From positions 2,245 through 66,244 of the forward strand of contig MSGS01000059.1 of NCBI GenBank assembly GCA_001940855.1: a stretch of 64,000 bases of DNA. The letters are read 5' to 3'. The translations under genes were made by a program, and so were the position numbers. The DNA is from Christensenellaceae bacterium Phil1. GTDB lineage: Bacteria > Bacillota > Clostridia > Christensenellales > CAG-138. Of this stretch, positions 1 to 64,000 are shown piece by piece. The notes beneath the pieces were generated by a model. It worked only from the letters and a program-made list of their open reading frames with translations, did no database searches and was not told the origin of the DNA. Position 1 is the stretch's first letter, and each line of letters begins with the position of its first letter.

Positions 1-1
1 G

Positions 2-481
2 GTTTTCGGGCGTAATGGTATAAAGCTGCGCCTTTTCGTGCGCGCGTATGCGGTTTAAGAAGTCCACGTCGTATCTTGCTTTTACCGCGGCTATAATGGG
101 TATGTTCCCATCCAGCGCGTTGAACACAGCCCGCTTGAACTTTTCAGCATCCTTTTCCATGAAGCCGAGTTCATCCATTATTATGTATCCGCCCGGCTTT
201 GCGGCGGTTATGTATTCCGCGCCCAGCGTATTGAACACATTTGTATATACATCGCGTATGCAAATGTCGCACCGGCCTATAAGATTAGCGCTGCCGTATG
301 TGCGCTCCGCTTCCGTTTGCCGAGCAGGATGAATATATATTGGAAACAGCCCGTCCGCATCCGCGGTTGAAAGCATCTTTGTGCAGTACCCGTATATGGG
401 GGCGTTTGCGTCCATGCACAGCCTGCGTATCAACGTGGACTTGCCAACGCCTTTTGCGCCGCATATCAATATGTGCTTCAT
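2..481 (-). CDS. Nucleoside-triphosphatase (THEP1/NTPase_1 family), 3' end outside window
   Basis: Hand-translated from ATG at 481: MKHILICGAKGVGKSTLIRRL (Walker A) ... YIIMDELGFME (Walker B of this family); open to the window edge, absent from the ORF track. Confidence 0.8.
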   Translation of the reverse strand, partial: MKHILICGAKGVGKSTLIRRLCMDANAPIYGYCTKMLSTADADGLFPIYIHPARQTEAERTYGSANLIGRCDICIRDVYTNVFNTLGAEYITAAKPGGYIIMDELGFMEKDAEKFKRAVFNALDGNIPIIAAVKARYDVDFLNRIRAHEKAQLYTITPEN

Positions 482-501
482 ATGGAGTCACCTTTCTATA
501 C

Positions 502-531
502 AAAAATACCATCCGTGAAGGATGGTATTTT
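502..531 (-). terminator. Intrinsic terminator downstream of tRNA-Thr
   Basis: AAAATACCATCC-GTGAA-GGATGGTATTTT inverted repeat. Confidence 0.75.
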
Positions 532-534
532 GCG

Positions 535-611
535 TGGAGCTGGTGATGGGAGTCGGACCCATGAACCTCGTCATTACCAATGACGCGCTCTACCAACTGA
601 GCTACACCAGC
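535..611 (-). tRNA. tRNA-Thr(GGT)
   Basis: Reverse complement folds as a cloverleaf: GCTGGTG acceptor stem, D arm GCTC-AGTTGGTA-GAGC, anticodon arm CGTCA-TTGGTAA-TGACG, T arm ATGGG-TCCGACT-CCCAT, encoded CCA. Confidence 0.95.
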
Positions 612-739
612 GAACCGTTCATGACGCTTACCGCGTCAACAGGATATATTATACTATCATATGCGGATATATGCAAGGATTTTTTTTGACAAGTTTTACT
701 TTTTTGCATATGCCCGCAAACGGAGCTTTTTTGGCGGCG

Positions 740-1531
740 TTATTTCATGCCAAGTTCTTTGTCTATGCTGGCCTGAATGGCGGCGTGCACCGCGCTTTCA
801 AAGCCGCAGCGCTGCAATGCCAGCACGCCTTCTATTGTCGTGCCGCCGGGGGTGGTGACGGAATCGATAAGGGCATATGGATGCATGCCGCTTTCGCTCA
901 CCAGCTTTGCGCTGCCCATTACCGCGCTTGCGGCAATGCTGAGCGCCTTTTGCTTGCTAAGCCCGTTTTTTACGCCCGCGCGGGCCATGGCGTCGATAAA
1001 CATATAAACATATGCCACGCCGCAGCCGGCTATGGCGGAGAATGTTTCAAACTCGCCCTCGTCAAGTTCAATGAGTTCGCCAACCTTGCCGAAGGCGAAG
1101 CGGAACGCATCAAGCTGCGCAGCCGTAACGTTTGCGGAGGCTGCATAGCCCGTTGTGGATGCGCACACGTTTGCGTTAACGTTGGGCATTATGCGTATTA
1201 TGCCGGCGTCGCGGCCTATCCCTTCGCGTATGGCGGCAATGCCGTACCCTGCGGCTATGGACATAACAAGCGCGTCGGTGCGCATGGCGCGGCCCACGCG
1301 GGGCAGAATGTCTGCAAAGGACTGCGGCGTGGTGGCAAGCACTATCGCGTCCGCCTGCGCGGCGGCTTCAAGCGTATCGCACACGGTTATGCCAAATTCG
1401 CCCGCCAAAGCGTCCGCCTTTTCGCGCGTGCGGTTGAAGGCAAGTATGTCGCATGGCGCAACGCCGCCCGCGACCATGCCGCGGATTATTGCGGCAGCCA
1501 TGCTGCCGGTGCCGATGAATGCGTATTTCAT
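740..1531 (-). CDS. proC: Pyrroline-5-carboxylate reductase
   Basis: FIGTGSMA dinucleotide-binding motif, RIMPN, VTTPGGTTIEG signature. Confidence 0.95.
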   Translation of the reverse strand: MKYAFIGTGSMAAAIIRGMVAGGVAPCDILAFNRTREKADALAGEFGITVCDTLEAAAQADAIVLATTPQSFADILPRVGRAMRTDALVMSIAAGYGIAAIREGIGRDAGIIRIMPNVNANVCASTTGYAASANVTAAQLDAFRFAFGKVGELIELDEGEFETFSAIAGCGVAYVYMFIDAMARAGVKNGLSKQKALSIAASAVMGSAKLVSESGMHPYALIDSVTTPGGTTIEGVLALQRCGFESAVHAAIQASIDKELGMK

Positions 1532-1551
1532 GAGTGTCTCCTTTGTAATTC

Positions 1552-1577
1552 AAAAGAGCGGCGCTGGCCGCTCTTTT
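1552..1577 (-). terminator. Intrinsic terminator after the displaced original lysS 3' end
   Basis: AAAAGAGCGGC-GCTG-GCCGCTCTTTT hairpin just after the stop codon at 1583-1585. Confidence 0.65.
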
Positions 1578-1591
1578 ATGCTTTACTTTAT

Positions 1592-1613
1592 GGGCTTCAT
1601 AGTGGGGAACAGC
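1592..1613 (+). repeat. Attachment site, integrase-proximal
   Basis: GGGCTTCATaGTGGGGAAcAGC, 20/22 match to 12968-12989; minus strand reads LFPTMKPIK-stop. Confidence 0.88.
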
Positions 1614-1721
1614 GCAGAAAAAATACGCATCGCTTTATATGCCGTTAAAAGCCCGCTGTTCGCCATGTTTTCTGCACCATCCTTTCTGTATCTTCGCTTA
1701 TCTTCCCGCTTCTTACCCATG

Positions 1722-1747
1722 AAAATGGGTACAAAAGTGGGTAAAAC
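1722..1747 (+). repeat. Putative integrase arm-type binding sites
   Basis: AAAATGGGTAcaaaaGTGGGTAAAAC, echoed by AAAATGGGTAaaccGTGGGTAAAAAC at 12892-12918 near the other att site. Confidence 0.65.
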
Positions 1748-1764
1748 CTGTAGAGATAAAACCC

Positions 1765-3036
1765 TTAGCTAATCTTGATTTTGCCCTCCAAGTTGAAGAT
1801 GCTTTCCTTTTTCTTTTCCTTGGTGGCTTCGCTGTACACATTCATTGTGGTTGAAATGTCAGCGTGTCCCATAATCTCTTGAATGACCTTCAAATTGGTT
1901 TCGTTCTCACAAAACCGTGTGCAGAAAGTGTGTCTCAGATTATGGACGGTAAAGTGTGGCAGCAGCACCGGCTCCCTATGTTCTTCTTCCGCACAGGCGC
2001 TTTCCGCAGCGTTATAGTCACGGCTGATACGCTCGATTGCCCTGTTGATGCAGTGGGGAGAAATACAATCCCCGAACCTGTTCTGGAAGATGAACCCGCT
2101 ATATCCATCGACAACGGATTGGTTAAAGCCATGCCGCATCTGGGACAACCGTGCTTCCAATAAAGCCTGTTTGACCTCTGAAAGCATTGGCACAATCCGC
2201 ACACCCGCTTTTGTCTTCGGCGTGGTGATACGGAACCTACAGTCCCCGCCGTCTTCGCCCTGCCGATAAATCAGATTGTGGTTAATACTGATGATTTCGT
2301 CCTTGAAATCGCAATCTTCCCACCGCAACCCGATAACCTCACCGACCCGACAACCAGTCCCCAGCAACACCGTAAAAAGCGGCAACCAGTGCTGGTAGGT
2401 CTTATGTCCAGCAACATAGCTTACAAACGCTTCTTGCTGGGCTTCGGTCAAAGCGTGGCGTTTGGGCTTCTCCCAATCATGGCTTCGCTTGATTTCATTC
2501 ATCACGCCATCGGTTGGGTTCAACCGAATTAGCCCGTCTCTGACCGCCACATTGAATATGGGGTGAAGAATTGTATGGATAATCTCCATACTGTTTGGCT
2601 TGAAGCCAACATCGTTGATGAGGTGGATATAGAAGTTTTTCACATGGCTGTATCGGATACTTCCAATGTTCATCTGCCCCAGCTCATCGTGTACATATTT
2701 CTTGTACATATACTTGTAGTTGGCTCTGGTAGAGTGCTTTATTTCATACTTGCTTTGAATGTAGCTATCAAAGAAGCTGTTAAGCGTTGTGCGATAAGCC
2801 GCATATCTGTTGATGTCATCGTCCACATCACGCAGAACCGCTTTCTCCATTTCTCGGAGAGACTTTTCACACCGCTTTCCAGCCGGTAAGCTATCTGTCT
2901 CCACCAATTTCCAACTGTATATGCTTCGGGTTTCCCCCTTTACATCTTTGTAACGGAACTCATACCGTCCGTCCTCACGCTGCCGTTCTCCTTGCCGGAG
3001 GTTTCTGCCTTTATTATCTTTTTTCTTAGTATTCAT
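1765..3036 (-). CDS. int: Tyrosine integrase (Tn916-like, N-terminal arm-binding domain)
   Basis: N-terminal KDNKGRNLRQGERQREDGRY; catalytic TGCRVGE, KT, HNLRHT, MGH, VY. Confidence 0.95.
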   Translation of the reverse strand: MNTKKKDNKGRNLRQGERQREDGRYEFRYKDVKGETRSIYSWKLVETDSLPAGKRCEKSLREMEKAVLRDVDDDINRYAAYRTTLNSFFDSYIQSKYEIKHSTRANYKYMYKKYVHDELGQMNIGSIRYSHVKNFYIHLINDVGFKPNSMEIIHTILHPIFNVAVRDGLIRLNPTDGVMNEIKRSHDWEKPKRHALTEAQQEAFVSYVAGHKTYQHWLPLFTVLLGTGCRVGEVIGLRWEDCDFKDEIISINHNLIYRQGEDGGDCRFRITTPKTKAGVRIVPMLSEVKQALLEARLSQMRHGFNQSVVDGYSGFIFQNRFGDCISPHCINRAIERISRDYNAAESACAEEEHREPVLLPHFTVHNLRHTFCTRFCENETNLKVIQEIMGHADISTTMNVYSEATKEKKKESIFNLEGKIKIS

Positions 3037-3125
3037 GGATTCTCCTTTATTTCATTACAAAGAGAACCCGCTTATAAGACATAATCAATATACCATAAGC
3101 GGGCTTCATTTTCAAGGTGGGGGGC

Positions 3126-3335
3126 TTAGACCAAGCTAAGCCCGTCCACATATTGTTCAAACAATTTCCGTTTGATTTGTATACGGTTTCCATTACAAAG
3201 GATATAATCCGCATCCTCATTATCCCGAATTAGCTTTCTTAATTTGTTTTCGCCAATTCTGAAATAGGCGGCAGCTTCTTCGATGGATAATGTATACTGC
3301 TCCCACACAGGGATTTCAACAGTGCTACTACGCAT
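3126..3335 (-). CDS. xis: Excisionase (Tn916 Xis-like)
   Basis: [26 protein letters not shown]...[12 protein letters not shown]; directly upstream of the integrase. Confidence 0.9.
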
Positions 3336-3638
3336 ATTACCGTCCTTTCAATTTGATAGCACCGTTGCCTCCTGCCTTGGGCGAGGATATGAGCGCACAG
3401 AATGTGCGTGATTTGTTATCAAGCAACAGTTTGTTAGATAATGGCTTAACCATCATGCTTTTGTTGGATTAAATCAAAGCTATTGGCTATGGCAATCCGT
3501 TGTGGCACATCACCCCCTTTGTCCAAAAAATAAATGTTGACATCAATCAGCGCATAGGAAGATACGCTCGTTATTGTCATATCACCTTGCTTTTTCAGAT
3601 ATTTTTTTATTAAGGAAACAACTCCGAAAACCCCATAA

Positions 3639-4952
3639 CTAAGCCTTTTCCAGCACCTTCTTTGTACGGGGCTGGTACAAGGCTTCATTAACCTCAAACC
3701 AACGAAACAGTAAGCTTCTCATTCTGGACGATGGAATATAAAGGTTAATGCTTTGCTCGTTGCGTATGGCACTTCTCCAAACCCACTGCAATAATTCACT
3801 CGTTGCAAAGCAATCCTCATCTATTGGACTCCCTCTACGCAAAAAATACTTTTCAATTTCTGGTGGAAGGTAACGGTTTAACAGATACAAAAGCGTGGTT
3901 CGTTCTGAATAAACATTTGTAGCTCTTGCCGTACAGGAAACAAAACATTGCAGCTTTTGTTTAACTTCATCGGGCAGTTTCTGTTCCTCGGCTGTAAGCC
4001 GCCGAATATACTTAAAGCCCTTTGTTTTTTCCAATTTCTTGTGAATGTCGTGTTGCTTTGTAGTAGTCCACATTATGCTATTAGTGGGTGCTTTTACATA
4101 CCCCTTATAATTTCTCATAGCGTTTTGAATTTTCCGTATCTGTTCTGAACTTGCCGCTTTTAACCAATTTACAGAAAAAGCGTTTGTTTTGCTGCCAATC
4201 CGGTTTAATTCTCCAGAGTAAATATTTACAAGGGTGAAAAGCGCACTTTTATGCCTTTTGCAGTCATCATATGGACACAGCCGGAACCTATCGTTTTCCG
4301 TATGCTCTGCGGAACACTTTGTATAAGTCAATCCATAGATACGCATATAAGCTGCGAGCATACTTCCCTCAAAGAGATAGGTTAAGATGTACACGCACTT
4401 GAAAGCTGAAAACATATCTACTGGATATTCCCAATATAGAGTATCGTCAATGCAGCGCAGACTGCCAGCTTTAGCAAGCCGTTCAACCTCAGAATAATGA
4501 AAATCATCTGTTGTCGCACCACTCCACTCAACACAATAATCGTCAGACACAAGGATATAACCCTCTTGTTTTAACCATCGTACATCGCCTTTGGTGATGG
4601 TCTTATTGTCAAGAGATTTTACCTCGTTATTGTATTCTCGGAAAATGTCAAGAGCTTCATCCAATACCAATGTATAACCGCCCTCGCGGATAAGCTGTAC
4701 CGTTTCAGGCGTCGCTTTCAAAAAGAGTGCATGTGTTGTCACAATGTTTTCTCCAATGGATAATAGCTTGTGAAACGCATCTAATTTCCCATTGCCTGTA
4801 TTGCAGGGCTGTTTGAAGCGATTTTGCGTCTTCTCGATAATGCGCTCTATTTCGGATAAGTACGGTGTCACATAGATATAGCTGCCCTCTAAATCGGCAT
4901 TTATCTGTTCCAACATAGCAGAAGTCTTTCCGCTACCCATGATGCTATCCAC
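3639..4952 (-). CDS. SF2/DEAD-like P-loop helicase-family protein (true start probably slightly upstream)
   Basis: Walker A MGSGKT, YVTPYLSE, TTHALF, Walker B LVLDE, ILTY, C-terminal ELLQWVWRSAIR. Confidence 0.75.
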   Translation of the reverse strand: MDSIMGSGKTSAMLEQINADLEGSYIYVTPYLSEIERIIEKTQNRFKQPCNTGNGKLDAFHKLLSIGENIVTTHALFLKATPETVQLIREGGYTLVLDEALDIFREYNNEVKSLDNKTITKGDVRWLKQEGYILVSDDYCVEWSGATTDDFHYSEVERLAKAGSLRCIDDTLYWEYPVDMFSAFKCVYILTYLFEGSMLAAYMRIYGLTYTKCSAEHTENDRFRLCPYDDCKRHKSALFTLVNIYSGELNRIGSKTNAFSVNWLKAASSEQIRKIQNAMRNYKGYVKAPTNSIMWTTTKQHDIHKKLEKTKGFKYIRRLTAEEQKLPDEVKQKLQCFVSCTARATNVYSERTTLLYLLNRYLPPEIEKYFLRRGSPIDEDCFATSELLQWVWRSAIRNEQSINLYIPSSRMRSLLFRWFEVNEALYQPRTKKVLEKA

Positions 4953-4975
4953 TACTGTAATAGTCGTTTTGATAA

Positions 4976-5176
4976 CTATTTTACCTCCATTCTTTCTTGG
5001 ATAAAGCGATATAGCCTATCCGCACATTTTCCACAGATACAAAGTGTTACGCTTTCCCCATCGTAGGAACTGCCATAGCCAAGCTTTAAGCCGATAGATG
5101 ACAATGCCCACTCAGCCACATCAGCCCTGCCGCATATCCGGCACTTCGTAGGCATAAAACTACTCTTTGATTGCAT
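4976..5176 (-). CDS. Small putative zinc-finger protein
   Basis: 66 aa, CRIC ... CICGKC; RBS GGGGGTG upstream; abuts the helicase gene. Confidence 0.6.
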   Translation of the reverse strand: MQSKSSFMPTKCRICGRADVAEWALSSIGLKLGYGSSYDGESVTLCICGKCADRLYRFIQERMEVK

Positions 5177-5198
5177 TTCTTCACCCCCTCTCTATGTT

Positions 5199-5360
5199 TT
5201 ACTTCTTACCGCAAAGGGTAGGACACTTGCGACGGCATGGATGCCCTACACCTCTAATCACAAAGGTTGAGACACCCGCCATCCTTAATCGCAAGGGGTG
5301 TACCCTGCTTGCTCTTAATCGCAAAGGGACAACCCCCCAGCCCATTAAACACAAAAAAGC
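5199..5360 (+). repeat. Array 1 of degenerate ~29-bp hairpin repeat (core CYYTAATCGCAAAGGG), four clear copies and one weak
   Basis: Copies at about 5199, 5247, 5278, 5308 and weakly 5338. Confidence 0.75.
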
Positions 5361-5462
5361 CGCACCCATCGAACGGATATCCGTTTGACAAGTGCGGCAT
5401 TTTTATATGCGCATTATTTATCCAGTTGAAAAAGTTCCCTTAGAAAACAAATCAACCGACTA

Positions 5463-5687
5463 CTACTGTTTCTTTTTGCTCTCTGGGCTATTAAAACCAA
5501 AACCGCCCCCCTCACGCTCCATGCGTTGGGCAATCGCTTGCAAAACATATGCTTGCACCGATTGCCCTGCATCAGCGGCGGCGGCTCTAATCTTCGCCCC
5601 TATCTCCTTGGACGGTCTAATCATAATATTATCCTGCTTACGGTTAAACTCTGTACTTGCTCTTTTCTGTGCTTCTGTTGACATCAT
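5463..5687 (-). CDS. Ribbon-helix-helix (Arc/DUF1778-like) DNA-binding protein, probable repressor
   Basis: STEAQKRAS..FNRKQDNIMIRP..KIRAAAADAGQSVQAYVLQAI pattern; divergent from the ardC operon. Confidence 0.7.
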   Translation of the reverse strand: MMSTEAQKRASTEFNRKQDNIMIRPSKEIGAKIRAAAADAGQSVQAYVLQAIAQRMEREGGGFGFNSPESKKKQ

Positions 5688-5701
5688 ATCACCCCCACAG
5701 C

Positions 5702-5808
5702 ATTATAACATATTTTCTTATATCAGTAAACTGATACATGTGCACAAAAATATCAGTTAACTTTTATTCGATTTACCCCTTTACAAAATATCAGTTAACT
5801 GATATAAT
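5702..5808. promoter_or_regulatory. Divergent sigma-A promoters with three palindromic operators TATCAGTTAACTGATA
   Basis: Operators at 5721-5736, 5751-5762 (partial), 5789-5804; plus promoter TTTACA(5780)-17bp-TATAAT(5803); minus promoter TTTACT(5730)-17bp-TATAAT(5707). Confidence 0.8.
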
Positions 5809-5863
5809 GCAAACTGTCAAGCCAATAGCTATGACAATATCAACAAAAAAAGGAGACAGAAAA

Positions 5864-6139
5864 ATGAGTAGTATGGAAATCAGTAAGCAGGTCAAGGAAC
5901 TGCGGGAACTGCGCCGCATGGCTGACGAAATCGCTGCCGAAATCGACAGCATTCAAGATGCAATCAAAGAGGAAATGACCGCCCGAAATGTGGAAGAAAT
6001 GACCGGCGATGATTACAAAATCACTTGGAAATCGGTTGTTTCCCGCCGCTTCGACAGTGCCGCCTTTCGTAGCACCCACAGCGAACTATTCAACCAGTAC
6101 ACAAAGGAAAGCACTTCCCGCCGTTTTGTTCTGGCATAA
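5864..6139 (+). CDS. Hypothetical 91-aa protein resembling the C-terminal region of phage YqaJ-type exonucleases
   Basis: RBS AAGGAG before ATG 5864; coiled coil then ITWKSVVSRRFDS..HSELFNQYTKESTSRRF. Confidence 0.7.
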   Translation: MSSMEISKQVKELRELRRMADEIAAEIDSIQDAIKEEMTARNVEEMTGDDYKITWKSVVSRRFDSAAFRSTHSELFNQYTKESTSRRFVLA

Positions 6140-6274
6140 AGAAAAGCCCCTTGCAGTACAGCCCGTCAAAGCAGAGTGCAAGAGACTTAGACGCTAACCC
6201 AATGCGGGGTAGCACTGCCATTATAGCATGGCTGCCCCGCTCATATCAAGATAAGAAGAAAAGGAGCAGCTACT

Positions 6275-7123
6275 ATGGAAAAGTTTGATATCTACAATGC
6301 AGTAACTGAGCGCATCATTTCCCAGCTTGAAAAGGGCATCATCCCTTGGCAAAAGCCGTGGACAGGCATTCAAGGCGGCGCAATCAGCGGCGCAACCGGC
6401 AAGCCTTATTCCTTGCTCAATCAAATGCTGTTGGGCAAGGCAGGGGAATACTTCACCTATAATCAAGTGCTTGCACAGGGTGGAGCCGTCCGCAAGGGCG
6501 AAAAGGCGCAAATCGTTGTATTCTGGAAACAGGTCAAAGTAGAGGACACCCAAAGCGATGAAGCAAAGGAAAAGCTAATCCCCATGCTGCGCTATTACAA
6601 TGTTTTTCACATTGACCAGTGCGACGGTCTGACACCACGCCAAACGTCCACAGAACGCCCTGCAAGCCCTGTAGCGGAACAAATCATATCAGAATACAGC
6701 AACCGTGAAAAGGTCGAAATACGCCACCAGCGTGGCGATGAAGCCTACTACAGCCCAGCAAGGGATTGTATCATGCTGCCGCTTACAGAACAGTTTTGCT
6801 CCAATGCGGAATACTACTCCACCATATTCCATGAAATGGCGCACAGTACAGGGCATCAATCCCGCTTGAACCGCCTAAAGGCTACCGCCCATTTTGGAAG
6901 TGCTGACTACAGCAAGGAAGAATTGACCGCCGAAATCAGCGCCGCCGCCCTGCTGAATTATACCGGCATTGAAACAAAGGGCAGTTTCCGCAACAATGCC
7001 GCCTATATCCAAAATTGGCTATCCGTTCTGAAAAATGACCGCCGCCTTATCGTGACCGCCAGCGGAGCCGCCGCCAAAGCTGTAGACTACATTCTGGACA
7101 AGGGGGTAAATTGCTATGAATAA
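6275..7123 (+). CDS. ardC: ArdC-family antirestriction protein (ssDNA-binding domain plus zincin-like domain)
   Basis: LEKGIIPWQKPW, TGKPYSLLN, GGAVRKGEK, YYNVF, FHEMAHSTGH..RLNR, EELTAE, AYIQNWL. Confidence 0.9.
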   Translation: MEKFDIYNAVTERIISQLEKGIIPWQKPWTGIQGGAISGATGKPYSLLNQMLLGKAGEYFTYNQVLAQGGAVRKGEKAQIVVFWKQVKVEDTQSDEAKEKLIPMLRYYNVFHIDQCDGLTPRQTSTERPASPVAEQIISEYSNREKVEIRHQRGDEAYYSPARDCIMLPLTEQFCSNAEYYSTIFHEMAHSTGHQSRLNRLKATAHFGSADYSKEELTAEISAAALLNYTGIETKGSFRNNAAYIQNWLSVLKNDRRLIVTASGAAAKAVDYILDKGVNCYE

Positions 7124-7253
7124 GAACTTGAAAGAGCCGTTGAAAGATGTTCTTTTCTGGATAATCTTCTTTATCGCTGCGCCACTGCCGCTTGTGGGAG
7201 GTCTGCTGTATTTCATCTGCGGTAGTTTGGGCTGGATTGATATCAACCTATGA
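7116..7253 (+). CDS. Small membrane protein (45 aa)
   Basis: Hand-translated MNKNLKEPLKDVLFWIIFFIAAPLPLVGGLLYFICGSLGWIDINL; RBS AAGGGGG; overlaps the ardC stop. Confidence 0.55.
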   Translation: MNKNLKEPLKDVLFWIIFFIAAPLPLVGGLLYFICGSLGWIDINL

Positions 7254-7280
7254 GTAATGGCGGTAGGGGTGTGGAGTTTC

Positions 7281-7466
7281 TGCACCCCTAACCGCAAAGG
7301 GGGTAGCCCCCGCTGCGGGGCTTCCTTACACCCTTTACCGTAAGGGGTACTACACAAAAGCAGCGTATGTTTCTCTACACCTTTAACCACAAGGGGGCTA
7401 ACACCATGTTAACAGCGGGGCAGCGTGTGCCTTACCCTGCACCCTTAATCGCAAAGGGGTAGACAC
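7281..7466 (+). repeat. Array 2 of the same ~29-bp hairpin repeat (TRCACCCYTAAYCGCAAAGGGGTAGACAC), four copies
   Basis: Copies at 7281, 7327, 7376, 7438, same orientation as array 1. Confidence 0.8.
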
Positions 7467-7595
7467 GCAAGTCCTCAAAAGTGCGTATAACTCCACAAAT
7501 ACGCACAGCAAAACGCCTTGTTTTCAAGGTTTTTCAAGTGTCCCGCTGAAAGGTTCGTTATTTCACTCTTTTGAGTTCGTATTTTGGAGGTTGTT

Positions 7596-8162
7596 ATGAA
7601 CAAGAAAACACTGTCCCTTACTGCCGAGCAGTACAAGGAAATTATTCAAACCATGAAAAGTGGTTTCGCTGGCTGCCGCCCTAATGGACGGATTGCAACC
7701 GCCCTTATGCTGGAAGCAAACTTGGGCTTGCGGATATCCGATATTCTAAGGCTGCGCTTATCCGATATTGTGAAAGACGGCGAAAGATACCGCCTATCCA
7801 TCGTGGAGCAAAAGACAGGGAAAGCCCGTGTATTTACCGTCCCGCTTGCCTTGTATCAGTTTATCCGCTGTTACTGCATAGATAACGGAATACCCGCCGA
7901 TGCTCTTATTTTCCCGCTATCTGAAAGAGCAGTGCAAAAGCAGCTAAAGATTGTTTGTGATTATCTGGACTATCACGGCATCAGCACCCACAGTTTTCGT
8001 AAGTTCTACGCTACAGAGATATACCGCAACAGCGGATATAACATCGCCCTTGTCCAGCAGCTTCTACAGCACAGCAACACCGCCGTAACACAAAAGTACA
8101 TCGGCATTCAGCAAAAGGAATTGGAACAGGCGATTGAAAACCATTTATGCTTGGATATCTAA
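7596..8162 (+). CDS. Minimal tyrosine recombinase (catalytic domain only, 188 aa)
   Basis: LGLRISD, EQKTGK, STHSFRK, LLQH, TQKYIG; RBS GGAGG before ATG 7596. Confidence 0.9.
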   Translation: MNKKTLSLTAEQYKEIIQTMKSGFAGCRPNGRIATALMLEANLGLRISDILRLRLSDIVKDGERYRLSIVEQKTGKARVFTVPLALYQFIRCYCIDNGIPADALIFPLSERAVQKQLKIVCDYLDYHGISTHSFRKFYATEIYRNSGYNIALVQQLLQHSNTAVTQKYIGIQQKELEQAIENHLCLDI

Positions 8163-8170
8163 AGCATGAT

Positions 8171-8199
8171 AAAGGCGGGGATATTCGTCCCCGCCTTTT
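8171..8199. terminator. Bidirectional intrinsic terminator
   Basis: AAAGGCGGGGA-TATTCG-TCCCCGCCTTTT between convergent genes. Confidence 0.8.
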
Positions 8200-8204
8200 G
8201 TCGT

Positions 8205-9155
8205 TCATTCTTCTTCTCTGGAAAAAGCATTTTCAATCACAAGTTCAAAAGCGATAACTTTATCATAGTTTATGATGGGATTGCTCGCTGCATTTGTGAC
8301 CTCCCACACATATTCGAGTATCAATTTACGCTGTGGACTAAGTACCCATTGATATGCGCGAGGGTCTGCCCAGCTTTGATAGTTTTCGCTTTTTGTTTCC
8401 GTGTGTCCAATGCCAAGGGTATCATCGATTTGAGATATCAGCATATCCATATCAGCCTGCGTTGCAGTTTGTCCAACGCCAATTTCTTCAACCGTATAGT
8501 TTTTCATATCCACATAGTTGAACGAGGGTTGCCATGTGAAACTGGCATATTTTACATTTTCATCAATGAAGAAATATTCCATGCAACCCTCAAAATCCAT
8601 AAGATTGCATACATATTTAACATAAGTTGTATTGTCTATATTATCCGTAAGATTATGTCCGAAACCTGTAAAGCGGTTTAGGTCTTTTGCGGCTAACTCA
8701 TCATAGATACTTTTCATTGAAGCAGCGGAGCAGCCGTAGCTAAAGTATATTCCATCAGCAATAGCGTCTAACCGAGAACCATATCTCGCCATATCGAGTT
8801 CGCAGAAATACTCCCCTTGTTTTAGAGGGCTTATATTCCCATTCTCATAGCAGAGATAATAAGTGATAACTTCTCTGTCATATCCTCCGAAACCATTTTG
8901 TGCGGAAAAATCTACATCAAGGTTGCAATAACAGCGCCCATCTATTTCTATGGGGTCTTCATTGAAAGTCAGATTGTTTATCATCAATGACTGAGGATTT
9001 TTTAAGACGCTTTTTATATCTTCTTCCACATACCCTGTTACAATCTCTTGCAAAGTATCCGTTTTCACAGCGGCAGGATTTGATGTACCGCCGCAAGCAG
9101 CCAATGTGATACAAAGCAAAATCGCCACCAATAGTAGGATAAAAGTCTTTTTCAT
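8205..9155 (-). CDS. Hypothetical lipoprotein (element cargo)
   Basis: MKKTFILLLVAILLCITLAAC lipobox, RBS GGAGG; LKNPQSL...DFSAQNGFGG motif. Confidence 0.8.
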   Translation of the reverse strand: MKKTFILLLVAILLCITLAACGGTSNPAAVKTDTLQEIVTGYVEEDIKSVLKNPQSLMINNLTFNEDPIEIDGRCYCNLDVDFSAQNGFGGYDREVITYYLCYENGNISPLKQGEYFCELDMARYGSRLDAIADGIYFSYGCSAASMKSIYDELAAKDLNRFTGFGHNLTDNIDNTTYVKYVCNLMDFEGCMEYFFIDENVKYASFTWQPSFNYVDMKNYTVEEIGVGQTATQADMDMLISQIDDTLGIGHTETKSENYQSWADPRAYQWVLSPQRKLILEYVWEVTNAASNPIINYDKVIAFELVIENAFSREEE

Positions 9156-9190
9156 TTCCACCCTCCTGTTTTCCGCAAAGCCATGAGCGC

Positions 9191-10228
9191 TCATTCCATT
9201 ATGGATATTCGCATTTCGTCTGCATCAGAGCAATACACTATCCACTGTGTTGTTTCACCGGGGGCAAGCCCCTCCGCTCCAACAGCATATGTCCATTCGG
9301 TATCAATCACTTTTCCGTCAGAATTGTACAGATGCACCTTTATTCGCACAAACTCAACATAGGATGCAGAGTTGTTTGTAGCGGTTCCATCAACATACGG
9401 ATTAGACCCCGCATGATACTTAGCCTTGATGGTTAAGCCGTTATATGTAAGGGTGTCGGTGGTTGCGCTATCCCTATCCTCTACGGCAGCATAGTTGGTT
9501 TCAATCTCTGAAACCGTTCTTTCAAACGCAATTTCGTTTTGCATAGAATGTCCATTTGTAAAATAGCTTGAAAGAGAAGCATCAAAGGGAAGCCCATCGG
9601 TAATAGAGGATTGCCAAGAGCAATAAGAACTTTCATCCATCATAGGATATTCATGTTCCCAAGAGCCGCCCTTGCTCACTATCACTTGTCCCGAACATGG
9701 TGACCCTACTAATGCAACCATATCATCGTGGATTTTGCACATGATTTCTGGTGTAATCCCGTCATCATAAAACTCAAATTCGATATTGGACAAATTACCT
9801 GCCCAATCAAACTTAAAAACAGCTTGTCCCTTGCACCCATGAAAGCCGAATACATCGTCCACTTCAACCTGATATGCCTGATACGCATTGTACAGTTCAT
9901 GGGCAGAAAGGCTGTAATCTGCATCGAACCTCAAGTTAATATATTTCTCCACCTCGGATACTGTGGCATCGGGAACAGTCAGCAAGCCTACAGGGATATC
10001 TCCAAAGTAAGTGCATTCAAAGGTGTTCCAGTCTGTTTTAACTTCTTCGGGTGAAGATACTGTTGTAGAAGTATTTTGATATGGCTGTTCTTCCGTAATT
10101 TCTGCTGTGGGCGATGTCTCGTTGATGCTGGTTTGCTCATCGGTAGAGGGGAGCTGTTCCGTCCCGCAAGCGGAGAGAAGCAGCGTAATAATAAGCAACA
10201 TGGATATTGCTATTCTCTTGTTCACCAT
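9191..10228 (-). CDS. Lipoprotein with C-terminal FxLYD-like domain (element cargo)
   Basis: LLLSAC lipobox, S/T/E-rich linker, C-terminal VDGTATNNS..VHLYNSDGKVIDT..LAPGET. Confidence 0.8.
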   Translation of the reverse strand: MVNKRIAISMLLIITLLLSACGTEQLPSTDEQTSINETSPTAEITEEQPYQNTSTTVSSPEEVKTDWNTFECTYFGDIPVGLLTVPDATVSEVEKYINLRFDADYSLSAHELYNAYQAYQVEVDDVFGFHGCKGQAVFKFDWAGNLSNIEFEFYDDGITPEIMCKIHDDMVALVGSPCSGQVIVSKGGSWEHEYPMMDESSYCSWQSSITDGLPFDASLSSYFTNGHSMQNEIAFERTVSEIETNYAAVEDRDSATTDTLTYNGLTIKAKYHAGSNPYVDGTATNNSASYVEFVRIKVHLYNSDGKVIDTEWTYAVGAEGLAPGETTQWIVYCSDADEMRISIME

Positions 10229-10364
10229 ATCCCCCGCTTTCATAAGGTTATACCTTTTTCAATTATATCAAACCGCACTCCTTAAATCAACTATATTAGT
10301 TTTTAATTCCACCATAATCATACACTTTTCATCCATAATATTTGTGGAAGGAAGTGATGAAAAA

Positions 10365-10652
10365 GTGGATTTTAGTAATCGCCTAAAAGAATTGCGAACG
10401 CAAGCGGGGTTGACCCAGCTTCAATTAGCCCAGCGTTTAGGCATAACGAAAAGCGTTATTTCCTTCTATGAATTGAGCGAAAGAGCACCATCGCCCGATG
10501 TGCTGATAAGATTGGCACAGATTTTCCATGTAAGTACTGATTATCTTCTGGGCTTGGATAAGAAGGAAACTCTTGACATAACAGACCTAAATAAAGATGA
10601 CATAGCGATTTTGCGGGCATTGACCAATAGCCTACGAGAAAAAGCCAAATGA
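10365..10652 (+). CDS. XRE-family HTH regulator
   Basis: GTG start; FSNRLKELR..GLTQLQLAQRLGITKSVISFYE..P..L..LA.IF.VSTDYLLG. Confidence 0.9.
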   Translation: MDFSNRLKELRTQAGLTQLQLAQRLGITKSVISFYELSERAPSPDVLIRLAQIFHVSTDYLLGLDKKETLDITDLNKDDIAILRALTNSLREKAK

Positions 10653-10672
10653 GCATATGTCAAAGCAAGGAT

Positions 10673-10716
10673 AATCACCGCAGATTGGGCGTACTCCCAT
10701 GCGGTGATTTTGTTTT
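10673..10716 (+). terminator. Intrinsic terminator between the two XRE genes
   Basis: AATCACCGCA...TGCGGTGATT followed by TTGTTTT. Confidence 0.55.
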
Positions 10717-10810
10717 GCTATTGTGGGTTCATTCACATGGTTGCGAATATCATCACCCATGACACCAAGTGTAACGCCATTTGCGGTATTTTTAGAAAGG
10801 CGGTATCCAA

Positions 10811-11107
10811 ATGGCTCTACTTCACTTTTCCGAACGGCTAAAGCAGCTTCGTACCGAACGGAAACTGACCCAACGGCAGGTTGCGATGATGGTAGGTGTG
10901 ACCCGCTCCACGCTAAGCACCTATGAAAATCAAGCCCGCTATCCCAGCTATGATATTCTTGTAAGCCTATCGAGGATATACGGTGTCACCACCGATTATC
11001 TACTCTGCAAAGAGGAAAGGCAGTACATAGATATCACCGGCTTGACCGAGGAAGAAAGTGCCGCTATCCGTCAGATGGTATATTTGTTACAGAAGTCCAA
11101 AGAGTAG
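10811..11107 (+). CDS. XRE-family HTH regulator (paralogue of the previous gene)
   Basis: FSERLKQLR..LTQRQVA..VTRSTLSTYE..GVTTDYLL..IDITGL. Confidence 0.9.
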   Translation: MALLHFSERLKQLRTERKLTQRQVAMMVGVTRSTLSTYENQARYPSYDILVSLSRIYGVTTDYLLCKEERQYIDITGLTEEESAAIRQMVYLLQKSKE

Positions 11108-11117
11108 GAGGCAGCAC

Positions 11118-12824
11118 ATGAAGCGCATAAAACAATTAGCAGGGGCTATTCTTGCAGCCGCTGTTGTTTTCAGCATGAGCATTTATGCCTATGCCGAAGA
11201 AAGCCCCATCCCGCCCAGCGAGGGAAATCCACCGATGTCAAGCGAACAGCCGCCAGAGCCGACCACGGAGACAGCACCACCGGCGAATGAGGAACCATCA
11301 TCCGACCCACAGGAGCCAGCAGAGGAAGCCCCCGTTATCGTCAATACACTGGACGAGCTACAAGCAGCCATCGAAGCCGCCGATGATGGGGATACCATCA
11401 TCATTGGTTCAAAAATAACTATATCCTCCAGTGTTCAAGTGGGCAGCCCTGATAAAACAATTAACCTCAAAGCATCCGATAGTTTTCCAAATAGTGCGCT
11501 TTTTTACTTGTATACGGAGAGCAATCAAAAGATAGCTTTTCATAATCTGATATTAGATGGAAACAGCGTCAACAGGAGAAAAGTTTATGCCATTGAAAGC
11601 GACTTGTTTAATAATCCAGACAATCAAGGGCAATGGCTGTTTAACAGGATTACTTTTCAGAACTTCAACAGTATGCGGTCTACTATCACTGTAGATAATG
11701 CTGATGCTTTGCTTACTGACTGCTGTATTAGGAATAACTACAGCAGACGCAGTGGTGGTATTGAAATCTCACCTGCTTCTTTTGCCGAAATTGTGAACTG
11801 CAATTTTTCTTCCAACAGAGCAGAAGGAAATGGTGCTGCAATTTACTGCCGGGGAAATGCAAAGATAGTCAATTCTTCTATTATTGGCAACTCCACTATT
11901 AGTGATGGTACAGTTATAAATGGCGGGGGAATACATATTGCAGACACGGCAGTTTGCGAAGTAGTATCCTGCACCATTACGGACAACAACGCCGATTTAG
12001 GCGGTGGCATTGGTTGCTTTGGAACATTAACCCTTTGCGATACTGTAATTTTCGGCAATACTGGACGGTTGGGCGGCAGCGATATTCGGGCGTTTGGTGG
12101 CAGTAATATTGCTGTGACCTACACCGACACCATGAAAGCCGTCTATACCGAAAATGACCCGCTCGGCTTTTATGCCGATGATTTTGAAAATCCCTTCAAT
12201 GCGGAAACCAATGTAACAGCCTTGGTAGGGGAAACGCTTGAAATCCAGAACAATACAAGCCCTAATTTCGGGGTGCGTTTTCTCTTTGCAAGCGACCTTC
12301 CCGCCCCTGCTCCTACTCCCACGCCAACACCCGAACCTGACAGCAGCGCAGAAAACCAGCCCATATATCCCCGCCCCGATGATGAAGACCAGCCGCCATT
12401 TATCGAAGTGGAACCCGACTATCCAGAAATAGAAATTGTGCCTATCCCCGAACCAGAGATAGAGCCAGAGATAATCCCCGAACCAGAGCCAGTCATACAA
12501 GCATCTGACCCGACACCCGCACCCACACCACCGAATATCGAGAGCCGCGAACCCGCTCCCGCTAAAGTGGCAGAGGATATCCCAACGCCGGAACCATCTT
12601 CATCGGCAAGTATAGAACCCTCTCAGCCGCAGCCAACGCAAGAGCAAGAAAACCCTGTTGAGACCAGCGGCGATATATCGGACAGCGCAGACGATATAGT
12701 TATCGTGTCTACCGATGAAGACGAACCCGACACCTCACCGCTGCTGTACGCTGCAATCCCTATTGCACTTGTTGCCGCCTCGGTACCGCTCTATATCCGC
12801 TTCAAAGGAAAGCGCCGCAAATAG
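11118..12824 (+). CDS. Surface-anchored right-handed beta-helix protein with Pro/Glu-rich stalk
   Basis: Signal peptide ending AYA, GGGI/GAAI plus FxxN repeats (Pmp/pectin-lyase-like), PE/PT-rich region, C-terminal TM helix and KGKRRK. Confidence 0.8.
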   Translation: MKRIKQLAGAILAAAVVFSMSIYAYAEESPIPPSEGNPPMSSEQPPEPTTETAPPANEEPSSDPQEPAEEAPVIVNTLDELQAAIEAADDGDTIIIGSKITISSSVQVGSPDKTINLKASDSFPNSALFYLYTESNQKIAFHNLILDGNSVNRRKVYAIESDLFNNPDNQGQWLFNRITFQNFNSMRSTITVDNADALLTDCCIRNNYSRRSGGIEISPASFAEIVNCNFSSNRAEGNGAAIYCRGNAKIVNSSIIGNSTISDGTVINGGGIHIADTAVCEVVSCTITDNNADLGGGIGCFGTLTLCDTVIFGNTGRLGGSDIRAFGGSNIAVTYTDTMKAVYTENDPLGFYADDFENPFNAETNVTALVGETLEIQNNTSPNFGVRFLFASDLPAPAPTPTPTPEPDSSAENQPIYPRPDDEDQPPFIEVEPDYPEIEIVPIPEPEIEPEIIPEPEPVIQASDPTPAPTPPNIESREPAPAKVAEDIPTPEPSSSASIEPSQPQPTQEQENPVETSGDISDSADDIVIVSTDEDEPDTSPLLYAAIPIALVAASVPLYIRFKGKRRK

Positions 12825-12864
12825 AAAAGACCGCCCTTGCTATCACAGCAAAGGCGGTTTTCTT
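12825..12864. terminator. Bidirectional terminator, likely also ending lysS transcription in the integrated state
   Basis: AAAAGACCGCC...GGCGGTTTTCTT hairpin between convergent genes. Confidence 0.7.
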
Positions 12865-12955
12865 GTCCTATAAGCGTGTTCTTTTCAGTCCAAAATGGGT
12901 AAACCGTGGGTAAAAACACCGTCGTATTGCCCGCAAACCCGCATAAACACTGGGT

Positions 12956-14473
12956 TTATTTGTCCAGGGGCTTCATTGTGGGGAAGAGCAGCACGTCGCG
13001 TATGCTGGTCTCTCCGGTTAGCAGCATGACCATGCGGTCTATGCCTATGCCTATGCCGCCGGTGGGGGGCATGCCGTATTCAAGCGCCTGGCAGAAGTCC
13101 TCGTCTATCATCATGGCCTCGTCGTCGCCCTTGGCGCGCTCCATAGCCTGCTGCACAAAGCGGCCGCGCTGGTCTATGGGGTCGTTCAGCTCACTGAAGG
13201 CGTTTGCGTATTCGTGGCCGGCAATGAACAGCTCAAAGCGTTCCGTTATGCCGCTTACGCCCTTCTTGCGCTTGGAAAGCGGGGAGTTTTCCACGGGATA
13301 GTCTATTATGAACGTGGGCTGGATAAGCTTATCCTCAACGAATTCGTCGAACGCCAGCGCCAATAGCTTACCCTTGGTGGCTGTTTTGTCGTCAAAGGGC
13401 AGCTTTATCTTCTTTGCAAGCTCGCGCGCCTCTTCGTCCGTTGCGCAGCCGAGAAAGTCAGCATTTGCGTATTTCTTCACGGCGTCGTTCATGCTCAGCC
13501 GTGCAAACGGCGGGGTAAGGTCGATATCGTACTCGCCGTATTTTATCTTGGTGGTGCCGTTTACCAGCATGCAGCAGCGGGAGAACAGATCCTCGCACAG
13601 CTCCATCATTCCGTGGTAATCGGTATACGCCTGATATATCTCAATCGTGGTGAACTCGGGGTTATGCGTAGCGTCCATGCCCTCGTTGCGGAAAAGGCGG
13701 CCTATTTCATAAACCCTTTCAAGTCCGCCAACTATGCAGCGCTTGAGGTGCAGCTCCGTGGCGATGCGCAGATACATGTCTATATCCAGCGTATTGTGGT
13801 GCGTTATGAACGGCCTTGCGCTCGCGCCGGAGGCGGCGGAGTTGAGCACGGGGGTCTCGACCTCTATAAAGTCAAGCTCGTTCAGCCTCCTGCGTATCTC
13901 GGCCTCTATCTTGGCGCGCTTTATGAAGGTGTTTCGCACCTCGGGATTTACTATAAGGTCAACGCTGCGCTGGCGGTATCTCAGTTCCTGATCCTTCAGC
14001 CCGTGGAACTTTTCGGGCAGGGGACGGAGGGACTTTGAAAGCAGGGTAACGCTCGTTGCATGGATTGAAACCTCGCCCGTGCGGGTTTTGAATACCATGC
14101 CGGTAACGCCGATTATGTCGCCTATATCCATGGCCTTAAAGTCGGCATAGGATTCTTCGCCAACATCGTCGCGCTTTATGTAAACCTGAATATCGCCCTT
14201 GTAATCCAAAATGTGCGCAAAGGAAGCCTTGCCCATTATTCGCTTGGACATCATTCTGCCCGCAACGGTAACGGTTTTGCCTTCCATGGCGTCGTAATTT
14301 TCAATTATCTCTGTGCTGTAAGCATCGCGGTCGAACTTGACTATTTCAAAGGGATCCTTGCCGCGTTCCTGCAATGCCTTCAGCTTGTCCCGCCTTATCT
14401 GGAGCAGCTCGTTAAGCTCCTCGGCGGTTTGTTCGCGCTCCTCCACGGGAGCCTTAATGTTGTTTTCTTCCAT
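12956..14473 (-). CDS. lysS: Lysine--tRNA ligase (class II)
   Basis: [58 protein letters not shown]. Confidence 0.98.
12968..12989 (+). repeat. Attachment site within the lysS 3' end
   Basis: GGGCTTCATtGTGGGGAAgAGC, direct repeat of 1592-1613. Confidence 0.88.
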
Positions 14474-14501
14474 TTATGCGCCTGTCTCCTGCGTTTGAAG
14501 A

Positions 14502-14975
14502 TTATTTGCCTATGGCTGTTATTTCAAATTCGCTCACTCCGTCGGGAGTCTGAATTTCAACAAGCTCACCCACCTTGTGGCCAAGCAGAGTCTTGCCGAC
14601 GGGGGATTCGTTGGAAATGCGGTTCTCGTAGGGGTTGGCCTCCGCACTGCCGACTATCTGGAACGTGCGCTCCTCGCCGCCGGCGGACAGCATCTTTACC
14701 GTAACGTTTGAACCAACGTCAACAACGTTTGTGTTCAGCGTGTCCTCGTCTATGAGCACCACGTTCTTGAGCATGGCCTCTATTTCAACTATTTCGTATT
14801 CTATGCGCGCCTGCTCAATTTTTGCCGCGTCATATTCCGCGTTTTCGCTCAGGTCGCCGAAGGCCCTTGCCGTTTTTATCTGCTCCGCAATTTCGGTGCG
14901 CGCTGTGGTTTTCAGGTACTCCAATCTTTTCTCATACTTTTCCACGCCTTCGGCGGTAAGCCTTACTTCAGCCAT
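14502..14975 (-). CDS. greA: Transcription elongation factor GreA
   Basis: GDLSENAEYDAAK, ISNESPVG; RBS AAGGAG before ATG 14975. Confidence 0.97.
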   Translation of the reverse strand: MAEVRLTAEGVEKYEKRLEYLKTTARTEIAEQIKTARAFGDLSENAEYDAAKIEQARIEYEIVEIEAMLKNVVLIDEDTLNTNVVDVGSNVTVKMLSAGGEERTFQIVGSAEANPYENRISNESPVGKTLLGHKVGELVEIQTPDGVSEFEITAIGK

Positions 14976-15121
14976 GTTCATTCTCCTTCGTTAAGCCGCA
15001 TGCGTGCGGCATTATTTTTTTCATGTTTTTATATGGAAGCGCGGCAAAATAACACTATACTCCCATATTGATGTAATTATATTTTAGCCTGTTTCGCTTG
15101 TCAAGGCGCGGCGGGAATATA

Positions 15122-16345
15122 TTACTGTTCGCCCGCCAGCTCGCGCACATAGTCCAGCGCAGCCCAAAGCTGCGCGTCCTGCTCCTGATCAAGCTGATTT
15201 ATGGGCGTGCCCTTCATCTCCTCCGGCAGGTCAACTTCAATGTCCGGCGTAACGCCCGTGCCGTTTATGCTTTCGCCGCCGGGCGTGTAATATGCGCTGA
15301 CGGTCATTTTGAGCCATGCGCCGTTTGAACTGATGCGCTTTGTGTTCTGCACAACGCCCTTGCCGAATGTTGTCATGCCGACCACAACGCCGGCCTCGTT
15401 GTCCTGCACGGCGGCGGCAAGTATTTCGCTTGCGCTTGCGCTGTTTTCATTAACTATTATTGCAACCGGCACGCTTACGCCTTTTTTATTGGAGGTATAT
15501 GTTTCCTCGCCGCCCTTGCCGTCGCGCACGGTAACTATAGTGCATTCGCCAAGCAGCGTGTCCGCAATGCTTACAACGTCCTTCAGCAGCCCGCCGGGGT
15601 TGTTCCTAAGGTCTACGACAAGGCTTGTCATGTTCCTATCGGTCAGATCCTTCACAGCCTCGCGGAATTCCTCCGCGCAGTTGCCGCTGAACATGCTTAT
15701 GCGTATGTACCCCGTGTGATGATTATATAGGAAATGCTCAACGTGCTTCACATTTATGCGCGCGGATGTAAGCTCAACGGTGAAATCGTCCTCGCCTTCG
15801 CGGTGAATCGTGAGTTCTGTGCTTTCCTCCCCGCTTTTAACAACCAGCGTGCTCAGTTCTTCAAGCTCCATGTTGGCTGTGGGCGTGCCGTCAACGGCTG
15901 TAACAATGTCTCCGGCTTTAAGGCCGGCCTCGCTTGCGGGAGTATTTTCATATACGTCCAGTATCTCCGCGCCCTGCTCCGTGGGCTGGCCCAGCAGCAC
16001 GCCTATGCCGTCGTATGAGCCGCTTATGCTGGTAAGATACTTTTGGTATTCCTCATCCGTAAAATACTGGGCATACGGGTCGTTAAGCTCGCTTACCATG
16101 CCGCGTGCCGCCGCGCGGATGAGTGCATCGCGCGAGGGTGCGTCGTAATAATAATCGCTCTGTATATCGCTTATTATTTCGTCAAGCGCCAGTATGTCCG
16201 TAAGGGCGGCGTATTCATCGGTTGAAAGCATCACCGCGTCCTTTCGGTTTTGATTATATAGCTGCATGGTAACGCCGGCGGATATGAGCGCCGCTATTAT
16301 TATGGCGCCAGCAAAATACAGCGCCGTTCTAAGCTTTGGCTTCAT
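15122..16345 (-). CDS. S41 C-terminal processing protease with PDZ domain
   Basis: DPY, GIGV PDZ loop, DLRNNPGG, SASASEI, TFGKG. Confidence 0.93.
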   Translation of the reverse strand: MKPKLRTALYFAGAIIIAALISAGVTMQLYNQNRKDAVMLSTDEYAALTDILALDEIISDIQSDYYYDAPSRDALIRAAARGMVSELNDPYAQYFTDEEYQKYLTSISGSYDGIGVLLGQPTEQGAEILDVYENTPASEAGLKAGDIVTAVDGTPTANMELEELSTLVVKSGEESTELTIHREGEDDFTVELTSARINVKHVEHFLYNHHTGYIRISMFSGNCAEEFREAVKDLTDRNMTSLVVDLRNNPGGLLKDVVSIADTLLGECTIVTVRDGKGGEETYTSNKKGVSVPVAIIVNENSASASEILAAAVQDNEAGVVVGMTTFGKGVVQNTKRISSNGAWLKMTVSAYYTPGGESINGTGVTPDIEVDLPEEMKGTPINQLDQEQDAQLWAALDYVRELAGEQ

Positions 16346-16514
16346 GCATGACCTCCTTGAAGAAAATTATTATGCAACATTCTACCAAACTTAGCCTTAT
16401 GCGTCAAATGAACGAATTATGTTCGGCAGAAGTAGACGCTTTTTGCGCGGCATCTTTTATGAAATGAACATATCTGATATAATAAAGCAGCACAAGTTAA
16501 GGAGGGTATTTGCC

Positions 16515-18014
16515 ATGGCAGAATATATTATGGCGCTGGACGCGGGCACAACGTCCAACCGCTGCATATTGTTTGACCGCTATGCGCGCGTGTGCGCCGT
16601 AGCGCAGAAGGAGTTTACGCAGATATACCCCAAAAGCGGCTATGTTGAGCATAATGCCAACGAAATATGGGCCACGCAGCTGAGCGTTGCGGTGGAGGCC
16701 ATGCAGAAGCTTGGCATAGGGGCGGAGGATATAGCCGCCATAGGCATAACCAACCAGCGCGAGACAACAATAGTATGGGACAGGCAAACGGGGGAGCCGG
16801 TATATAACGCAATAGTGTGGCAATGCCGCCGCACAAGCAAATTCTGCGACGAATTGAAGGCGCGCGGCCTTGCGGAGACGATACGGCAGAAGACCGGCCT
16901 TGTTATAGACGCATATTTTTCGGCCACAAAGCTGAAATGGATACTGGATAACGTATCCGGCGCGCGGGAGAGGGCGGAGCGCGGGGAACTGTGCTTCGGC
17001 ACGGTGGACACATGGCTCATGTGGAAGCTTTCCGGCGGCAGAATATTTGCAACGGACTATTCCAACGCATCCCGCACGATGCTTTTTAACATAAATACGC
17101 TAAAATGGGACGAAGATATATTAAAGGAGCTTGATATCCCCGCGTGCATGCTGCCGGAGGTGAAGCCCTCAAGCGGAATATTCGGCCATGCGGACGCGAA
17201 GTTTTTGGGCGGGGAGATACCCATTGCGGGCGTTGCGGGGGATCAGCAGTCGGCATTGTTCGGGCAGACCTGCTTTGAAGCGGGGGAGGCGAAGAACACA
17301 TACGGCACGGGCTGCTTCCTTTTGATGAACACGGGCGAAAAGCCGGTTTATTCAAATAACGGCCTTGTTACCACCGTTGCGTGGGGCAGGGACGGAAAGG
17401 TGAATTACGCCCTTGAGGGCAGCATATTCGTTGCGGGCGCGGCGATACAGTGGCTAAGGGACGAGATGAAGCTGATAGAAAGCGCAGCGGATTCGGAATA
17501 CATGGCGCAGAAGGTGCGCGATACCAACGGCTGCTATGTCGTTCCCGCGTTCACGGGGCTTGGCGCGCCGCATTGGGACCAGTATGCGCGCGGGGCGATA
17601 GTGGGCCTCAGCCGCGGCTGCAATAAATATCACATTATCCGCGCCACGCTTGACAGCATATGCTATCAGGTGAACGATGTGCTTGCCGCCATGCAGGCGG
17701 ATTCGGGCATTCCGCTGAACACACTGCGCGTGGACGGCGGGGCAAGCGCCAACAATTACCTTATGCAGACCCAGGCGGACATTATAAACGCGCCGGTCGC
17801 GCGGCCGCGCTGCGTTGAAACAACGGCAATGGGCGCGGCGTTCCTGGCGGGGCTTGCGGTAAAATACTGGGCCGATACGGAGGAAATAAAGCACAGCCGC
17901 GAAACGGAGCGCGAGTTTTATCCGGCCATAAGCGAAGCGGAGCGCGGCGCAAGAACAGCGGGCTGGAACCGCGCGGTAAAGTGCGCCTACGGCTGGGCGA
18001 AGGAGGAAGAATAA
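16515..18014 (+). CDS. glpK: Glycerol kinase
   Basis: [39 protein letters not shown]. Confidence 0.97.
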
Positions 18015-18018
18015 ACGG

Positions 18019-19485
18019 ATGAATAAGCAATACGACGTTGTTATAATAGGCGCGGGCGTTACGGGCTGCGCCGCGGCAAGATACCTGAGCCGCTATAACG
18101 TGCATGCGGCGGTGATAGAGCGGGCGGAGGACGTTTGCGCGGCGGGCGCGAGCAAGGCCAACAGCGCCATTGTGCACGCCGGGTTCGACGCGAAGGCGGG
18201 CAGCCTTATGGCAAAGCTGAACGTTGAGGGCAGCCGCATTATGCCAAAGCTTGCAGAGGAGCTTGACTTCAGCTATATGAACAACGGCAGCCTTGTAGTA
18301 TGCATGGACGAGGCCGATTACGGCAAGCTGGAGCGGCTTTATCAAAACGGGCTTAAAAACGGCGTTGAAGGGCTTGAAATAGTGCGCGGGGAAAGGCTGA
18401 GGGAATTGGAGCCGGCCGTGCGCAGTGAAGCCTACGCCGCGCTGTGGGCGCCAACGGGTGCAATAGTTTGCCCGTTTGGGCTTACTGTTGCGCTTGCGGA
18501 AAACGCGGCGGCAAACGGAGTTGAGTTCATATTCAATACTGCCGTTACCGCATTGCGGCATGAGGGCGGCGCGTGGAGCGTGCAGACGGATAAGGGACTG
18601 ATACGCGCGGACGCAGTCATAAACGCGGCGGGAACATATGCGGACGTGCTGCACAACATGGTAAGCACAAAAAAGATACACATAACCCCGCGCAAGGGCG
18701 AATATATGCTGCTGGATCATGCGGCGGGCGATTTTGTTAAGCGCACCGTGTTCCAATTGCCTACAAAGCTGGGCAAGGGCGTGCTTGTAAGCCCCACGGT
18801 GCACGGGAACATAATAGTTGGCCCCACGGCGGAGGATATATTCGACCGCGACGGCGTGAATACCACGCAGGCGGGGCTTGACGCCGTGCGGCAGAGGGCC
18901 GATTTGGCGGTTGAAGGACTGCCGCTCAAGCAGGTGATAACCAGCTTTGCGGGCCTCCGCGCGCACGAGGACGGGCATGAATTCATAATAGGCAGGGCCG
19001 AAGGGACGGAGAATTTCTTCGACTGCGCTGGCATTGAATCCCCCGGGCTTTCAAGCGCGCCGGCAGTGGGCAAAATGATATCCGATATCGTGGCGGAGGA
19101 ATTGAAGCTTGATAAGAACGCCGCGTTTATCCCCACGCGCAAGGGCATAACGGAGCTGAAAAAGCTGAGCATGGCTGAGCAGAACGCGCTCATACGGCAA
19201 AACAGCGCATACGGGCGCATAGTCTGCCGCTGCGAAAGCATAACCGAGGGCGAGATAGTGGACGCGATACGCCGTCCAGTGGGCGCAAGGAGCCTGGACG
19301 GGGTAAAGCGGCGCGTGCGCGCGGGCATGGGCCGCTGCCAGGGCGGATTTTGCAGCACAAGGGTGATGGAGATACTGGCGCGGGAGCTGAAGGCGAGCCT
19401 TGCGGACATAACGAAAAGCGGAGGAGAGGCGAAGCTTATAACCGGCCTTGCCAAGCAGGAGGCGGAGAAATATGAAACAATATGA
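18019..19485 (+). CDS. FAD-dependent glycerol-3-phosphate dehydrogenase-like subunit with BFD-type [2Fe-2S] domain
   Basis: GAGVTG, ANSAIVHAG, VCRCE...GMGRCQGGFC; follows glpK. Confidence 0.88.
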   Translation: MNKQYDVVIIGAGVTGCAAARYLSRYNVHAAVIERAEDVCAAGASKANSAIVHAGFDAKAGSLMAKLNVEGSRIMPKLAEELDFSYMNNGSLVVCMDEADYGKLERLYQNGLKNGVEGLEIVRGERLRELEPAVRSEAYAALWAPTGAIVCPFGLTVALAENAAANGVEFIFNTAVTALRHEGGAWSVQTDKGLIRADAVINAAGTYADVLHNMVSTKKIHITPRKGEYMLLDHAAGDFVKRTVFQLPTKLGKGVLVSPTVHGNIIVGPTAEDIFDRDGVNTTQAGLDAVRQRADLAVEGLPLKQVITSFAGLRAHEDGHEFIIGRAEGTENFFDCAGIESPGLSSAPAVGKMISDIVAEELKLDKNAAFIPTRKGITELKKLSMAEQNALIRQNSAYGRIVCRCESITEGEIVDAIRRPVGARSLDGVKRRVRAGMGRCQGGFCSTRVMEILARELKASLADITKSGGEAKLITGLAKQEAEKYETI

Positions 19486-20740
19486 TATTGCGATAATCGG
19501 CGCGGGCCCTGCGGGGCTTGCCGCGGCGGCCGCCGCATACGACGCGGGCGCGAAGAACATTATTATAATAGAAAGGGAAGACGCACCGGGCGGCATACTG
19601 AACCAATGCATACACGCAGGATTCGGCCTGCATACGTTTAACGAGGAACTGACGGGCCCCGAATACGCGGCGCGCTTCATTGCGCGGGTTAAGGAGCGGG
19701 GCATAGATATGCTGCTTTCCACAATGGTGCTGAGCATTGCGCGGGACAAGACCATAACCGCCATGAACCGCACACAGGGCGTGTTCACTATTCAGCCTAA
19801 GGCCGTAGTGCTTTGCATGGGCTGCCGCGAAAGGAGCCGCGGCGCGCTGAATATACCCGGCTTCCGCCCCGCGGGCATATATTCGGCGGGCACGGCGCAG
19901 AAGCTTGTGAACATAATGGGATACATGCCCGGGCGCGAGGTCGTTATACTGGGCAGCGGGGACATTGGCCTTATAATGGCGCGGAGGATGACGCTTGAAG
20001 GCGCGCATGTTAAGCTTGTGGCGGAGCTGATGCCGTATTCGGGCGGATTGAAGCGCAACATTGTGCAGTGCCTTGACGATTTTGATATTCCGCTTATGCT
20101 TAGCCACACGGTTGTGGACATACATGGGCGCGAAAGGGTGGAAGGCGTTACGATAGCCGAGGTGGGCGCGGATTTGAAGCCCATAGCGGGTACGGAAGAA
20201 TACTATCCGTGCGACACGCTGCTTTTATCTTGCGGATTGATACCGGAAAACGAGCTTTCCCGCGGCATGGGCGTGGGCATACACCCCGTAACGGGCGGGC
20301 CGATGGTGAACGAATCGCTTGAAACGGATATAGAGGGCGTGTTCAGCGCGGGCAATGCGCTGCATGTGCACGATTTGGTGGACTATGTAAGCGAAGAGGC
20401 TGCTGCCGCCGGGCGCAACGCCGCGCAATTCGCCCTTGCAGGAAATGCAAATGAAGTATGCACGCAAAGAATATGCATAGAGCTCTCCGGCGGCATACGC
20501 TATGCCGTTCCTTCCGCCATTGCGCCGGACAGGATACAGAGTAGTCTGACAATACGTATGCGTGTAGGAAGCGTTATGAAAAATAAACGACTGAATGTAA
20601 TTATTAACGGGGAGAAAATAATCAGCCGTCCGCGCCCGGTGATGGCCCCGGGGGAGATGGAGCAGGTGGTCATAATGAAGGATATGCTGGATAAGTATGC
20701 AAAAGTTGAAAGCATACTTATAACCACGGAGGATATGTGA
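19472..20740 (+). CDS. FAD/NAD(P)-dependent oxidoreductase (partner subunit in the glp operon)
   Basis: GAGPAG, GGILNQCIH, ILGSGDIG, GNALHVHDLVD. Confidence 0.88.
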   Translation: MKQYDIAIIGAGPAGLAAAAAAYDAGAKNIIIIEREDAPGGILNQCIHAGFGLHTFNEELTGPEYAARFIARVKERGIDMLLSTMVLSIARDKTITAMNRTQGVFTIQPKAVVLCMGCRERSRGALNIPGFRPAGIYSAGTAQKLVNIMGYMPGREVVILGSGDIGLIMARRMTLEGAHVKLVAELMPYSGGLKRNIVQCLDDFDIPLMLSHTVVDIHGRERVEGVTIAEVGADLKPIAGTEEYYPCDTLLLSCGLIPENELSRGMGVGIHPVTGGPMVNESLETDIEGVFSAGNALHVHDLVDYVSEEAAAAGRNAAQFALAGNANEVCTQRICIELSGGIRYAVPSAIAPDRIQSSLTIRMRVGSVMKNKRLNVIINGEKIISRPRPVMAPGEMEQVVIMKDMLDKYAKVESILITTEDM

Positions 20741-20741
20741 A

Positions 20742-21107
20742 ATGGAGAGAAAAACGCTTACCTGCATATGCTGCCCGATAGGCTGCACGATAGAGGCCGA
20801 GCTTGAAGGAAACCATGTTTTAAGCGTGCGCGGCAACTCCTGTCCAAGGGGAGAAAAGTACGCAAAATCGGAACTTTCGAACCCTGTGCGCACGCTGACC
20901 AGCACCGTTGGGCTCACGGGAAGCGCAACGGGCGCGGCCGTTGCTCCGGTGCGTTCGGCACGGGAAATACCCAAGGGCAAAATGCTTGACTGCATGAAGG
21001 AACTGAGCCGCGTGAGCGTAGCGGCACCGGTGCATATAGGCGATATTGCACTTAAAAACGCGGCGGGAACGGGCGTGGACATAGTTATTACGCGGGATAT
21101 GCAATAA
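20742..21107 (+). CDS. DUF1667 family small metal-binding protein
   Basis: CICCPIGC...GNSCPRG..YA..E..NPVR. Confidence 0.85.
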   Translation: MERKTLTCICCPIGCTIEAELEGNHVLSVRGNSCPRGEKYAKSELSNPVRTLTSTVGLTGSATGAAVAPVRSAREIPKGKMLDCMKELSRVSVAAPVHIGDIALKNAAGTGVDIVITRDMQ

Positions 21108-21120
21108 GTAAATTATAAAC

Positions 21121-21151
21121 ATGCAGGACGGCGCGCTTTGCCGTCCTGCAG
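21121..21151 (+). terminator. Hairpin/terminator after the glp operon
   Basis: TGCAGGACGGC-GCGCTTT-GCCGTCCTGCA. Confidence 0.6.
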
Positions 21152-21282
21152 TATTATATATAATCCCAAATTATGAACATATTATTTGACATTTGAGCCA
21201 TATTCTTTTATAGTATAACCAATATCTGCGCAAGATCATGCGCACAGTTGTCTCAGAAAACCAAATAATAAGGAGGAGTACA

Positions 21283-23418
21283 ATGAAAAAGCTGCTTGCT
21301 ATTCTGTTGACCGTATGCTTCATGCTTGGCGTATTCGCTGCATGCACAAACGACAACACGCCTGCCAACACCAATGAGCCGGCGAGCAACAACAACAATG
21401 AGAACCCCGGACAGACCCAGACCAACACCCCGGTGTCTGAAGGTCTTGACCTGAGCGTGAGCAAAGAGCCCAAAAAGGATTGGGTAACTTACCTCACCCT
21501 GGCTAACGAAATGGAGACTTTCAACATTCTCTATAGCCAGAACAACAAGGAACTGCGTGTTCTGACCAGCTGCATAGACGGCCTGCTGTCCAACGACAAT
21601 CGTGGTAACCTCGTTCCCGCCATCGCGGAAACCTGGGGCACCGAAGACGGCGGCAAGACCTGGACCTTCAACCTCCGCAAGGGCGTTCAGTGGGTAAACA
21701 TGAACGGCGAACCCATGCAGGAAGTTAAGGCCGAGGACTGGCTGGTTGGCCTTGAGTGGGTACTGAACTTCTATAAGAACGAAGCTGCCAACACCTCCAT
21801 GCCTACCGAAATGATCGAAGGCGCCGCCGATTACTATGCCTATGTGGCCGGCTATCAGGATCTTGAAATCCCCGCGGATGCCGACGCCGCTACCAAGGAA
21901 AAGCTGACCAAGAATTACGAAGACGCCAAGGCTAAGTTCGAAGCCATTTGCGAAAAATACGATCTTGAGCCCGTCCGTCTGACTGCTGACGAAGCCAAGA
22001 GCATGGATCTGACCGTATTCAAGCAGATGGTCGGCATCGAAGCTCCCGATGACTACACCCTGATTTATCACTGCGTAGCCGAGCTGCCCTACTTTGCCAC
22101 CGTTGCTACCTACAACTGCCTCTATCCCGCGCCCCAGGCCCTGATAGACCAGCTTGGCGTTGATGGCTTCTATGCCTGCACCAACGAGAACATGTGGTAC
22201 AATGGCTGCTACACCATCACCCATTACATCAACGGCAATGAAAAGGTTCTGACCAAGAACCCCCTGTACTGGGATACCGACTGCACCCTGTTCGATACCG
22301 TCACCTACAAGATGGTCGAATCCGGCGATGTTGCGTTCCAGATGTTCCAGGCCGGCGAGCTTGATTACATCGAGCTGACCGAATCCAACCTGCGCACCAT
22401 CTACAACAGCGAGTCCAACGAGTTCCATGATTACATCGTTGAAGCCCGCCCCACCAAGTATTCCTATCAGCTGCATCTTTGCTGGGATAAGCGCGACGAG
22501 AACGGCGATCCCGACGTGAACTGGAATACCGCCATTGCTAACGAGAACTTCCGTCTGGCTTGGTACTATGGCCTTGACGCCACCGCCTACCTTGCCCGTA
22601 CGAACTTCATCTATCCGCAGCACTGCGCTAACTATTGCTACACCATGTCCAACCTGGTCTCCTTCTCCGACGGTACCGATTATACCGATCGCGTTATGGA
22701 GAAGCTGGGCATCAGCCCCAATGGCGAGAACTATGCCCGCGTAGACGCCGCCAAGGCTGCCGACTACAAGGCCAAGGCCATGGAAGAGCTCACCGCTCAG
22801 GGCGTGACCTTCCCCGTGGTTGTTGACTATTACATTCAGGGTTCCAGCCAGACCGCTCTGGACACCGCGAACGTTCTCAAGCAGATGTTCTCTGACTGCC
22901 TGGGCGACGACTTCGTAACCCTGAACATCAAGACCTATATCTCTTCTGTGAACAAGGAAGTCCGTAATCCTCAGCTCGCCTCCTTCTACATTAATGGTTG
23001 GGGCGCTGACTACGCCGATCCTCAGAACTACCTGGGTCAGGAAACCTACGGCATGGACAACGCTTACTACAGCGTATCCTACTCCAAGGCTAATAACATT
23101 ACCGACGAAAACCTGATTGCCGTTTACGAGGAGTTCACCAATATGGTCAACGCGGCTAACGCCATCGTAGACGATATGGACGCCCGTTACGAAGCCTATG
23201 CCGAGGCTGAAAAGTACATGCTTGAGCATGCGCTCGTAATCCCTTGGTACAAGAACGTTCTGTGGCAGGTAACCCATGTTAACGACTATTCCAAGATATA
23301 TGCTCCTTACGGCATACAGGGCGAAAAGTTCAAGAACTGGGAAACCTCTGTTGACGCCTACACCACCGAGGACTACGCAAAGCTGGCCGAAGCTTATGCC
23401 GCCGGCGCTGCCAAATAA
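21283..23418 (+). CDS. oppA: Oligopeptide ABC transporter substrate-binding lipoprotein (AmiA/OppA-like)
   Basis: Lipobox FAAC, VPAIAETW, WTFNLRKGVQW, GWGADYADP; heads the ABC operon. Confidence 0.9.
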   Translation: MKKLLAILLTVCFMLGVFAACTNDNTPANTNEPASNNNNENPGQTQTNTPVSEGLDLSVSKEPKKDWVTYLTLANEMETFNILYSQNNKELRVLTSCIDGLLSNDNRGNLVPAIAETWGTEDGGKTWTFNLRKGVQWVNMNGEPMQEVKAEDWLVGLEWVLNFYKNEAANTSMPTEMIEGAADYYAYVAGYQDLEIPADADAATKEKLTKNYEDAKAKFEAICEKYDLEPVRLTADEAKSMDLTVFKQMVGIEAPDDYTLIYHCVAELPYFATVATYNCLYPAPQALIDQLGVDGFYACTNENMWYNGCYTITHYINGNEKVLTKNPLYWDTDCTLFDTVTYKMVESGDVAFQMFQAGELDYIELTESNLRTIYNSESNEFHDYIVEARPTKYSYQLHLCWDKRDENGDPDVNWNTAIANENFRLAWYYGLDATAYLARTNFIYPQHCANYCYTMSNLVSFSDGTDYTDRVMEKLGISPNGENYARVDAAKAADYKAKAMEELTAQGVTFPVVVDYYIQGSSQTALDTANVLKQMFSDCLGDDFVTLNIKTYISSVNKEVRNPQLASFYINGWGADYADPQNYLGQETYGMDNAYYSVSYSKANNITDENLIAVYEEFTNMVNAANAIVDDMDARYEAYAEAEKYMLEHALVIPWYKNVLWQVTHVNDYSKIYAPYGIQGEKFKNWETSVDAYTTEDYAKLAEAYAAGAAK

Positions 23419-23440
23419 GGTTAAAGGTAAGTAAGATTAA

Positions 23441-24397
23441 ATGTTTAAGTATACCATAAAAAGAGTACTTCAGTCCTTAGGGACCGTGCTCATCGTGGTA
23501 TCTATCGTGTCATTGCTGCTCAGCCTGATGCCGACTGATTATTTCTTCACCGAGGAACAGCTTATAAAGCTGACCGATAAGCAGAAGGAGGATCAGTTGG
23601 CAGCAGCTGGGCTGCTGGACAGCCCAATCGTACAATTATTCCGCTTTCTCGAAAATTTAATTCTTAAGTTCGATCTTGGAACCTCACGCAGAATACAGGC
23701 CGGCGTGCCTGTAATTAAGGTAATAGGAGACAAGTTCGCTATCTCAATGAGATTGGGCTGTATCGCTTTGGTCATTTCGCTGATACTTGGCGTGCCTATG
23801 GGCATACTTCAGGCAAGACATAAGGACCATCTGTTCGATCATATCGGCGCCGCATATACGATATTCGTAAACGCAGTACCGCGTTTGGTATCATATTCGC
23901 TGGTGCTGGTGATCGGCGTAAAGCTTTTTGGTCTGCCGTCCATGTATTCAACGCGACATGCCGTGCGCTCCAGCATATTGCCGATAATATGCCTTGCGAT
24001 GGGTTCTACTGCAAGTTACGCGCTGTGGATGCGCCGTTATATGGTTGACGAGCTTACGAAGGACTATATAAAGCTCGCCCGTATAAAGGGCCTTTCCACC
24101 CGCCAAATAATGTTTAAGCATGTTCTCAGAAACGCATTCGTGCCTATGGTACAGAATCTGCCCACTTCCTTCATGCTTACTATCGGCGGTTCTCTGCTGG
24201 TGGAGCGTTTCTTCTCCATTCCCGGCATGGGCCCGCTGCTCACAGACTCGATTACCCGATACGACTTAAACATGGTCCGCGGACTGGTGCTGCTTTATGC
24301 CCTGCTTGGCATATTCGGCCTGTTCCTGGGCGACGTGCTTATGACCGTATGCGATCCGAGAATCAGACTTACCGGAAAGGGCGGTGACACTCGATAA
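23441..24397 (+). CDS. oppB: Oligopeptide ABC permease
   Basis: DLGTS, DYIKLARIKGLS...KHVLRNA, VERFFSIPGMG. Confidence 0.9.
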   Translation: MFKYTIKRVLQSLGTVLIVVSIVSLLLSLMPTDYFFTEEQLIKLTDKQKEDQLAAAGLLDSPIVQLFRFLENLILKFDLGTSRRIQAGVPVIKVIGDKFAISMRLGCIALVISLILGVPMGILQARHKDHLFDHIGAAYTIFVNAVPRLVSYSLVLVIGVKLFGLPSMYSTRHAVRSSILPIICLAMGSTASYALWMRRYMVDELTKDYIKLARIKGLSTRQIMFKHVLRNAFVPMVQNLPTSFMLTIGGSLLVERFFSIPGMGPLLTDSITRYDLNMVRGLVLLYALLGIFGLFLGDVLMTVCDPRIRLTGKGGDTR

Positions 24398-25362
24398 TGG
24401 AAACCAAAGCTGTAAATACCACGGCGGAGCTTGAAAAAGAGCTTGGCATGAGCGAACAGGAACTGTTTTCATTCGTTGAGTATCATGCCGAGGATGCCGA
24501 AAGAATAGGCTACAGCGAATATTCATATTGGAAGAGCGTTTTCCGCAACTTCCTCAAGAATAAGGCCGCCGTGGTCATGATAATCGTTTTCTTTGCAATA
24601 TTCATATTCTCCTTCGTGGCGCTGTGGATAGGCAAATACGACTATCAGCATCTGATACCGGATACGAATCTGTGCTTCCAAAGCCCCAATAGTGAATATT
24701 GGTTCGGTACCGATAACCTTGGCCGCGACTACTGGTGCCAGGTTTGGTACGCCACGCAGACTTCCATAAAGCTGGCGGCTATAGTTGCCCTGGGCGAATG
24801 CCTTATGGGCGTTACCATCGGCTGCATATGGGGTTATGTGCGCAAGGCGGACAGGTTCTTCACCGAACTTTACAACATATTCGACAGCGTGCCTACCATG
24901 ATTTACATGACGCTTATCGCGCTGTTCATCGGCCAGACCTTCTGGATAATGTGTGCAAGCATAATACTGTTCCATTGGATGTATATGGCCAAGAACGTGC
25001 GTAATCTGGTGTTCATGTATCGCGACAGGGAGTATAACCTTGCCTCCCGCTGCCTGGGTACAAACCTGTTCCGTATACTGACCAAGAACATACTGCCCTA
25101 CCTTATAAGCGTTATAATACTTAGGGTGGCGCTGAGCATACCGAGCACCATAGCGCTCGAAACCACGCTGAGCTATCTTGGCCTTGGTCTTGACGTGAAC
25201 ACGCCCAGCCTTGGCATACTGCTGCGCAATTCAAGGACGTTCTTCCTTGATTACCCGTATCTTCTGATATTCCCGGCGGTAATAGTTTCGCTGGTAACTA
25301 TCACTTTCTATCTCGCCGGCAACGCCTTCAGCGACGCGGCCGACCCGAGAAACCATGTTTAA
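24397..25362 (+). CDS. oppC: Oligopeptide ABC permease
   Basis: WFGTDNLGRD, EYNLASRCLGT, LSYLGLG, DAADPRNH. Confidence 0.9.
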   Translation: METKAVNTTAELEKELGMSEQELFSFVEYHAEDAERIGYSEYSYWKSVFRNFLKNKAAVVMIIVFFAIFIFSFVALWIGKYDYQHLIPDTNLCFQSPNSEYWFGTDNLGRDYWCQVWYATQTSIKLAAIVALGECLMGVTIGCIWGYVRKADRFFTELYNIFDSVPTMIYMTLIALFIGQTFWIMCASIILFHWMYMAKNVRNLVFMYRDREYNLASRCLGTNLFRILTKNILPYLISVIILRVALSIPSTIALETTLSYLGLGLDVNTPSLGILLRNSRTFFLDYPYLLIFPAVIVSLVTITFYLAGNAFSDAADPRNHV

Positions 25363-25378
25363 GCGGAGGATAGCATAA

Positions 25379-27394
25379 ATGGAAGCATTGAACAAAAAAA
25401 CTATCCTCAGCGCCAGGGACGTGGAAATACAGTTCAGCCTGCGCGGAGACAAGCTGACGGCCATACGCGGCTGCTCACTTGACCTTTACGAGGGCGAGAC
25501 GCTTGCCATAGTTGGCGAATCCGGCTCCGGCAAGTCCGTTTTCACCAAATCCTTCCTGGGCATGCTTGACCAGAACGGTTCCATAACCGGCGGCAGCATA
25601 ATGTATGAAGGCAACGACCTTGCCAAGTACACCACTGAGAAGGAATGGCGCACCATCCGCGGCAAGAAGATATCCATGGTAATGCAGGACCCGATGACGA
25701 GCCTTAACCCGCTCAAAAAGGTCGGCATGCAGATACAGGAATCCATAGAGCTGCATCAGGGGCTGGATAAGGCGGCCGCAAAGGCGGAAGCCATAAGGAT
25801 GCTGGACATAGTCGGTATCCCCAATCCCGAGGTACGCTATAATCAATATCCGCATGAGTTTTCCGGCGGTATGCGGCAAAGGGCTGTTATAGCCATTGCT
25901 GTTGCCTGCCATCCGGACATTCTTATTTGCGACGAGCCCACCACCGCGCTTGACGTTACCATTCAGGCACAGATACTGGACCTGATACGCAAGCTGCAGA
26001 AGAATCTGGGCATGACCATAATATACATAACGCACGACCTTGGCGTTGTTGCAAGCGTTGCGGACAGGGTAGCGGTTATGTATGCCGGCCAGATAGTCGA
26101 AATAGGCATGGCTGAGGAAATATTCTATGATGCGTGGCATCCCTATACATGGGCGCTGCTTTCGGCACTGCCGCAGCTTGGTATAAAGGGCGAAAAGCTG
26201 CCCACGATAGACGGCACCCCGCCGAACCTGTTCAACAAAATAACGGGCGATGCTTTTGCTCCCCGCAACAGGCAGGCGCTGGCGATAGACTTCAAAAAGG
26301 AACCCCCGTTCTTTGATGTTTCGCCCACGCATAAGGCAAAAACCTGGTATCTTGACCCCCGCGCGCCCAAGGTGACGCAGCCCGAATCCATAAAGAGGCT
26401 TGCGCAGCGCATGAACGAGGACTTCGGCTCCAACCTGAAGCATCCTCACGAGGATCCCAACAGGGAAGCCGTTATACAGGTCAAGGACCTTCAGGTAACG
26501 TTCGGCACGGGCCGCAAAAAGTTCGTTGCCGTAGACAACGTAAACTTCGAGATCTACCGCGGAGAGACCTTCTCGCTGGTTGGCGAATCCGGTTCCGGCA
26601 AAACCACCATAGGCCGCGCCATAACCAGGATAAACCCGACCACCGCTGGCGAAATACTCTACAAGGGCCGCAAGATAAACGGAAAAATATCCAAGGAGCT
26701 TGACCTTGAGGTCATAAAGGGCTGCCAGATGATATTCCAGGACCCGCTTGCTTCGCTCAACGAGCGCGCAAAGGTAGACTATATAGTCAGCGAAGGTATA
26801 CTGAACCATCATCTTTATAAGGATGAGCAGGACCGCGAGGATAAGGTTCAGCAGGCACTCAAGGAAGTTGGCCTTCTGCCCGAGTTTGCGTCCCGCTTCC
26901 CGCATGAGTTCAGCGGCGGACAGCGCCAGCGCATAGGCATAGCCCGCGCGTTGATAATGCAGCCCGAGTTCATAGTTGCGGACGAACCGATAAGCGCGCT
27001 GGATGTTTCCATCCGTGCGCAGGTGCTCAATCTGCTCAACGATCTGAAGAAGAGCCGCGGACTGACCTATCTGTTCATCGCTCACGATCTGAGCGTGGTT
27101 CGCTTCATATCCGACCGTATCGCGGTTATACATAAGGGCCGCATAGTGGAGCTGAGCGAAGCGGAAGAACTTTTCCGCCACCCGCTGCATCCGTATACGA
27201 AGAGCCTGCTTTCCGCTGTGCCCAATCCCGATCCGGCGATAGAGCGCAACAAGCAGCTGGTTGTATACGACCCCGGCATGCATGATTACAGCACTGATAA
27301 GCCCCAGTGGGTTGAAATCATTCCCGGACACTTTGTGTACGGTAATGAAAAGGAGCTGGACGGCTACCGCGAGGAGCTGGCAAAGAAAGCATAA
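25379..27394 (+). CDS. Fused OppD-OppF double ABC ATPase
   Basis: Two GESGSGK[S/T] Walker A motifs, two PHEFSGG signatures, CDEPT and ADEPI. Confidence 0.92.
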
Positions 27395-27464
27395 ATCAAA
27401 GCCATGGCATTACGCGCCGGGGGCAGCATAAAGCCTCCGGCGCAGCTGTTTATGAGGATATAAT

Positions 27465-27887
27465 ATGAAACGGTTCTTTCAGTTCATAAGGAATAAGGAT
27501 GTTCGCCACGCTGCGCTGCAAAAAACCTTTCCGCGCGTTATAATAGGCCTGCTCATTTGCTTTTTGTGGGACAGGTTCCTTAACAGCGGCGGCAGGCTGA
27601 ACGTATACGGCCATGCTTTTATGGCGGTGGGACTGATATACGCCGCGCTGTCGTGGCTCAATTACCTCAGCCTGGATGGCGTTAACGCGCCGGAGATATT
27701 CAAAAAGAAGCTTTTCAAAAAGCCGCCAAAGCGCAAAATGGGGGACATGATAGACTACGTTGACGAAAAGGTGGTCTCCTTTGAAGAACTGGACGACGAC
27801 GAGCGCACGGCGGCAAGCTTTGTTGCAAATCTCATTGCGGCGGTGCTGTTCCTTATACCGTGCATCATTTTTACACTATCAAAATAG
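27465..27887 (+). CDS. Small membrane protein (DUF3899-like) after the opp operon
   Basis: Three hydrophobic segments, RBS GAGGA. Confidence 0.7.
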   Translation: MKRFFQFIRNKDVRHAALQKTFPRVIIGLLICFLWDRFLNSGGRLNVYGHAFMAVGLIYAALSWLNYLSLDGVNAPEIFKKKLFKKPPKRKMGDMIDYVDEKVVSFEELDDDERTAASFVANLIAAVLFLIPCIIFTLSK

Positions 27888-27916
27888 CAAAAAAGGCGGC
27901 CTGAGCCGCCGTTTTC
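27888..27916. terminator. Bidirectional terminator
   Basis: AAAAAAGGCGGC-CTGA-GCCGCCGTTTT between convergent genes. Confidence 0.75.
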
Positions 27917-27925
27917 TTATATATA

Positions 27926-28300
27926 TTACGCCTTCCAAAGCCCATGCAGATTGCAGTATGCGTAGGCGGCTACCACCTCGTCCCCTTCGCAAAGGGCAAA
28001 GCCTGCTTCGGGCTTTTCGCCGGGCTTGAGCGCCTTACGCTGCACGCCCTGCCTGGTTTGCAGCGCTATCCATTCAATGTAATGCACATCCTGCATGGGA
28101 TGCTCGACCGCGCCAACGCGTACCAGCACGGTGCTGCCGTTCACTTCGTATACCGGAACGTGCTTTTCCCGCGCGGCGTCCACCGTGCCGGGAATAATTT
28201 CAGTCATTTTCTGCCCGCAGCACGTCATTGGCACGCCGCTGCTCCTTACCATTTCAACCATGTTGCCGCAATGCTCGCAAACGAAAAACCTGAGTTCCAT
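27926..28300 (-). CDS. dfx: Desulfoferrodoxin / superoxide reductase
   Basis: CEHCGN, CCG, EKHVP, HPM..HYIEWI, YCNLHGLW. Confidence 0.95.
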   Translation of the reverse strand: MELRFFVCEHCGNMVEMVRSSGVPMTCCGQKMTEIIPGTVDAAREKHVPVYEVNGSTVLVRVGAVEHPMQDVHYIEWIALQTRQGVQRKALKPGEKPEAGFALCEGDEVVAAYAYCNLHGLWKA

Positions 28301-28319
28301 ATTCTTTCAAACCTCCATG

Positions 28320-28350
28320 AATAAGATTAACATCAATTCTTAATCTTATT
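28320..28350. promoter_or_regulatory. AT-rich 11-bp inverted repeat upstream of dfx, candidate operator
   Basis: AATAAGATTAA-9bp-TTAATCTTATT. Confidence 0.45.
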
Positions 28351-28478
28351 ATACTGATAATATTTTGTTTGTCAAGGGGGAAAATAAAACGTGGGGGAGT
28401 TTTATTTATGATGCTTTAATACTGCCTGGCAGCTTCGAGCCGTTCCCTTTGTTCGTTTTACTCCCCCCTACACACTAT

Positions 28479-29459
28479 CGTCACTTGCGTCACATCGTCA
28501 CAAACAGGCTAATTGTCTACGTTTTTTGTGTGACGCAAGGTGTGACGATAAATTCTGCGTCACACGGCGGGCTTACGCATGCGGTGAAATTGCGCTTAGG
28601 CGTTGTAGGGGCCGTCATTGGCGGCCCGCCCGTGGCTATATTTTTTACCTCAACCCCTCAGTCAAACCTTCGGTTTGCCAGCTCCCTCGACAGGGAGCCT
28701 TTTGGTGCGCTTTATAAGCTTACATATTAAGCCTGCCCTGAAAGGGGAGGTGGCAATGAGCGTCAGCGAATTGACGGAGGGGTTATAAAGCAGCTTACAG
28801 CTCTTTGTTTATTACAACCCCTCAGTCTCACTTCGTTCGACAGCTCCTCGTAAAGGGGCGCCTTTATGCCGCAGGCATTACATGAGGTCTGAAAGGCCGA
28901 ATCATCTGTTACAGCTGTGCTGTCTTATGTACCGCAGTGACTAAAGATTAACAAAGAAAGGTATATAGAAGTAGTATATAGTGAAGGCGGTAGATACGTT
29001 GCGCTTTCACCTGAGCGTGGTGACACGCCTTAAAGCTGTCCCCGTTTACGGGGAAAGTGGCATGGCGTAGCCATGACGAAAGGGGAACGGTTAAAGTAGC
29101 CAAGCAGTTTTACTATTCCCCCTCAGACAATCCGCCTTACGGCGTATTGCCAGCTCCCTCGACAGGGCGCCTTTTGGTGCGCTTTATAAGCTTACATATT
29201 AAGCCTGCCCTGAAAGGGGAGGTGGATTTTGCGAAGCAAAAGCCGGAGGGGTTGAAAAAAGAAAGAGGCTTCGCTTGTTATCGTCAACCCCTCAGTCACG
29301 TCTTACGCCGTGCCAGTTCCCCGTCCGGGGAGCCTTATGGTGAACGGATTTCACCGCGTACGTAAGCCCGCCGTGTGACGCAGAATTTATCGTCACACCT
29401 TGCGTCACACAAAAAACGTAGACAATTAGCCTGTTTGTGACGATGTGACGCAAGTGACG
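28479..29459. repeat. Composite non-coding element bounded by 112-bp inverted repeats
   Basis: 28479-28590 is the reverse complement of 29348-29459 with two mismatches; each arm has six CGTCAC/GTGACG motifs. Confidence 0.88.
28605..28628 (+). repeat. GTAG-type REP-like palindrome
   Basis: GTAG-GGGCCGTCA-T-TGGCGGCCC-G; second copy inverted at 42168-42191. Confidence 0.65.
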
Positions 29460-29553
29460 CAGATGTATGGGAGGGGGTGGAGCAGCTTAATTGTGCTGTA
29501 TAAAAAGGCTCCCCTTTACGGGGAGCTGTCGAACGAAGTGAGACTGAGGGGGT
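28652..29553. repeat. Cluster 1 of the two-hairpin ~50-bp repeat, eight units in alternating orientation
   Basis: Units at 28652-28699(+), 28731-28784(-), 28816-28862(+), 29035-29085(-), 29118-29171(+), 29203-29253(-), 29286-29334(+), 29507-29553(-); scaffold AACCCCTCmGTC-hairpin-CCAsCTCCCy-loop-rGGGAGCC. Confidence 0.88.
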
Positions 29554-29611
29554 GACGATATAAAAAAAGGGAACGCCAGCGCGTTCCCCTGCAAGCTTAT
29601 TCAGTCTATAC

Positions 29612-30049
29612 TTACTTTATTATGTCTATGGTGCCTATGAGCGGCAGGCGCTTCATTTCGCCCTTGCAAACGCTCACCAGGGCCATTATCCAAAGGACTA
29701 CCTGGAATACCCAGATGAGTATGCCTATAACTATGCCCGCGGTGATGCTGGCAACCACGCTAAGAAGCAGCAGAAGCAGCGCCTGATTGGCCCAGAAGGT
29801 GCCGAACTCGGTCTTGGGGTTGGTCACTATGGGCAGGAAGAACAGAATGGGGAACACAACGGCAAGTATGGCCATTGTTTTGCTGTTGTCGGACTGAACC
29901 GGCTGCTGAGCGGGCTGCTGAGTGGGGTTGGTGTAGTCCGCGTTCTGCCGGACGTTGGATTGGGCGGCTTCGCCGGTGGTCGCGCCGCAGGTGGGGCAGA
30001 ACTTTGCGCCGTCATCGTACTGCGCGCCGCAATTTGTGCAATAAGGCAT
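29612..30049 (-). CDS. Zinc-ribbon domain membrane protein (DUF4870-like)
   Basis: CTNCG...FCPTCG, Q/P linker, FWANQAL, LPLIG. Confidence 0.82.
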   Translation of the reverse strand: MPYCTNCGAQYDDGAKFCPTCGATTGEAAQSNVRQNADYTNPTQQPAQQPVQSDNSKTMAILAVVFPILFFLPIVTNPKTEFGTFWANQALLLLLLSVVASITAGIVIGILIWVFQVVLWIMALVSVCKGEMKRLPLIGTIDIIK

Positions 30050-30146
30050 AGAATAACTCCTTTCAAATTAACCGTAAGTGATGCATTCATATTACCACAA
30101 TCTCCGTGCCTTGTCATCAGCATAAAGCGGCGTGGCGGCAACAATT

Positions 30147-32000
30147 TTATTTATGCTCGCTTATCCATTCGTCCATTATGGGCATGGATATGTTGAAATA
30201 AGTCGGCCCGATGTTAAGATACGTTTCATGGAAGCTGCGAAGGTCGAAGCTTGCGCCGCAAATATCCTCCGCTTCCCTCAGCTTTTGCTGATATATGCTG
30301 TATCCCATGGCGTATTCAAGGAAGTAGAACGGGTTTTCAACGGCGTAGTCGTAATAAACGTCCTTCAGCTCCGTTGCGGCCTCGTCCCCGAAATAGGCGG
30401 AGGTAAGGTCGAACATATCGTCCGCACTCTTGCCGAAGTAGTTCACCTCTATGCTCACTATAGCGGGCAGCAGCAAATTGCCTATCGTGGAGTTCGCGCT
30501 CATGAAGTTGCAGTACGGCGCGCCGAAGCGGGTGTTGTAATTATCGAAGAACACCTCGCCGGACTGGGACCAGCTTTCGTAGTATCCGCCCATGGAAAGC
30601 GCCTGGCGGGTATAGCCGGTTTTGTCTATAAGCGTACGCAGGTACTGGTAATGATAAAGGTGGCCGGGGTAACCCTCGTGCGCAAGGGTGTCAAGGTATC
30701 TGTTGTCGTTTTCAAGCGTTTTGTTGTTTAGTATAATAAGGTTCTCGCTCGCGTCGTCCACCGGCGGAATAAGATATGCCGCGGGGCTGAACTGGTCCTC
30801 CAGCTCGCTGGGGCAGTCCATGAACGTGAGCGTATGCTCCGGCAGCTCCGGATAGTAATCCGCCATCAGCTCTTTAAGGTACTCTATGTTTTCCTCCGTC
30901 GTGCCGACGCTCAGCTCCACCGTGTCGTACTTATCGAACACGGCTGCGTCCTTCTTGGCGGCGTCAAAAAGCTTGCTCAACTGCGCGTTAAGCTCGTCAT
31001 AAAGTATTTCCAGCGCTTCCTCGGGCGTTATGTCCGCACAGGCGTTGTATTTAAGCTCCGTTGCGAAGAAGGCCTTGCCCTCCTCGCCGTATGTATAGAG
31101 CGCGCCGTCGGTGGTCGCCGTGCCGCGCAGCGCCTCAAGCCCATCGTAAAGCACCTGATAGGAATCGATAAGCGCGTTCACAAGCTCCGCATTCCTTGCG
31201 CTGTATGCGGCGCGTTCCTCGTCGCTCAGCTCGTCTATATCGGCTATGAATTCATCAAACGTGGCGAATAGGAAGCACGTCTCCCGCGCATCAATGAATG
31301 CCTTTATCTGCTCAAGCACCTTGTCAAGGGCGTTATCCCGCATGAATTTGCCGTCCGCGGACTTCTCCTGCTCAAATGCCAAAACCTGCCCAACGTAGCG
31401 CGGCGTATCCGCAAGCAGCGTAAGGTAATTCTCCACATCCGCCTTGGTGTGCATATCATAGAACACCAAATTGAGCGGCAGATTGGAATGCAGCCCCACA
31501 AAGGTGTCCAGCACCTCGTTATAATAGTAATACTGATTACCTTCTATGCCTTGCTCAAGGAACTGAACAAGAGTATCGTAGGTTATCCTTGAATCATCGG
31601 AGAGAGCATTGCGGTCTATTGCGTAAAGCTCCTCAAGCCACGCTATGTTCTCTTCGTTGCTCGCTTCCTGCTCGGCATAGGTGAATTCGCCCCAGCCGGT
31701 CGGGTAATCCGTTATAAGGGGAAAATTCTCCGGATGCGCAACGGTAAGATGAAAGCTCAGCGCGTCGCTCACAACGCTTTCTGCAAACATTCTCTCGTCC
31801 AGCTCTTTAAGCGCGGCCTCGGCCTCCGCCCGGGCTGTGTCCTCAGTGGGTTCGGGTTCGGGAGTGGGGGCAGAGGCTGCCGCGGGCGCCTCGGTAGCTA
31901 TGGGCGCAGCCGTATCCTTTGGCGCGGCGGAGCAGCCCAGCAGGCTGAGCGCAAGCAGCAGACTCAGCGCAAAACTCATCGGCTTTATTATGGATTTCAT
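30147..32000 (-). CDS. DUF885 family lipoprotein (putative metallopeptidase-like)
   Basis: Lipobox LLGC, SPAAYL.PP.D, LAHEGYPGHLY, FDLRSFH. Confidence 0.85.
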   Translation of the reverse strand: MKSIIKPMSFALSLLLALSLLGCSAAPKDTAAPIATEAPAAASAPTPEPEPTEDTARAEAEAALKELDERMFAESVVSDALSFHLTVAHPENFPLITDYPTGWGEFTYAEQEASNEENIAWLEELYAIDRNALSDDSRITYDTLVQFLEQGIEGNQYYYYNEVLDTFVGLHSNLPLNLVFYDMHTKADVENYLTLLADTPRYVGQVLAFEQEKSADGKFMRDNALDKVLEQIKAFIDARETCFLFATFDEFIADIDELSDEERAAYSARNAELVNALIDSYQVLYDGLEALRGTATTDGALYTYGEEGKAFFATELKYNACADITPEEALEILYDELNAQLSKLFDAAKKDAAVFDKYDTVELSVGTTEENIEYLKELMADYYPELPEHTLTFMDCPSELEDQFSPAAYLIPPVDDASENLIILNNKTLENDNRYLDTLAHEGYPGHLYHYQYLRTLIDKTGYTRQALSMGGYYESWSQSGEVFFDNYNTRFGAPYCNFMSANSTIGNLLLPAIVSIEVNYFGKSADDMFDLTSAYFGDEAATELKDVYYDYAVENPFYFLEYAMGYSIYQQKLREAEDICGASFDLRSFHETYLNIGPTYFNISMPIMDEWISEHK

Positions 32001-32111
32001 AAATAAATATATCCTTTCTCGGCTATATATAAATTTATGCATATACACTACCACATAAAGCCGCATTTCTCAATAAAAATATAAGGGAGCATATCAGCTC
32101 CCTTGGTATTT

Positions 32112-32918
32112 TCAGCCTTTGCTTACCGGTATAAGCAGGGTTTCCCCAACGAATATAAGATCCGGATCCTCGCGCGGGTTAAGCCGCAGCAACTCTTCAA
32201 CCGTTGTGTTGAACCGGCGGGCTATGGACGAAAGCGTGTCCCCGCGGCGCACAACGTATGTCATCAGCTCTCCGCTAAGATACGGCTTCAGCAGCGCCCA
32301 TGTGCGCGGCCCAGCAATGCCGTCTGCCGTGATGCGGTTGGCCCGCTGGAACGCAGTTACCGCGTTGAACGTGCGGCTGCCGAATATACCGTCCGCCTGC
32401 CCGGGGGAGAAGCCCGCGCTTGTCAGCGCCGTTTGCAGTATGGTAACAAGCATGCCCCTGTCCCCGCGCCGCAAATATACGTCGCCGTAATCTATATACG
32501 GGGCTATGGCAAGCCACGTCGCCCTGTCCGCAACGCCTGTCTGCGCAAGCATTGCGCTCCGCTGGAACGCGCGCAGGGCGGCCTGGGTCTTTGTGCCGAA
32601 AAGGCCGTCTATGCGCCCGGGGCTGTTGCCGGAAGCCTCCAGCGCCTCCTGCAGGCGCCTTACCATTGCGCCGCGGCTGCCGCGCCTTAGCACATCCGGG
32701 TCGCTTTCCAGCGCAAACGGCTCAAGAAACTGCCACGTTACCGGGCCTATTATGCCGCCCTGCGTTGCGCCAAGCACCCGCTGGAACTGCATCACCGCGC
32801 GCTCTGTTGCCGCGCCGAATACTCCGTTTGCCGCGCCCGGGTCGTAGCCCGCGCGTATAAGGGCGGTTTGGGCCGTGCGCACGTCGCTGCCCGTATCGCC
32901 ACGCTGTAATATCCTCAT
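32112..32918 (-). CDS. Protein with three peptidoglycan-binding domains and a C-terminal LysM
   Basis: Three LxRGxxG..V..LQ.AL..G..PG..DG.FG..T..A...FQ repeats, then YVVRRGDTLSSIARRF. Confidence 0.9.
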   Translation of the reverse strand: MRILQRGDTGSDVRTAQTALIRAGYDPGAANGVFGAATERAVMQFQRVLGATQGGIIGPVTWQFLEPFALESDPDVLRRGSRGAMVRRLQEALEASGNSPGRIDGLFGTKTQAALRAFQRSAMLAQTGVADRATWLAIAPYIDYGDVYLRRGDRGMLVTILQTALTSAGFSPGQADGIFGSRTFNAVTAFQRANRITADGIAGPRTWALLKPYLSGELMTYVVRRGDTLSSIARRFNTTVEELLRLNPREDPDLIFVGETLLIPVSKG

Positions 32919-33136
32919 TGTTTTGCACCTCGCTCATTTTGCTCTTGGCGCATTTATAGCGCCTTATATTGCTACCATATGCCGCATCGCGCCCTCGTGT
33001 GCGCGGCAGGCACGTTTTTTTTCACATTATTGCTCATATTGAGCATTTGAACATATGCCCAAAGTGTGATATGATAACTAAGATTATTAAATTGGTACGA
33101 TATGCCCTTTATCAAGCGGCATGTCAGGAGGACAAA

Positions 33137-35143
33137 TTGGGTAAAAAGCTGAGAACTCCGCTTATCTATTTGGCCATAGTGGTGCTGATGATTGTTCTGC
33201 TTACGCAGCTTCAAAACGGCGGCACGGACGATAAGAAAATCGAATATGCTGATTTTCTTGCCATGGCAAAGGAAGGCACGGTGGAGGCCGTTGAATACTG
33301 CAACGGCGAAATAGTTGGCATTAAAAAAGGCTCTGCGTATAAGGATCTGTTCCCCAAGAAGTATGACTTTATCTGCAACGTATCCAACGAAAATGCGTTC
33401 CGATCGGATATGGCGGCCATAGTTGCAGACGCCAAGGGCATAGATGCGGACAAGGTAACGCCGGAGGATTATCCGTTTACATATACATATAATCCCCCGC
33501 CGGAGCCTTCCATATTGGAATACATACTGCCTTACCTTATAATGCTTGTCATAATCGTCGTGTTCTACGTCGTGGTATTCCGCGCGCAGGGCGGCGGCAA
33601 CAAGATGATGAGCTTCGGCAAGGCGCATGCGCGCACCCAGATGGACCCCAACAACCGCGTTACGTTCGATGATGTTGCCGGCGCGGACGAGGAAAAGGAA
33701 GAGCTGAAGGAAGTTGTTGAATTCATGCGCGCGCCCAAGCGGTTCACCGAGATGGGCGCAAGGATACCCAAGGGCGTGCTGCTCGTTGGCCCTCCGGGTA
33801 CGGGTAAAACGCTGCTTGCAAAGGCCGTTGCCGGCGAAGCGAAGGTTCCCTTCTTCTCAATATCCGGTTCAGATTTTGTTGAAATGTTCGTAGGCGTTGG
33901 CGCAAGCAGGGTGAGGGATCTTTTCACCACCGCAAAGAAGTGCGCCCCCGCGGTTGTGTTCATAGACGAAATAGACGCCGTGGGCCGCCAGCGCGGCGCG
34001 GGTCTTGGCGGCGGGCATGACGAACGCGAGCAGACGCTTAACCAGCTCCTTGTTGAGATGGACGGCTTTGCCGTGAACGAAGGCATAATAGTTATCGCCG
34101 CCACCAACCGCCCTGATATACTTGACCCCGCGCTTCTGCGCCCGGGCAGGTTCGATAGGCAGATAACCGTAAATTATCCGGACGTTAAGGGACGCGAGGC
34201 CATATTGAAGGTGCATGCCAAGGGCAAGCCGCTGGCCAAGGAAGTCAGCCTTGAGGTGCTGGCAAAGCGCACGCCGGGCTTCACGGGTGCGGATCTTGAA
34301 AACGTGCTGAACGAGGCCGCGATACTTGCCGCAAGGTATAAGAAAAAGGAAATCGGCATGACGGAGCTGGAGGAGGCCATAACTCGCACCGTGGTCGGCC
34401 CCGAAAAGCGCAGCCATGTTATAACGCCCGAGGATAAGCGGATAACCGCGTATCACGAGGCCGGCCACGCCGTTGTGGCGCGCGTGCTGCCCAACTGCGA
34501 CCCGGTGCACGAAATAAGCGTTATTCCGCGCGGCAGGGCGGCCGGCTACACCATGACCATGCCGGAGGACGATCGCGACCATATGTCCCGCGGAAAGATA
34601 CTGGACGAAATCGCCATGGCGCTTGGCGGCAGGGTTGCCGAAAGCATATTCTTAGACGATATATGCACCGGCGCATACAGCGACCTTCAGAAGGCCACGG
34701 AGCTTGCGCGCAGGATGGTTGTTGAATTCGGCATGAGCGACGAAATAGGCCCTGTGTTCCTTGGCGGGCAGACAGAGGTTTTCATTGCCAAGGATTGGGG
34801 ACACCAGCGCAACTTCTCCGAAGAAGTAGCCGCGCGCGTGGATAAGGAGATTCGCCGCATACTGGAAGAACAGTACGACCGGGCAAAGACCGTGCTGACA
34901 GAGCACCGCGACGCCATGGAGCGCATAGTAAAGGCGCTGATAGAATACGAGCACATTGACGGCGACGATTTTGAAAAGCTGTTCAAGGGCGAGGACGTGG
35001 AGCTTGAAACGTTCGGCGACAGGCGCGCCCGCATAGAGAAGGCGGATGAAGAAGTGCTGGCTAAGGAAAAGGCGGAAGCCGAGGCCAAGGCCGCTGCCGA
35101 AGCGCGGGAACAGAGCGCGGACGGCGAAGGCGAAAACAAATAA
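33137..35143 (+). CDS. ftsH: ATP-dependent zinc metalloprotease FtsH
   Basis: TTG start after AGGAGG; [27 protein letters not shown]. Confidence 0.97.
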
Positions 35144-35208
35144 GCTATAACATAATGCGCATGAAGCGGCCCTTACGGCCGCTTCTGTTGCGCAAAGGAT
35201 GGGCAAAC

Positions 35209-35997
35209 ATGCAGCGATTTTGCGAAAAAGAGGCGCGTAAGCTGAATAAGCTGAAATATATATTGTTCGACGTGGACGATACCGTAACAAATGGCGGCAA
35301 GCTGACAGGCGAAGCCTTTACCGCCATGTGGAAGCTGAAGGAACACGGGTTTAAGCTTATCCCCGTAACGGGCAGGCCCGCGGGCTGGTGCGATATGATG
35401 CTGCGCCAATGGCCCGTGCAGGCCGTTATATGCGAAAACGGCGCGTTTGTATATGACTATGATGAGCATAACGCCGTGCGCATGATACGCCACCCGCTTG
35501 CCGCGACAGAGCCAAATAAGCTGCTTGAGCCGGTCAAGGCCGCGGTGCTGAAGGCGTTCCCCAAAGTGCGCATGGCGCATGACCAGTTCGCAAGGATATA
35601 CGATGCCGCGTTTGACTTTGCGGAGGATGAACCAAAACTCCCGCTTGAAACGGCATACGCCGTGGCAAAGCTTTGCCGCGATATGGGTGCGGAGGCCAAG
35701 GTGAGCAGCATACACGTAAACGCATGGTTCGGCGCGTATTCAAAGGCGGACATGGCGGCGATATATCTTAAAGACTATTGCCATGCGGACGACGCAGAGA
35801 ACGAAGCTATGTTCTTCGGCGATTCGCCCAACGATGAACCCATGTTTGCGGCGTTCCCGCTGAGCTGCGGCGTGGCGAACATTGCTCCGTTTGCGGACAG
35901 AATGGCGCATTTGCCCGCATATATACTGGATGGCGAGGGCGGCTACGGCTTTGCCGAAGCGGCGGATATAATATGCAAAAGCACACAATGCGGTTGA
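35209..35997 (+). CDS. HAD-superfamily hydrolase, subfamily IIB
   Basis: FDVDDT, VTGR, ENG, GDSPND. Confidence 0.88.
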   Translation: MQRFCEKEARKLNKLKYILFDVDDTVTNGGKLTGEAFTAMWKLKEHGFKLIPVTGRPAGWCDMMLRQWPVQAVICENGAFVYDYDEHNAVRMIRHPLAATEPNKLLEPVKAAVLKAFPKVRMAHDQFARIYDAAFDFAEDEPKLPLETAYAVAKLCRDMGAEAKVSSIHVNAWFGAYSKADMAAIYLKDYCHADDAENEAMFFGDSPNDEPMFAAFPLSCGVANIAPFADRMAHLPAYILDGEGGYGFAEAADIICKSTQCG

Positions 35998-36057
35998 TTT
36001 TATCAATGCTGATAGATTAAAATATATGTAAGCAAAACGGAGGTACACGCTTAGTTT

Positions 36058-36948
36058 ATGGATTTCAAACCGATAGATATATCGATGAAGCAAATGGTTG
36101 AGCATTACACGGCAAAATGGAAGCTGGAATGCTCGGAATACACCTTTTCAAATCTGCTCATGTGGGGCTGCGGCGGGAACATAATGCTTGCGGAGGATGA
36201 GCAGGCGCTCTATATACTGCTGCATTGGGGCAATGAACGCTTCATGTTCGCCCCGCTTACGGTTGAGCCCGAGTCTGAGTATTATCAAACCGCGCTCGAT
36301 AAGGCGGCGGAATACATGAGCACGCACGGCATAGATCCTATCTTCAAGGGCATATCCGGCCCCATAAAGGCTGCGTTTGAGCGCTGCACAGGCTATGAAC
36401 TGATAGATGACCGCAACAACAGCGACTATGTTTACACAATGGAAAGCCTTAGAGACTTAGCCGGCAAAAGGCTGCACGCCAAGCGCAACCATATACACCA
36501 GTTCATGGCGCAGTACGGCGAACGGTACGAATACGTTAAAATAACCGGCGATATGATGGGCGAATGCGTTGACGTATACAATGAATGGCTCAGCGAAAAA
36601 TCTCCCGACGAAACGGACAACATGGAGCTGTGTGCGATCAAAACGCTGCTCATGCACATGGACATGCTGGGCATACGCGGCGGCGGCATAAGAATAGACG
36701 GCAAGCTTGCGGCGTTTACGCTGGGGCAGAAGATGGACGATAACATGGCCGTTGTGCACATTGAAAAGGCCGATAACGAGATAATGGGCCTTTACACGGT
36801 CATAAACAATCAATTTGTGCAGCATGAATTGACGGACGTTAAGTTCATAAACCGCGAGGAGGACATGGGCATGGAAGGGCTCAGGAAGGCCAAGCTGTCC
36901 TATTATCCGGCATATATGATAGATAAGTTCGACGGGAGACCCATTTGA
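36058..36948 (+). CDS. DUF2156 / aminoacyl-phosphatidylglycerol transferase-like domain protein
   Basis: DYVY..L.GK..H.KRNH, VHIEKA, INREEDMG.EGLRKAK.SY.P. Confidence 0.88.
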   Translation: MDFKPIDISMKQMVEHYTAKWKLECSEYTFSNLLMWGCGGNIMLAEDEQALYILLHWGNERFMFAPLTVEPESEYYQTALDKAAEYMSTHGIDPIFKGISGPIKAAFERCTGYELIDDRNNSDYVYTMESLRDLAGKRLHAKRNHIHQFMAQYGERYEYVKITGDMMGECVDVYNEWLSEKSPDETDNMELCAIKTLLMHMDMLGIRGGGIRIDGKLAAFTLGQKMDDNMAVVHIEKADNEIMGLYTVINNQFVQHELTDVKFINREEDMGMEGLRKAKLSYYPAYMIDKFDGRPI

Positions 36949-37823
36949 TGGAACTGACTATAAGGCACATTGGTGCGGATGAATACGGCGAAGCAAAGCG
37001 AGTGTGGAACATATGCTTTCCGGAGGATGCCTCGGGCTACAGCGATTATTATTTTGCCCGCCGCACAATGGCGGAATATGTGCTGGCGGCGTTTTACGAA
37101 GGCAAAATGATAGCCGCGCTGCACGCGATACCTTACCCCATAATGCTGGGCGGTGGAACGAAAAACTGCGTAATGATAGCGGGCGTTGCAACGCTGCCCG
37201 AATACAGGCACCATATGGCAGCGGCGCGGCTTATAACGGCCTGCCATGCGGAGCAGAAGCAGAAGGGTACCGCGGCGGCGATATTAAAGCCGGACGTGAA
37301 TTTCTATGCGCAGTTTGGGTATATTCCCTTTGCGTGGCATGATGAATACCGCCTGCCGTGGATAGATGCCGGCATACCCGCGCCAATACACGAGACAACG
37401 GCGGAGGAGATGCTGAAGATATATTCCGCATTCAGCGCGGATTATATAGGCATGATGGCGCGCACGGAGCAGGACATGGAGATTTATCTTGAGGGAGCGC
37501 GCAGATTGGGAGAATACGCATATTCGGACGGCAAGGCGTATGCATTGCTTAACGAAACGGACTACGGCGCGGATATATACGAGCTTGCGGGCGCGGACAC
37601 GGCGGGGCTTTTAAGCTCCCTTGCGGAGGAGTTCGGCGCGCTTACGTTCAGGCTGCCGCGGGACACAATACCAAGCCTTCCAGCCATGCGCACGGGGGAA
37701 ATTATGTTTTCCATGATATGCCCGCTAAATGAAGATATATTGCTTGAAAACACGGGCGCGCAAACCACCGAGGAGCTTGCATCGGGCGAATACGGGCGCG
37801 TATGCACGCTTGAATTCTGCTGA
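36945..37823 (+). CDS. GNAT acetyltransferase (Eis-like N-terminus)
   Basis: IAGVATLPEYR, FYAQFGY. Confidence 0.82.
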   Translation: MMELTIRHIGADEYGEAKRVWNICFPEDASGYSDYYFARRTMAEYVLAAFYEGKMIAALHAIPYPIMLGGGTKNCVMIAGVATLPEYRHHMAAARLITACHAEQKQKGTAAAILKPDVNFYAQFGYIPFAWHDEYRLPWIDAGIPAPIHETTAEEMLKIYSAFSADYIGMMARTEQDMEIYLEGARRLGEYAYSDGKAYALLNETDYGADIYELAGADTAGLLSSLAEEFGALTFRLPRDTIPSLPAMRTGEIMFSMICPLNEDILLENTGAQTTEELASGEYGRVCTLEFC

Positions 37824-37972
37824 AGCGTTTGTGACTTTTTGGGGGAGTATGCAACGTTCTTCTTGACGCGGAGGGACTTTGTATTATATAGTAAAAGGGC
37901 GGCGGAACGCCCGCCGTTAGTTTATGGCAGCCAATGCGGCTGAATATGTTGAAAAAAGGAAGGTTTACAATT

Positions 37973-38308
37973 ATGCCTCAAGGCGGAAGCGATTTTTTGT
38001 CCTCTCTCGGTTCGTTCTTCTCCGGAAGCGGTATGCTCATCATAATGATGATAGTGCTGCTGCTGGTTATGATCATACCCCAGCGCAAGCGCGATAAGAA
38101 AATAAAGGATATGCTCGCCTCCATTAAGGTTGGCGATCGTGTGCGCACCATCGGCGGCATATACGGCACCGTTACCAACATTAAGGACGACATCATCACC
38201 ATCTCCGTCGGCCCGGACAAGGCCCGCCTTGTTTTCGCCCGCGGCGCCATTGCCAACGTTGAAGATGTTGCCGTGGAAAACACCATGGAAGAATCCAACA
38301 GCAAATAA
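37973..38308 (+). CDS. yajC: Preprotein translocase subunit YajC
   Basis: TM helix then PQRKR, GDRVRTIGGIYG. Confidence 0.92.
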   Translation: MPQGGSDFLSSLGSFFSGSGMLIIMMIVLLLVMIIPQRKRDKKIKDMLASIKVGDRVRTIGGIYGTVTNIKDDIITISVGPDKARLVFARGAIANVEDVAVENTMEESNSK

Positions 38309-38340
38309 GCAACGCTTAATTTAAGCAAAAAAAGGGCTGC

Positions 38341-39336
38341 TCAGTGCAGCTCTTTTCCTTTTACCGTATCAAGATACTCGTTCAGCAATTCTTTAAGCTC
38401 ATCAAGACTGGTTATGCTATTTACCCGTCCGCGCAGCGCGGCGCTGCCGTGCATGCCGGAAAGGTACCACGATACATGCTTGCGCATTTCAACTATTGCG
38501 CGGTCTCCGCAGCTTTTTGTCAGCCGCTCGGCGTGGTCAATGGCGGCGGCAATGCGCATAGCGTATGAGGGCGCGTCATAGTGAATATTGGCGAGCGTTG
38601 CCTTTATTTCCCGGAAAATAAACGGGTTGCCTTCCGCCCCGCGGGCCACCATGACCCCGTCGCAGCCGGTTTGCTTTATCATGTCCAGTGCATTCTGGCC
38701 TGTGAATATATCTCCGTTGCCTATTACGGGAATTTTTACGGCGGCCTTTATTTTTGCAATTATGTCCCGGTCCGCCGTGCCGCTGTACATTTGCTCCCGC
38801 GTGCGGCCGTGTATTGTTATCATGGCTGCGCCGCTTTCTTCCGCCATGCGGGCGAAGCTGAGCGCGTTCACATGCTCCTCGTCCCAACCCTTGCGGAACT
38901 TTACCGTAACCGGCAATGCGCTTGCCTTTACCGCTGCTTCTATTATGCGGGCGGCGAGCGGCTCGTTCTTCATAAGGGCGCTGCCTTCCCCGTTTGAAAC
39001 TATTTTGTGCGCAGGGCAGCCCATGTTTATGTCTATCAGCTTCAGTCCGCTCTGCGTTTCGCTCAGCATTTTTGCCGCGCGGGCTACCATATCAGGCTCC
39101 GCGCCGAAAAGCTGCACCCCGTAGCCGCCGCTTTGCTCCGGCGGGGAAGCGTCAAGCAGCGTGGCTGTGTTCTTGTTATTATAATGCAGTCCCTTCGCGC
39201 TTACCATTTCCGTATACGAAAAATCCGCGCCCATCTCCCGGCATATGCCGCGGAAGGCCGCGTCCGTAACTCCTGCCATTGGCGCAAGCAGCACGGGCGT
39301 ATCCGTACCGAAAAGCTTTTGCATGGCTTGGCTCAT
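38341..39336 (-). CDS. dusB: tRNA-dihydrouridine synthase DusB
   Basis: LAPMAGVTD, DINMGCP, PVTVKFR, IHGRT, GNGDI, VMVARG. Confidence 0.95.
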   Translation of the reverse strand: MSQAMQKLFGTDTPVLLAPMAGVTDAAFRGICREMGADFSYTEMVSAKGLHYNNKNTATLLDASPPEQSGGYGVQLFGAEPDMVARAAKMLSETQSGLKLIDINMGCPAHKIVSNGEGSALMKNEPLAARIIEAAVKASALPVTVKFRKGWDEEHVNALSFARMAEESGAAMITIHGRTREQMYSGTADRDIIAKIKAAVKIPVIGNGDIFTGQNALDMIKQTGCDGVMVARGAEGNPFIFREIKATLANIHYDAPSYAMRIAAAIDHAERLTKSCGDRAIVEMRKHVSWYLSGMHGSAALRGRVNSITSLDELKELLNEYLDTVKGKELH

Positions 39337-39337
39337 A

Positions 39338-39913
39338 TTATTCCGTTTTGTCCTTCAAAAGGCTCATGTCAGGCGTGGGCTTGACTTCGGTTTCGGGGTC
39401 GCGCTGAAGAAGGGTTATGCTGTTTATGTACCAGCGGGATCCTTCGCGCTTGAACACCACCTGGTATCGCCCGGCTTCCCATTCCGGCAGCTCGGCAGGG
39501 GCTGCGCCCTCGGTATCATCGCTGGCGGCATTTATTGCGGCAAGGCGCGCATCAACGGTCATGTTCGCCCGCTTGCTCCACGGCAGCACGGATACGGCCT
39601 TAACGTCAATGCGGTAGTCATAGCTGGCCACGGTGAAGCCCGCGTATTTGCCGCTGTCAAGCTCGTGGTCGTTATTCAAATATTCTTCGCTGAAATACGG
39701 CGTAAGGTCGATATCAACGCTGGTCTGGCCGTATTTCAATATGGCCTCGGCGCGCTTTTCCATGCCCTCCGTAACGAGTATATACAGGTTGCTTATGTGC
39801 AGCCCCTCTATAAATACGCCTAAGCACAGCGCAACTATCGCCGCCGTGATTATAAGCGTCCGCAAAACATACCATATGGAGCGTTTGGCTATGCCATAGC
39901 TGTTGCGGGCCAT
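39338..39913 (-). CDS. Hypothetical membrane-anchored protein
   Basis: N-terminal TM helix, RBS AGGAGG, abuts dusB. Confidence 0.7.
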   Translation of the reverse strand: MARNSYGIAKRSIWYVLRTLIITAAIVALCLGVFIEGLHISNLYILVTEGMEKRAEAILKYGQTSVDIDLTPYFSEEYLNNDHELDSGKYAGFTVASYDYRIDVKAVSVLPWSKRANMTVDARLAAINAASDDTEGAAPAELPEWEAGRYQVVFKREGSRWYINSITLLQRDPETEVKPTPDMSLLKDKTE

Positions 39914-40075
39914 AAAGCGCCCTCCTTTTCAACTGATATACATAATAAATAATACCATAGTATAGGCCGCTATGCAAATGAACGCGCTGTGAATGTTTGT
40001 GTTGCCTTCTGCCGCAGTTCTGTTATAATATAAAATAGGTTTATAGAGGCATTACAAAACACGGGGAGAGAGACT

Positions 40076-41848
40076 ATGGACGTATATTCTATCATTTCGC
40101 TTTTCGGCGGGCTTGCGCTGTTCCTGTACGGCATGCATACAATGAGCGCGGGGCTTGAAAAGCTTTCCGGCAGCAAGCTGCAATCAACATTGCAGAAAAT
40201 GACCGCGCACACGTCCACAAGCCTTATTTTCGGCGCGGCGATAACAATAGCCATTCAATCGTCCTCGGCCCTTACAGTAATGCTTGTGGGCCTTGTGAAC
40301 AGCGGCATAATGCAGCTTGAGCAGACGGTTAGCGTTATACTCGGCGGCAATATAGGCACTACCCTTACCGCATGGATACTTTCCCTTTCCGGCATCAGCG
40401 GAGACAGCATTTTTATAAACCTCCTTAAACCGGAAAACTTTTCCCCGATAGTGGCGCTTATAGGCGTAATAATGATAATGGCGTGCAATACGCAGAAAAA
40501 GAAGGACATAGGCGGCGTGTTCGTGGGCTTTGCCATATTGATGTACGGCATGACGCTTATGAGCGGCTCTGTTGCCCCGCTTGCGGATATGCCGGAGTTT
40601 ACGGGGATACTGACCGCGTTCAATAATCCGTTCTTAGGCGTGCTTGTGGGCCTTGTTTTCACCGGAATAATACAGAGCAGCGCGGCAAGCGTTGGCATTT
40701 TGCAGGCGCTTTCCCTAACGGGCTGCATAACATACGGCATGGCAATACCGCTCGTGATGGGGCTTAACATTGGCACCTGCGCCACGGCCCTGCTTTCAAG
40801 CATAGGCACTACCAAGAACGCGCGCCGGGTCGCCATAGTGCACATTACCGGCAAAATAATAGGCACTGTATTCTGCATGATAGTGTTCTATGGGCTTAAT
40901 GCAATAATAGGCTTTGGCTTTATCAATTCGCCGCTTTCCGCGCCGGAGGTTGCCCTTTGCCACACGGTTTTCAACATAATAACCACCATAATACTGCTGC
41001 CCGCGCGCAAGGTGCTCATAAAGATATCCCGCATAGTGGTTCGCGGCAATGACGCGAAGCAGAGCGAAGTATTCCTGGACGAAAGGCTGCTGCTGTCCCC
41101 CGGCCTTGCGGTGCACGAAAGCTACAACATGGCCGTGAAGATGAGCGACATTGCGCGTTCCTGCGTGCTGACGGCAATGGGACTTATGCTAAGCTACGAT
41201 AACGATAAGGCTGCGGACGTAAAGACGGAGGAAACGGAGCTTGATATGTACGAGGACAAGCTGGGAAGCTTCCTTGTTAAGCTTTCCGCTTCAGCGTTGA
41301 GCGATAACGACAGCGCAGACGTATCAAAGCTTTTGCATAACATTGGCGATTTTGAGCGCATAGGCGACCACGCATTGAACATTCGCCAAAGCGCGAAGGA
41401 GATGCACGAAAAGGGACTTACATTCTCCGAACATGCTACGGAGGAAGTGAACCTGCTTTTCAGCGCGCTCAACGAAATACTAACCCTTGCCATGGATTCG
41501 TTTAAGGACGACGATTTGGACAAGGCCGCGCGGGTGGAGCCGCTGGAGCAGGTTATAGACGTGCTGATAGCGCAGATAAAGCGCAAGCATATAGAGCGCC
41601 TGCAGGCGGGCCGCTGCACGATAGAGCTTGGATTTATACTGAACGATCTTTTGAATAACTGCGAGCGCATAAGCGACCACTGCTCAAACATTGCCGTATG
41701 CGTAACGGAAATAGACCGAGGCGAGTTCGATACGCACGAATATCTTAATACCGTTAAGAGCGGCAACGACGCCCGCTATAAGGCGGACTTTGCCGAGTAT
41801 GCCAAAAAGTACGAACTGAAATACGCCCACCCATCGGTGCATAAGTAA
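40076..41848 (+). CDS. Na/Pi cotransporter family protein with PhoU domains
   Basis: QSSSA and QSSAA repeats, NIGT, ERIGDH and ERISDH. Confidence 0.93.
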   Translation: MDVYSIISLFGGLALFLYGMHTMSAGLEKLSGSKLQSTLQKMTAHTSTSLIFGAAITIAIQSSSALTVMLVGLVNSGIMQLEQTVSVILGGNIGTTLTAWILSLSGISGDSIFINLLKPENFSPIVALIGVIMIMACNTQKKKDIGGVFVGFAILMYGMTLMSGSVAPLADMPEFTGILTAFNNPFLGVLVGLVFTGIIQSSAASVGILQALSLTGCITYGMAIPLVMGLNIGTCATALLSSIGTTKNARRVAIVHITGKIIGTVFCMIVFYGLNAIIGFGFINSPLSAPEVALCHTVFNIITTIILLPARKVLIKISRIVVRGNDAKQSEVFLDERLLLSPGLAVHESYNMAVKMSDIARSCVLTAMGLMLSYDNDKAADVKTEETELDMYEDKLGSFLVKLSASALSDNDSADVSKLLHNIGDFERIGDHALNIRQSAKEMHEKGLTFSEHATEEVNLLFSALNEILTLAMDSFKDDDLDKAARVEPLEQVIDVLIAQIKRKHIERLQAGRCTIELGFILNDLLNNCERISDHCSNIAVCVTEIDRGEFDTHEYLNTVKSGNDARYKADFAEYAKKYELKYAHPSVHK

Positions 41849-41864
41849 AGAGTTGAAATAAGCC

Positions 41865-42225
41865 GACGGAGGGGTTGACGATAACAAGCGAAGCTTCTTT
41901 CTTTTTTCAACCCCTCCGGCTTTTGCTTCGCAAAACCCACAACGCTGGTTGGAATATGGTCGTCTTGCTACGCTGCCGCTTGCAATACTCCCTATTCCGC
42001 CCGATTCTCCCCTCGCTGCATCGCCCACTGGGCGCGCTCGGCTCGAATCCCCTTTCAGGGCAGGCCCATCATATAAGCTTGTAAAGCGCACCAAAAGGCT
42101 CCCCTTTACGGGGAGCTGTCGAACGAAGTGAGACTGAGGGGTTGACGTAAACACGCATAGCCACGGGCGGGCCGCCGATGACGGCCCCTACAACGCCTAA
42201 GCGCAATTTCCCTGCATGCGTAAGC
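41865..42225. repeat. Cluster 2 of the two-hairpin repeat with a nested 107-bp insert and a GTAG REP
   Basis: Inverted mosaic copy of parts of 28571-28740 and 29162-29297; units 41865-41876 (partial), 41909-42066 (interrupted), 42097-42143. Confidence 0.85.
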
Positions 42226-42230
42226 ATGCT

Positions 42231-42974
42231 TTATCCTTCCAATTCCTTTATGAACAGCACATAGCTTTGCGGGTCAACGTATTTTTCGTCCTTGAGCAGT
42301 TCGAAGTGGACGTGGCTTTTGTCGCCGCATTCGCTTACGGCGGTGTCGCCAACGTAGCCCACTATGTCGCCCGCGTTTATTCGCGCGCCGACTTTCACGG
42401 GCGGCTCGGCTTTAAGATTGCCGTATACGGCTATCATGTCGTTTGCCCCCTTTACCTCTACCATAACGCCGAGCGAATCGTCCGTGAATATCTCCGTAAC
42501 GGTTCCGGCGAAAACGGCATAAACCTCGCTGCCCTTTGGCGCGGCAACGTCAACGCCCGTATGCGTTGTCCATTGGTCAAGCGTGCGGGAATAGATAAGC
42601 TCGTTTACCGCAAAGCCCCATATCACCTCTCCACGCACGGGCGGGCTGAGTTTTTGCACCGCGGTGGGCTTGGGCGTGGGCGGCGCGGGGGTAAAGTCCG
42701 GCATGGGCGTAGGCGTGGCCGTGGGAGAAGGGGTAGGCGTGGCGATGGGAAGCTGAGCTTGGTTAAGCCTGTCGCCAATATCCGTATTCACCTCGCTCGC
42801 GGGGTCGTCAGTCTGCGCGGGGTCGGCCCCGTTCGGCTGCTTTACCGTAAGCACGGCCGAAAGCGCCGCCGCGCTTATCAGCGCCAGTGCAACAACGTAT
42901 ATGCCCCTTTTTTTCAGGAAACCGGCAGTAGCGGTAGTTATGCCCTTAAGGGCCGCTTTTATGGTCTTTTTCAT
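42231..42974 (-). CDS. M23 peptidase-family protein, probable SpoIIQ orthologue
   Basis: N-terminal TM, PT linker, YSRTLDQWTTHTGVD, HVHFE; sigma-F-like promoter upstream. Confidence 0.8.
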   Translation of the reverse strand: MKKTIKAALKGITTATAGFLKKRGIYVVALALISAAALSAVLTVKQPNGADPAQTDDPASEVNTDIGDRLNQAQLPIATPTPSPTATPTPMPDFTPAPPTPKPTAVQKLSPPVRGEVIWGFAVNELIYSRTLDQWTTHTGVDVAAPKGSEVYAVFAGTVTEIFTDDSLGVMVEVKGANDMIAVYGNLKAEPPVKVGARINAGDIVGYVGDTAVSECGDKSHVHFELLKDEKYVDPQSYVLFIKELEG

Positions 42975-42996
42975 AAAAATAGATCACCTCGTCGCA

Positions 42997-43026
42997 TAGT
43001 ATTGCCCAAATTTCATATTTTCAATC
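42997..43026 (-). promoter_or_regulatory. Putative sigma-F promoter
   Basis: Minus strand GATTG-15bp-GGCAATACTA; the -10 fits GGnnAnAHTR, the -35 is imperfect. Confidence 0.45.
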
Positions 43027-43130
43027 TTTTTTCACATTAGTTTGAATTGCCGTGCCGTGACGTGGCGCATTGTGTGGTATAATAGCATTGCGGAGGATTC
43101 CGCACTAAGCAACCGAAAGGATAAATATAT

Positions 43131-44093
43131 ATGGCAAGAGTCAGCAGCGTTGGCGGTCAGGCCGTTATGGAAGGCGTTATGATGAAATCCCCCACGGGCG
43201 TGGCGCTGGCGGTAAGACGCGCGGACGGAACAATAGCCACGCGCTACGATAACTGGACCACCAAGGCGCAGAAGGGCACATTCTGGGGCCTGCCCATAAT
43301 AAGGGGCGTTGTAACGTTCATAGAATCGCTAACAACGGGCATGAACACATTGACCGAAAGCGCAAAGCTTGCGGGGGAAGATATAGAAGAAGAACCGACC
43401 AAGTTTGAAAAATGGCTCAGCGAAAAGCTGGGCAAGTCGGTTGAAAGCATTGTTATAGGAATCGCGGTTATATTGGCCGTGGCGCTCAGCGTGGGGCTGT
43501 TTTTCATGCTGCCGCTGGGCATAAGCTCGCTCATATTCGGCAAGGCGGCAAGCGTTGCGGGCGTGTGGAAAAGCCTTACGGAGGGGCTTATAAGGCTGAT
43601 AATATTCATTGGATATATCGCGTTCTGCTCAAGCATAAAGGACGTTAAGCGCACGTTTATGTACCACGGGGCGGAGCATAAAACAATAGCCTGCTACGAG
43701 GCGGAGGAGGAGCTTACGCCCGAAAACGCCGCCAAGCATTCGCGGCTGCATCCGCGCTGCGGCACAAACTATCTGTTCCTTGTTATGGCGGTGAGCATAC
43801 TTTTCTTTGCGGCGATAGGCTGGAACGCAAACTTTGCCGTCCGCCTTGCAATGCGCATAGCCTTCCTGCCCGTTGTGGCGGGGCTTTCATATGAGGTGCT
43901 GCGCTTTGCCGCGCGGCATGATAACTGGCTCACCCGCATAATACGCGCTCCCGGCATGGCGCTGCAGCGCATAACAACAAAGGAGCCTACGCCCGATATG
44001 CTGGAGGTTGCAATAACTGCCTTCAACCTGGCGATGGATCCGAACAATAAGGTTGAAAATGGTGCGGAGGAGCCTGCTCAGTCCGCCGAATGA
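43131..44093 (+). CDS. DUF1385 family membrane protein
   Basis: GGQAVMEGVMM, YHGAEHK, HPRCGT, LQRITTKEP. Confidence 0.92.
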   Translation: MARVSSVGGQAVMEGVMMKSPTGVALAVRRADGTIATRYDNWTTKAQKGTFWGLPIIRGVVTFIESLTTGMNTLTESAKLAGEDIEEEPTKFEKWLSEKLGKSVESIVIGIAVILAVALSVGLFFMLPLGISSLIFGKAASVAGVWKSLTEGLIRLIIFIGYIAFCSSIKDVKRTFMYHGAEHKTIACYEAEEELTPENAAKHSRLHPRCGTNYLFLVMAVSILFFAAIGWNANFAVRLAMRIAFLPVVAGLSYEVLRFAARHDNWLTRIIRAPGMALQRITTKEPTPDMLEVAITAFNLAMDPNNKVENGAEEPAQSAE

Positions 44094-45262
44094 GGATATA
44101 AAAGCGAATACAGCGTTGGCTCAAGCGAAAATTCATCCATAAGGGCCTTTGCTTCATCAAGCGCAATGCGTCCGGCGTTATCCAATGCCGGGCGTTTTTT
44201 TATTGCCCGTATCAGCAAATTCTTCGGCGTGTGGCTCAGGTCAACAAATTCAAGCACCTGCGTTTTGTAGCCGCGGCTTTCAAGCAGGTTTGCGCGTATC
44301 GCGTCCGTCATCAGCGCGGCAAAGCGCTCCTTTATTATGCCGTATCGGGTGATGAGCTTCAATTTGTCCGATGCTATCTGCCCGTTCAGCTCATGCTGGC
44401 AGCAGGGCACGGAAAGTATCATCCGCGCGCCGCGGCATATGGCGTTATGCAGCGCATAATCGGTTGCGGTATCGCACGCATGCAGCGTGACAACCATGTC
44501 CGCAGGGGCGTTGGCATCGTATTCTGCAATGTCCCCGCGCTCAAACTTCAGCGAATCGTAGCCGTAGCGCTTGGCGGCGTCCGTGCATTTTGCAATAACG
44601 TCAGCTTTAAGGTCAAGCCCCGTCATGTTCACCCGTATGCCCAATATGTTCACCAAATAATGATACAGCACAAACGTAAGATATGATTTGCCGCAGCCGA
44701 AGTCTATTATCCTCAGCGGCTCCGCGTTTTTGCGTTCAAGGTAGCCGTCCTCGTTTATGGCGTCGCGCACTATTTCAAGGAAACGGTTTATCTGCACGAA
44801 TTTGTCCCGCATGGGGGCGGCAATGCGCCCGTCCTTGGTGAATATGCCCATGTCTATAAGCGCGGGTATTGGCTCATCCTCGCTCAAAATATATTGCTTC
44901 TTTCGGTTATGCGTCTGCTCGGGCGGCTTCGGCGCGGTGGAGGAAAGGGGCTTGAGCATATATGTCGCTTCGTCATAGCCCTTGTTCAGCATTATAATAT
45001 GCTCCCCGTCGGCGGCAAAGGCGTTGGCCTGCCTGTATGTACAGCTTGAAAGCTCCGCGGCAAGTGCGCGTTCAAGCTCATCCGCTGCAATATTTTGATG
45101 AAAAGCCTGCTTTTCGCTGTATCGGCTTATGTGGTACGCGCCGCCCTTAAGCTCAAAGGTGCAGCGGCGGTATTGGGCGGCTTTAGGCGCCTTTGAAAGT
45201 ATTATCCTTGTTGGCAGGGCGGCGGAGGTAAGCTTCGCGGCCTGAGCTATGCTCAGCTTCAT
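44078..45262 (-). CDS. SAM-dependent methyltransferase
   Basis: IIDFGCGKSYL, LHACDTATD, VPCCQ, HTPKN. Confidence 0.88.
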   Translation of the reverse strand: MKLSIAQAAKLTSAALPTRIILSKAPKAAQYRRCTFELKGGAYHISRYSEKQAFHQNIAADELERALAAELSSCTYRQANAFAADGEHIIMLNKGYDEATYMLKPLSSTAPKPPEQTHNRKKQYILSEDEPIPALIDMGIFTKDGRIAAPMRDKFVQINRFLEIVRDAINEDGYLERKNAEPLRIIDFGCGKSYLTFVLYHYLVNILGIRVNMTGLDLKADVIAKCTDAAKRYGYDSLKFERGDIAEYDANAPADMVVTLHACDTATDYALHNAICRGARMILSVPCCQHELNGQIASDKLKLITRYGIIKERFAALMTDAIRANLLESRGYKTQVLEFVDLSHTPKNLLIRAIKKRPALDNAGRIALDEAKALMDEFSLEPTLYSLLYPHSAD

Positions 45263-45422
45263 ATTATAAAGCGTCCTTTCGTTTATGCATGGCAATATAA
45301 TACGCTAAGGCATGCCGCCGTGTCAAACAGAGCGCGAAAAAGATATATTATTGTGAAATAACGGCGCGGCTATTGCATAATGCGCCAAACGATGGCATTA
45401 TAAAGAAAAAAGAACACGGAGG

Positions 45423-48314
45423 ATGAATATGGATACGACTATGCACGGCTTCAGGCTCGTTTCTTCAAGCGAACTTAAAGAAATAAAGGGCACGGCCGAT
45501 ATTTATAAGCACGATAAAAGCGGCCTTACAATGGTGCATCTGAACTGCGCGGATACCAACAAGGCCTTTGCAATGAGCTTTTGCACCCCGCCCGAAAACA
45601 GCACGGGCGTGCCGCATATACTGGAGCACAGCGTGCTTGCGGGCAGCGACAAATACCCCGTGCGGGAGCCGTTTGTGGAGCTGATGAAGGGTTCGCTCAA
45701 CACTTTCCTCAATGCCTTAACCGCAAGCGACTGGACGGTGTATCCCGTGGCGAGCCAAAACATGCAGGATTATCTTAACCTTGTTGATGTTTATATGGAT
45801 GCGGTGCTTAATCCCCTTATCCATTCCGTGCCGGAAATATTCCGGCAGGAAGGCTGGCATTATGAAATAAACGACGGCAAGCTGAGCGTAAACGGCGTTG
45901 TTTACAACGAAATGAAGGGCGCGCTCTCCGCTCCCGACAGGGTGATAGCGGAGGAGATAAACGCCGCGCTGTTCGATAATACCTACGGCGTGAACTCGGG
46001 CGGCGATCCTGCCGTTATACCGGAGCTTTCCTATGAAGCGTTCTGCAACTTTCATAAAAAGCTTTACCATCCTTCCAATGCGCTCATGTGCCTGTATGGC
46101 GATGTGGATTTGGACAGGGTGCTTGCCCTTGCGGACAGCTATCTTGATAAATACACTCCCTCCGCGCACGAGCACGTTGGCGACGCCACAAAGCTGACCG
46201 CGCCTAAGTCGGTAACAAAGGCATACCCCATAAACGCGGGCGACGACCCCGAAGGCAAGGCTTTCTATATGCGCGGCTGGGTAATTGACCACCGCTGCAT
46301 AAACGAGATAAGCGCAATGGAAATAATTCAGGATGCGCTTTTCAATGCCGAAGCCGCCCCCGTTAAGCGCGCACTTATGCAGAGCGGGCTTTGCGGCAAC
46401 GCGGAAGCATACAGCAGCGCTGAAATAAAGTATCCCACTTATTACCTTACACTCAGCGACGTTAAGGCCGATGGCTTTGATAAGCTGACCGAAATTATCG
46501 ATTCCGCAATAAAGGATATAGCCCAAAAGGGACTTGACAAAAAGCTGCTTGAGGCGTGCCTGAACCGCTATGAATTCGGCCGCCGCGAGGAGCCCGCATA
46601 TTATCCCAAGGGAATAGAGCTATGCATAAACGCCGCATCGGGCTATATTCATGACGGCGACCCACTTTCCATGATACGCTACGAGGATACGCTTGCCTTC
46701 CTGCGCGAAAAGCTGAACAGCGATTATTATGAGCAGCTTATAAAGAAATACTTTGCCCAAAACACATGGCAGGCGGAGGTCAGGCTCGTTCCCGAACCCG
46801 GCCTTGGCGAAAAGAGGGAAGCGGAGAACGCCGAAAAGATGGCCGCGCTTTACGCCGCAATGACGGAGGATGAAAGGGCGAAAATAATCGCCAATCAGGA
46901 AAGGCTGAAAAAGCGCCAGTCCACGCCGGATAGAGAAGAAGCGCTGGAGACCATTCCGCAGCTTAAGCTGAGCGAAGCCGGAGACGGCCCCAGGCCCCTT
47001 GAAGCGGAGCGGAGGGACATACTGAGCGTTCCCACATACGCAAACGATATGTTCACCGGCGGCATATCCTATTTGACGCTTATGTTCGACGCGGCCTGCC
47101 TGAATGCGGAGGAAATACCCTATGCCGGCCTTGTGTGCCAGCTTATGGGCAAGCTGAGCGCGGGCGAATACGGCTTCGAACAGCTTTCCACGGAGCTTAT
47201 GCTCAATACGGGCGCGGTGGAAACAAGCCTTTCCGCATTCCAAAAGGCGGGAGAGGAGCAGGCGCAGCCGTATATACTTATGAACATAAAGGCGCTTACC
47301 GCAAAGCTTGGCGACGCCATGCCCGCAATATGCGCAATGCTGAAGGATACGCATTATAACGAGCGCGCAAGGCTAAACGAGGTCATAAGCATGATTGCCG
47401 CCAACAACCGTTCCATGCTTGCAAACGAGGGGCATATGATCGCCATGACAAGGCTCGGCTCTTATTTCAGCGCGGCAATGATGTACAGCGAGCAGACGAT
47501 GGGCCTTAGCTTCTTTGAATTTATAAAGAAGCTTGCCGCCGCCAACGAAGCGGAGATTGATAAGCACATTGAAATGCTTGAAACCGTGGCTAAGAAGCTT
47601 TTCACCCGCGCGAATATGAGCGTTATGCTTTCGGGCGAGGAGGAGCAGTATAGCGCCGCAAGGCTTGCGCTGCCCGCCGTTATAGATGCACTTGAAGCGG
47701 GCGAAAAGCAGGATAACCGCCCCGCGTTCGTGAAGAATGCCAAGAATGAAGGCGTAATGACCCCGGGAGACGTGCAGTATTGCGCCGAAGGCTACAACAT
47801 GGCGGAGCTTGGCTTCGGCTACGATGGCGCAACCGCCGTTATGAAAACCATACTTGCAACGGATTACCTTTGGAACCGCATACGCGTGCTTGGCGGTGCA
47901 TACGGCGCAATACTAACAATAAGGCCGAACGGAACCTTCCTTCTGAGCAGCTACCGCGACCCCAACCTTGAAAACACATATAAGGTATATGACGGCATGG
48001 CCGAATATCTTGAAAAGTTCGACCCCAGCCGCAGGGAGATGGATAAATACATACTCGGCACACTGCAGGAGCTTGACGCGCCCAAGGTAGGCCAGCTTGC
48101 GCACAGCACGGCGCTTAGCAATTACATGACGGGCTTCACAAGGGCTATGCAGCAGAAGCTCCGTGCCGAGGCCATAGCCGCCGACGCAAAGGCTATCCGC
48201 GCCAAGGCTGCCCTTGCCAACGCAATATGCGAAAAGCATTATATCTGCGCCGTTGGCAACAGCGAAAGGATAAAGGCTGCCAAGGAGCTGTTTAAGGACA
48301 TTATAGACGGCTAA
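45423..48314 (+). CDS. M16C insulinase-family metallopeptidase (PreP-like)
   Basis: HILEHSVL, TFLNA.T, GVVYNEMKG, GGAYG, SYRDP. Confidence 0.93.
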   Translation: MNMDTTMHGFRLVSSSELKEIKGTADIYKHDKSGLTMVHLNCADTNKAFAMSFCTPPENSTGVPHILEHSVLAGSDKYPVREPFVELMKGSLNTFLNALTASDWTVYPVASQNMQDYLNLVDVYMDAVLNPLIHSVPEIFRQEGWHYEINDGKLSVNGVVYNEMKGALSAPDRVIAEEINAALFDNTYGVNSGGDPAVIPELSYEAFCNFHKKLYHPSNALMCLYGDVDLDRVLALADSYLDKYTPSAHEHVGDATKLTAPKSVTKAYPINAGDDPEGKAFYMRGWVIDHRCINEISAMEIIQDALFNAEAAPVKRALMQSGLCGNAEAYSSAEIKYPTYYLTLSDVKADGFDKLTEIIDSAIKDIAQKGLDKKLLEACLNRYEFGRREEPAYYPKGIELCINAASGYIHDGDPLSMIRYEDTLAFLREKLNSDYYEQLIKKYFAQNTWQAEVRLVPEPGLGEKREAENAEKMAALYAAMTEDERAKIIANQERLKKRQSTPDREEALETIPQLKLSEAGDGPRPLEAERRDILSVPTYANDMFTGGISYLTLMFDAACLNAEEIPYAGLVCQLMGKLSAGEYGFEQLSTELMLNTGAVETSLSAFQKAGEEQAQPYILMNIKALTAKLGDAMPAICAMLKDTHYNERARLNEVISMIAANNRSMLANEGHMIAMTRLGSYFSAAMMYSEQTMGLSFFEFIKKLAAANEAEIDKHIEMLETVAKKLFTRANMSVMLSGEEEQYSAARLALPAVIDALEAGEKQDNRPAFVKNAKNEGVMTPGDVQYCAEGYNMAELGFGYDGATAVMKTILATDYLWNRIRVLGGAYGAILTIRPNGTFLLSSYRDPNLENTYKVYDGMAEYLEKFDPSRREMDKYILGTLQELDAPKVGQLAHSTALSNYMTGFTRAMQQKLRAEAIAADAKAIRAKAALANAICEKHYICAVGNSERIKAAKELFKDIIDG

Positions 48315-48341
48315 AATAAAAAAACGGCATAACTGCCGCAA

Positions 48342-48379
48342 AAAAGCCTCCGCATAGGTAAAGCCCGTGCGGAGGTTTT
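48342..48379. terminator. Bidirectional terminator
   Basis: AAAAGCCTCCGCA...TGCGGAGGTTTT between convergent genes. Confidence 0.7.
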
Positions 48380-48380
48380 G

Positions 48381-48671
48381 TTATACGCTGTATTTTCCCA
48401 TATCCACCCTGCCGTCGGGCAAAAAGCCTACGCCTTCGGCTTCAAGCAGGGCGCGGCGCAGCTGAGCGTGTTCCCCGCCGGCAACGGCGCCGTCCGCCTT
48501 TACAACGCGCTGCCAGGGGATATCGTCCGGGCTTTGGCGCATGGCCCAGCCCACCTGCCGCGCCGCGCGGGGGCAGCCGAGTATTTTTGCAATTTCGCCG
48601 TATGATATAACGCGGCCCTTCGGCACGCGGCGTACAACGGCATATACCCTTTCAAAAAAGCCCTGTTCCAT
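48381..48671 (-). CDS. Alkyltransferase-like (ATL, MGMT-family) protein
   Basis: VP.G.V.SYG.IA, ARQVG, PWQRV with Trp in place of the catalytic Cys. Confidence 0.88.
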   Translation of the reverse strand: MEQGFFERVYAVVRRVPKGRVISYGEIAKILGCPRAARQVGWAMRQSPDDIPWQRVVKADGAVAGGEHAQLRRALLEAEGVGFLPDGRVDMGKYSV

Positions 48672-48722
48672 AGTATAAATAACGGGCGGGAGGTGATCCC
48701 GCCCTGTTGAAGGTTGGTTTTG

Positions 48723-50510
48723 TTATATTGCGCGGGTGTACTTGGCAAGCCATTCGCGCTCTTCCGCATCCATAAGCGGAGAAAGCGTATCGTACACAAA
48801 GCGATGGTATTCATTAAGCATATGCTTTTCGTCCGCGTTGAGAAGGTCGGGGTCAATCGCGTCAAGGTCTATTGGCGCGCAGGTCAGCGTTTCAAAATAC
48901 ATGAACTGGCCGTATTCGTTCTTTTCGCCCTTGCGGCAGACAATAAGGTTCTCGGTACGGATACCGTGGCTGCCTTCAATGTAAATGCCCGGCTCGTCGC
49001 TGGTTATCATGCCCTCTTCATATACGCAGGAATCCACGCGCTCCGGAACCACCTTCCAGCGGAAGCCGTTGGGGCCTTCGTGCACGTTAAGAAGATAGCC
49101 CACGCCGTGGCCTGTGCCGTGCTTATAATCAAGCCCTTCGTCCCATAACGGGCCGCGCGCAAGTATATCAAGGTTCAGCCCGCGGCAGCCATAGAGGAAT
49201 TTGGCGTTCGCCAAGCGCAGCATGCTGCGCAGCACCAGCGCAAAATGCTTCTTTTCATCCTCCGTCAGGGGGCCTACGGCTATGGTGCGGGTTATATCGG
49301 TGGTACCTTCGTAATACTGCCCGCCGCTGTCCACAAGCAGGAAGCCGTGCGGTTCAACGGTAAGGTCGCTTTCCTTATTTGGGGCGTAATGCGGCAGGGC
49401 GGCATGCTCGCCATAGGCCGATATTGTGCCGAAGCTGAGGCCAAGGTTGCCGGGAGTTGCAAAACGCAGGGAGTTTATCTTTTCCGCGGCGGAAAGCTCT
49501 GTCATCTTCTCCTTGCCAATGGTGTCCTTTACCCAGCGCATGAAGCGCGTTACGGCAAGGCCGTCCTTTATATGCGCCTTGCGCATGTTCTCTATCTCAA
49601 CGGGGTTCTTTATGGCCTTCTTGAGCTGTTCCGGGTTCACCTCGTCCACTATTATGGCCTTTTCGGAGAACTTTTCATAAAGCGCATAGTTCACCGCGGC
49701 AGAGCTGAGCAGAATGGCGTCGCCCTCGTCATAGCGGGCGGCGAAGGAATATATTTCGTTATACGGCAGCAGCGTAACGTTGAGCTGGCGCAGATATTCC
49801 TTCACGCAGTAATGGAACTTTGTTTCGTCCGCGAATATATAGGCCGCATCGCGCTCTATCACGGCATAGGACAGGAACACGGGGTTGCATTCAACATCCC
49901 CGCCGCGTAGATTGAACAGCCATGCGATATCGTCCAGCGTGCTCAAAACGTGCGCATCGGCATCCTTTTCGGCAAGCACACGGCGTATGTCCGCAAGCTT
50001 ATCCGCCGCGCTCACGCCAACGCTGTCCAGCCCCAGTACATATACCGGCGCGGAGGGCAGGGCGGGGCGATCCTTCCAAATTTCGCCGACAAGATCCATG
50101 TCCTCCTCAATGGTCATGTTCTTTGCGGCAAGCGTCTTTTCCATGCGCATTGCCGTTGCGGCGGATACCGTGCGCCCGTCCATGCCTATAACGGTGCCTT
50201 CGGGCAGGGAGGCAAGGTATTCCATGGTGGTAGGCACGCCCTCCTCACCCATCTTCATAAGCTTTACGGGGGTACCCTTTATCTGCTCCTCAGCCTGAAT
50301 GAAGTAGCGCCCGTCCACCCACAGCGCGGCTTCCGTCATGGTTACGATAAGCGTGCCTGCGGAGCCTGTGAAGCCGGTAAGATACTGGCGGGATTTGAAA
50401 TACGGATTCACATATTCGGAAAGGTGGAAATCCGCCGTGGGAACATAATACGCGCCCACGCCCTTCCGCTGCATAAGCGCACGAAGGCTATTCAGTCTTT
50501 CGGCAATCAT
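48723..50510 (-). CDS. Xaa-Pro aminopeptidase (M24)
   Basis: TGFTGSAG, DSGGQY..GTTDITRT, HGTGHGVG, SDEPG.Y. Confidence 0.93.
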   Translation of the reverse strand: MIAERLNSLRALMQRKGVGAYYVPTADFHLSEYVNPYFKSRQYLTGFTGSAGTLIVTMTEAALWVDGRYFIQAEEQIKGTPVKLMKMGEEGVPTTMEYLASLPEGTVIGMDGRTVSAATAMRMEKTLAAKNMTIEEDMDLVGEIWKDRPALPSAPVYVLGLDSVGVSAADKLADIRRVLAEKDADAHVLSTLDDIAWLFNLRGGDVECNPVFLSYAVIERDAAYIFADETKFHYCVKEYLRQLNVTLLPYNEIYSFAARYDEGDAILLSSAAVNYALYEKFSEKAIIVDEVNPEQLKKAIKNPVEIENMRKAHIKDGLAVTRFMRWVKDTIGKEKMTELSAAEKINSLRFATPGNLGLSFGTISAYGEHAALPHYAPNKESDLTVEPHGFLLVDSGGQYYEGTTDITRTIAVGPLTEDEKKHFALVLRSMLRLANAKFLYGCRGLNLDILARGPLWDEGLDYKHGTGHGVGYLLNVHEGPNGFRWKVVPERVDSCVYEEGMITSDEPGIYIEGSHGIRTENLIVCRKGEKNEYGQFMYFETLTCAPIDLDAIDPDLLNADEKHMLNEYHRFVYDTLSPLMDAEEREWLAKYTRAI

Positions 50511-51511
50511 CTGCGCGGCAGCTCCTTCCTTTTAAGGCAGGCGCAGAGCAGCTTCACGGCGTTGTCCACGTCCTTCATGTCCACGGTTTCAACGGGGGTG
50601 TGTATATAGCGGGTGGGGACGGATATGCAGCCGGAGAGTATTCCGCCGCGGGTGCGCTGTATGGCGCCGGTATCCGTGCCGCCTGCGCGAAGAACCTCGC
50701 GCTGATAGGGGATGCCGTCCTCCTCCGCCGCGGCTTCTATGAACGCACGCACAACGGGGGGAACTATAACGGAGCTGTCCATAACCTTTACCGTGGGGCC
50801 GCAGCCTAAGGACACCGCCATGCGGCTGCATTCGGGAATGTCGCCAACGCCGGTCACGTCAAGGCTTATGTTAAGGTCGGGCTCTATGGCGTATGCAGCG
50901 GGGCTTCCGCCGCGGCAGCCGACTTCCTCCTGCACGGTGAACACGGCGTAAACGTCATGCTCGCTCTTCATTTCCTTCATGGCCTCGGCCACTATTGCGC
51001 AGCATATCCTGTCGTCCATTGCGCCGCAGGCCGCGCGCTCGCCAAGCTCCACATAGTTGGTAACGTAAACGGCCATATCGCCTATGGCAACCTTCTTTTC
51101 GGCTTCCTCGCGGCTTGCGCAGCCAATGTCTATATACAGCTCGTTAAACGTTGCCTCATTCACGCCGTGCTTGGCGGTGTTTTCAAAATAGGTAACGCCC
51201 TTTATGCCGTTTTCGAACACCACTTCGCGCGCGGTGGCGATTATGGGATTCACGCCGCCCACGCGGGCAACGCGCAGGAAGCCCTTTTCATCTATTGCGA
51301 CCACTATGAAGCCAATCTGGTCCATGTGCGCGCTGAGCATTATCTTCTTTCCGCTTGTGCCGCGCTTGTGGGCGATAAGGTTGCCCATGGTATCGCGGTA
51401 TACCTCGTCCGCATAGGGGGCGACATATTGCTTTATAGTCTCGGCAGCCTTATCCTCGCGTCCGGAGGGGCCGTATGCGCCGAGTATGTTTTTTATCATA
51501 GTTGTATCCAT
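50507..51511 (-). CDS. M42 family aminopeptidase
   Basis: AHMDQIG, DDR, QEEVG, GGTD, RYIHT. Confidence 0.92.
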   Translation of the reverse strand: MDTTMIKNILGAYGPSGREDKAAETIKQYVAPYADEVYRDTMGNLIAHKRGTSGKKIMLSAHMDQIGFIVVAIDEKGFLRVARVGGVNPIIATAREVVFENGIKGVTYFENTAKHGVNEATFNELYIDIGCASREEAEKKVAIGDMAVYVTNYVELGERAACGAMDDRICCAIVAEAMKEMKSEHDVYAVFTVQEEVGCRGGSPAAYAIEPDLNISLDVTGVGDIPECSRMAVSLGCGPTVKVMDSSVIVPPVVRAFIEAAAEEDGIPYQREVLRAGGTDTGAIQRTRGGILSGCISVPTRYIHTPVETVDMKDVDNAVKLLCACLKRKELPRR

Positions 51512-51514
51512 AAA

Positions 51515-52537
51515 TCAAAGCACCTCGTTGAATTTTTTGTTCTTTAGGAAAGCGTCCGCCAATGCGTATGCGCCCATGATATCGTCTATATCGGCAATGC
51601 TGGCGGGGGAATGGATATAGCGGCACGGCACGGAGATGCAGCCGGTTTTGCAGCCGGCGCGCATACGCTGCGCGGGGCCTTGGTCGTTCGCGCCGGTGGT
51701 GCCCTGCCTGGGCTGCCACTTTATGCCCGCAGTGTTGGCGGTTTCGGTAAGCGCCTTGAACATATCGGGCGAAACTATGGTTGCGTTATCCATGAAGGAT
51801 ATTGCCAGGCCGTGGCTCATCTTTGTAACGAAGCCAACGTTTTTGACCTCCGGCATATCGTTTGCGGTGGTGCCCTCAAGCACTATCACAACATCCGGCG
51901 CAACGCTGTACGCCGCGGCATACATTCCGCGCAGGCCTACTTCTTCCTGAACGGTGAACACGCCGTAAAAATCGCACTCATAATCGTTGGCTAAAAGCTG
52001 CATCAGTATTGCGCAGCCCACGCGGTCGTCCAGCGCCTTGCCAAGCACGCGCTTTTCGCCAAGGCGCTTGAATTTGGTGGCAAAGCCTATCCTGTCGCCC
52101 GGCTTAACGTATTTCAGGGCGTCGTCCTTGTCCTTTGCGCCAATGTCAACAAAAAGCTCGCTGTGGCCAAGCACGGTTTTGCGATCCGCCGCGGTTTGAA
52201 GATGAATGGCCTTTGCGCCTATAACGCCTTCTATCATTTCGTCGCCCACAAGCACGCGCTTGGATACCACAACGCGGGAATCTATGCCGCGCTGGCCGTA
52301 GGCTATAAGGCCGTTGTCAAGCGCGCCTATAACTATCATGCCCACCTCGTCCATGTGCGCGGCTACCATTACCTTGGGCCCTTTTCCGGCCTTATGCACG
52401 ATTAGGTTGCCCATGGCGTCGGTTTTCATATCAAGGCCGTCTATATTGGCAAGCTCGGCCTTTATATAGCGGCGCACGCGGCCCTCATCGCCGCTTACGC
52501 CAATCAAGTTGGAAAGTTCTTCTAATCGTCTAAGCAT
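51515..52537 (-). CDS. M42 family aminopeptidase
   Basis: AHMDEVG, KALDDR, QEEVG, RYIHS. Confidence 0.92.
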   Translation of the reverse strand: MLRRLEELSNLIGVSGDEGRVRRYIKAELANIDGLDMKTDAMGNLIVHKAGKGPKVMVAAHMDEVGMIVIGALDNGLIAYGQRGIDSRVVVSKRVLVGDEMIEGVIGAKAIHLQTAADRKTVLGHSELFVDIGAKDKDDALKYVKPGDRIGFATKFKRLGEKRVLGKALDDRVGCAILMQLLANDYECDFYGVFTVQEEVGLRGMYAAAYSVAPDVVIVLEGTTANDMPEVKNVGFVTKMSHGLAISFMDNATIVSPDMFKALTETANTAGIKWQPRQGTTGANDQGPAQRMRAGCKTGCISVPCRYIHSPASIADIDDIMGAYALADAFLKNKKFNEVL

Positions 52538-53565
52538 AGCTTTTCCTCCCAATCTGCGCCGATGTTCTGGGCAAAGCGGGCAATTACCTTGGCGCAGTTT
52601 TTAAGCGTGGTGAGCGATATTTCCTCTACGCTCGTATGCATATACCTGAGCGGCAGCGAAATAAGACCCGTCGCCACGCCGCCCATCTGTATCTGGGTAT
52701 CCCATGCGTCGGTTCCCGTATGCGCGGGGGCAACGTCGTAATCCCAGGGGATGTTCTGCTCGTCCGCGGCCTCGGTTATCATTTTGAACATCTTGGGGTG
52801 TATGTTCGGGCCGCAGGTTATGGAAACCTTGGTTATGTCTATTGCGTCAAACGGCTTCACGCCGGGTGTGGGCGCATGGCAAACGTCCATGGCTATTGCC
52901 ATATCGGGCTTGGCGTTCCATACGCTGGCGCGCGCGCCGCCGCCGCATTCTTCCTGCACGGTGGCGCAGAATATGACCTGGCAGTCCAGCTTGGATTTTT
53001 TAAGTATATCCATGGCCTCGAGCATAACGGTTATGCAGGCGCGGTCATCGAAAGTTTTGCCGGCAACTATGTTGTTCTTCAGCTTCATCGGCGGCAGCAG
53101 CGCGAACGTTACATTGTCGCCCACGCGCACAAGCTCGTTCACTTCAGCTGCATCAAGGCCGGTATCGCACACCATATCGTCTATCGAATAGGGCTTTGTA
53201 TTGTCGCCTGATTGCTGAAGGTGCGGCGGAATTGCGCCCATAACGGCATTGAGCACCCTTTTGCCGTGCACCAGTACCTCGCTACCGGGCAGCACCCGCG
53301 GGTCAACGCCCGCAACGGAGCGTATGCGGAGCAAGCCGTCCTCCTCAATATCGGTCACCATCATGCCGACTTCGTCCATATGCGCCTGCACCAGCAGCAC
53401 GGGGCCGTGGTCGCCTATATGCGCATAGGTGTTGCCCATTGGATCGATGAATATATCGTCCGTATAGGCTTTGTAATATCCCTTGACAACCTCGGACACG
53501 GCAACCTCATTGCCGGTTACGCCCGGGGTGGTGGTCAAAGCGGATAGCGCCTCAAATACATCCAT
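52522..53565 (-). CDS. M42 family aminopeptidase
   Basis: AHMDEVG, FDDR, QEECG, TGTD, RYMHT. Confidence 0.92.
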   Translation of the reverse strand: MDVFEALSALTTTPGVTGNEVAVSEVVKGYYKAYTDDIFIDPMGNTYAHIGDHGPVLLVQAHMDEVGMMVTDIEEDGLLRIRSVAGVDPRVLPGSEVLVHGKRVLNAVMGAIPPHLQQSGDNTKPYSIDDMVCDTGLDAAEVNELVRVGDNVTFALLPPMKLKNNIVAGKTFDDRACITVMLEAMDILKKSKLDCQVIFCATVQEECGGGARASVWNAKPDMAIAMDVCHAPTPGVKPFDAIDITKVSITCGPNIHPKMFKMITEAADEQNIPWDYDVAPAHTGTDAWDTQIQMGGVATGLISLPLRYMHTSVEEISLTTLKNCAKVIARFAQNIGADWEEKLCLDD

Positions 53566-53612
53566 AAGCGTGTCTCCTTCTATTATAATATATATCTTTC
53601 AAACTCTTCGGT

Positions 53613-54584
53613 TTAACCAACGGTGTCCTTAATTACCCTTAGCGCGTTAAGATGGGTTATCTTATCCACCTCGTCCGCGGTGAAGCAGCGGTTCAGCGCC
53701 TCCTCTATCATGCCAAGGCCCTCTACCCCGCCGAATTCAAGCGTGCTGCTTATGCCGTCAAAATCGCTGCCGAGCGCAACTATGTCCACGCCCGCCTTAT
53801 CGGCCATGTAACGCGCATGGCGCGCTATATCGGCGCAGTAGGTATAGCGGGTCTTGTCCACAAGGAAATCGGCAGCGTAGTTGAGTCCGACCATGCCGCC
53901 CTTATCCGCAACGGCGCGCAGCATATCGTCCGTAAGGTTGCGCATAACGGGGCAAAGCTCCCTTGCGTTGGAATGGGAGGCGACGAAGGGCTTTGTGGAG
54001 TATTTTACAACGTCCCAGAAGCCGCCGTCGCTGAGATGCGCGGTGTCTATTATAATGCCAAGCTCGTTCATGCGCCTTACGGTCTCTATACCGAAGGGCT
54101 TAAGCCCCGCATCGGGCTCAAGGCAGTTGGGGTAGCCGAGCGTGTTTTCCTGATTATGGGTAAGGGTTATAAGCCTTACGCCGCGGCGGTACATTTCGTC
54201 CAGCCGCTCTATTTTGCCGTTAAGCGGTTCGCCGTTTTCAATCGTCATCATGGAGGACATTATGCCGTCCGCCATGTTCTTTTCAATGTCCGCATATTTA
54301 CCGACGGGGCGGATAAGGTCCGTGTTGGCGGCTATCTGACGGTCGTAGCAATCGGCTGCATCGTTGAAGAAATCCCACTCGTCGGCTTCGCCGGTGGTGC
54401 TTGCTATCCGCTTCATGGGCGGGATATACAGCGCAAAGCATTGCAGCAGGCAGCCCGCCTCCTTCATACGAAGCAGGTCAAGCATGCCGGTGGGGTTGGA
54501 GCGCAGGTTTTTGCTGTCCTCGTTCCCCATGACCTCGCATACTACGGTATCACAGTGCAGGTCTATAAAACGCATTTTGTTCAT
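53613..54584 (-). CDS. Membrane dipeptidase family (M19)
   Basis: DLHCD, IDTAH, ASHSN, RNLTD, LGSDFDG. Confidence 0.92.
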   Translation of the reverse strand: MNKMRFIDLHCDTVVCEVMGNEDSKNLRSNPTGMLDLLRMKEAGCLLQCFALYIPPMKRIASTTGEADEWDFFNDAADCYDRQIAANTDLIRPVGKYADIEKNMADGIMSSMMTIENGEPLNGKIERLDEMYRRGVRLITLTHNQENTLGYPNCLEPDAGLKPFGIETVRRMNELGIIIDTAHLSDGGFWDVVKYSTKPFVASHSNARELCPVMRNLTDDMLRAVADKGGMVGLNYAADFLVDKTRYTYCADIARHARYMADKAGVDIVALGSDFDGISSTLEFGGVEGLGMIEEALNRCFTADEVDKITHLNALRVIKDTVG

Positions 54585-55154
54585 TTATTTATCCTCCGTT
54601 TCCCGCGCAACTGCCGCGCGAAAATCATCCATGGTTTTGTTGTGGAATTTCCACCAATGCTCGGGATCGTGATGCCCGCTTGCCGTGCCGCGAAGGAACC
54701 CCTCGTGATGGCTTACTATTTCGTTTATCTCGATAGTGGGGTACTGACGGATAAGGTAAGCGCAAAGCTGCACGGCGTTGCTCCATAGCCTGTCGAAATA
54801 CGGCTGAAAACGCGCCGTGTCGTAATCCGCAACATCAAAATCAGCGGTGTATATCATGCCCGCCGGTTCGCACAGCTCAATGCCTATATGGTCGTTGTTA
54901 TCCGTGCCGCCCGCATGCCAGCCGCGCATTGTCCAGGGCAGATACTGCATAACGATTTCGTCGTCCGCAAATGCATGCACGCAGACCTCGCGCCCGCCCT
55001 GCTCGCTTGCGCTCTTGTTCCACAGCTCGTACCATACGCCCGCCCGCATGCCGGGTTCGGCGGTGCTGTGTATGGTTATGCCGCGGGGGGTTATGGTGCG
55101 CCCTGCTTTATAGCAGTCGTTTTCGCTCATCAGCTTGGTAATGATGTTCAGCAT
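54585..55154 (-). CDS. N-acetylmuramoyl-L-alanine amidase (Amidase_2), catalytic domain only
   Basis: IHSTA, CVH, WHAG, IGIELCE, SH.EG, HHDP. Confidence 0.85.
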   Translation of the reverse strand: MLNIITKLMSENDCYKAGRTITPRGITIHSTAEPGMRAGVWYELWNKSASEQGGREVCVHAFADDEIVMQYLPWTMRGWHAGGTDNNDHIGIELCEPAGMIYTADFDVADYDTARFQPYFDRLWSNAVQLCAYLIRQYPTIEINEIVSHHEGFLRGTASGHHDPEHWWKFHNKTMDDFRAAVARETEDK

Positions 55155-55299
55155 ATTTCCTCCGTCTAATATAAAATGGGTATCTGCGCGATCCGAATCG
55201 ATTATACTACATATTTCATAAGAAGAAAAGTATCTTAAAGCGTATATGTCCGCGCTGAAAGCAATGGAAAAGCAAACAAATATATGATATAATCAGCGC

Positions 55300-56229
55300 A
55301 TGAACAGGAAACAGATACAAAGTAACTTGATGTTGGTATTGGTTGCGCTCATTTGGGGCACGGCTTTCGTGTTCCAGGCAATGGGCGGCGACTCCATGAG
55401 CGCGTATGCATTCAATGCGCTCAGGTCACTTGCGGCGGGTATTGCGCTGCTGCCGCTTATTGCGTTCAATAACGCCAAGCAGAAGAAAAGCGGCCGTGCG
55501 GCCGAAGCTTACCCAAAGGACAGGCGCACGCTTATAGTGGGCGGCATTGTTGTGGGCGCGGCGCTTGCGGTGGCAAGCGCATTGCAGCAGCTTGGCATAG
55601 GGTTCACCACGGTGGGCAAGGCGGGCTTTATAACGGCAATGTACATAGTATTCGTGCCGGTGTTCGGAATATTCCAGCGGCGCAGGCTGCCCGTTACGGT
55701 ATGGATAAGCGTGGCGCTGGGCGTGGTTGGGCTTTATTTCCTATCGATGAACGGCAGCTTCACGCTGCAAAAGGGCGATGCGCTGATACTCTGCTGCGCG
55801 TTCGGCTACACCGCGCACATACTGCTGATAGACCATTTTTCACCCAAGGTTGACGGCATTAAGATGAGCTGCATACAGTTTTTCGTATGCGCTGCGCTTT
55901 CGGCCGTGTTCATGCTGATAGACGGCAGCGTACCCACATGGCAGGCCATAGGGGAAGCGATAATACCCATTCTTTATACGGGCGTAATGTCCAGCGGCGT
56001 GGGCTACACGCTGCAGATAATTGCCCAGAAGAACACCGAGCCTGCGGTGGCGTCGCTGCTGATGAGCCTTGAAAGCGTGTTTGCGGCGCTGGCGGGCTGG
56101 GTGCTGCTGAACCAGAAATTCTCCGGCCGCGAAATGCTGGGCTGCGCGATAATGTTTGCGGCGATAGTGCTGGCGCAGCTTCCCGACCTTATTGCGGCGG
56201 CAAGGAAGAAAAAGGGCAAGGCCGCGTAG
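55300..56229 (+). CDS. DMT/EamA family transporter
   Basis: IWGTAF, about 10 TM helices, LESVFA. Confidence 0.9.
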   Translation: MNRKQIQSNLMLVLVALIWGTAFVFQAMGGDSMSAYAFNALRSLAAGIALLPLIAFNNAKQKKSGRAAEAYPKDRRTLIVGGIVVGAALAVASALQQLGIGFTTVGKAGFITAMYIVFVPVFGIFQRRRLPVTVWISVALGVVGLYFLSMNGSFTLQKGDALILCCAFGYTAHILLIDHFSPKVDGIKMSCIQFFVCAALSAVFMLIDGSVPTWQAIGEAIIPILYTGVMSSGVGYTLQIIAQKNTEPAVASLLMSLESVFAALAGWVLLNQKFSGREMLGCAIMFAAIVLAQLPDLIAAARKKKGKAA

Positions 56230-56283
56230 GAGGAGCAGCACATAATTTCGGCCAAATCCCAGTCAATTCATCATCGCTTAATG

Positions 56284-56313
56284 AACCTCCCTAATAGAAT
56301 AGGGGAGGTTTTT
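56284..56313 (+). terminator. Intrinsic terminator
   Basis: AACCTCCCT...GGGGAGGTTTTT. Confidence 0.6.
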
Positions 56314-56338
56314 GGTATTGCGCCGCCAACCCTAAAAA

Positions 56339-56652
56339 GCTGTCCCCGCGGGCGGGAAAGTGGCTGCGAATGAAATGAGCAGACGGAGGGGTTAAAAAGA
56401 AGCTTGCAGTTCTTTGTCTGTTTCAACCCCTCAGTCGCCTGACGGCGTCAGCTCCCCGTCCGGGGAGCCTTTTGGACTCCCTCAGTCAAACCTTCGGTTT
56501 GCCAGCTCCCTCTAAGAGGGAGCCTTTTGGCAATGTACGCGCTCGGGGGCGATAGTGTGTAAAATAGGTTAGGTGGGATTAACCGTGCGGCGCAAAAAAA
56601 CCTCCCTATAAAGAGAGGTTGCAATAAGCATTAGCGAATCGGCGGATGGGGG
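56339..56652. repeat. Cluster 3 of the two-hairpin repeat, four units
   Basis: Units 56339-56393(-), 56425-56469(+), 56476-56524(+), 56599-56652(-, degenerate). Confidence 0.82.
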
Positions 56653-56654
56653 AT

Positions 56655-58109
56655 TTATATATCCTTCAATATCTCGTCCTTCAGCGCGAGCAGAGCGCAT
56701 ATGTTGCGGGCGTCGCGCGGGCAGCTTTCCGCACCCTGAGCGCGGTATAGGCCATAATTCATGTGCGAAGCTATTATGTCCGCACCCTTTATGTGGCCGT
56801 CGGAGGCGGCTATTTCCTCCGCAACCTTGGCCATGTCCATATCCTTCAGGCCCTTGACCTCAAAATGGGCGGAGGCAAGCGCGGCTACTCCGTCGTAATG
56901 CGTGGTGAGCACGCTTACGCTGGGCTGCTTATCAAGGTAGCGTGTTACGGCGCGCACTATCATTGCGCCTTCCTCGGGATTGGTACCGCGGGCAAATTCA
57001 TCCAGCAGTATAAGGCTTATGCCTTCGGTTTGTGCGGCGGCCTGCTCAACCTCGTTGAACTGCACTATCTCCGCGCCGAAGCTTGAAAGGCCGCGGTCCA
57101 TGTCCTCCAAATCCTCGCTTACTATGAATATGCCGCCGAAAAGCGGAAGCTTTGCATATTTGGCGAATGGCAGCATGCCCGCCTTGACAAGCATGGCGTT
57201 GAGCGCAAGGGTTTTGAGCGCAACGCTTTTTCCGCCCATGTTTGCGCCGGTTATTACCGTTGCGCCGACCGGTGCTGAAAGGGAAACGGGCGTAAAGTGC
57301 CGCTCCCGCTCGAAAAGCGCATCCGCCACGCGGGGGTTGACCATATCCTCCATTTCAACGGGACCGTCGCTGAAGTGCGGCATAACCCCGCCGTAGCGCA
57401 CGGCAATCTCCGCACGGGCGATTGTGAAATCAAGCTCCGCCACGTTATCCATGCAGTCTATTATTGCATCGGTATACGGCGCAAGGCTAAGGCAAATCTC
57501 CCTGCGGATGCGGCGCTCCTCCGCGTCCTCTTTGCCTGCGGCAGCACTGCGCAGCGCCATAAGCCGCGCGCGTTCAGCGCTGTCTGTCTCCTTGCGGATA
57601 AGCTCCTCTATTTCCCGCTTTTCGCGGCGCGCCTGCTTCAATTCGGGCGATGCGTTATCCGCAATGAAGAAGGTTGCGGCGCGGCTGCCCTCGGGGTCTA
57701 TTATTTTAAGAGCCTCCGTCTGCGCGGGTATCGCTATGCCCTCTATGTGCGCTTTGGCTATAACGTCCTCAAGCACGGGGGCTATAAGCTCGGTTTGCAG
57801 CAAAAAGCGCTTCAACTCAAAAAGCTCAAGCTCGCTGAGCGCCCCTTCACTCAGGTTCATAACGCTCCTGCGGATATCCTTCATGGGCATCATAAGCCGC
57901 TGAAGCCTGCCGTATTCAAAGCTGAGCGTGGTGAGCGTATCCTTAACGCGGCATACGTTTGAAAGCTGCGTTTTCAGTTCGTCTATCTCATTCGGGTCAA
58001 AAAAGCGCAGCTTGCTCACCCGCGCCTGACCATACGGACTTGAACAGGAAAGCGAATTGATAACGTATCTGAATCCTATGTTCTCCTGCTGGGAAAATGT
58101 CATTGCCAT
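56655..58109 (-). CDS. kamC: Small MutS-like ATPase, KamC-like aminomutase reactivase subunit
   Basis: ITGANMGGKS, GLSSFGAE, LLDEFARGTNP.EG, TTHY, M.YGL; only 484 aa with no mismatch-binding domain; follows a KamB-like gene. Confidence 0.75.
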   Translation of the reverse strand: MAMTFSQQENIGFRYVINSLSCSSPYGQARVSKLRFFDPNEIDELKTQLSNVCRVKDTLTTLSFEYGRLQRLMMPMKDIRRSVMNLSEGALSELELFELKRFLLQTELIAPVLEDVIAKAHIEGIAIPAQTEALKIIDPEGSRAATFFIADNASPELKQARREKREIEELIRKETDSAERARLMALRSAAAGKEDAEERRIRREICLSLAPYTDAIIDCMDNVAELDFTIARAEIAVRYGGVMPHFSDGPVEMEDMVNPRVADALFERERHFTPVSLSAPVGATVITGANMGGKSVALKTLALNAMLVKAGMLPFAKYAKLPLFGGIFIVSEDLEDMDRGLSSFGAEIVQFNEVEQAAAQTEGISLILLDEFARGTNPEEGAMIVRAVTRYLDKQPSVSVLTTHYDGVAALASAHFEVKGLKDMDMAKVAEEIAASDGHIKGADIIASHMNYGLYRAQGAESCPRDARNICALLALKDEILKDI

Positions 58110-58128
58110 TTGTAATAGTCTCCTTTTA

Positions 58129-59145
58129 TCAATCCTCGTCCTTGCTTTCCACGTTCACTACCGGCACGCTTACTGCGGCGCGCATGCTGTCGAGCAGCAG
58201 CTTCGGGTCCATGTGGAACCCGTATGCGGAAACGGGGTTTACCGTTATTGCCGCCAGCTTTACCGGCCGCCTTACGCCAATGCGCACGCCGCGAATGAGC
58301 AGCTTTTCGTATGAATCGTGACTGAGCAGCAGCTTGCTGCCGTCCTCCGCGCTCAGCTCGAAGCCCTTCAGCTTTGCCCCGCCCATGAGCACGGGCTTTA
58401 TTGTTGCGTCCGTTACCGCGCCGGTGATATACGCGCTTTTTACGTCCGCATATTCGCGGCTGCGGAGCGCCTCGGCAAGGGTCAGGCCGTCCTTCATCTG
58501 TTCAACGGTGCCGTCCGCGCGCTTGAAGCGTATCTTGCCGTTCATGGGAATATCAAGCTCCGCCTCGCTGAAGGATTCCTGTCGCGGCAGCGTCAAAAGC
58601 GCGGTTGAAAAGGCGGTATCCTCGATGACCACGTTTATGTCCCGCGAATAGGATGCGCCGGTGCAAAGTATGGTGGCTTCGCTCACGGTGGGCGCGCAGA
58701 GCGTTTTGCGGCTGAGTGCGCCGTCTATTATCGTCATATCCGCGCCGAAGGAAGAAAAAACGTCCACAAGCGCGCTCAGCTGCGCGGTCATGCTGGGGCC
58801 GGCAAGCTGCACGCTGCCGTCGCTTCGGGCGCGGACAACCGCGACCTCCCCCATGGGGGTGGGCCATCCGGTGGAATAGATTATCTCCCGCGTGATATCG
58901 CTCAGGCGGAACATGTCCACGGCCGTGGCAACGAGCGTGCCTTCATAAACGTATATGCCGGGCTTTGCCGTGCGGGTAACAAGATCCGTGCTTTCACCGT
59001 CCCGCCCTATGCTGGTAAGCCCAAGGCGGACGCGGGATTCGTTAAGCTCCGCAATCAGCTTATTGAGCACGGTGGTCTTGCCGGCGTTTTTGCACATGCC
59101 TATTATGGATAGCGAGCGCACGCCCTGTATGTATTCCTTCAGCAT
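58129..59145 (-). CDS. kamB: KamB-like lysine 5,6-aminomutase reactivase subunit
   Basis: SIIGMCKNAGKTT, LTSIGRDGE, LAGPS, IDGALSR, TVNP. Confidence 0.75.
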   Translation of the reverse strand: MLKEYIQGVRSLSIIGMCKNAGKTTVLNKLIAELNESRVRLGLTSIGRDGESTDLVTRTAKPGIYVYEGTLVATAVDMFRLSDITREIIYSTGWPTPMGEVAVVRARSDGSVQLAGPSMTAQLSALVDVFSSFGADMTIIDGALSRKTLCAPTVSEATILCTGASYSRDINVVIEDTAFSTALLTLPRQESFSEAELDIPMNGKIRFKRADGTVEQMKDGLTLAEALRSREYADVKSAYITGAVTDATIKPVLMGGAKLKGFELSAEDGSKLLLSHDSYEKLLIRGVRIGVRRPVKLAAITVNPVSAYGFHMDPKLLLDSMRAAVSVPVVNVESKDED

Positions 59146-59153
59146 TCAGTCTC

Positions 59154-59444
59154 CTATTCGCCGTCCCGCTCCGCTTCCTTTTCCCTTTCAAGGAACAGCT
59201 TGAAAACCGCGTCCAGCACATTTGGGTCGTCCACGCCGCGCAGCTCTTCCTCTTCATCATCGGCGCCGGCCATAAGCTCCAATATAACAAGCTCCGGCTC
59301 GTCGCTTTCATCGTCCACGGGGAACAGCACGGCGTATTCCTTGCCAAGGAACGGCACAACGTCCATTATTTCATAGGCAAGCTCGTTTCCGTCCCTGTCC
59401 TCAAGGGCGATAAGGTCATTCTGATCTATTTCCATATTTATCAC
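59154..59444 (-). CDS. DUF1292 family acidic protein
   Basis: I.L.D.DG.E..YE, GKEYAVL.P, highly acidic. Confidence 0.85.
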   Translation of the reverse strand: MINMEIDQNDLIALEDRDGNELAYEIMDVVPFLGKEYAVLFPVDDESDEPELVILELMAGADDEEEELRGVDDPNVLDAVFKLFLEREKEAERDGE

Positions 59445-59450
59445 CGAAGC

Positions 59451-60386
59451 TTACGCCTTGTTCTCGCAGCCGAGCACATACTGTATTTTGTGCATTACCA
59501 TCTGCTTTATGGCTTCGCGGCCGGGCTTTAGATACTGGCGCGGGTCAAAATGGTCGGGATGGGTATAAAGATGCTCGCGCACGCTTGCGGTCATGGCAAG
59601 GCGCAGATCGGAATCAATATTTATCTTGCAGACTGCCATGCTTGCGGCCTGGCGCAGCATATCCTCCGGCACGCCTATGGCATCGGGCATATTGCCGCCG
59701 TATTTGTTTATCTTTTCAACAAATTCGGGTATAACGCTGCTTGCACCGTGCAGCACTATGGGGAAGCCGGGCAGGCGCTTCTGAACCTCTTCAAGAATAT
59801 CGAAGCGGAGCTGCGGCTTGGTGCCGGGCTTAAACTTATATGCGCCGTGGCTGGTGCCTATGGCTATGGCAAGGGAATCCACGCCGGTGCGGGTAACAAA
59901 ATCGTAAACCTGATCGGGATCGGTATAGCTGCCCTGGCCTATGGCAACCTTAACGTCGTCCTCAACGCCTTCAAGGCGGCCGAGCTCGCCTTCTACCACA
60001 ACGCCGTGGTCGTGAGCATATTCAACCACCTGGCGGGTGAGCGCCACGTTATCCTCGTAAGCATGGTGGCTGCCGTCTATCATGACGGAGGTGAAGCCGC
60101 CGTCTATGCAGCTTTTGCAAAGCTCAAAGCTGTCGCCATGGTCAAGATGCAGGCATATGGGCAGGCCGGTTTCGATTATTGCGGCCTCAACAAGCTTCAT
60201 AAGGTAAGTATGGTTGGCGTATTTGCGCGCGCCTGCGGACACCTGAAGTATCAGCGGGGCGTTGAGCTCCTTTGCGCCTTCGGTTATGCCCTGGATTATC
60301 TCCATGTTATTTACGTTGAACGCGCCTATGGCGTAGCCGCCTTCATAGGCCTTTTTGAACATTTCGGTACTGGTTACAAGAGGCAT
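59451..60386 (-). CDS. fba: Class II fructose-1,6-bisphosphate aldolase
   Basis: GAFNVNN, LHLDHG, SVMIDGS, GTSHG.YK, VLHGAS, KINID. Confidence 0.96.
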   Translation of the reverse strand: MPLVTSTEMFKKAYEGGYAIGAFNVNNMEIIQGITEGAKELNAPLILQVSAGARKYANHTYLMKLVEAAIIETGLPICLHLDHGDSFELCKSCIDGGFTSVMIDGSHHAYEDNVALTRQVVEYAHDHGVVVEGELGRLEGVEDDVKVAIGQGSYTDPDQVYDFVTRTGVDSLAIAIGTSHGAYKFKPGTKPQLRFDILEEVQKRLPGFPIVLHGASSVIPEFVEKINKYGGNMPDAIGVPEDMLRQAASMAVCKINIDSDLRLAMTASVREHLYTHPDHFDPRQYLKPGREAIKQMVMHKIQYVLGCENKA

Positions 60387-60516
60387 ATTTTTATCTCCTT
60401 TACATGTTCATAGTTACCATTATTATATACTATTTGGCGCGATAAGCCAACATATACATTGCTTATAATTACATATGCTGATAAAATAGTGCCAATATTG
60501 ACGGATTTGATGGGAG

Positions 60517-61437
60517 ATGATGCGCATGACGCATTCAAGATTTGAAGCAGCAAGAAAATGGCTCGTGTTCTGGACGCTGTTCATAGGCATAGGCGCGGTA
60601 GCCGGGGCGACGGAGATGCTGGTCGACCCATCCGGCAAGGCGATGGGCATGGCGGCGATGCTGCCGTATTTTCAGGTGCTGCCGTTTGCGGAGTATGTGT
60701 TTCAGGATTTTGTATTTTCGGGCATAGCGCTGCTGATAGTGAACGGGCTGAGCAATCTTACTGCGGCGGGACTGCTTTTTGCGCGGAAAAAAGCGGGCGT
60801 TATACTGGGCGGCGTGTTCGGCGTTACGCTCATGCTTTGGATATGCATACAGTTTGTTATATTCCCGCTGAACGTGATGTCCACGTTGTATTTCATATTC
60901 GGCCTTGCGCAGGCGTGTACGGGCTACGCGGCGTATGTGTTCATGCGGCAGGAAAGCTTCACCGTGGACACGGCGAAGTACAAAAACATAGGCCGCGACA
61001 AAACGCGGCTGGTGGTATATTTTTCCCGCATGGGATACACAAAGCGGACGGCATACGAAGCGGCGGACGTTTTGGGCGCAGATATATATGAAATAAAGGC
61101 GACGGAGCGCACGGAGGGGACGATCGGCTTCTGGTGGTGCGGCAGGTTCGGCATGCACCGCTGGCCGATGCCGATAGAGGATATATCCATAGATTTGACC
61201 AAATACAGCCACGTTACCATATGCTCTCCCATATGGGTATTCGCGCTGTGCGCGCCGGTGAGGGAGTTCTGCATAAGGGCGAAGGGAAGAATCAAGGAAG
61301 TTGATTACGTTTTGCTGCACCACACGCAGGGAAAATACCTTAACGCGGCGAAAGAGATGGATGACCTCCTGTGCCTTACCCACACCGCGCTAAAAAACAT
61401 ACAGTGCAGAGTTGGGAAGATGAGGGAGGTAAAATAA
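60517..61437 (+). CDS. Four-TM membrane domain fused to a flavodoxin-like domain
   Basis: Hydrophobic N-terminal half; C-terminal LVVYFSRMGYT, CSPIW. Confidence 0.75.
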   Translation: MMRMTHSRFEAARKWLVFWTLFIGIGAVAGATEMLVDPSGKAMGMAAMLPYFQVLPFAEYVFQDFVFSGIALLIVNGLSNLTAAGLLFARKKAGVILGGVFGVTLMLWICIQFVIFPLNVMSTLYFIFGLAQACTGYAAYVFMRQESFTVDTAKYKNIGRDKTRLVVYFSRMGYTKRTAYEAADVLGADIYEIKATERTEGTIGFWWCGRFGMHRWPMPIEDISIDLTKYSHVTICSPIWVFALCAPVREFCIRAKGRIKEVDYVLLHHTQGKYLNAAKEMDDLLCLTHTALKNIQCRVGKMREVK

Positions 61438-61458
61438 CACAATACGGAGGGCGAATAT

Positions 61459-62160
61459 GTGAAAAGGACATTGGTCGTGGTTTTGCTATGCTTGGGACTG
61501 CTTGCCGCAGGGTGCAGCGGCTCGCAAGAGCCTGCAACACAAGCAAATAATATAGCACAGGCGGATGGCGATGCGCCGTCCCCATATGCGGAGGCGTACA
61601 GCGAACTGTGCGCCGGATACGACGCTATCAATGAGTATAAGGAAGCGACCGATAAGCTGAGGGAAAGCGTTGGCGATGAAATAGCGCATTCGCTGGTGTG
61701 CTGCTGCCTTGATTTTGAAGATGCCGGACATTATGTGACCGGAGCGTATTTTGACGACAGCGCGTTCGATTTTTACAATACGAACTATTCCATTTTGAAA
61801 AATCGGTATGAATCGCTTGCGCAAAGTGCTCAGAAGGCGAATATTGAAAGCAACGGCATAGTGCTGAGCGAATACTGCTACGTCAGCGGGAGCAGGAACC
61901 TGAGCGCGGCATTTGAATTTGCAAATACTGCGCGGGACGAAAACGGGGAAACGCCCACGGCGGAAGAAATTGCGCAGAGCAGGAGCATGACCGCATACGT
62001 CAACGGAAATCCGGTGAAGGCGGAATACGAACCGGTATACGCGCCAAAATGCTTGGAAAAATATGGGTATTACAGAATGGATTGGTCAGAGCTTGGCACG
62101 GCCGGCGGTACGGTTGAAATGCATATAGGCGACAGCGTTTTCACGATAGAACTGAACTAA
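61459..62160 (+). CDS. Hypothetical lipoprotein
   Basis: GTG start after GGAGG, lipobox AAGC. Confidence 0.75.
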   Translation: MKRTLVVVLLCLGLLAAGCSGSQEPATQANNIAQADGDAPSPYAEAYSELCAGYDAINEYKEATDKLRESVGDEIAHSLVCCCLDFEDAGHYVTGAYFDDSAFDFYNTNYSILKNRYESLAQSAQKANIESNGIVLSEYCYVSGSRNLSAAFEFANTARDENGETPTAEEIAQSRSMTAYVNGNPVKAEYEPVYAPKCLEKYGYYRMDWSELGTAGGTVEMHIGDSVFTIELN

Positions 62161-62283
62161 ACAAAACAGGGTGGATATGACACTGATGTAAATTATATAT
62201 GTGCGCAACACATGTCCTCCCCCTTGATTTTTTTTAGTTATATGCTACAATATATGCAGAATAATGACCGGAGGTAATATACC

Positions 62284-62454
62284 ATGGCTTATAAGATCAC
62301 TGATGCTTGCATCTCCTGCGGCGCGTGCGAAGGCGCTTGCCCCGTTGGCGCTATCTCCCAGGGCGAGGATCATTACGAGATCAACCCCGATATGTGCATC
62401 GAGTGCGGCGCGTGCGAAGGCGCTTGCCCCGTTGGCGCACCCAAGCAGGACTAA
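62284..62454 (+). CDS. Clostridial-type 2[4Fe-4S] ferredoxin (56 aa, not in the ORF track)
   Basis: [56 protein letters not shown]; RBS GGAGG. Confidence 0.96.
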
Positions 62455-62474
62455 TTAACTGCGAATCAAGGATC

Positions 62475-62503
62475 GGCCCTTCCGTTAAAGGGAGGGCCCT
62501 TTC
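62475..62503 (+). terminator. Terminator after ferredoxin
   Basis: GGCCCTTCC-GTTAAA-GGGAGGGCC then CTTT. Confidence 0.6.
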
Positions 62504-62576
62504 TGTATCTTATCTGAACAGAAATTCGATCTATGCGGCTCTAAAGGCCGTTTTTAGGTGTAGGGAAGGCTAATAT

Positions 62577-63488
62577 ATGGAAAAAGGTATCACAAGGCCG
62601 AACGGAAGCAAAAAATACATAGGCATACTGCTCATGCTCACATGCGCGCTGCTTTGGAGCGCAAACGGCCTTTGCATAAAGCTTACGCCGTGGAACTCAA
62701 TGGTGCTGGCGGGCTGGCGCGGCTTCGCGGGGGCGATAACGCTGTTTATCGCCATGAAGGCGCTGAAAATGAAAATAAGCATAAACGGCCGCACCGTACT
62801 GATAGGCACATGCGTATGCGCGACGGGATTCCTTTACATAATAGCCAACCGCCTTACAACGGCGGCGAACGCGATAGTGCTGCAATACACGTCGCCCGTA
62901 TGGCTTGTGATACTGAGCATGGTATTCTTCAAAAAGAAATACCGCGGGCTTGACTACGCGGCGGTGCTGCTTACGGTTGGCGGCATTGCGCTTTTCTTCA
63001 TGGATCAGCTTAAACCCGGCGGGGCGCTGGGCAACATAATAGCTATAATCGACGGATGCAGCCTTGCGGGCGCGTACCTTTTGATGGGCGAAAGCGAGGG
63101 CGGCAACCGCCTTTCCGGCACGCTGGTAGGCCTTGTGCTGATGGCGATAGTGGGCATACCGTTCACGTTTGTTTATCCGCCGGAGGTGACTACGATATCG
63201 GTAGTGATGGTGGCGGTTATGGGCATATTCATGCTTGGGCTGCCGTATGCATTGTACAGCGTGGCAATAAACTATTGCCCGCCGCTCGGCTGCGTGCTGA
63301 TAAGCTCTGTTGAGATAGTGCTAAACCCCGTATGGGTATGGCTCGGCACGGGCGAAATGCCGGATACGTTCGCCATGATTGGCAGCGCGGTGATACTTGT
63401 TACGGTAACGCTGTGGTGCGCACTGGGCGGCGCGCAGGCAAAGGAAATAGAAATGGAGATAGAGGAATCAAAGGAGTTGGAAGGATAA
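62577..63488 (+). CDS. DMT/EamA family transporter
   Basis: LWSANG, LQYTSP, EIVLNP, multiple TM helices. Confidence 0.88.
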   Translation: MEKGITRPNGSKKYIGILLMLTCALLWSANGLCIKLTPWNSMVLAGWRGFAGAITLFIAMKALKMKISINGRTVLIGTCVCATGFLYIIANRLTTAANAIVLQYTSPVWLVILSMVFFKKKYRGLDYAAVLLTVGGIALFFMDQLKPGGALGNIIAIIDGCSLAGAYLLMGESEGGNRLSGTLVGLVLMAIVGIPFTFVYPPEVTTISVVMVAVMGIFMLGLPYALYSVAINYCPPLGCVLISSVEIVLNPVWVWLGTGEMPDTFAMIGSAVILVTVTLWCALGGAQAKEIEMEIEESKELEG

Positions 63489-63491
63489 AGC

Positions 63492-63540
63492 ACTCCCTCA
63501 GTCAAACCTTTGGTTTGCCAGCTCCCTCCAAGAGGGAGCC
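63492..63540 (+). repeat. Two-hairpin repeat unit immediately upstream of the DUF559 gene
   Basis: 47/49 identical to 56476-56524. Confidence 0.88.
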
Positions 63541-63563
63541 TTTTGGCAGAAAGGAAGATAGTT

Positions 63564-63920
63564 ATGTCCTTGCCGTATAAAGGGGAGTTAATACCAAGGG
63601 CGCGGGAACTCAGAAAGGAGTCCACAAAGCAGGAAAAGCATTTGTGGTATGATTTCCTTAAGGATTATCCCGTAAGATTTCAACGGCAAAAAACAATAAA
63701 GGGGTTTATAGCCGATTTTTATTGCGCCAAGGCAAAATTGATTATTGAATTAGATGGTAGGCAGCATTATTCGGAGCAGGGGAAGCTATATGACAACGAG
63801 CGTTCCGCTTTGCTGGGCGAATACGGTTTAACGGTGCTTAGGTTTTCCAACTATGCCGTTGACAATGATTTTGAGAGCGTGTGCGCTCTGATAGATGCAA
63901 CGGTAAAAGCGCGGGTATAA
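63564..63920 (+). CDS. DUF559 / Vsr-like endonuclease domain protein (118 aa)
   Basis: RARELRK..T..E..LW, FQRQ, FIADFYC, LIIELDG.QH, D..R...L...G..VLRF.N; RBS AAGGA before ATG 63564. Confidence 0.9.
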   Translation: MSLPYKGELIPRARELRKESTKQEKHLWYDFLKDYPVRFQRQKTIKGFIADFYCAKAKLIIELDGRQHYSEQGKLYDNERSALLGEYGLTVLRFSNYAVDNDFESVCALIDATVKARV

Positions 63921-63947
63921 AGGCACTGCGGCTTTAAGACATCATAA

Positions 63948-64000
63948 GCCTCCCTCTTAGAGGGAGGTGGCTGCGAGCGCAGTGAGCAGACGGAAGGAGT
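63948..64000 (-). repeat. Inverted two-hairpin repeat unit downstream of the DUF559 gene
   Basis: GCCTCCCTCTTAGAGGGAGGTGG-hairpin-GACGGAAGGAGT, same scaffold as 28731-28784 and 56339-56393. Confidence 0.85.

Follow-up and report, generated by a model that had tools for sequence, protein, structure and literature searches.

Results

The window analyzed here, a 64-kb stretch of DNA, carries an island of ~11.2 kb whose left end (1722–1747) and right end (12892–12917) are imperfect direct repeats of ~26 nt sharing two 10-mers, the right one lying ~40 nt from the stop codon of lysS (12956–14473, − strand). The end repeat adjoins the gene for a Tn916-type tyrosine integrase (1765–3036, − strand; Integrase_DNA, 4.3e-27; Phage_integrase, 1.7e-25). 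The island also encodes an xis product and a helicase-like protein, and relaxase and capsid genes were not found in it. The helicase-like product is a 437-aa YonV-family SF2-helicase-like P-loop protein (3639–4952, − strand; phrog_2467, 2.7e-66) in which family membership is accompanied by the Walker A and DExx elements of SF2 proteins (GSGKT and LDEA); its homologues carry PF27199 YonV_C, some of them also DEAD or ResIII, and a search by sequence returned no solved relative. The neighboring gene encodes Znf66, a 66-aa four-Cys Zn-ribbon protein (4976–5176, − strand) that matched no family and for which a word-based protein search returned only itself; 21 nt separate its start codon from the first unit of the repeat array described below.

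Between this operon and the other half of the island stands a terminator-like bidirectional palindrome (5353–5404; −26.6 kcal/mol on the + strand, −34.1 on the − strand, z of about −6.8, with U-runs on both strands), directly after both the first array and the gene for a 74-aa ribbon-helix-helix (RHH) protein (5463–5687, − strand). Palindromic operators at 5718–5807 occupy the divergent promoter region of the RHH gene, and from there orf91, ArdC, and a membrane peptide are encoded on the + strand (5864–7253; ArdC at 6275–7123 and the 45-aa membrane peptide at 7116–7253). Farther along the same strand are the second array, a catalytic-domain-only tyrosine recombinase of 188 aa (7596–8162), and, downstream of it, a 171-aa ORF (8166–8681). 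The inverted repeat of the small recombinase family, GTGCGTATAA-N6-AAATACGCAC, is found at 7481–7506, with further half-sites at 7553–7563 and 7575–7585.

Eight clear units and one degenerate unit, all on the same (+) strand, make up the two arrays. Array 1 (5197–5360) holds four clear units with cores at 5206, 5255, 5286, and 5316, followed by the degenerate unit at 5338–5360, which merges into the A-run of the terminator palindrome; array 2 (7280–7466) holds four units with cores at 7289, 7335, 7384, and 7446. The initial annotation had described direct copies of a repeat in two arrays, and both are confirmed at these places by a repeat search of the window, which returned families of seven and five copies spanning both clusters, and by a loose core pattern, T[TA]A[ACT][CT][AG][CT]AA[AG]GG, whose eight + strand matches are the core positions given above. 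The periods that it had listed are likewise borne out, the core-to-core (start-to-start) spacings being 49, 31, and 30 nt in array 1 and 46, 49, and 62 nt in array 2. The partial inverted copy that it had placed at about 7260–7276 is real: this partial unit on the − strand forms a 16-pair hairpin with the first unit of array 2, and the segment 7254–7312 folds at −36.5 kcal/mol (z −4.9). The geometry also stands as described, with the Zn-finger/helicase/xis/int operon adjoining array 1 by its 5' end, array 2 ahead of the small recombinase, and the RHH-ArdC cassette between them.

The loose core pattern matched once more in the rest of the 64-kb window (both strands) and 63 times in the 2.85-Mb assembly, where the two clusters of the island were the only same-strand matches less than 400 nt apart; no third cluster of array units was found in the whole assembly with this pattern. 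A narrower unit pattern gave 3 matches versus 0.04 expected. The idea that the units are targets of a host factor was rejected, as the host genome shows no enrichment of the core motif (28 observed versus 19 expected). In a scan at the level of the order, 5 of 401 genomes matched the pattern, the actual repeat being present in the window's own genome only; no array of it was found in the other 400. A DNA search of 61 related genomes yielded a single match outside the own genome, 536 nt at 64% identity, to the recombinase gene. The Rfam 15 covariance models did not match the arrays at E values of up to 1 (window) or up to 0.5 (five phage loci), and literature searches on YonV, PF13451/zf_Tbcl, Oscillospiraceae phage satellites, and 12-mers of the unit returned nothing on the repeat. 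A CRISPR-repeat mimic was rejected as well: the repeat of the only CRISPR array in the assembly, presumably of type I-C, ends in ATTGAAAT and is unrelated to the unit, and no Rfam CRISPR-DR model matches the arrays.

The unit has the consensus CACCCTTAACCGCAAAGGGGT and recurs with a period of ~24 nt in the phage arrays described below; compact arrays have a base period of 23 to 24 nt, and the units of the window are spaced by 30 to 62 nt. Tandem direct repeats of ~17 to 24 bp, as found here, are also the form that iterons take. Conservation is greatest in an asymmetric 10-nt core, ACCGCAAAGG, which is near-invariant across unrelated phages and islands. In favor of a function as RNA, the consensus unit is a perfect 7+7+7 hairpin with a 3-nt linker, and departures in four stem pairs are more often T:G than A:C (44 versus 13, counts of units that are not independent because the units are related by duplication). 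The T:G excess is, however, equally expected from an invariant, protein-contacted right half combined with neutral C-to-T drift on the left. The CCCTT/AAGGG palindrome pointed out in the initial annotation is present in the consensus, but its pairing is not kept by covariation: 67.4% of cells pair versus 67.0% after shuffling, and 202 of 500 shuffles pair equally well. Together with mean unit fold energies that are alike on both strands (−5.5 and −5.6, versus −2.4 in shuffles) and the poor folding of about one-third of the units, this argues against an RNA.

Whether the repeat follows the helicase or the recombinase, and whether the cassette between the arrays varies, had been proposed as a check in relatives of the island; the answer was negative for both genes and positive for the cassette. 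Arrays were found in 3 of 79 loci encoding relatives of the small recombinase (L014, L016, and L080), L014 being without array 2 and L016 without array 1. Among 80 loci encoding YonV helicases the repeat occurred in one, where it lay 2.9 kb away, and L080 keeps the units with other genes in place of the YonV-type helicase. The cassette contains ArdC in the window, L014, and L080 and an SprT-like protein in L016. The repeat is not a private site of the recombinase or the helicase: it neither travels with a cognate initiator gene, as an iteron origin would, nor co-occurs with the recombinase gene, as the core site of a tyrosine recombinase would. The recombinase family has a different conserved inverted repeat, located ~103 to 151 nt upstream of the gene in 33 of the 34 loci caught by a strict pattern (of 76 usable loci) and at −39 in the remaining one, and the arms of this inverted repeat change together. 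By eye, more recombinase loci show an inverted repeat with one degenerate arm. The RHH protein was rejected as the binder of the units because L019 encodes a 68% relative and yet has no array. In L008, a single unit lies within a ~85-nt stretch that is missing from its close relative L006. Contigs of four runs aligned to the region 1–14500 contained no joint removing the 2-kb cassette, contigs being unable to reveal rare forms; one gut-metagenome run among them contained, in pieces, a ~95% relative.

The repeat unit of the island also forms one array per record in ~15 uncultured phage contigs. A first scan found arrays of 3 to 10 units in eight IMG/VR contigs, and later scans added contigs. 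When whole records were scanned, clusters matching the motif pattern occurred at one place in 4 of 5 phage records; the fifth (G069) shows scattered single matches only, because its two units fall outside the pattern. Except for L356, which encodes a distant helicase and recombinase, the phage array loci contain no relatives of island proteins. The arrays lie directly 5' of terL or portal, and in L155 and L358 they are instead in early regions, adjoining replication or recombination genes. The gene beside the phage arrays encodes an 80-aa Zn-ribbon protein that matches only PF13451 (zf_Tbcl). In eight of the nine loci drawn from the zf_Tbcl alignment the array is directly upstream of and divergent from this gene; the ninth is a 37-residue partial match only, and without it the count is 8 of 8. 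That phages have the repeat too, at the head of a terL or portal operon and beside a Zn-ribbon gene, had been missed by the initial annotation.

On the other side of the array is terL, recognized by Pfam or PHROG in L151, L152, and L376 and by eye, from its conserved N terminus, in L153, L154, L362, and L367; in 5 of these 7 terL-type loci the last unit ends no more than ~25 nt from the terL ribosome-binding site. L357 and L359 have the order terL, two reverse-strand genes including the Zn-ribbon gene, array, and portal, and in L359 a PHROG-identified terS precedes terL. The AAAGGRG of the last unit is the Shine-Dalgarno sequence of the next ORF in L359 and L156. Overall, a small Zn-ribbon gene adjoins units in 11 phage loci and 3 island loci (window, L080, and L008). 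The island itself has no zf_Tbcl gene, and Znf66 was rejected as a zf_Tbcl relative (not detectably related; hhalign probability of 0.4%). Three array-bearing phage records (18 to 75% complete) also have no zf_Tbcl gene, which speaks against a protein-read RNA. The structure model of zf_Tbcl is poor (pLDDT 59), with no solved-fold match at E values of up to 0.001. The contigs of L090 and L244 end at or in the array, and L356 has three identical 58-nt units. Neither a 10-unit array nor the Zn-ribbon protein had a match among GenBank phages. A pattern scan of metagenomes returned no usable locus, its matches being mostly an unrelated 10-nt tandem repeat from one sample set; a second viral pattern scan returned mostly coding repeats, and a stricter two-unit pattern three contigs, all already known. 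A viral scan with the single helicase protein found nothing, and homologues were reached by an alignment-based scan.

Predicted transcription signals around the arrays point both ways. In L014, a predicted promoter, TTGACA-16-CATAAT (11/12), lies ~50 nt before the array, as would be expected if the units were transcribed, and a predicted same-strand intrinsic terminator follows the array (−16.8 kcal/mol, z −8.4); L358 has a predicted same-strand terminator 66 nt after its array, and in the window the palindrome at 5353–5404 stands behind array 1. Against transcription of the units, no sigma-70-like promoter reading into either array was found in the window, and in terL-type phages a terminator-like hairpin points the opposite way, from the array toward the Zn-ribbon gene, pairing G:U on the strand that reads toward this gene where the unit strand has C:A. 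No sigma-70 promoter could be recognized for the Znf66-helicase operon.

Discussion

Our leading, tentative reading, to which we assign a probability of about 35%, is that the units are orphan copies of a phage control module that is read, on the unit strand, as a leader or stand-alone RNA by a small phage protein. The observed and predicted parts of this picture are the repeat, its distribution, its fixed strand and neighbors, and the promoters and terminators. The units would be recognition sites of a portable module belonging to a group of temperate phages; there it would be made up of one array and a small Zn-ribbon gene diverging from it, and would head the terL or portal operon. Two orphan arrays of this module would be present in the island. 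Read within a transcript, on the strand on which the initial annotation had written them, the ~24-nt units would each form a weak hairpin (CACCCUU-AACCGCA-AAGGGUG), and a small protein supplied by the phage, most likely the Zn-ribbon protein, would land on the tandem copies and, once bound, set the behavior of RNA polymerase or the ribosome downstream. A + strand transcript would meet, in order, array 1, the terminator, orf91, ardC, the membrane peptide, array 2, the small recombinase, and the 171-aa ORF, crossing the RHH gene antisense. Since a terminator and then + strand genes stand behind array 1, an array-loaded factor could let transcription pass the terminator and continue across the RHH-repressed region, in the manner of a nut-like site, and the module may couple the island operons to a phage in trans. 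Because the arrays are copies of a repeat that heads phage DNA-packaging genes, the island element probably responds to or interferes with such array-bearing gut phages. Of the four readings offered in the initial annotation, a signal used in trans and small RNAs are now the leading ones.

Several known systems resemble parts of this arrangement. In lambda N-nut, a system of RNA-based processive antitermination, an arginine-rich peptide binds one boxA-boxB unit; the likeness lies in a leader hairpin element followed by a terminator and then by genes to be expressed, and in two sites per element, whereas many tandem units and a Zn-ribbon candidate are found here and read-through would be the proposed outcome. 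P2 Ogr and P4 delta are zinc-finger late activators, and P4 promoters are switched by P2 Ogr. They share with the present case a small zinc-binding phage regulator (here a candidate) and a satellite with the regulator's target sites on its own promoters, but Ogr sites are single dyads near −55, in contrast to tandem arrays, and the satellite nature of the island is putative. The origin of satellite P4, of the iteron type, consists of ori plus crr; like the island, P4 is a small helicase-encoding element with one direct repeat clustered at two places, kilobases from each other, but the repeat here does not follow the helicase family (1/80) and is also found at phage terL or portal genes.

Ltr-superfamily late activators (RinA, LtrC, ArpU, and Alt) of phages of Gram-positive bacteria are associated, in the cited accounts, with direct repeats upstream of terS (PMC3753634, PMC3152322), and RinA/LtrC/ArpU activators are described there as requiring 2 to 4 direct repeats adjoining their own gene (PMC3753634). 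The phage arrays similarly place direct repeats between a small candidate regulator gene and a terminase gene at the head of the late operon, an arrangement found in L151, L152, L153, L154, L362, L364/L365, and L367; as far as those accounts go, further likenesses are the specificity of the repeats for a cognate protein and the dependence of satellites on the late operon. By the same accounts, Ltr-type repeats are 7 nt long, occur in 2 to 4 copies after a codirectional activator gene, and act as double-stranded DNA, whereas the phage arrays have 3 to 10 units of ~24 nt and a divergent Zn-ribbon gene; the repeats described here, unlike those of the Ltr type, also occur in an island without the protein. 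No Ltr-family (RinA/LtrC/ArpU/Alt) protein was found among the genes scanned at the phage array loci. Type III toxin-antitoxin systems have tandem RNA repeats (ToxI), and phages are described as carrying pseudo-ToxI mimics (PMC3475682, PMC5086642). The resemblance, within what these sources cover, is in tandem repeats of RNA type, in some cases with a terminator and a protein gene behind them, and in orphan arrays that act as mimics in phages, but ToxI units are given as ~36 nt, versus 24 nt here. No ToxN/AbiQ-like protein was found at the phage array loci, where the ToxIN-like order of repeat, terminator, and gene holds only on the opposite strand and only in terL-type phages. In the window, a ToxIN-like system was rejected: no + strand ORF follows array 1 and its terminator before orf91.

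Alternatively, a small regulator may bind the units as double-stranded DNA, using them as operator or activator sites; this regulator would be the phage Zn-ribbon protein or, in the island, Znf66, and island promoters would be switched by a phage regulator. This is possible, if on balance unlikely, and the Ltr-type direct repeats upstream of terS offer a precedent in the account cited (PMC3753634). It would suit arrays that always lie in intergenic control regions with a divergent gene starting at their left end, the concentration of conservation in an asymmetric core without stem covariation, the promoterless appearance of the Znf66-helicase operon, and the Zn-ribbon gene adjoining the units in phages and islands alike. 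The L014 array, however, is bracketed by its own predicted promoter and terminator, several phages have no promoter room between array and ribosome-binding site, a perfect 7-bp consensus palindrome with unequally conserved halves is odd for a dimer site, and 3 to 10 sites at a 24-bp period are far above known activator sites. Arrays mimicking the packaging site of a helper phage (pac or cos region), so that the 11-kb island is packaged as a satellite, seem improbable. Cos-carrying satellites are known, whole-scanned phage records mostly have a single cluster, the array adjoins terL in terL-type phages, which have no terS gene beside terL, the island is small and has int, xis, and helicase genes with no relaxase or capsid genes found, and two contigs end at or in the array; but contig ends at repeats are a common assembly artifact, the L359 array stands between terL and portal, where terL is preceded by a normal terS, the L155 and L358 arrays lie in early regions, and the two arrays of the island are 2 kb apart and well inside the element.

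The initial annotation had also considered iterons for the helicase and recombination sites for the small recombinase, both of which the survey of relatives disfavors. Direct repeats with a 23- to 24-bp base period, adjoining the helicase operon in the window and L014 and replication or recombination genes in L155 and L358, could suggest that the YonV-type helicase acts on a replication origin split into two parts, as ori and crr are in satellite P4, yet the chance of this is slim: the repeat occurs in just one YonV locus, and there at a distance, the L080 units persist with other genes replacing the helicase, the same motif accompanies unrelated gene sets in phages, at terL or portal, and one or the other array is missing in L014 and L016. 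That the small recombinase excises or swaps the ArdC cassette at the arrays is very improbable, even though two same-strand arrays bracket a 2-kb cassette that varies among relatives, because 76 of 79 recombinase-relative loci are without arrays, the family has its own upstream inverted repeat, and arrays also occur in phages without this recombinase. Little probability, finally, attaches to a selfish or inert minisatellite-like repeat spreading and expanding in the intergenic DNA of phages and islands. The patchiness between L008 and L006, the identical units of L356, which point to recent duplication, and the decay of many units would fit such a repeat, but the near-invariant core across unrelated phages and islands, the constant strand and position relative to neighbors, and the single cluster in most whole-scanned phages do not.

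Carrying the reading of the arrays as an orphan phage control module further, we propose, speculatively and as a rather doubtful whole, that the lysS island is a phage-dependent element of a new kind, belonging to gut Oscillospiraceae-type bacteria, and carries the late-operon control repeat of its helper phages. The phage Zn-ribbon protein, made to turn on terL and portal, would also bind both arrays, leading either to satellite induction (helicase-xis-int and ardC-recombinase) or to a decoy defense in which the protein is soaked up and phage late genes fail; unit and protein would then be an undescribed RNA or DNA recognition pair.

Even on a modest reading, the repeat belongs exclusively to neither the recombinase nor the helicase, and a conserved candidate site of its own, now open to testing, accompanies the very common family of 188-aa recombinases. 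If the arrays are read by a phage factor, a small Zn-ribbon protein and a repeat would make up a new pair controlling phage packaging genes, and a plain sequence feature would show which phages an integrative island is partnered with in uncultured gut Clostridia, in which satellite-helper pairs are hard to find.

Results

The repeat is real and local in the window. A repeat search recovered two families, each represented in both clusters, and a loose 12-nt core pattern gave eight plus-strand matches, at 5206, 5255, 5286 and 5316 in array 1 (5197-5360) and at 7289, 7335, 7384 and 7446 in array 2 (7280-7466), with one match elsewhere in the 64 kb. This pattern matched 63 times in the 2.85-Mb assembly, the whole of which held no further cluster beyond the two arrays. 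The unit spacings in the initial annotation held as stated, and folding bore out its statement that array 2's first unit pairs with a partial inverted copy (7260-7276). A strong palindrome (5353-5404) shares bases of its A-run with a ninth, degenerate unit and has the shape of a bidirectional terminator because both strands fold (-26.6 and -34.1 kcal/mol) and carry U-runs. A gut-metagenome contig from a ~95% relative rejoins 7405 to 7317 with 21 other letters in between, suggesting that array 2 has a different number or order of units there.

The element containing both arrays is ~11.2 kb long and has an imperfect direct repeat at each end (1722-1747 and 12892-12917), the right-hand one ~40 nt from the lysS stop. 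Each of these repeats contains two boxes of ATGGGTA/GTGGGTAAAA type and may serve the Tn916-type integrase as an arm-type site. Leftward genes encode this integrase, a small xis-like product that matched no family, a P-loop protein of 437 aa and a four-Cys protein of 66 aa (Znf66); the start codon of this last gene and the beginning of array 1 are 21 nt apart. The P-loop protein is helicase-like and a member of the YonV family (PF27199), in which some proteins also match DEAD or ResIII; the true start of its gene is uncertain, since the frame (4950-4990, minus strand) is open upstream of the listed GTG and a GGAGG at 4985-4989 (minus strand) is not followed by a canonical start codon at normal spacing. 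Right of array 1 come the terminator, a leftward RHH gene and, rightward, orf91, ArdC and a 45-aa membrane peptide, followed by array 2 and a 188-aa tyrosine recombinase with the catalytic domain only. The RHH gene and orf91 diverge from a promoter region that contains, at 5718-5807, three or four palindromes of TATCAGTTAACTGATA type as putative RHH operators; three relatives (L014, L016 and L019) have other palindromes at the equivalent place, a divergence that fits the expectation for RHH operators.

The initial annotation had raised the possibility that the repeat travels with the helicase or the recombinase, and it follows neither. The repeat occurs in one (L351/L356) of 80 YonV loci from viral contigs, at a distance of 2.9 kb from the helicase gene. 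L080, likewise integrated beside lysS with an integrase relative at 61%, has other genes in place of the helicase yet retains two position-1 units and one position-2 unit. L014 (helicase relative, 70%) has seven units at the array-1 position and lacks array 2; L016 has units confined to position 2 and an SprT-like gene in ArdC's place; L019 (RHH relative, 68%) is without an array. The recombinase has a very large family (5948 proteins at E <= 1e-10), and in species-representative genomes arrays occur at 3 of 79 recombinase-relative loci, only L014, L016 and L080, with one lone unit in L008. Upstream of the Znf66 homologue, an ~85-nt indel containing one unit distinguishes the close relatives L006 (~5900) and L008 (5800-5895). 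At 9062-11395 of L356, whose contig has three identical 58-nt units, a 275-aa phrog_216 integrase adjoins the YonV-type helicase; this gene set may be a distant cousin of the island's.

The conserved feature of the recombinase loci (L004-L082) is an inverted repeat, GTTCGTATAA-N6-AAATACGAAC, ~103-151 nt ahead of the gene (GTGCGTA/TACGCAC in the window, 7481-7506), whose arms co-vary between loci. A strict pattern catches 34 of 76 usable loci, and many more were seen by eye with one degenerate arm. Two additional direct half-sites (7553-7563 and 7575-7585) precede the recombinase start codon near the ribosome-binding site. The inverted repeat is likely the family's recombination or autoregulation site.

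In IMG/VR, pattern scans turned up eight contigs with true arrays, each of 3-10 units, and later scans added two-unit cases and further contigs. Matches clustered at a single place in four of five records scanned whole; the fifth (G069) gave scattered single matches only, as the scan pattern does not cover the two units that it has at the contig end. Units repeat with a base period of 23-24 nt; decay of individual units accounts for spacings of 47-48 and 72. Over 60 distinct units, variation in the core ACCGCAAAGG is almost absent, and the left arm CACCCTT survives only in part. Except for a distant pair in L356, array-bearing phage loci encode no relatives of island proteins. An unrelated, very abundant ~10-nt tandem repeat (GACCGCAAAG-type, preceded by GGTATGACTAAATA) was seen in metagenome loci L377-L495, in many short contigs of one sample group and often at contig ends. 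The host itself has a CRISPR array of at least 14 repeats (contig C67, ~20387), which we take to be type I-C; its repeat ends in ATTGAAAT.

An 80-aa Zn-ribbon gene (Pfam zf_Tbcl) immediately and divergently adjoins the array in eight of the nine loci returned for that protein, the ninth being a partial match of 37 residues. The other flank is terL, identified by Pfam/PHROG in L151, L152 and L376 and recognised by eye from its conserved N-terminus in L153, L154, L362 and L367; the last unit ends at most ~25 nt from the ribosome-binding site in five of seven loci. In L357 and L359, terL is followed by a reverse-strand cassette comprising a gene of 117-126 aa and that for the Zn-ribbon protein, and then by the array and portal; in L359 a PHROG-identified terS precedes terL and the last unit furnishes the Shine-Dalgarno sequence. 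L155 and L358 have the array in early regions. The zf_Tbcl gene is absent from three array-bearing records and from the island, and the host's only zf_Tbcl-like gene is an unrelated chromosomal one (contig C75, 11772-11921, minus strand), which follows a long GC-rich leader and encodes a ~90-aa protein with two Zn-ribbon motifs that matches zf_Tbcl over the first half of the alignment (E 1e-7). Between array and Zn-ribbon gene lie two hairpins (L151 3780-3900, L153 4920-5060; also L152, L154, L362, L364 and L367) whose stem sequences vary between phages with pairing kept; after the second come TTTTGTATTC, a further unit and the ribosome-binding site. This stretch resembles an attenuator-type leader for the Zn-ribbon gene.

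Discussion

We read the island's arrays as orphaned copies of a phage control module. For its mechanism we tentatively prefer, at a probability of roughly 0.35, a transcribed multi-hairpin landing pad on which a candidate small phage protein would govern downstream expression. Counted in favour of RNA on the unit strand are the consensus unit (7-bp stem, 7-nt loop, 3-nt linker), stem departures more often of T:G than of A:C type (44 vs 13), a near-consensus promoter ~50 nt before the L014 array and a terminator beyond that array on the same strand, terminators directly behind the array in L358 and the window, and the necessary position of phage arrays in, or overlapping, the terL or portal leader. 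Counted against it, stems show no covariation (pairing 67.4% vs 67.0% in shuffles), fold energies are equal on both strands, many units fold poorly, no promoter reads into the window arrays, and in terL-type phages a terminator-like hairpin is directed from the array towards the Zn-ribbon gene.

That the units are instead double-stranded DNA operators we rank somewhat lower; this reading has good precedent in the Ltr activators, for which PMC3753634 describes terS transcription as requiring direct repeats that adjoin the activator gene. Less likely are packaging mimicry, iterons, recombination sites and inert repeats. Nothing like these arrays was found in Rfam or in the literature searched. 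Under the preferred landing-pad mechanism, read-through from array 1 in the island would pass the terminator into orf91, ardC and the recombinase gene.

Follow-up and report, generated by a model that had tools for sequence, protein, structure and literature searches.

The window analysed here, that is, the whole 64,000-nucleotide stretch of DNA from Christensenellaceae bacterium Phil1, contains several groups of short structured repeats and, close to its right end, an intact gene of the DUF559 family. We searched the window for the box AACCCCTCMGTC, allowing at most one mismatch, and found 11 copies against 0.29 expected, six of which lie within 28652-29553 and the rest at 41865-42143 and 56382-56436. 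A covariance model of the complete repeat unit, trained on 13 units, finds eight units in 28652-29553, each unit in this family being about 48-60 nt long and made up of two hairpins and a G-tract. The first is a type A1 unit at 28652-28705, with the strand bearing the G-tract (the G strand) being the minus strand and with AAACC-GAA-GGTTT as hairpin 1 (71.1 bits); it is followed by a B1 unit at 28725-28784 (plus strand; tandem G.A mismatches and a GTCA loop in hairpin 1; 62.0 bits) and a further A1 unit at 28816-28868 (minus; GTC-GA-AC-GAA-GT-GA-GAC, again with tandem G.A; 54.3 bits). The type C unit at 29029-29086 (plus; CATGGC-GTA-GCCATG; 32.4 bits) has GGGGAAAG as its purine arm and GAAAGGGG as its third tract. 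To its right are an A3 unit at 29117-29177 (minus; hairpin 1 with CGCC-GTAA-GGCG; 56.3 bits), a B1 unit at 29197-29253 (plus; TTTTGC-GAA-GCAAAA; 53.6 bits), an A1 unit at 29286-29340 (minus; ACGGC-GTAA-GACGT; 63.5 bits) and a type A unit at 29501-29553 (plus; AC-GAA-GT with tandem G.A; 62.4 bits). On the G strand, every one of the eight has a loop of the form GNA or GNNA with C-G as closing pair. The cluster is bounded by a 131-nt inverted repeat, the E module, whose left arm (28460-28590, rich in the word GTGACG) and right arm (29348-29478) are 92% complementary and 757 nt apart; similar arm pairs are found around unit clusters on contigs C75, C9 and C74.

Further to the right, a B-type unit with its C strand on the plus strand (41909-42075) has its hairpin-2 region split by a repeated insert of about 120 nt, at 41946-42062, which has matches at nine places in the genome, and an A1 unit follows at 42091-42143 (plus; 63.7 bits). 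The third group comprises a type C unit at 56333-56393 (plus; 42.6 bits), an A1 unit at 56425-56475 (minus; 59.1 bits) and an A2 unit that abuts it at 56476-56530 (minus; 76.5 bits). The DUF559 gene occupies 63564-63920 on the plus strand and encodes a predicted Vsr-like PD-(D/E)xK nuclease of 118 aa, with an A2 unit immediately upstream (63492-63546, minus; 75.5 bits) and a B2 unit immediately downstream (63942-64000, plus; 65.7 bits); an additional A2-B2 pair lies just past the window end. The hairpins listed in the preliminary description of this DNA are present, among them CGCC-GTCA-GGCG at 56434-56445 and GC-GCA-GT, which is hairpin 1 of the last unit at 63942-64000. Genome-wide, we count 131 units by pattern and at least 138 by covariance model, including 31 head-to-head pairs, almost all of which combine A with B. 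A tandem repeat finder does not detect the units because their copies are interspersed and inverted. Two other identities were considered and rejected: a mini-ORF, since a Shine-Dalgarno-like sequence and ATG occur in some B-unit copies and not in others and so give no consistent ORF, and an integron attC site, as cassettes and the R-box consensus are both absent. A literature search with the motif returned unrelated eukaryotic and viral papers only.

It had been proposed from the letters alone that the repeats keep their structure while swapping their sequence, and comparison of the copies bears this out. Among the 131 units, hairpin 1 occurs as 74 distinct segments; 62 of these close with C-G, and the four that an energy model leaves unfolded are of the tandem-GA type. 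The loops read on the G strand of the distinct segments are GAA (12), GTAA (8), GTA (7), GCAA (5), GATA (5), GTTA (4), GTCA (3), GCA (3) and GTGA (2). In an alignment of 92 distinct rows, 88.7% of cells are paired as against 69.0% after shuffling, with a covariation score of 0.431 versus 0.138; none of 500 shuffles reaches this score, and slid controls give at most 0.096. A second alignment, of 66 distinct rows from 26 other genomes, yields 95.2% versus 72.1% paired cells and a score of 0.498 versus 0.160, again reached by none of 500 shuffles. The departures from Watson-Crick pairing are strongly one-sided: read on the G strand, the first alignment has 133 G.A and 24 G.T cells against 5 C.T and 3 A.C, and the second has 40 and 21 against 1 and 2, respectively. 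The same holds for the loops, since 46 of 71 distinct hairpins in the first alignment and 30 of 47 in the second have GNA or GNNA loops, mostly C-G closed, while TNC or TNNC loops number 0 and 2. Hairpins of the GCGAAGC type are an ultra-stable class of DNA mini-hairpins, and hairpin 1 resembles them in its usual C(GNA)G or C(GNNA)G end and its frequent sheared-type tandem G.A pairs; it differs in that it sits within a larger conserved module and is not always of that type. Selection on a strand-specific fold, as the preliminary description suggested, is strongly supported by the covariation and by the asymmetry of mismatches and loops. The scaffold around hairpin 1, on the other hand, is not fixed as had been claimed, as the box and the hairpin-2 stem vary together in coordinated subfamilies (AACCCC, ACTCCC and TCCCCC).

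Three points that the earlier reading overlooked are that the box is part of the fold, that the units resemble BoxC/PIT/TM repeats, and that hairpin 2 with its T-run is terminator-like. The terminal G-tract mirrors the purine arm of hairpin 2, and across genomes both change in step. A mirror run of at least six between third tract and purine arm is found in 99 of 134 units, compared with 22 of 134 for an unmirrored control. Across genomes the mean mirror run is 6.83, whereas permuted partners give 5.48 (maximum 5.79 in 500 permutations) and the direct control 5.24. Compensated triples across the 26 other genomes include AAGGGGGC with TGGGGGAT and AAGGAGGG with GGGAGGAT. In the layout we propose, the G strand would run through a pyrimidine arm, a short loop and a purine arm, which together form hairpin 2, then through 2-3 nt, hairpin 1 and a further 1-2 nt into the G-tract that mirrors the purine arm. 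Class II purine-motif intrastrand triplexes are arranged in this way, and a three-stranded fold is probable. The putative triplex comprises 6-8 triads only, the mirror run is just 4-5 in some lineages, and the distance from purine arm to third tract is 18-32 nt, hairpin 1 included. Hairpin 1 would serve as a structural connector, which would explain why its fold is retained although its sequence drifts.

Work on BoxC/PIT/TM repeats goes back to the 1990s and has shown that they adopt a triplex DNA fold and are markers of unstable loci; to our knowledge, their origin, partner enzyme and function have never been assigned. As described in Holder et al. 2015 (PMC4666352), the BoxC/PIT/TMECO repeats of E. 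coli and other bacteria share with the units an order, on one strand, in which a C-rich and a G-rich arm are joined by a loop and a second loop leads on to another G-rich tract that can bind as third strand in the class II purine motif. They likewise come in types A and B, which occur as inverted A+B pairs, and they are intergenic and multi-copy, with copy numbers that differ sharply between close relatives. The units differ from them in having arms of 6-8 nt rather than 9 and in lacking the short second loop, whose place is taken by hairpin 1: instead of the 3 nt of TMECO there is a mini-hairpin of 13-26 nt with about 3 unpaired nt, and the connector would thus replace the 3-nt loop. According to the same paper, loops were limited to 1-6 nt in its own searches and to 0-10 nt in those of Hoyne 2000, as cited there, and searches limited to 6 or 10 nt could not find the units. 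Mobility genes are reported there as not found near TMECOs, and in the sections covered here neither ycjD nor an endonuclease is mentioned.

The product of the DUF559 gene matches PF04480 (E 3e-28; 99.1 bits, cut-off 20.6) and PDB entry 3hrl (E 5e-12), and it has all 12 family-invariant residues, which are present in 34 of 34 DUF559 proteins and include D51, E62, D64 and H68. Table 1 of Steczkiewicz et al. 2012 (PMC3424549) places DUF559 in one group with Vsr and a homing endonuclease of a group I intron; group 58 holds Vsr and the Vsr-like homing endonuclease I-Bth0305I, which have their fold group in common with DUF559. The gene fits exactly into the space between its two boxes, to which its ribosome-binding site and last codons also belong: GGAGGG of the B box lies 7 nt ahead of the ATG, and in many DUF559 ORFs the terminal residues are encoded by the A box. 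Vsr and I-Bth0305I, both of small size, introduce nicks or cuts at a specific feature of DNA, and one of the two is a selfish homing enzyme. They differ from what we describe in that Vsr acts on T:G mismatches in duplex DNA and the homing enzyme resides in introns or inteins, and we know of no structured-repeat flanks for either.

The association between the units and DUF559 was followed over several ranges of relatedness. In the Phil1 genome all three DUF559 matches abut units. Around the only intact gene, the units are of subfamily 2 and arranged the opposite way, tail to tail, and the commonest units, those of subfamily 1, have only decayed DUF559 copies nearby; most units in this genome may therefore be inert. 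DUF559 is present in all four relatives with many pattern matches and in seven of the 11 relatives that bear units according to the covariance model, and it was not found in the other four (G001 with 33 units, G012 with 30, G004 with 22 and G017 with 2). The 30 relatives without units have one strong and two weak DUF559 matches. We then sampled 29 DUF559 loci class-wide from the 26 other genomes, with ribosomal protein L19 loci of the same genomes as control. Units occur at 29 of 29 DUF559 loci (72 matches in 86 kb), usually one on each side and within about 90 nt, and at none of the 26 control loci (no match in 85 kb). A generic triplex-motif finder that uses no sequence of the family scored 29/29, 12/16 and 0/26 loci as positive; the four missed loci include E. 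coli ycjD, owing to an arm mismatch in TMECO, which lies about 170 nt downstream of that gene. The model trained on the Phil1 genome found no full units beside DUF559 on Synechocystis, Pseudanabaena, Azospirillum and Deinococcus plasmids, and at the Sphingomonas locus it matches hairpin 2 only. By eye, and in part with the generic finder, the DUF559 copies of Azospirillum, Deinococcus, Sphingomonas and Pseudanabaena have hairpin-less triplex motifs on their flanks, and the classical BoxC/PIT/TMECO form flanks DUF559 in Azospirillum, Deinococcus, Sphingomonas and E. coli. No paper linking DUF559 to these repeats was found in a literature search. By association, the DUF559 nuclease is a candidate partner protein of the units.

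We propose, with a probability of roughly 0.6, that the units are the ends and the gene-less derivatives of selfish elements encoding DUF559. A and B units inverted around a DUF559 gene would constitute the autonomous element, and an A and B pair around a spacer of 26-32 nt would be a gene-less derivative, copies of which would have increased in number and piled up into mosaic arrays, that at 28652-29553 among them. The nuclease probably recognises the folded G strand; it would do so when the DNA is single-stranded or extruded, and would nick that strand, after which host repair or replication would copy or move the element. Nuclease activity, triplex formation and mobility are what we infer from comparisons of sequences, and since a PD-(D/E)xK hydrolase cannot rejoin DNA, the chemistry of transposition is missing from the scheme. 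Set against MITEs, the units do have inverted ends, and their partner is a hydrolase rather than a known transposase.

Several other explanations must be weighed. REP, BIME and REPIN sequences are also short structured repeats that are found alone, in inverted doublets or in mosaic arrays whose linkers are conserved, and REP/REPIN-RAYT systems have one small enzyme gene between inverted repeats and a patchy distribution; in IS200/IS605 elements, the ends are recognised as hairpins folded from one strand and not as duplex sequence. The alternating-orientation arrays, inverted doublets and strand-biased hairpins described above recall these systems, so that units moved by a Y1 (HUH) transposase would be conceivable. 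This is largely refuted, as the units show no correlation with a Y1 or RAYT transposase: searches for PF01797 found no match in the Phil1 genome (96% complete) or in the unit-rich genomes G003 and G027, and G011 carries it, as does G004 with only 22 units. Moreover, REP is a single imperfect palindrome of 20-40 nt with a conserved 5' tetranucleotide (the GTAG head), whereas the units are two-hairpin, triplex-type modules without a GTAG-type tetranucleotide and with a PD-(D/E)xK hydrolase in place of the Y1 enzyme. IS200/IS605 elements need the Y1 transposase and have both hairpins on the same strand, while here the structured strand alternates between the ends. Less easily dismissed, if still unlikely, is that the units serve the host as bidirectional terminators, insulators or stabilisers of mRNA 3' ends, spread by recombination, and that DUF559 merely lands there. 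A units end with TTTTGG behind a G+C hairpin, two of the eight units in the region pass a terminator scan, and a terminator-like hairpin is often found just ahead of the start of an array. Of 48 clusters, 21 lie between convergent, 20 between tandem and 7 between divergent genes, an excess at convergent gene ends given that these account for about 17% of all gaps between genes, as judged from a crude map of longest ORFs in which at least one gene (desulfoferrodoxin) is mis-called. A terminator, however, has no need of hairpin 1, of a co-varying mirror G-tract or of GNA loops opposite the strand with the T-run. The T-run is absent from B units, and 30 of 41 relatives lack units, which are therefore dispensable. 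The exact fit of the DUF559 gene between its boxes, with ribosome-binding site and last codons in common, also counts against a chance landing, and termination may be a side role of hairpin 2 and the T-run.

A host-protective role for DUF559, as a repair enzyme for lesions or stalled forks at triplex repeats that is co-selected with them and does not move them, is similarly doubtful. Its relative Vsr is a repair nickase (PMC3424549), triplex repeats have been linked to genomic instability (Holder 2015, PMC4666352), and units and DUF559 do co-occur at the level of genomes. A repair gene acting in trans, though, needs no repeats on both sides, yet all 29 class-wide loci have them; it need not move with the repeats between bacterial families or into operons, and four genomes keep 2 to 33 units without DUF559. 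That the functional form is RNA, either a small RNA or a cis-acting element with GNRA-type loops and G.U pairs, is quite improbable, even though GUAA, GCAA and GUGA are GNRA tetraloops and the tolerance of G.T and G.A on one strand would suit RNA as well. No family among 4227 Rfam covariance models matches; scans of the window and of 28300-29700 gave only chance-level matches in the latter, far under the gathering scores. Relative to DUF559 and to the genes nearby, units point either way, and within a doublet the two units have their structured strand on opposite DNA strands. Covariation of a mirror repeat has no meaning for RNA pairing, and the purine-motif triplex is reported by Holder et al. 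2015 (PMC4666352) to be unable to form in RNA. Mirror-tract covariation and the occurrence of both orientations relative to genes lend indirect support to the earlier suggestion that the fold under selection is one of DNA rather than RNA.

The distribution of the proposed DUF559 elements is of the kind seen with mobility. Unit counts span 0 to at least 138 over 16 congeneric species, near-identical elements are found in four families, and one copy is inserted between sufB and sufC. One orthologous site measures 84 nt in G001, 424 nt with three units in Phil1 and 2.8 kb in G011. A search for empty sites around 56333-56530 found a plain 84-nt intergenic gap in G001, too diverged to place the ends, and around 41865-42143 the flanks lie on different contigs or beside different genes in relatives, giving a synteny break only, with which that unit cluster coincides. 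In these cross-species comparisons, too diverged for the ends to be fixed, neither a target duplication nor an exact insertion junction came to light.

A broader reading, which we hold tentatively and rate at somewhat under even odds, is that DUF559 proteins are structure-specific nucleases that recognise an intrastrand triplex, with or without a mini-hairpin, on single-stranded or extruded DNA, and that they drive a widespread, undescribed class of selfish elements by means of a hydrolase. BoxC/PIT/TMECO repeats would then be gene-less offspring of such elements, with YcjD as their partner. This partnership may explain a repeat family that has been without a partner enzyme for decades, and it would give a role to a large uncharacterised protein family. 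A consistent pairing with a conserved small nuclease turns the BoxC/PIT/TM question into a concrete one, namely whether YcjD/DUF559 binds or cuts the folded strand. Should it be true, one more natural case of a protein recognising a DNA triplex would be known, along with a type of selfish element that uses no transposase, recombinase or HUH enzyme.

For genome work it is relevant that units break assemblies and coincide with synteny breaks. At the orthologues of the 28652-29553 site, the repeats are where the contigs of the two closest relatives break off, and many contigs of the Phil1 assembly itself end in units. Contigs from public runs placed on the region leave a break from about 28492 to about 29522, and the summed depth is about 1600 within the repeats versus about 56 in the flanks; the joints stem from other copies of the repeat. 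Among the public runs, viewed as contigs only, one metatranscriptome contig, of depth 2.3, lies on 28775-28916.

The units at 28652-29553 lie within a 1.3-kb ORF-poor gap (28301-29611) flanked by two minus-strand genes, one for desulfoferrodoxin (27926-28300), with a consensus promoter at 28375-28348, and one for a zinc-ribbon protein (29612-30049), with a terminator at 29590-29567. The box AACCCCTCMGTC, the scaffold segment that holds the terminal G-tract of a unit, has 11 copies in the window, where 0.29 would be expected, and six of the 11 fall inside this region. A covariance model trained on 13 local units and run over the window matched eight units in 28652-29553 and six elsewhere. The sole Rfam match in the window at the gathering threshold is a tRNA gene (538-611, minus strand). 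Read on the strand that carries the purine arm and the G-tract (the G strand), a unit consists of a pyrimidine arm, a loop and a purine arm, together forming hairpin 2, followed by hairpin 1 and the G-tract. The hairpin-1 loop on this strand is GAA, GTA, GTAA or GTCA, closed by a C-G pair, in all eight units of the region, and every hairpin named in the preliminary description was found in the sequence.

The genome (2.85 Mb, 78 contigs, 52% G+C) contains 131 well-formed units according to a pattern search and at least 138 according to the covariance model, and unit sequence stands at the ends of many contigs. Judging by the record titles of look-alike loci, the family is found mostly in gut Clostridia. 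Units belong to type A (box ..CTCAGTC, stem CAGCTCC), type B (box ..CTCCGKC, stem CACCTCC) or a rarer third type, C. Head-to-head A/B pairs with a spacer of 26-32 nt (n = 31) occur along with tail-to-tail pairs approximately 24 nt apart, direct tandems, and mosaics in which these arrangements are combined.

The 131 units represent 74 distinct hairpin-1 segments, 62 of which have a C-G closing pair. Among the distinct segments, the G-strand loops are GAA (12), GTAA (8), GTA (7), GCAA and GATA (5 each), GTTA (4), GTCA and GCA (3 each) and GTGA (2), and DNA folding energies sum to -309.9 on the G strand versus -251.0 on its complement. We examined covariation in two model-based alignments. In 92 distinct rows, 88.7% of cells are paired, as compared with 69.0% after shuffling. 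The covariation score of 0.431 (0.138 after shuffling) was reached by none of 500 shuffles, and slid controls did not exceed 0.096. For a second set of 66 distinct rows, taken from 26 other genomes, the corresponding values are 95.2% versus 72.1% and 0.498 versus 0.160, again unmatched by any of 500 shuffles. Alignments fitted to a covariance model are biased toward pairing, a concern that the slid controls and the separate genome set reduce. All four Watson-Crick types are present at the three middle pairs of hairpin 1. Non-standard cells are dominated by G.A and G.T (133 and 24 in the first alignment, 40 and 21 in the second) as opposed to C.T and A.C (5 and 3, then 1 and 2). Similarly, GNA or GNNA loops account for 46 of 71 and 30 of 47 distinct hairpins, versus 0 and 2 with the complementary TNC or TNNC loops. 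In near-identical DUF559 elements from different genomes, the B-unit hairpins differ in sequence and share one fold, indicating that the fold rather than the sequence is conserved. The claim that hairpin 1 varies while staying paired, with loops specific to one strand, is borne out by covariation and by loop counts alike.

The scaffold around hairpin 1, previously described as fixed, is not: the box and the hairpin-2 stem vary jointly among subfamilies within types A and B, and the box tract is itself part of the fold. On the G strand, this 3' tract is the mirror image of the hairpin-2 purine arm, as in GGGGAG/GAGGGG, GAGGGAG/GAGGGAG and GGGGAGG/GGAGGGG. Mirror runs of at least 6 were found in 99 of 134 units, versus 22 of 134 when the tract was left unmirrored, and the mean run is 5.85 compared with 5.28 for permuted partners (maximum 5.43 in 500 permutations). 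In the 26 other genomes the mean is 6.83, versus 5.48 permuted (maximum 5.79) and 5.24 unmirrored, and matched changes are seen in all three strands. Mirror symmetry is meaningless both in Watson-Crick pairing and to a dimeric protein that binds duplex DNA, and is required by a purine-motif triplex.

Class II purine motifs have been described in bacteria by Holder et al. (2015, PMC4666352), who report that RNA cannot form purine-motif triplexes. In their E. coli repeat TMECO, formerly named BoxC or PIT, a C-rich arm is joined through a 3-6-nt loop to a G-rich arm, from which a 3-nt loop leads to a second G-rich arm; its types A and B pair inverted, 23 copies are present in MG1655, and no function is known according to that paper. 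The units share this layout, but hairpin 1 occupies the position of the 3-nt second loop. Loops were limited to 6 nt in the search of Holder et al. and to 10 nt in an earlier one (PMC4666352), so the hairpin-1 variant was undetectable by either. The units appear to be a hairpin-bearing variant of triplex-type repeats that is tied to a DUF559 (PF04480) nuclease.

Units are associated with DUF559 genes. At a distant locus, a small ORF lies between two unit clusters, and all three PF04480 matches in the genome abut units. An A2 unit precedes the intact gene (63564-63920, 118 aa) by 18 nt, a B2 unit comes 21 nt after it, and a gene-less A2-B2 pair lies beyond that. Among 41 relatives, which are kin rather than independent samples so that only counts are given, all four with many pattern matches carry DUF559; the covariance model found units in 11, seven of them with DUF559, and the remaining 30 include one strong DUF559 match (with diverged units of its own) and two weak ones. 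In an even sample of the class, 27 of 200 genomes encode DUF559. Units were found at 29 of 29 DUF559 loci from the 26 other genomes (72 matches in 86 kb), and at none of 26 ribosomal protein L19 control loci from the same genomes. Usually, the gene is preceded by a unit that ends no more than approximately 90 nt away, and another lies just downstream on the opposite strand, with hairpin 2 outermost. A finder based on the arm/mirror rule alone, using no family sequence, detected 29 of 29 DUF559 loci of the class, 12 of 16 other DUF559 loci and none of the 26 controls. DUF559 genes interlock with their units: the GGAGGG found 7 nt before the ATG comes from the B box, and the A box and hairpin 1 encode the last residues of many DUF559 ORFs. 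The Y1 transposase family showed no correlation with units. A decayed DUF559 fragment adjoining a unit (contig C75 16081-16254; in a second species, G003, contig C64 1605-1778) covers profile positions 53-108 with one in-frame TGA, and represents an old pseudogene that both species have kept.

The 118-aa protein matches PDB 3hrl, an 'endonuclease-like protein' (E = 5e-12), and W28, L32, D51, F52, E62, D64, G65, H68, D77, R80, R93 and N96 are invariant in 34 aligned relatives. DUF559 has been grouped with Vsr and a group I intron homing endonuclease (Steczkiewicz et al. 2012, PMC3424549), and YcjD is reported to detect Vsr (Kosinski et al. 2005). Next to ycjD of E. coli K-12, a TMECO lies approximately 170 nt downstream and a degenerate TMECO spans the stop codon. 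The main text of Holder et al. (PMC4666352) states that transposase or integrase remnants were 'never found' for TMECO and mentions neither ycjD nor an endonuclease. Among the papers on DUF559, ycjD and BoxC/PIT/triplex repeats found in the library searched, none links nuclease and repeats. Inspection by eye revealed hairpin-less triplex motifs flanking DUF559 copies on plasmids or chromids of Azospirillum, Deinococcus, Sphingomonas and Pseudanabaena, and hairpin-bearing units are also present in Caulobacter, Bifidobacterium, Deinococcus and others. On a Sphingomonas plasmid (NZ_CP155753.1 112589-112999), a DUF559 gene with CCTCCCCTTCAGGGGAGG hairpins on its flanks is inserted between sufB and sufC, apparently without disrupting the Fe-S cluster operon.

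We propose that a unit acts as a fold of one DNA strand in which a stable mini-hairpin serves as the connector of a short triplex. The fold would be exposed on the G strand while the DNA is replicated or transcribed, or when supercoiled DNA extrudes it. Most likely, the DUF559 nuclease encoded between two opposite-strand units recognises and nicks this fold, and host repair or replication would then copy or relocate the element, along with derivatives of it that lack the gene. The inference drawn in the preliminary description is partly supported and can be made more specific: a strand-specific fold is backed by covariation and strand-asymmetric mismatches and loops, and the fold signature and the DUF559 association are both observed, whereas recognition by a protein, cutting and movement are inferred. 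The weakest point of this mechanism is that a hydrolase alone cannot rejoin DNA.

The units show several mobility-like behaviours. Genomes of a single genus carry anywhere from 0 to at least 138 of them, and near-identical elements occur in four bacterial families. One orthologous gap measures 84 nt with a plain terminator in one relative (G001), 424 nt with three units in the genome under study, and 2.8 kb in the closest relative, G011. Gene order at the cluster 41865-42143 departs from that in three relatives. Neither exact element ends nor a target duplication could be defined in orthologous-site comparisons. On a crude ORF map, unit clusters favour convergent gene ends (21 convergent, 20 tandem and 7 divergent, plus 13 at contig ends; among all intergenic gaps the three classes make up approximately 17%, 66% and 17%). 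Arrays often start directly after a terminator-like hairpin and T-run, and the A unit itself terminates in such a feature; if terminator-like sites are preferred targets, this could account for the stacking of units. The 2.8-kb insert of G011 (contig C26, approximately 2894-5661; orthologue of window 56230-56650) carries an IS200-like Y1 transposase gene as well as several units, indicating that other mobile DNA collects in unit arrays.

Other repeats accompany the units. The cluster is enclosed by a 131-nt inverted repeat (28460-28590 and 29348-29478, 92% complementary) dense in GTGACG-type words. Similar arm pairs enclose clusters on contigs C75, C9 and C74, and a single arm stands at the start of contig C7; arms and cluster, approximately 0.7-1.1 kb, look like a larger ORF-less composite repeat with at least five copies. 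In diverged copies the words shift in concert (GTGACG versus TCGACG), suggestive of a hairpin or an array bound by a protein. Module 'D' (GGCGGGCCGCC..GACGGCCCC; 28578-28640 and 42150-42215) adjoins unit clusters and has 12 BLAST matches in the genome. At 41946-42062, a repeated insert of approximately 117 nt splits a B unit within the hairpin-2 region; BLAST places it at nine genomic sites, six over at least 107 nt, and related sequence follows an A box at a further four sites. Possibly the insert is a second small element that targets the purine-arm region of units. A further hairpin-2 insertion was seen in another genome (G184), where the B unit 5' of the DUF559 gene contains an extra A unit and additional sequence.

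Follow-up and report, generated by a model that had tools for sequence, protein, structure and literature searches.

A DUF559 gene family tied to two-hairpin palindromic repeats suggests a new kind of repeat-enzyme partnership

A short palindromic repeat dispersed through the genome of the gut bacterium Christensenellaceae bacterium Phil1 is specifically tied to genes of the DUF559 family, well beyond the stretch of 64,000 nucleotides analysed here (the window), and the link is not chance. The DUF559 gene and the repeat units around it behave as one entity and travel together across genomes and phyla. We infer that the encoded nuclease may cut, nick or spread the units, and the pairing suggests an undescribed partnership akin to that between REPs and their transposase, with an enzyme of a different kind.

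The DUF559 locus

The features of the locus are listed below, where R1 is a covariance model of the unit made from the window alone and G000 is the genome of the window, which is 96% complete.

63564..63920, + strand: DUF559 gene, 118 amino acids, ATG at 63564 and TAA at 63918-63920, apparently intact
63490..63548, + strand: forward unit before the gene, R1 match G000:C59:65733-65791, 69 bits, alignment A1
63941..64000, - strand: inverted unit after the gene, overrunning the window end by 3 nt, R1 match G000:C59:66185-66247, 63.8 bits
G000:C59:66253-66311, + strand: further unit just outside the window, R1 match
G000:C59:66328-66390, - strand: further unit just outside the window, R1 match

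The gene matches Pfam PF04480 (DUF559) over profile positions 6-107 of 109 with 99.8 bits against a curated cut-off of 20.6 (E 1e-28), and it has its own ribosome-binding site, AAGGAAG, at 63551-63557; the preliminary description of this DNA, which placed a 118-residue DUF559/Vsr-like gene between a forward and an inverted unit, is borne out. The unit at 63490-63548 belongs to the subtype with the ACTCCCTC tail and the AGTC tag, and is made up, in order, of the tail, a short hairpin (AAACC/GGTTT), GCCA, a hairpin (GCTCCCTC/GAGGGAGC) and CTTTTGG. Genes for an EamA-type and a MATE-type transporter flank the DUF559 gene. No transposase domain was found in the gene by domain search, and no recombinase gene adjoins the locus. 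A reading of the gene as part of a defence system was rejected, as its PADLOC matches are weak and partial and involve the nuclease domain only (DpdF 4e-6, mREase_II 1.5e-4).

The protein has all 13 residues that are invariant in the family (R17, E24, W28, Q42, D51, F52, E62, D64, G65, H68, R80, R93 and N96 in an alignment with 54 relatives), including the acidic/histidine core (D ... E-x-D-G-x-x-H) formed by D51, E62, D64, G65 and H68, which is invariant in 54 sequences. An AF2 model built from the alignment has a pLDDT of 87 (48 for the single-sequence model), and its best PDB folds are 3hrl, 3r3p (I-Bth0305I) and 1cw0 (Vsr). Among solved structures, 3hrl (NGO0050) is the best match in both sequence (E 5e-12) and fold (TM 0.67/0.83); 3r3p has a TM of 0.69/0.81, its chains A and B giving E 3e-4 to 6e-4 and TM 0.67-0.69 on the query. 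The NCBIfam YcjD equivalog scores 61 bits, far under its cut-off of 218. As modelled, the protein is a small nuclease of the Vsr/EDxHD fold with its catalytic residues intact.

The resemblance to Vsr (1cw0, TMq 0.65) fits an alternative in which DUF559 is a host-type repair nuclease that nicks T:G mismatches, is linked to palindromes through extruded imperfect hairpins or by guarding methylated sites, and keeps the stems perfect while moving nothing. According to the available text of PMC12907096, T:G mismatch nicking has been proposed for VsrA, a DUF559 protein of Caulobacter that is functionally tied to a cytosine methyltransferase. However, the neighbours of the window gene are transporter genes, with no methyltransferase gene adjoining it at this locus, and repair activity would leave the flanking of the gene by units unexplained. 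We consider the alternative improbable; the distribution of the gene, described below, also speaks against it.

Structure and dispersal of the repeat unit

In each palindromic DNA unit of about 58 nt, a pyrimidine tail and a tag (CGTC or AGTC) are followed by two hairpins, the first short and variable and the second GC-rich, with GCCA between them. The tags of 137 parsed units of G000 are AGTC (72), CGTC (41), CGGC (16) and others (8), and the tagged hairpin, which GCCA follows, has a stem of 3-6 bp and a loop of 3-4 nt. The stems are 96.6% paired and covary (300 double changes versus 94 in shuffled data), while G-T pairs are nearly absent (about a dozen G-U cells among 1,381 per-pair cells), as expected for DNA palindromes; the scarcity of G-T pairs would also suit a repair nuclease. 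A 17-nt core pattern has six matches where 0.03 would be expected by chance.

Genome-wide, G000 contains at least 150 units by R1 and 154 by nhmmer, the latter in 64 clusters. Within these clusters the units mostly alternate in orientation with linkers of 19-31 nt, and inverted-to-forward pairs with facing tags and linkers of 24-31 nt are common. The repeat is short, palindromic, clustered and alternating, and its earlier characterization as REP-like is upheld. The other clusters of the window are as follows.

28650..29559, strand not applicable: largest cluster of the window, eight alternating units, linkers of 23-34 nt, two inserts of about 165 nt
41865..42149, strand not applicable: intact inverted unit at 42089-42149 and forward unit at 41908-42070 split by an inserted module of about 110 nt
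56334..56532, strand not applicable: three units, one inverted and two forward, of which the final one (56476-56532) is a near-twin of the unit before the DUF559 gene

The 55/57 identity reported for these near-twins (96% of 57) was confirmed. In the window, 14 units were detected by covariance model or nhmmer, besides interrupted or partial ones at 41865-42070, which makes the original estimate of about 17 a fair one. The identical 31-bp linkers noted at the outset are also real, the sequences at 28675-28753 and 29147-29225 being 99% alike over 79 nt. Two of the spaces that had been likened to the slot occupied by the gene must be reinterpreted: the 74-bp slot at 56525-56598 has on its right side a plain hairpin, with no closing unit detectable by either model, and the slot of about 170 bp at 28863-29034 contains a separate repeated module of about 160 bp that is found at five places in the genome.

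A described RNA family was considered for the repeat and rejected, since at gathering scores Rfam identifies only a tRNA in the window, and the largest cluster has only chance-level matches (E 0.03 and 0.27). Units fall inside crude orfs in 38 of 154 cases in G000, creating spurious orfs. In a 20-kb stretch compared with the closest relatives, the sister species G011 and G003, the seemingly single units sit within longer repeats of 160-190 nt, and the contigs of both sister species break at repeats, leaving no clean boundary between filled and empty unit sites. The units break metagenome assemblies as well. Annotation would benefit from a model of the unit.

Association of the units with DUF559 genes

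All three DUF559 loci of G000 are bracketed by units. This genome has 2,427 crude orfs with a minimum length of 100 amino acids; 57 of them lie within 100 bp of a unit at one end, but only two have units that close at both ends, one of these two being DUF559. No recurrent paralogue family that might represent another mobilizer was found among the 55 unit-adjacent orfs of G000. A search of G000 for HUH/RAYT genes (Y1, PF01797) gave no matches while positive controls were detected; the enzyme is non-HUH, as first proposed.

To look beyond G000, 59 DUF559 loci were picked on protein similarity alone, mostly from Clostridia and some from other phyla. At E<=1e-3, R1 has at least one match in 49 of the 59 loci and a match within 100 bp of the orf in 45, and 93 of its 124 matches are no more than 200 bp from the DUF559 orf. 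In a test that requires no model, the upstream and downstream flanks resemble each other (at least 30 bits) for 28 of 57 DUF559 genes, compared with 3 out of 90 non-DUF559 orfs from those loci. Most flanking units of the 59 loci contain CGTC or CCGTC, and the type of tail clusters on the DUF559 tree (15 changes versus 31.9 in shuffles).

Among 151 genomes of the order, units and DUF559 occur together in 14 and are both absent from 118; six carry units without DUF559, and 13 carry DUF559 without units (odds ratio 21, Fisher p 2e-8, uncorrected for phylogeny). Many genomes are fragmented MAGs that break at the repeats, and unit counts per genome may be lower bounds, with at most 150 or 36 matches scored in each. 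The co-occurrence does not extend to every genome: six of the 20 unit-positive genomes of the sample have no DUF559, and among the relatives of G000, units are present where no DUF559 was detected in G001 (25), G004 (11) and G012 (23). G009 has an intact DUF559 gene and no expansion of units.

That gene and units behave as one entity is seen in genomes in which the only units of a given type flank a DUF559 gene. In the complete genome of G141 (3.6 Mb), the sole two R1 matches (E<=1e-3) do so, as do all four sites of the unit hairpin of G009; the latter hairpin type is present in the four genomes with that gene lineage and has no sites in G001, which is without it. In other phyla, R1 identifies units around a Novosphingobium DUF559 gene: one forward (4e-9) and one inverted (7e-5) unit upstream, and another forward unit (5e-6) downstream. 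Hairpin units flank DUF559 genes in sphingomonads, Azospirillum, Sinorhizobium and Neisseria, GC-rich hairpin units lie alongside the DUF559 homologues of Neisseria and E. coli, and in a plasmid collection with 33 matches, eight of ten loci inspected by eye have GC-rich hairpin units on both sides of DUF559.

These patterns bear on the possibility that the association is passive, the units being generic hairpin cassettes that build up in small genes undergoing horizontal transfer, or travel along with them, with no enzymatic tie to DUF559 and some other mechanism to multiply them; such cassettes would provide a terminator-like stem and T-run in one direction and a Shine-Dalgarno-like GGAGGGG in the other. 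However, DUF559 alone shows the pattern, with no other family recurring beside the units of G000 and few matching flanks among the other orfs of the same loci. The exclusive placement of units at the DUF559 genes of G141 and G009 is likewise contrary to it, and the recurrence of one unit architecture beside one gene family in both Bacillota and Alphaproteobacteria would be difficult to account for if the two had no functional connection. Passive association is judged unlikely, although some observations in the next two sections favour it.

Arrangement of the units around the gene

The nearest upstream unit of DUF559 genes is mostly inverted, its GGAGGGG tail serving as the ribosome-binding site, and the nearest downstream unit is forward or inverted about equally often. 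All four combinations of orientation occur. The forward-to-inverted slot first described is not the layout of the family; inverted unit, gene, forward unit is usual, and the window copy has the rarer reverse. With so variable a layout, the module is unlike a classic element with defined ends. Passive association would accommodate the variable orientation, the ribosome-binding site supplied by the upstream unit and the terminator-like GC stem with TTTT, as the units could be expression signals. Outside the module of G141 there are direct repeats of 60 nt, possibly a long target duplication; no comparable flank repeats were found in four further loci (L107, L110, L092 and L093), of which L093 has a direct match of 25 nt only.

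Another explanation is an invertible switch, in which a recombinase would flip the DUF559 segment by means of flanking inverted units and turn expression on or off. In the available part of PMC9881135, predicted inversion targets flanked by inverted repeats show enrichment for 'DUF559 domain-containing protein' (odds ratio 14.3), and the window copy does lie between 57-nt inverted copies about 400 bp apart. However, the best flank matches of the 28 DUF559 genes with similar flanks are direct in 20 cases and inverted in eight, there is no recombinase gene next to the window locus, and the units are a genome-wide family rather than a private pair. Reads of a same-strain run (X1) cover the whole locus, and contigs of that run have no strand-changing joint there. 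An invertible switch is very improbable.

Insertion site and gene lineages

The window copy, which belongs to a separate DUF559 lineage, is an insertion, and five relatives have the corresponding site empty. In G000 the spacer between the EamA and MATE genes is 767 bp long and holds, in order, a forward unit, the gene, and inverted, forward and inverted units, whereas in G003, G004, G001, G012 and G009 it is 46-110 bp long, without gene or units. No target-site duplication is readable at the G000 insertion by comparison with the spacers of the relatives. DUF559 is patchy, being present in four of 15 relatives in the genus, and in G000 it also decays to fragments. Patchiness, insertion at a site empty in relatives and decay are not the pattern of a housekeeping gene and argue against a host-type repair nuclease.

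The window copy had been thought to be the autonomous source of the other units, an idea that fails on comparison with the sister species. This gene lineage was not found in G011 and G003, whose assembled sequence has only another DUF559 lineage. Yet the unit subtype of the window has 51 sites in G011 and 36 in G003, compared with 25 in G000, and the main subtype, with 51 sites in G011 and 49 in G003, is as common there as in G000. Amplification of the cognate subtype in G000 only is thereby excluded, and the abundance of both subtypes argues against a simple scenario in which a new gene arrives and units amplify. That units are abundant and persistent where the matching gene lineage was not found is a point in favour of passive association.

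The DNA sequences of DUF559 copies that share a genome are 65-77% alike, which excludes the paralogues as recent copies; nothing points to the gene having spread recently inside a genome. The C29 locus was rejected as a clean insertion of a module because the segment that sets it apart from G001 and G012 is 1.3 kb long and includes another gene, a larger indel of the kind that passive association would allow. In two pig-gut metagenomes and one metatranscriptome, the genes flanking DUF559 are 95-99% covered, the DUF559 bins are near zero and contigs stop at units. One contig joint, from 2468 to 2873 of L069, skips the gene, with a shorter side of only 21 letters.

Proposed mechanism

We lean towards regarding the DUF559 gene and its bracketing units as one selfish module and the protein as a unit-specific endonuclease; some action of the enzyme on the units, of whatever kind, seems, by a narrow judgement, probable. 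The enrichment of DUF559 in the table of PMC9881135 is an independent hint in favour of this reading. Within this reading, it is conceivable though doubtful that the enzyme drives multiplication of the units, and a further doubtful variant is that it only promotes the spread of its own gene into pre-existing units. The nuclease would recognize the unit, most likely at the tag or at the foot of a hairpin, on cruciform or single-stranded DNA, and would nick or cut there. Since a PD-(D/E)XK nuclease cannot rejoin DNA, any copying would fall to host repair: repair from another unit-bearing locus could then duplicate units and sometimes the gene, in the manner of homing. Unit dimers without the gene, which number from tens to more than 100 in some genomes while elsewhere units occur only at the gene, might be non-autonomous derivatives comparable to the MITEs of insertion sequences or the REPINs of RAYT loci.

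Comparison with known systems

Insertion sequences and MITEs differ from the module, which has no transposase domain, no fixed flanking orientation and no readable target duplication. IS110/IS1111 elements that insert into REPs (ISPpu9; available text of PMC12288879) are similar in that a mobile gene lies inside, flanked by REPs, but they have a DEDD transposase, defined ends and near-identical copies, whereas the module has no transposase and its gene copies are divergent. Very-short-patch repair by Vsr differs in that no C5-cytosine methyltransferase adjoins the window gene.

The nearest functionally characterized fold is that of I-Bth0305I (3r3p) and the EDxHD Vsr-like homing endonucleases. 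Enzymes of the I-Bth0305I class are encoded by selfish genes that spread by cutting a cognate empty site, into which the gene is then copied by repair. I-Bth0305I has an extra N-terminal DNA-binding region that the 118-residue protein of the window does not have, and its gene is in a group I intron of phage recA with one unique target, whereas the DUF559 gene stands alone within intergenic clusters of repeats, and each genome offers many potential targets. The five empty EamA-MATE sites hold no unit and no recognizable homing target. Published classifications, in the available text of PMC3424549, group DUF559 with Vsr and I-Bth0305I.

A close parallel in organization is the REP/REPIN-RAYT system (REPtrons of Proteobacteria). 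Both have short extragenic palindromes that number tens to hundreds and are often arranged as inverted pairs or clusters; both have a low-copy enzyme gene flanked by its own repeats (here three of three loci in G000 and 45 of 59 elsewhere), and in both the repeat families are patchy among relatives. The enzymes differ, being a 118-residue nuclease of the PD-(D/E)XK/Vsr fold here and an HUH Y1 (IS200-like) transposase there, and DUF559 is without strand-transfer chemistry. The tag is CGTC/AGTC rather than GTAG at the hairpin foot, the unit consists of two hairpins, and the gene is horizontally patchy and decaying rather than inherited stably in one copy.

Few non-coding features of bacterial genomes are as common as REP-type repeats, and to our knowledge an enzyme, RAYT, is known for the GTAG class alone. 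DUF559, for its part, ranks among the largest small-protein families of bacteria for which we know of no assigned role; this includes NGO0050 of Neisseria gonorrhoeae (3hrl) and YcjD-type proteins of E. coli, which resemble the window gene in that their Neisseria and E. coli homologues have hairpin units alongside. The CGTC-tagged REPs of Di Nocera et al. (2013; PMC3733652), in the available text of that paper, have no transposase association and 'apparently lack a dedicated transposase'; their listed hosts include sphingomonads, Azospirillum, Sinorhizobium and Neisseria and no Firmicutes. Their stems are 8-9 bp long and start with A-T pairs, with loops of 4-5 nt. They share with the units described here short loops, a CGTC-type tag left unpaired at one end and, behind the stem, a tail of the CCA type (here GCCA), and head-to-head dimers, predominant there, are common here. 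They appear to differ in the tagged hairpin, which has 3-6 bp in G000 instead of 8-9 bp, although the Novosphingobium unit has a stem of about 7 bp starting with A-T pairs. Other differences are that AGTC outnumbers CGTC in G000, and that a second, GC-rich hairpin and a pyrimidine tail are present here.

A full-text literature search, supplementary files apart, found no paper that links DUF559 to palindromic or flanking repeats, the nearest being the unexplained enrichment in a table of PMC9881135, in its available part. We tentatively suggest, as a possibility that we hold to be rather unlikely in its full breadth, that DUF559 nucleases may be the dedicated enzyme that CGTC-tagged REPs and related GC-hairpin REPs have long seemed to lack, in bacteria ranging from Clostridia to sphingomonads, rhizobia, Neisseria, Deinococcus and cyanobacteria. 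If so, this would explain why odd low-complexity ends are annotated in thousands of genes labelled 'endonuclease domain-containing', as well as the scoring of DUF559 among inversion targets flanked by inverted repeats. The wide and specific pairing of DUF559 with the units offers a testable answer to both the problem of orphan REPs and that of the role of DUF559. Alongside the REP-RAYT system it would be a second, non-HUH partnership of REPs with an enzyme, in which a Vsr-fold nuclease cuts and host repair copies the units and the gene.

The DUF559 locus and its repeat family

The last gene of the window, a 118-aa orf matching Pfam DUF559 (E 1e-28), is bracketed by a forward and an inverted copy of a two-hairpin repeat (the unit), as the preliminary description had stated. 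The features below are in window coordinates, or in those of the window's contig (C59) of the genome G000 where so marked.

63490-63548, +, forward unit of 57-59 nt, ending 16 bases 5′ of the orf
63564-63920, +, intact DUF559 gene (ATG 63564, TAA 63918-63920)
63941-64000 and 3 nt past the window end, -, inverted unit, starting 21 bases 3′ of the orf
G000:C59:66253-66311, +, extra forward unit outside the window, next in the contig after the inverted unit
G000:C59:66328-66390, -, extra inverted unit outside the window, pairing with the preceding forward unit

The reported near-identity of the upstream unit to 56476-56532 was confirmed (55/57 bases), and the slots described elsewhere between forward and inverted units are correct except for two, of 74 bp (56525-56598) and about 170 bp (28863-29034).

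The consensus of 14 aligned window copies is CAACCCCTC-(A/C)GTC, a short variable hairpin, GCCA, GCTCCCC-loop-GGGGAGC and CTTTTGG, with compensatory changes in both hairpins. The proposed genome-wide count, made with a covariance model built from window copies alone (R1), gave at least 150 copies in G000 (2.85 Mb), and iterated nhmmer gave 154 copies in 64 clusters. Orientation within clusters mostly alternates, with linkers of 19-24 nt (forward-to-inverted) or 24-31 nt (inverted-to-forward); 20 larger gaps (90-600 nt) are filled with other small repeated modules, and the only gene inside a large cluster gap in G000 is the DUF559 gene. No Rfam family corresponds to the unit, and the sole Rfam match at gathering score in the window is a tRNA gene (538-611, -).

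Pairing is seen in 96.6% of stem cells across 124 units of other genomes, with 300 double changes versus 94 in shuffles; these figures are flattered by an alignment fitted to the model, and slid controls collapse. G-T pairs are nearly missing from the stems, so the constraint looks like that on a DNA palindrome read on both strands, not a one-strand RNA.

Other repeated elements observed in G000 are as follows (window coordinates unless a contig is named).

28866-29031, AT-richer module of about 160 nt in unit clusters, always between two units; other copies at C7:56-206, C74:5270-5428, C75:83401-83569 and C9:133449-133601
41938-42048, module of about 110-115 nt at a constant position inside the unit, between the short and GC-rich hairpins, either a nested insertion or a longer ancestral form of the unit; other copies at C32:33600-33815, C5:19440-19662, C50:155-340, C74:5482-5689 and C77:41287-41624
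C26:99706-99874, C32:11718-12056, C66:48129-48292 and C77:41287-41624, third module, about 140 nt long and containing palindromes of its own, adjoining units
28460-28590 and 29348-29478, pair of inverted 131-nt repeats (92% complementary, GTGACG/CGTCAC-rich) on either side of the largest unit cluster, perhaps a distinct element with terminal inverted repeats
28571-28639 and 42157-42225, 69-nt repeat in inverted orientation, 96% alike, that includes a GC-rich palindrome unrelated to the unit
C67:20399-21309 (outside the window), 14 evenly spaced copies (period about 69 nt) of a repeat containing GCTCCCCACGAGGGGGAGC, which looks like a CRISPR array

Association of DUF559 genes with the unit

Units bracket every one of the three places in G000 that have a Pfam DUF559 match, namely the intact window gene, a copy truncated at its 5′ end (C29:22084-22278) and a fragment containing a stop codon (C75:16081-16254). 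G000 has 2,427 crude orfs that are 100 aa or longer; a unit lies within 100 bp on one side of 57 of them and on both sides of only two, one of which is the DUF559 gene. No recurrent paralogous family was found among 55 unit-adjacent orfs of G000, and no HUH/Y1 transposase in that genome.

Fifty-nine loci were selected purely by protein similarity (best segments 39-78% identical); they come from Oscillospiraceae, Acutalibacteraceae, Selenomonadaceae, Acidaminococcaceae, Anaerolineaceae, Armatimonadota and others. In their 184 kb, R1 made 124 matches (E≤1e-3), and the distance to the orf is 200 bp or less for 93 of them and 100 bp or less for 69; 49 loci have a match, 45 of them within 100 bp, and the ten that have none take in the five most distant proteins (L062, L063, L066-L068). 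In a model-free control, the 150 nt upstream matched the 150 nt downstream (≥30 bits) for 28 of 57 DUF559 genes versus 3 of 90 other orfs of the same loci. Of nine loci taken from relatives in the genus and the order, five (L001, L003, L004, L005, L006) have units next to the gene, and at the remaining four none were found. As far as sequence can show, the association is established. At one locus (L091, in the order genome G141), 60-nt direct repeats that are 93% alike (1080-1139 and 1867-1925) lie just outside a forward unit-DUF559-inverted unit module, possibly a long target duplication or recombination scar.

The nearest upstream unit is usually inverted (about 22 loci versus 3 with a forward unit in the R1 table of the 59 loci), likewise on C29 and C75, in the genomes G120 and G044, and in Novosphingobium. 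The start codon follows 1-19 nt after the purine tail of that inverted unit (GACGGAGGGG and variants), which thus serves as the ribosome-binding site. The downstream unit is forward at 11 loci and inverted at 12, and the orf often extends into it. The window copy, which has an AAGGAAG site of its own, follows a minority layout (forward unit, gene, inverted unit) found also in G141 and at two further loci (L028, L033).

The two units flanking one gene are 84-97% alike, whereas paralogous genes within one genome are just 65-77% alike; every copy of the gene thus has a pair of its own. Unit tail types (CTCCCTC, CCTCTC, CCCCTC, CTCATC) cluster on the protein tree (15 changes versus 31.9 in shuffles); shared ancestry alone could explain this clustering. 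The window gene's row is labelled there with the genome's main type, although its own flanking units are of CTCCCTC type, like the nearest rows.

Comparison of related genomes

In G000 the window DUF559 gene lies in a 767-bp spacer whose neighbours are an EamA-type and a MATE-type transporter gene; in G003, G004, G001, G012 and G009 this spacer measures 46-110 bp and lacks both gene and units. In the sister species G011 the contig stops in other repeats, 195 bp past the EamA-type gene. A related copy of the 69-nt repeat follows that gene directly (G011:C168), in the orthologous spacer. Read mapping at the locus is uninformative because assemblies break at repeats.

R1 matches, DUF559 genes and hairpin sites (C29-type, window-type, main-type) in genomes of the genus
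G000: 137 matches; intact DUF559; 9, 25, 54 sites
G003: 146 matches; intact DUF559; 12, 36, 49 sites
G011: 142 matches; intact DUF559; 5, 51, 51 sites
G001: 25 matches; no DUF559 detected; 0, 1, 1 sites
G004: 11 matches; no DUF559 detected
G012: 23 matches; no DUF559 detected
G009: no match at E≤1e-5, the gene being surrounded by four weak units of a different subtype; intact DUF559; 4 (all at the gene), 0, 0 sites
Remaining eight: no matches; no DUF559 but one weak partial match (G006)

The main-type count of G000 is inflated, since 14 of its sites come from the CRISPR-like array, which carries the main-type hairpin. The full-length genes found in G011, G003 and G009 have the truncated C29 copy as their orthologue; the window gene belongs to a different lineage, whose nearest relatives (≤65% identity) are in other families. 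The expectation that copy number tracks DUF559 holds for C29-type hairpins, whose counts follow the presence of the C29-type gene, but not for window-type and main-type units, which are abundant in G011 and G003 regardless, the matching gene lineage being assembled in neither. Gene and units thus travel together, but the presence of the window gene does not simply set unit abundance.

The wider order was surveyed in 151 genomes (≥90% complete); only 36 R1 candidates per genome were scored, so that unit negatives are soft.

Units and DUF559: 14 genomes
Units only: 6 genomes
DUF559 only: 13 genomes, 4 of them with the domain inside large proteins
Neither: 118 genomes

The odds ratio for co-occurrence is 21 (Fisher p 2e-8, kinship ignored). 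Among the matches listed, a unit and a DUF559 match are about 200 bp or less apart in at least 9 of the 14 genomes that have both, and re-scoring of five DUF559-only genomes gave weak units in four. In the complete genome G141 (3.6 Mb) the sole two R1 matches flank a DUF559 gene, with no other units, and in the complete genome G120 the best of six adjoins DUF559.

Occurrence beyond Firmicutes

A tblastn search of a plasmid collection found 33 records with DUF559 homologues (33-44% identity), ten of which were inspected, hairpins being judged by eye except in Novosphingobium. GC-rich hairpin units lie on both sides of the gene in eight (Azospirillum lipoferum, Sinorhizobium meliloti, Neisseria gonorrhoeae, Sphingomonas parapaucimobilis, Deinococcus aetherius, Synechocystis, Pseudanabaena, Novosphingobium) and downstream only in two (E. 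coli, Photobacterium). The Novosphingobium record (1.16 Mb) has five R1 matches, two of them at the DUF559 gene, and its unit is built up in the same order as the window's (ACCCCTC, CGTC, short A-T-footed hairpin, GCCA, CCTCCCC stem).

328-399, +, forward unit, upstream (R1 4e-9)
417-492, -, inverted unit, upstream (R1 7e-5)
501-806, DUF559 gene match
844-911, +, forward unit, downstream (R1 5e-6)

On the S. parapaucimobilis plasmid (NZ_CP155753.1, 112589-112999) the gene, with a hairpin at each end, lies between sufB and sufC of an operon and looks like a selfish insertion. In E. coli (NZ_CP141089.1) a ycjD-type DUF559 gene has on its 3′ side three GC-rich hairpin units whose tails are of CCCTCACCCC type, which suggests that the association is open to study in a model organism.

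The protein and its possible mechanism

Thirteen residues are invariant across 54 DUF559 sequences, including D51, E62-x-D64-G65 and H68. The solved folds closest to an AF2 model made with their alignment (pLDDT 87) are 3hrl, 3r3p, the nuclease domains of PvuRts1I and AbaSI, and Vsr; 3hrl is the structure of NGO0050, of unknown function, and 3r3p that of the I-Bth0305I homing endonuclease's catalytic domain. The available text of PMC3424549 classes DUF559 with Vsr and I-Bth0305I, and that of PMC12907096 describes VsrA, a Caulobacter DUF559 protein, as bringing about methylation-sensitive DNA damage.

The preferred reading, judged slightly more probable than its negation, is that the DUF559 nuclease would recognise its own units and that gene plus flanking units would form a selfish module. 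Within this reading, multiplication of the units by break-induced copying is a shade more probable than plain homing of the gene into already existing units, each by itself being less likely than not, and the present data do not separate the two. Four observations count against any enzymatic link: unit orientation around the gene varies, no recent gene copies were seen, unit-rich genomes without a DUF559 gene exist, and in one genome the gene is present with no expansion of units. Neither a cleavage nor a mobility event was seen. Two old questions, the role of DUF559 and what moves non-GTAG REPs, become directly testable.

Comparison with known systems

A REPtron is a RAYT gene flanked by its REPs, and its defining features are an HUH enzyme and a GTAG tag. 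The enzyme gene described here is likewise flanked by its own repeat family, but the arrangement has neither the HUH enzyme nor the GTAG tag. Of the REPIN-like system with a non-HUH nuclease first proposed, the REP-like family, the flanked gene and the lack of HUH/Y1 in G000 stand, whereas unit abundance is not simply tied to the window gene.

In full-text searches, no paper was found that connects the DUF559 family with palindromes, REPs, MITEs or repeats flanking the gene. The family is mentioned alongside homing endonucleases in the available text of PMC3424549, and alongside inteins in that of a Thermosynechococcus genome paper. It is also among the gene families enriched for flanking inverted repeats (odds ratio 14.3), with no explanation given in the accessible part of PMC9881135; flanking by units supplies one for the enrichment as reported there. 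CGTC REPs, in the portion of PMC3733652 that describes them, have a CGTC tag, a CCA tail, short loops and head-to-head dimers, with no transposase found; compared by description only, the tagged short hairpin of the unit fits them, but its stem appears to differ in length. What is new here is a REP-like family with a flanked enzyme gene, but of another enzyme class.
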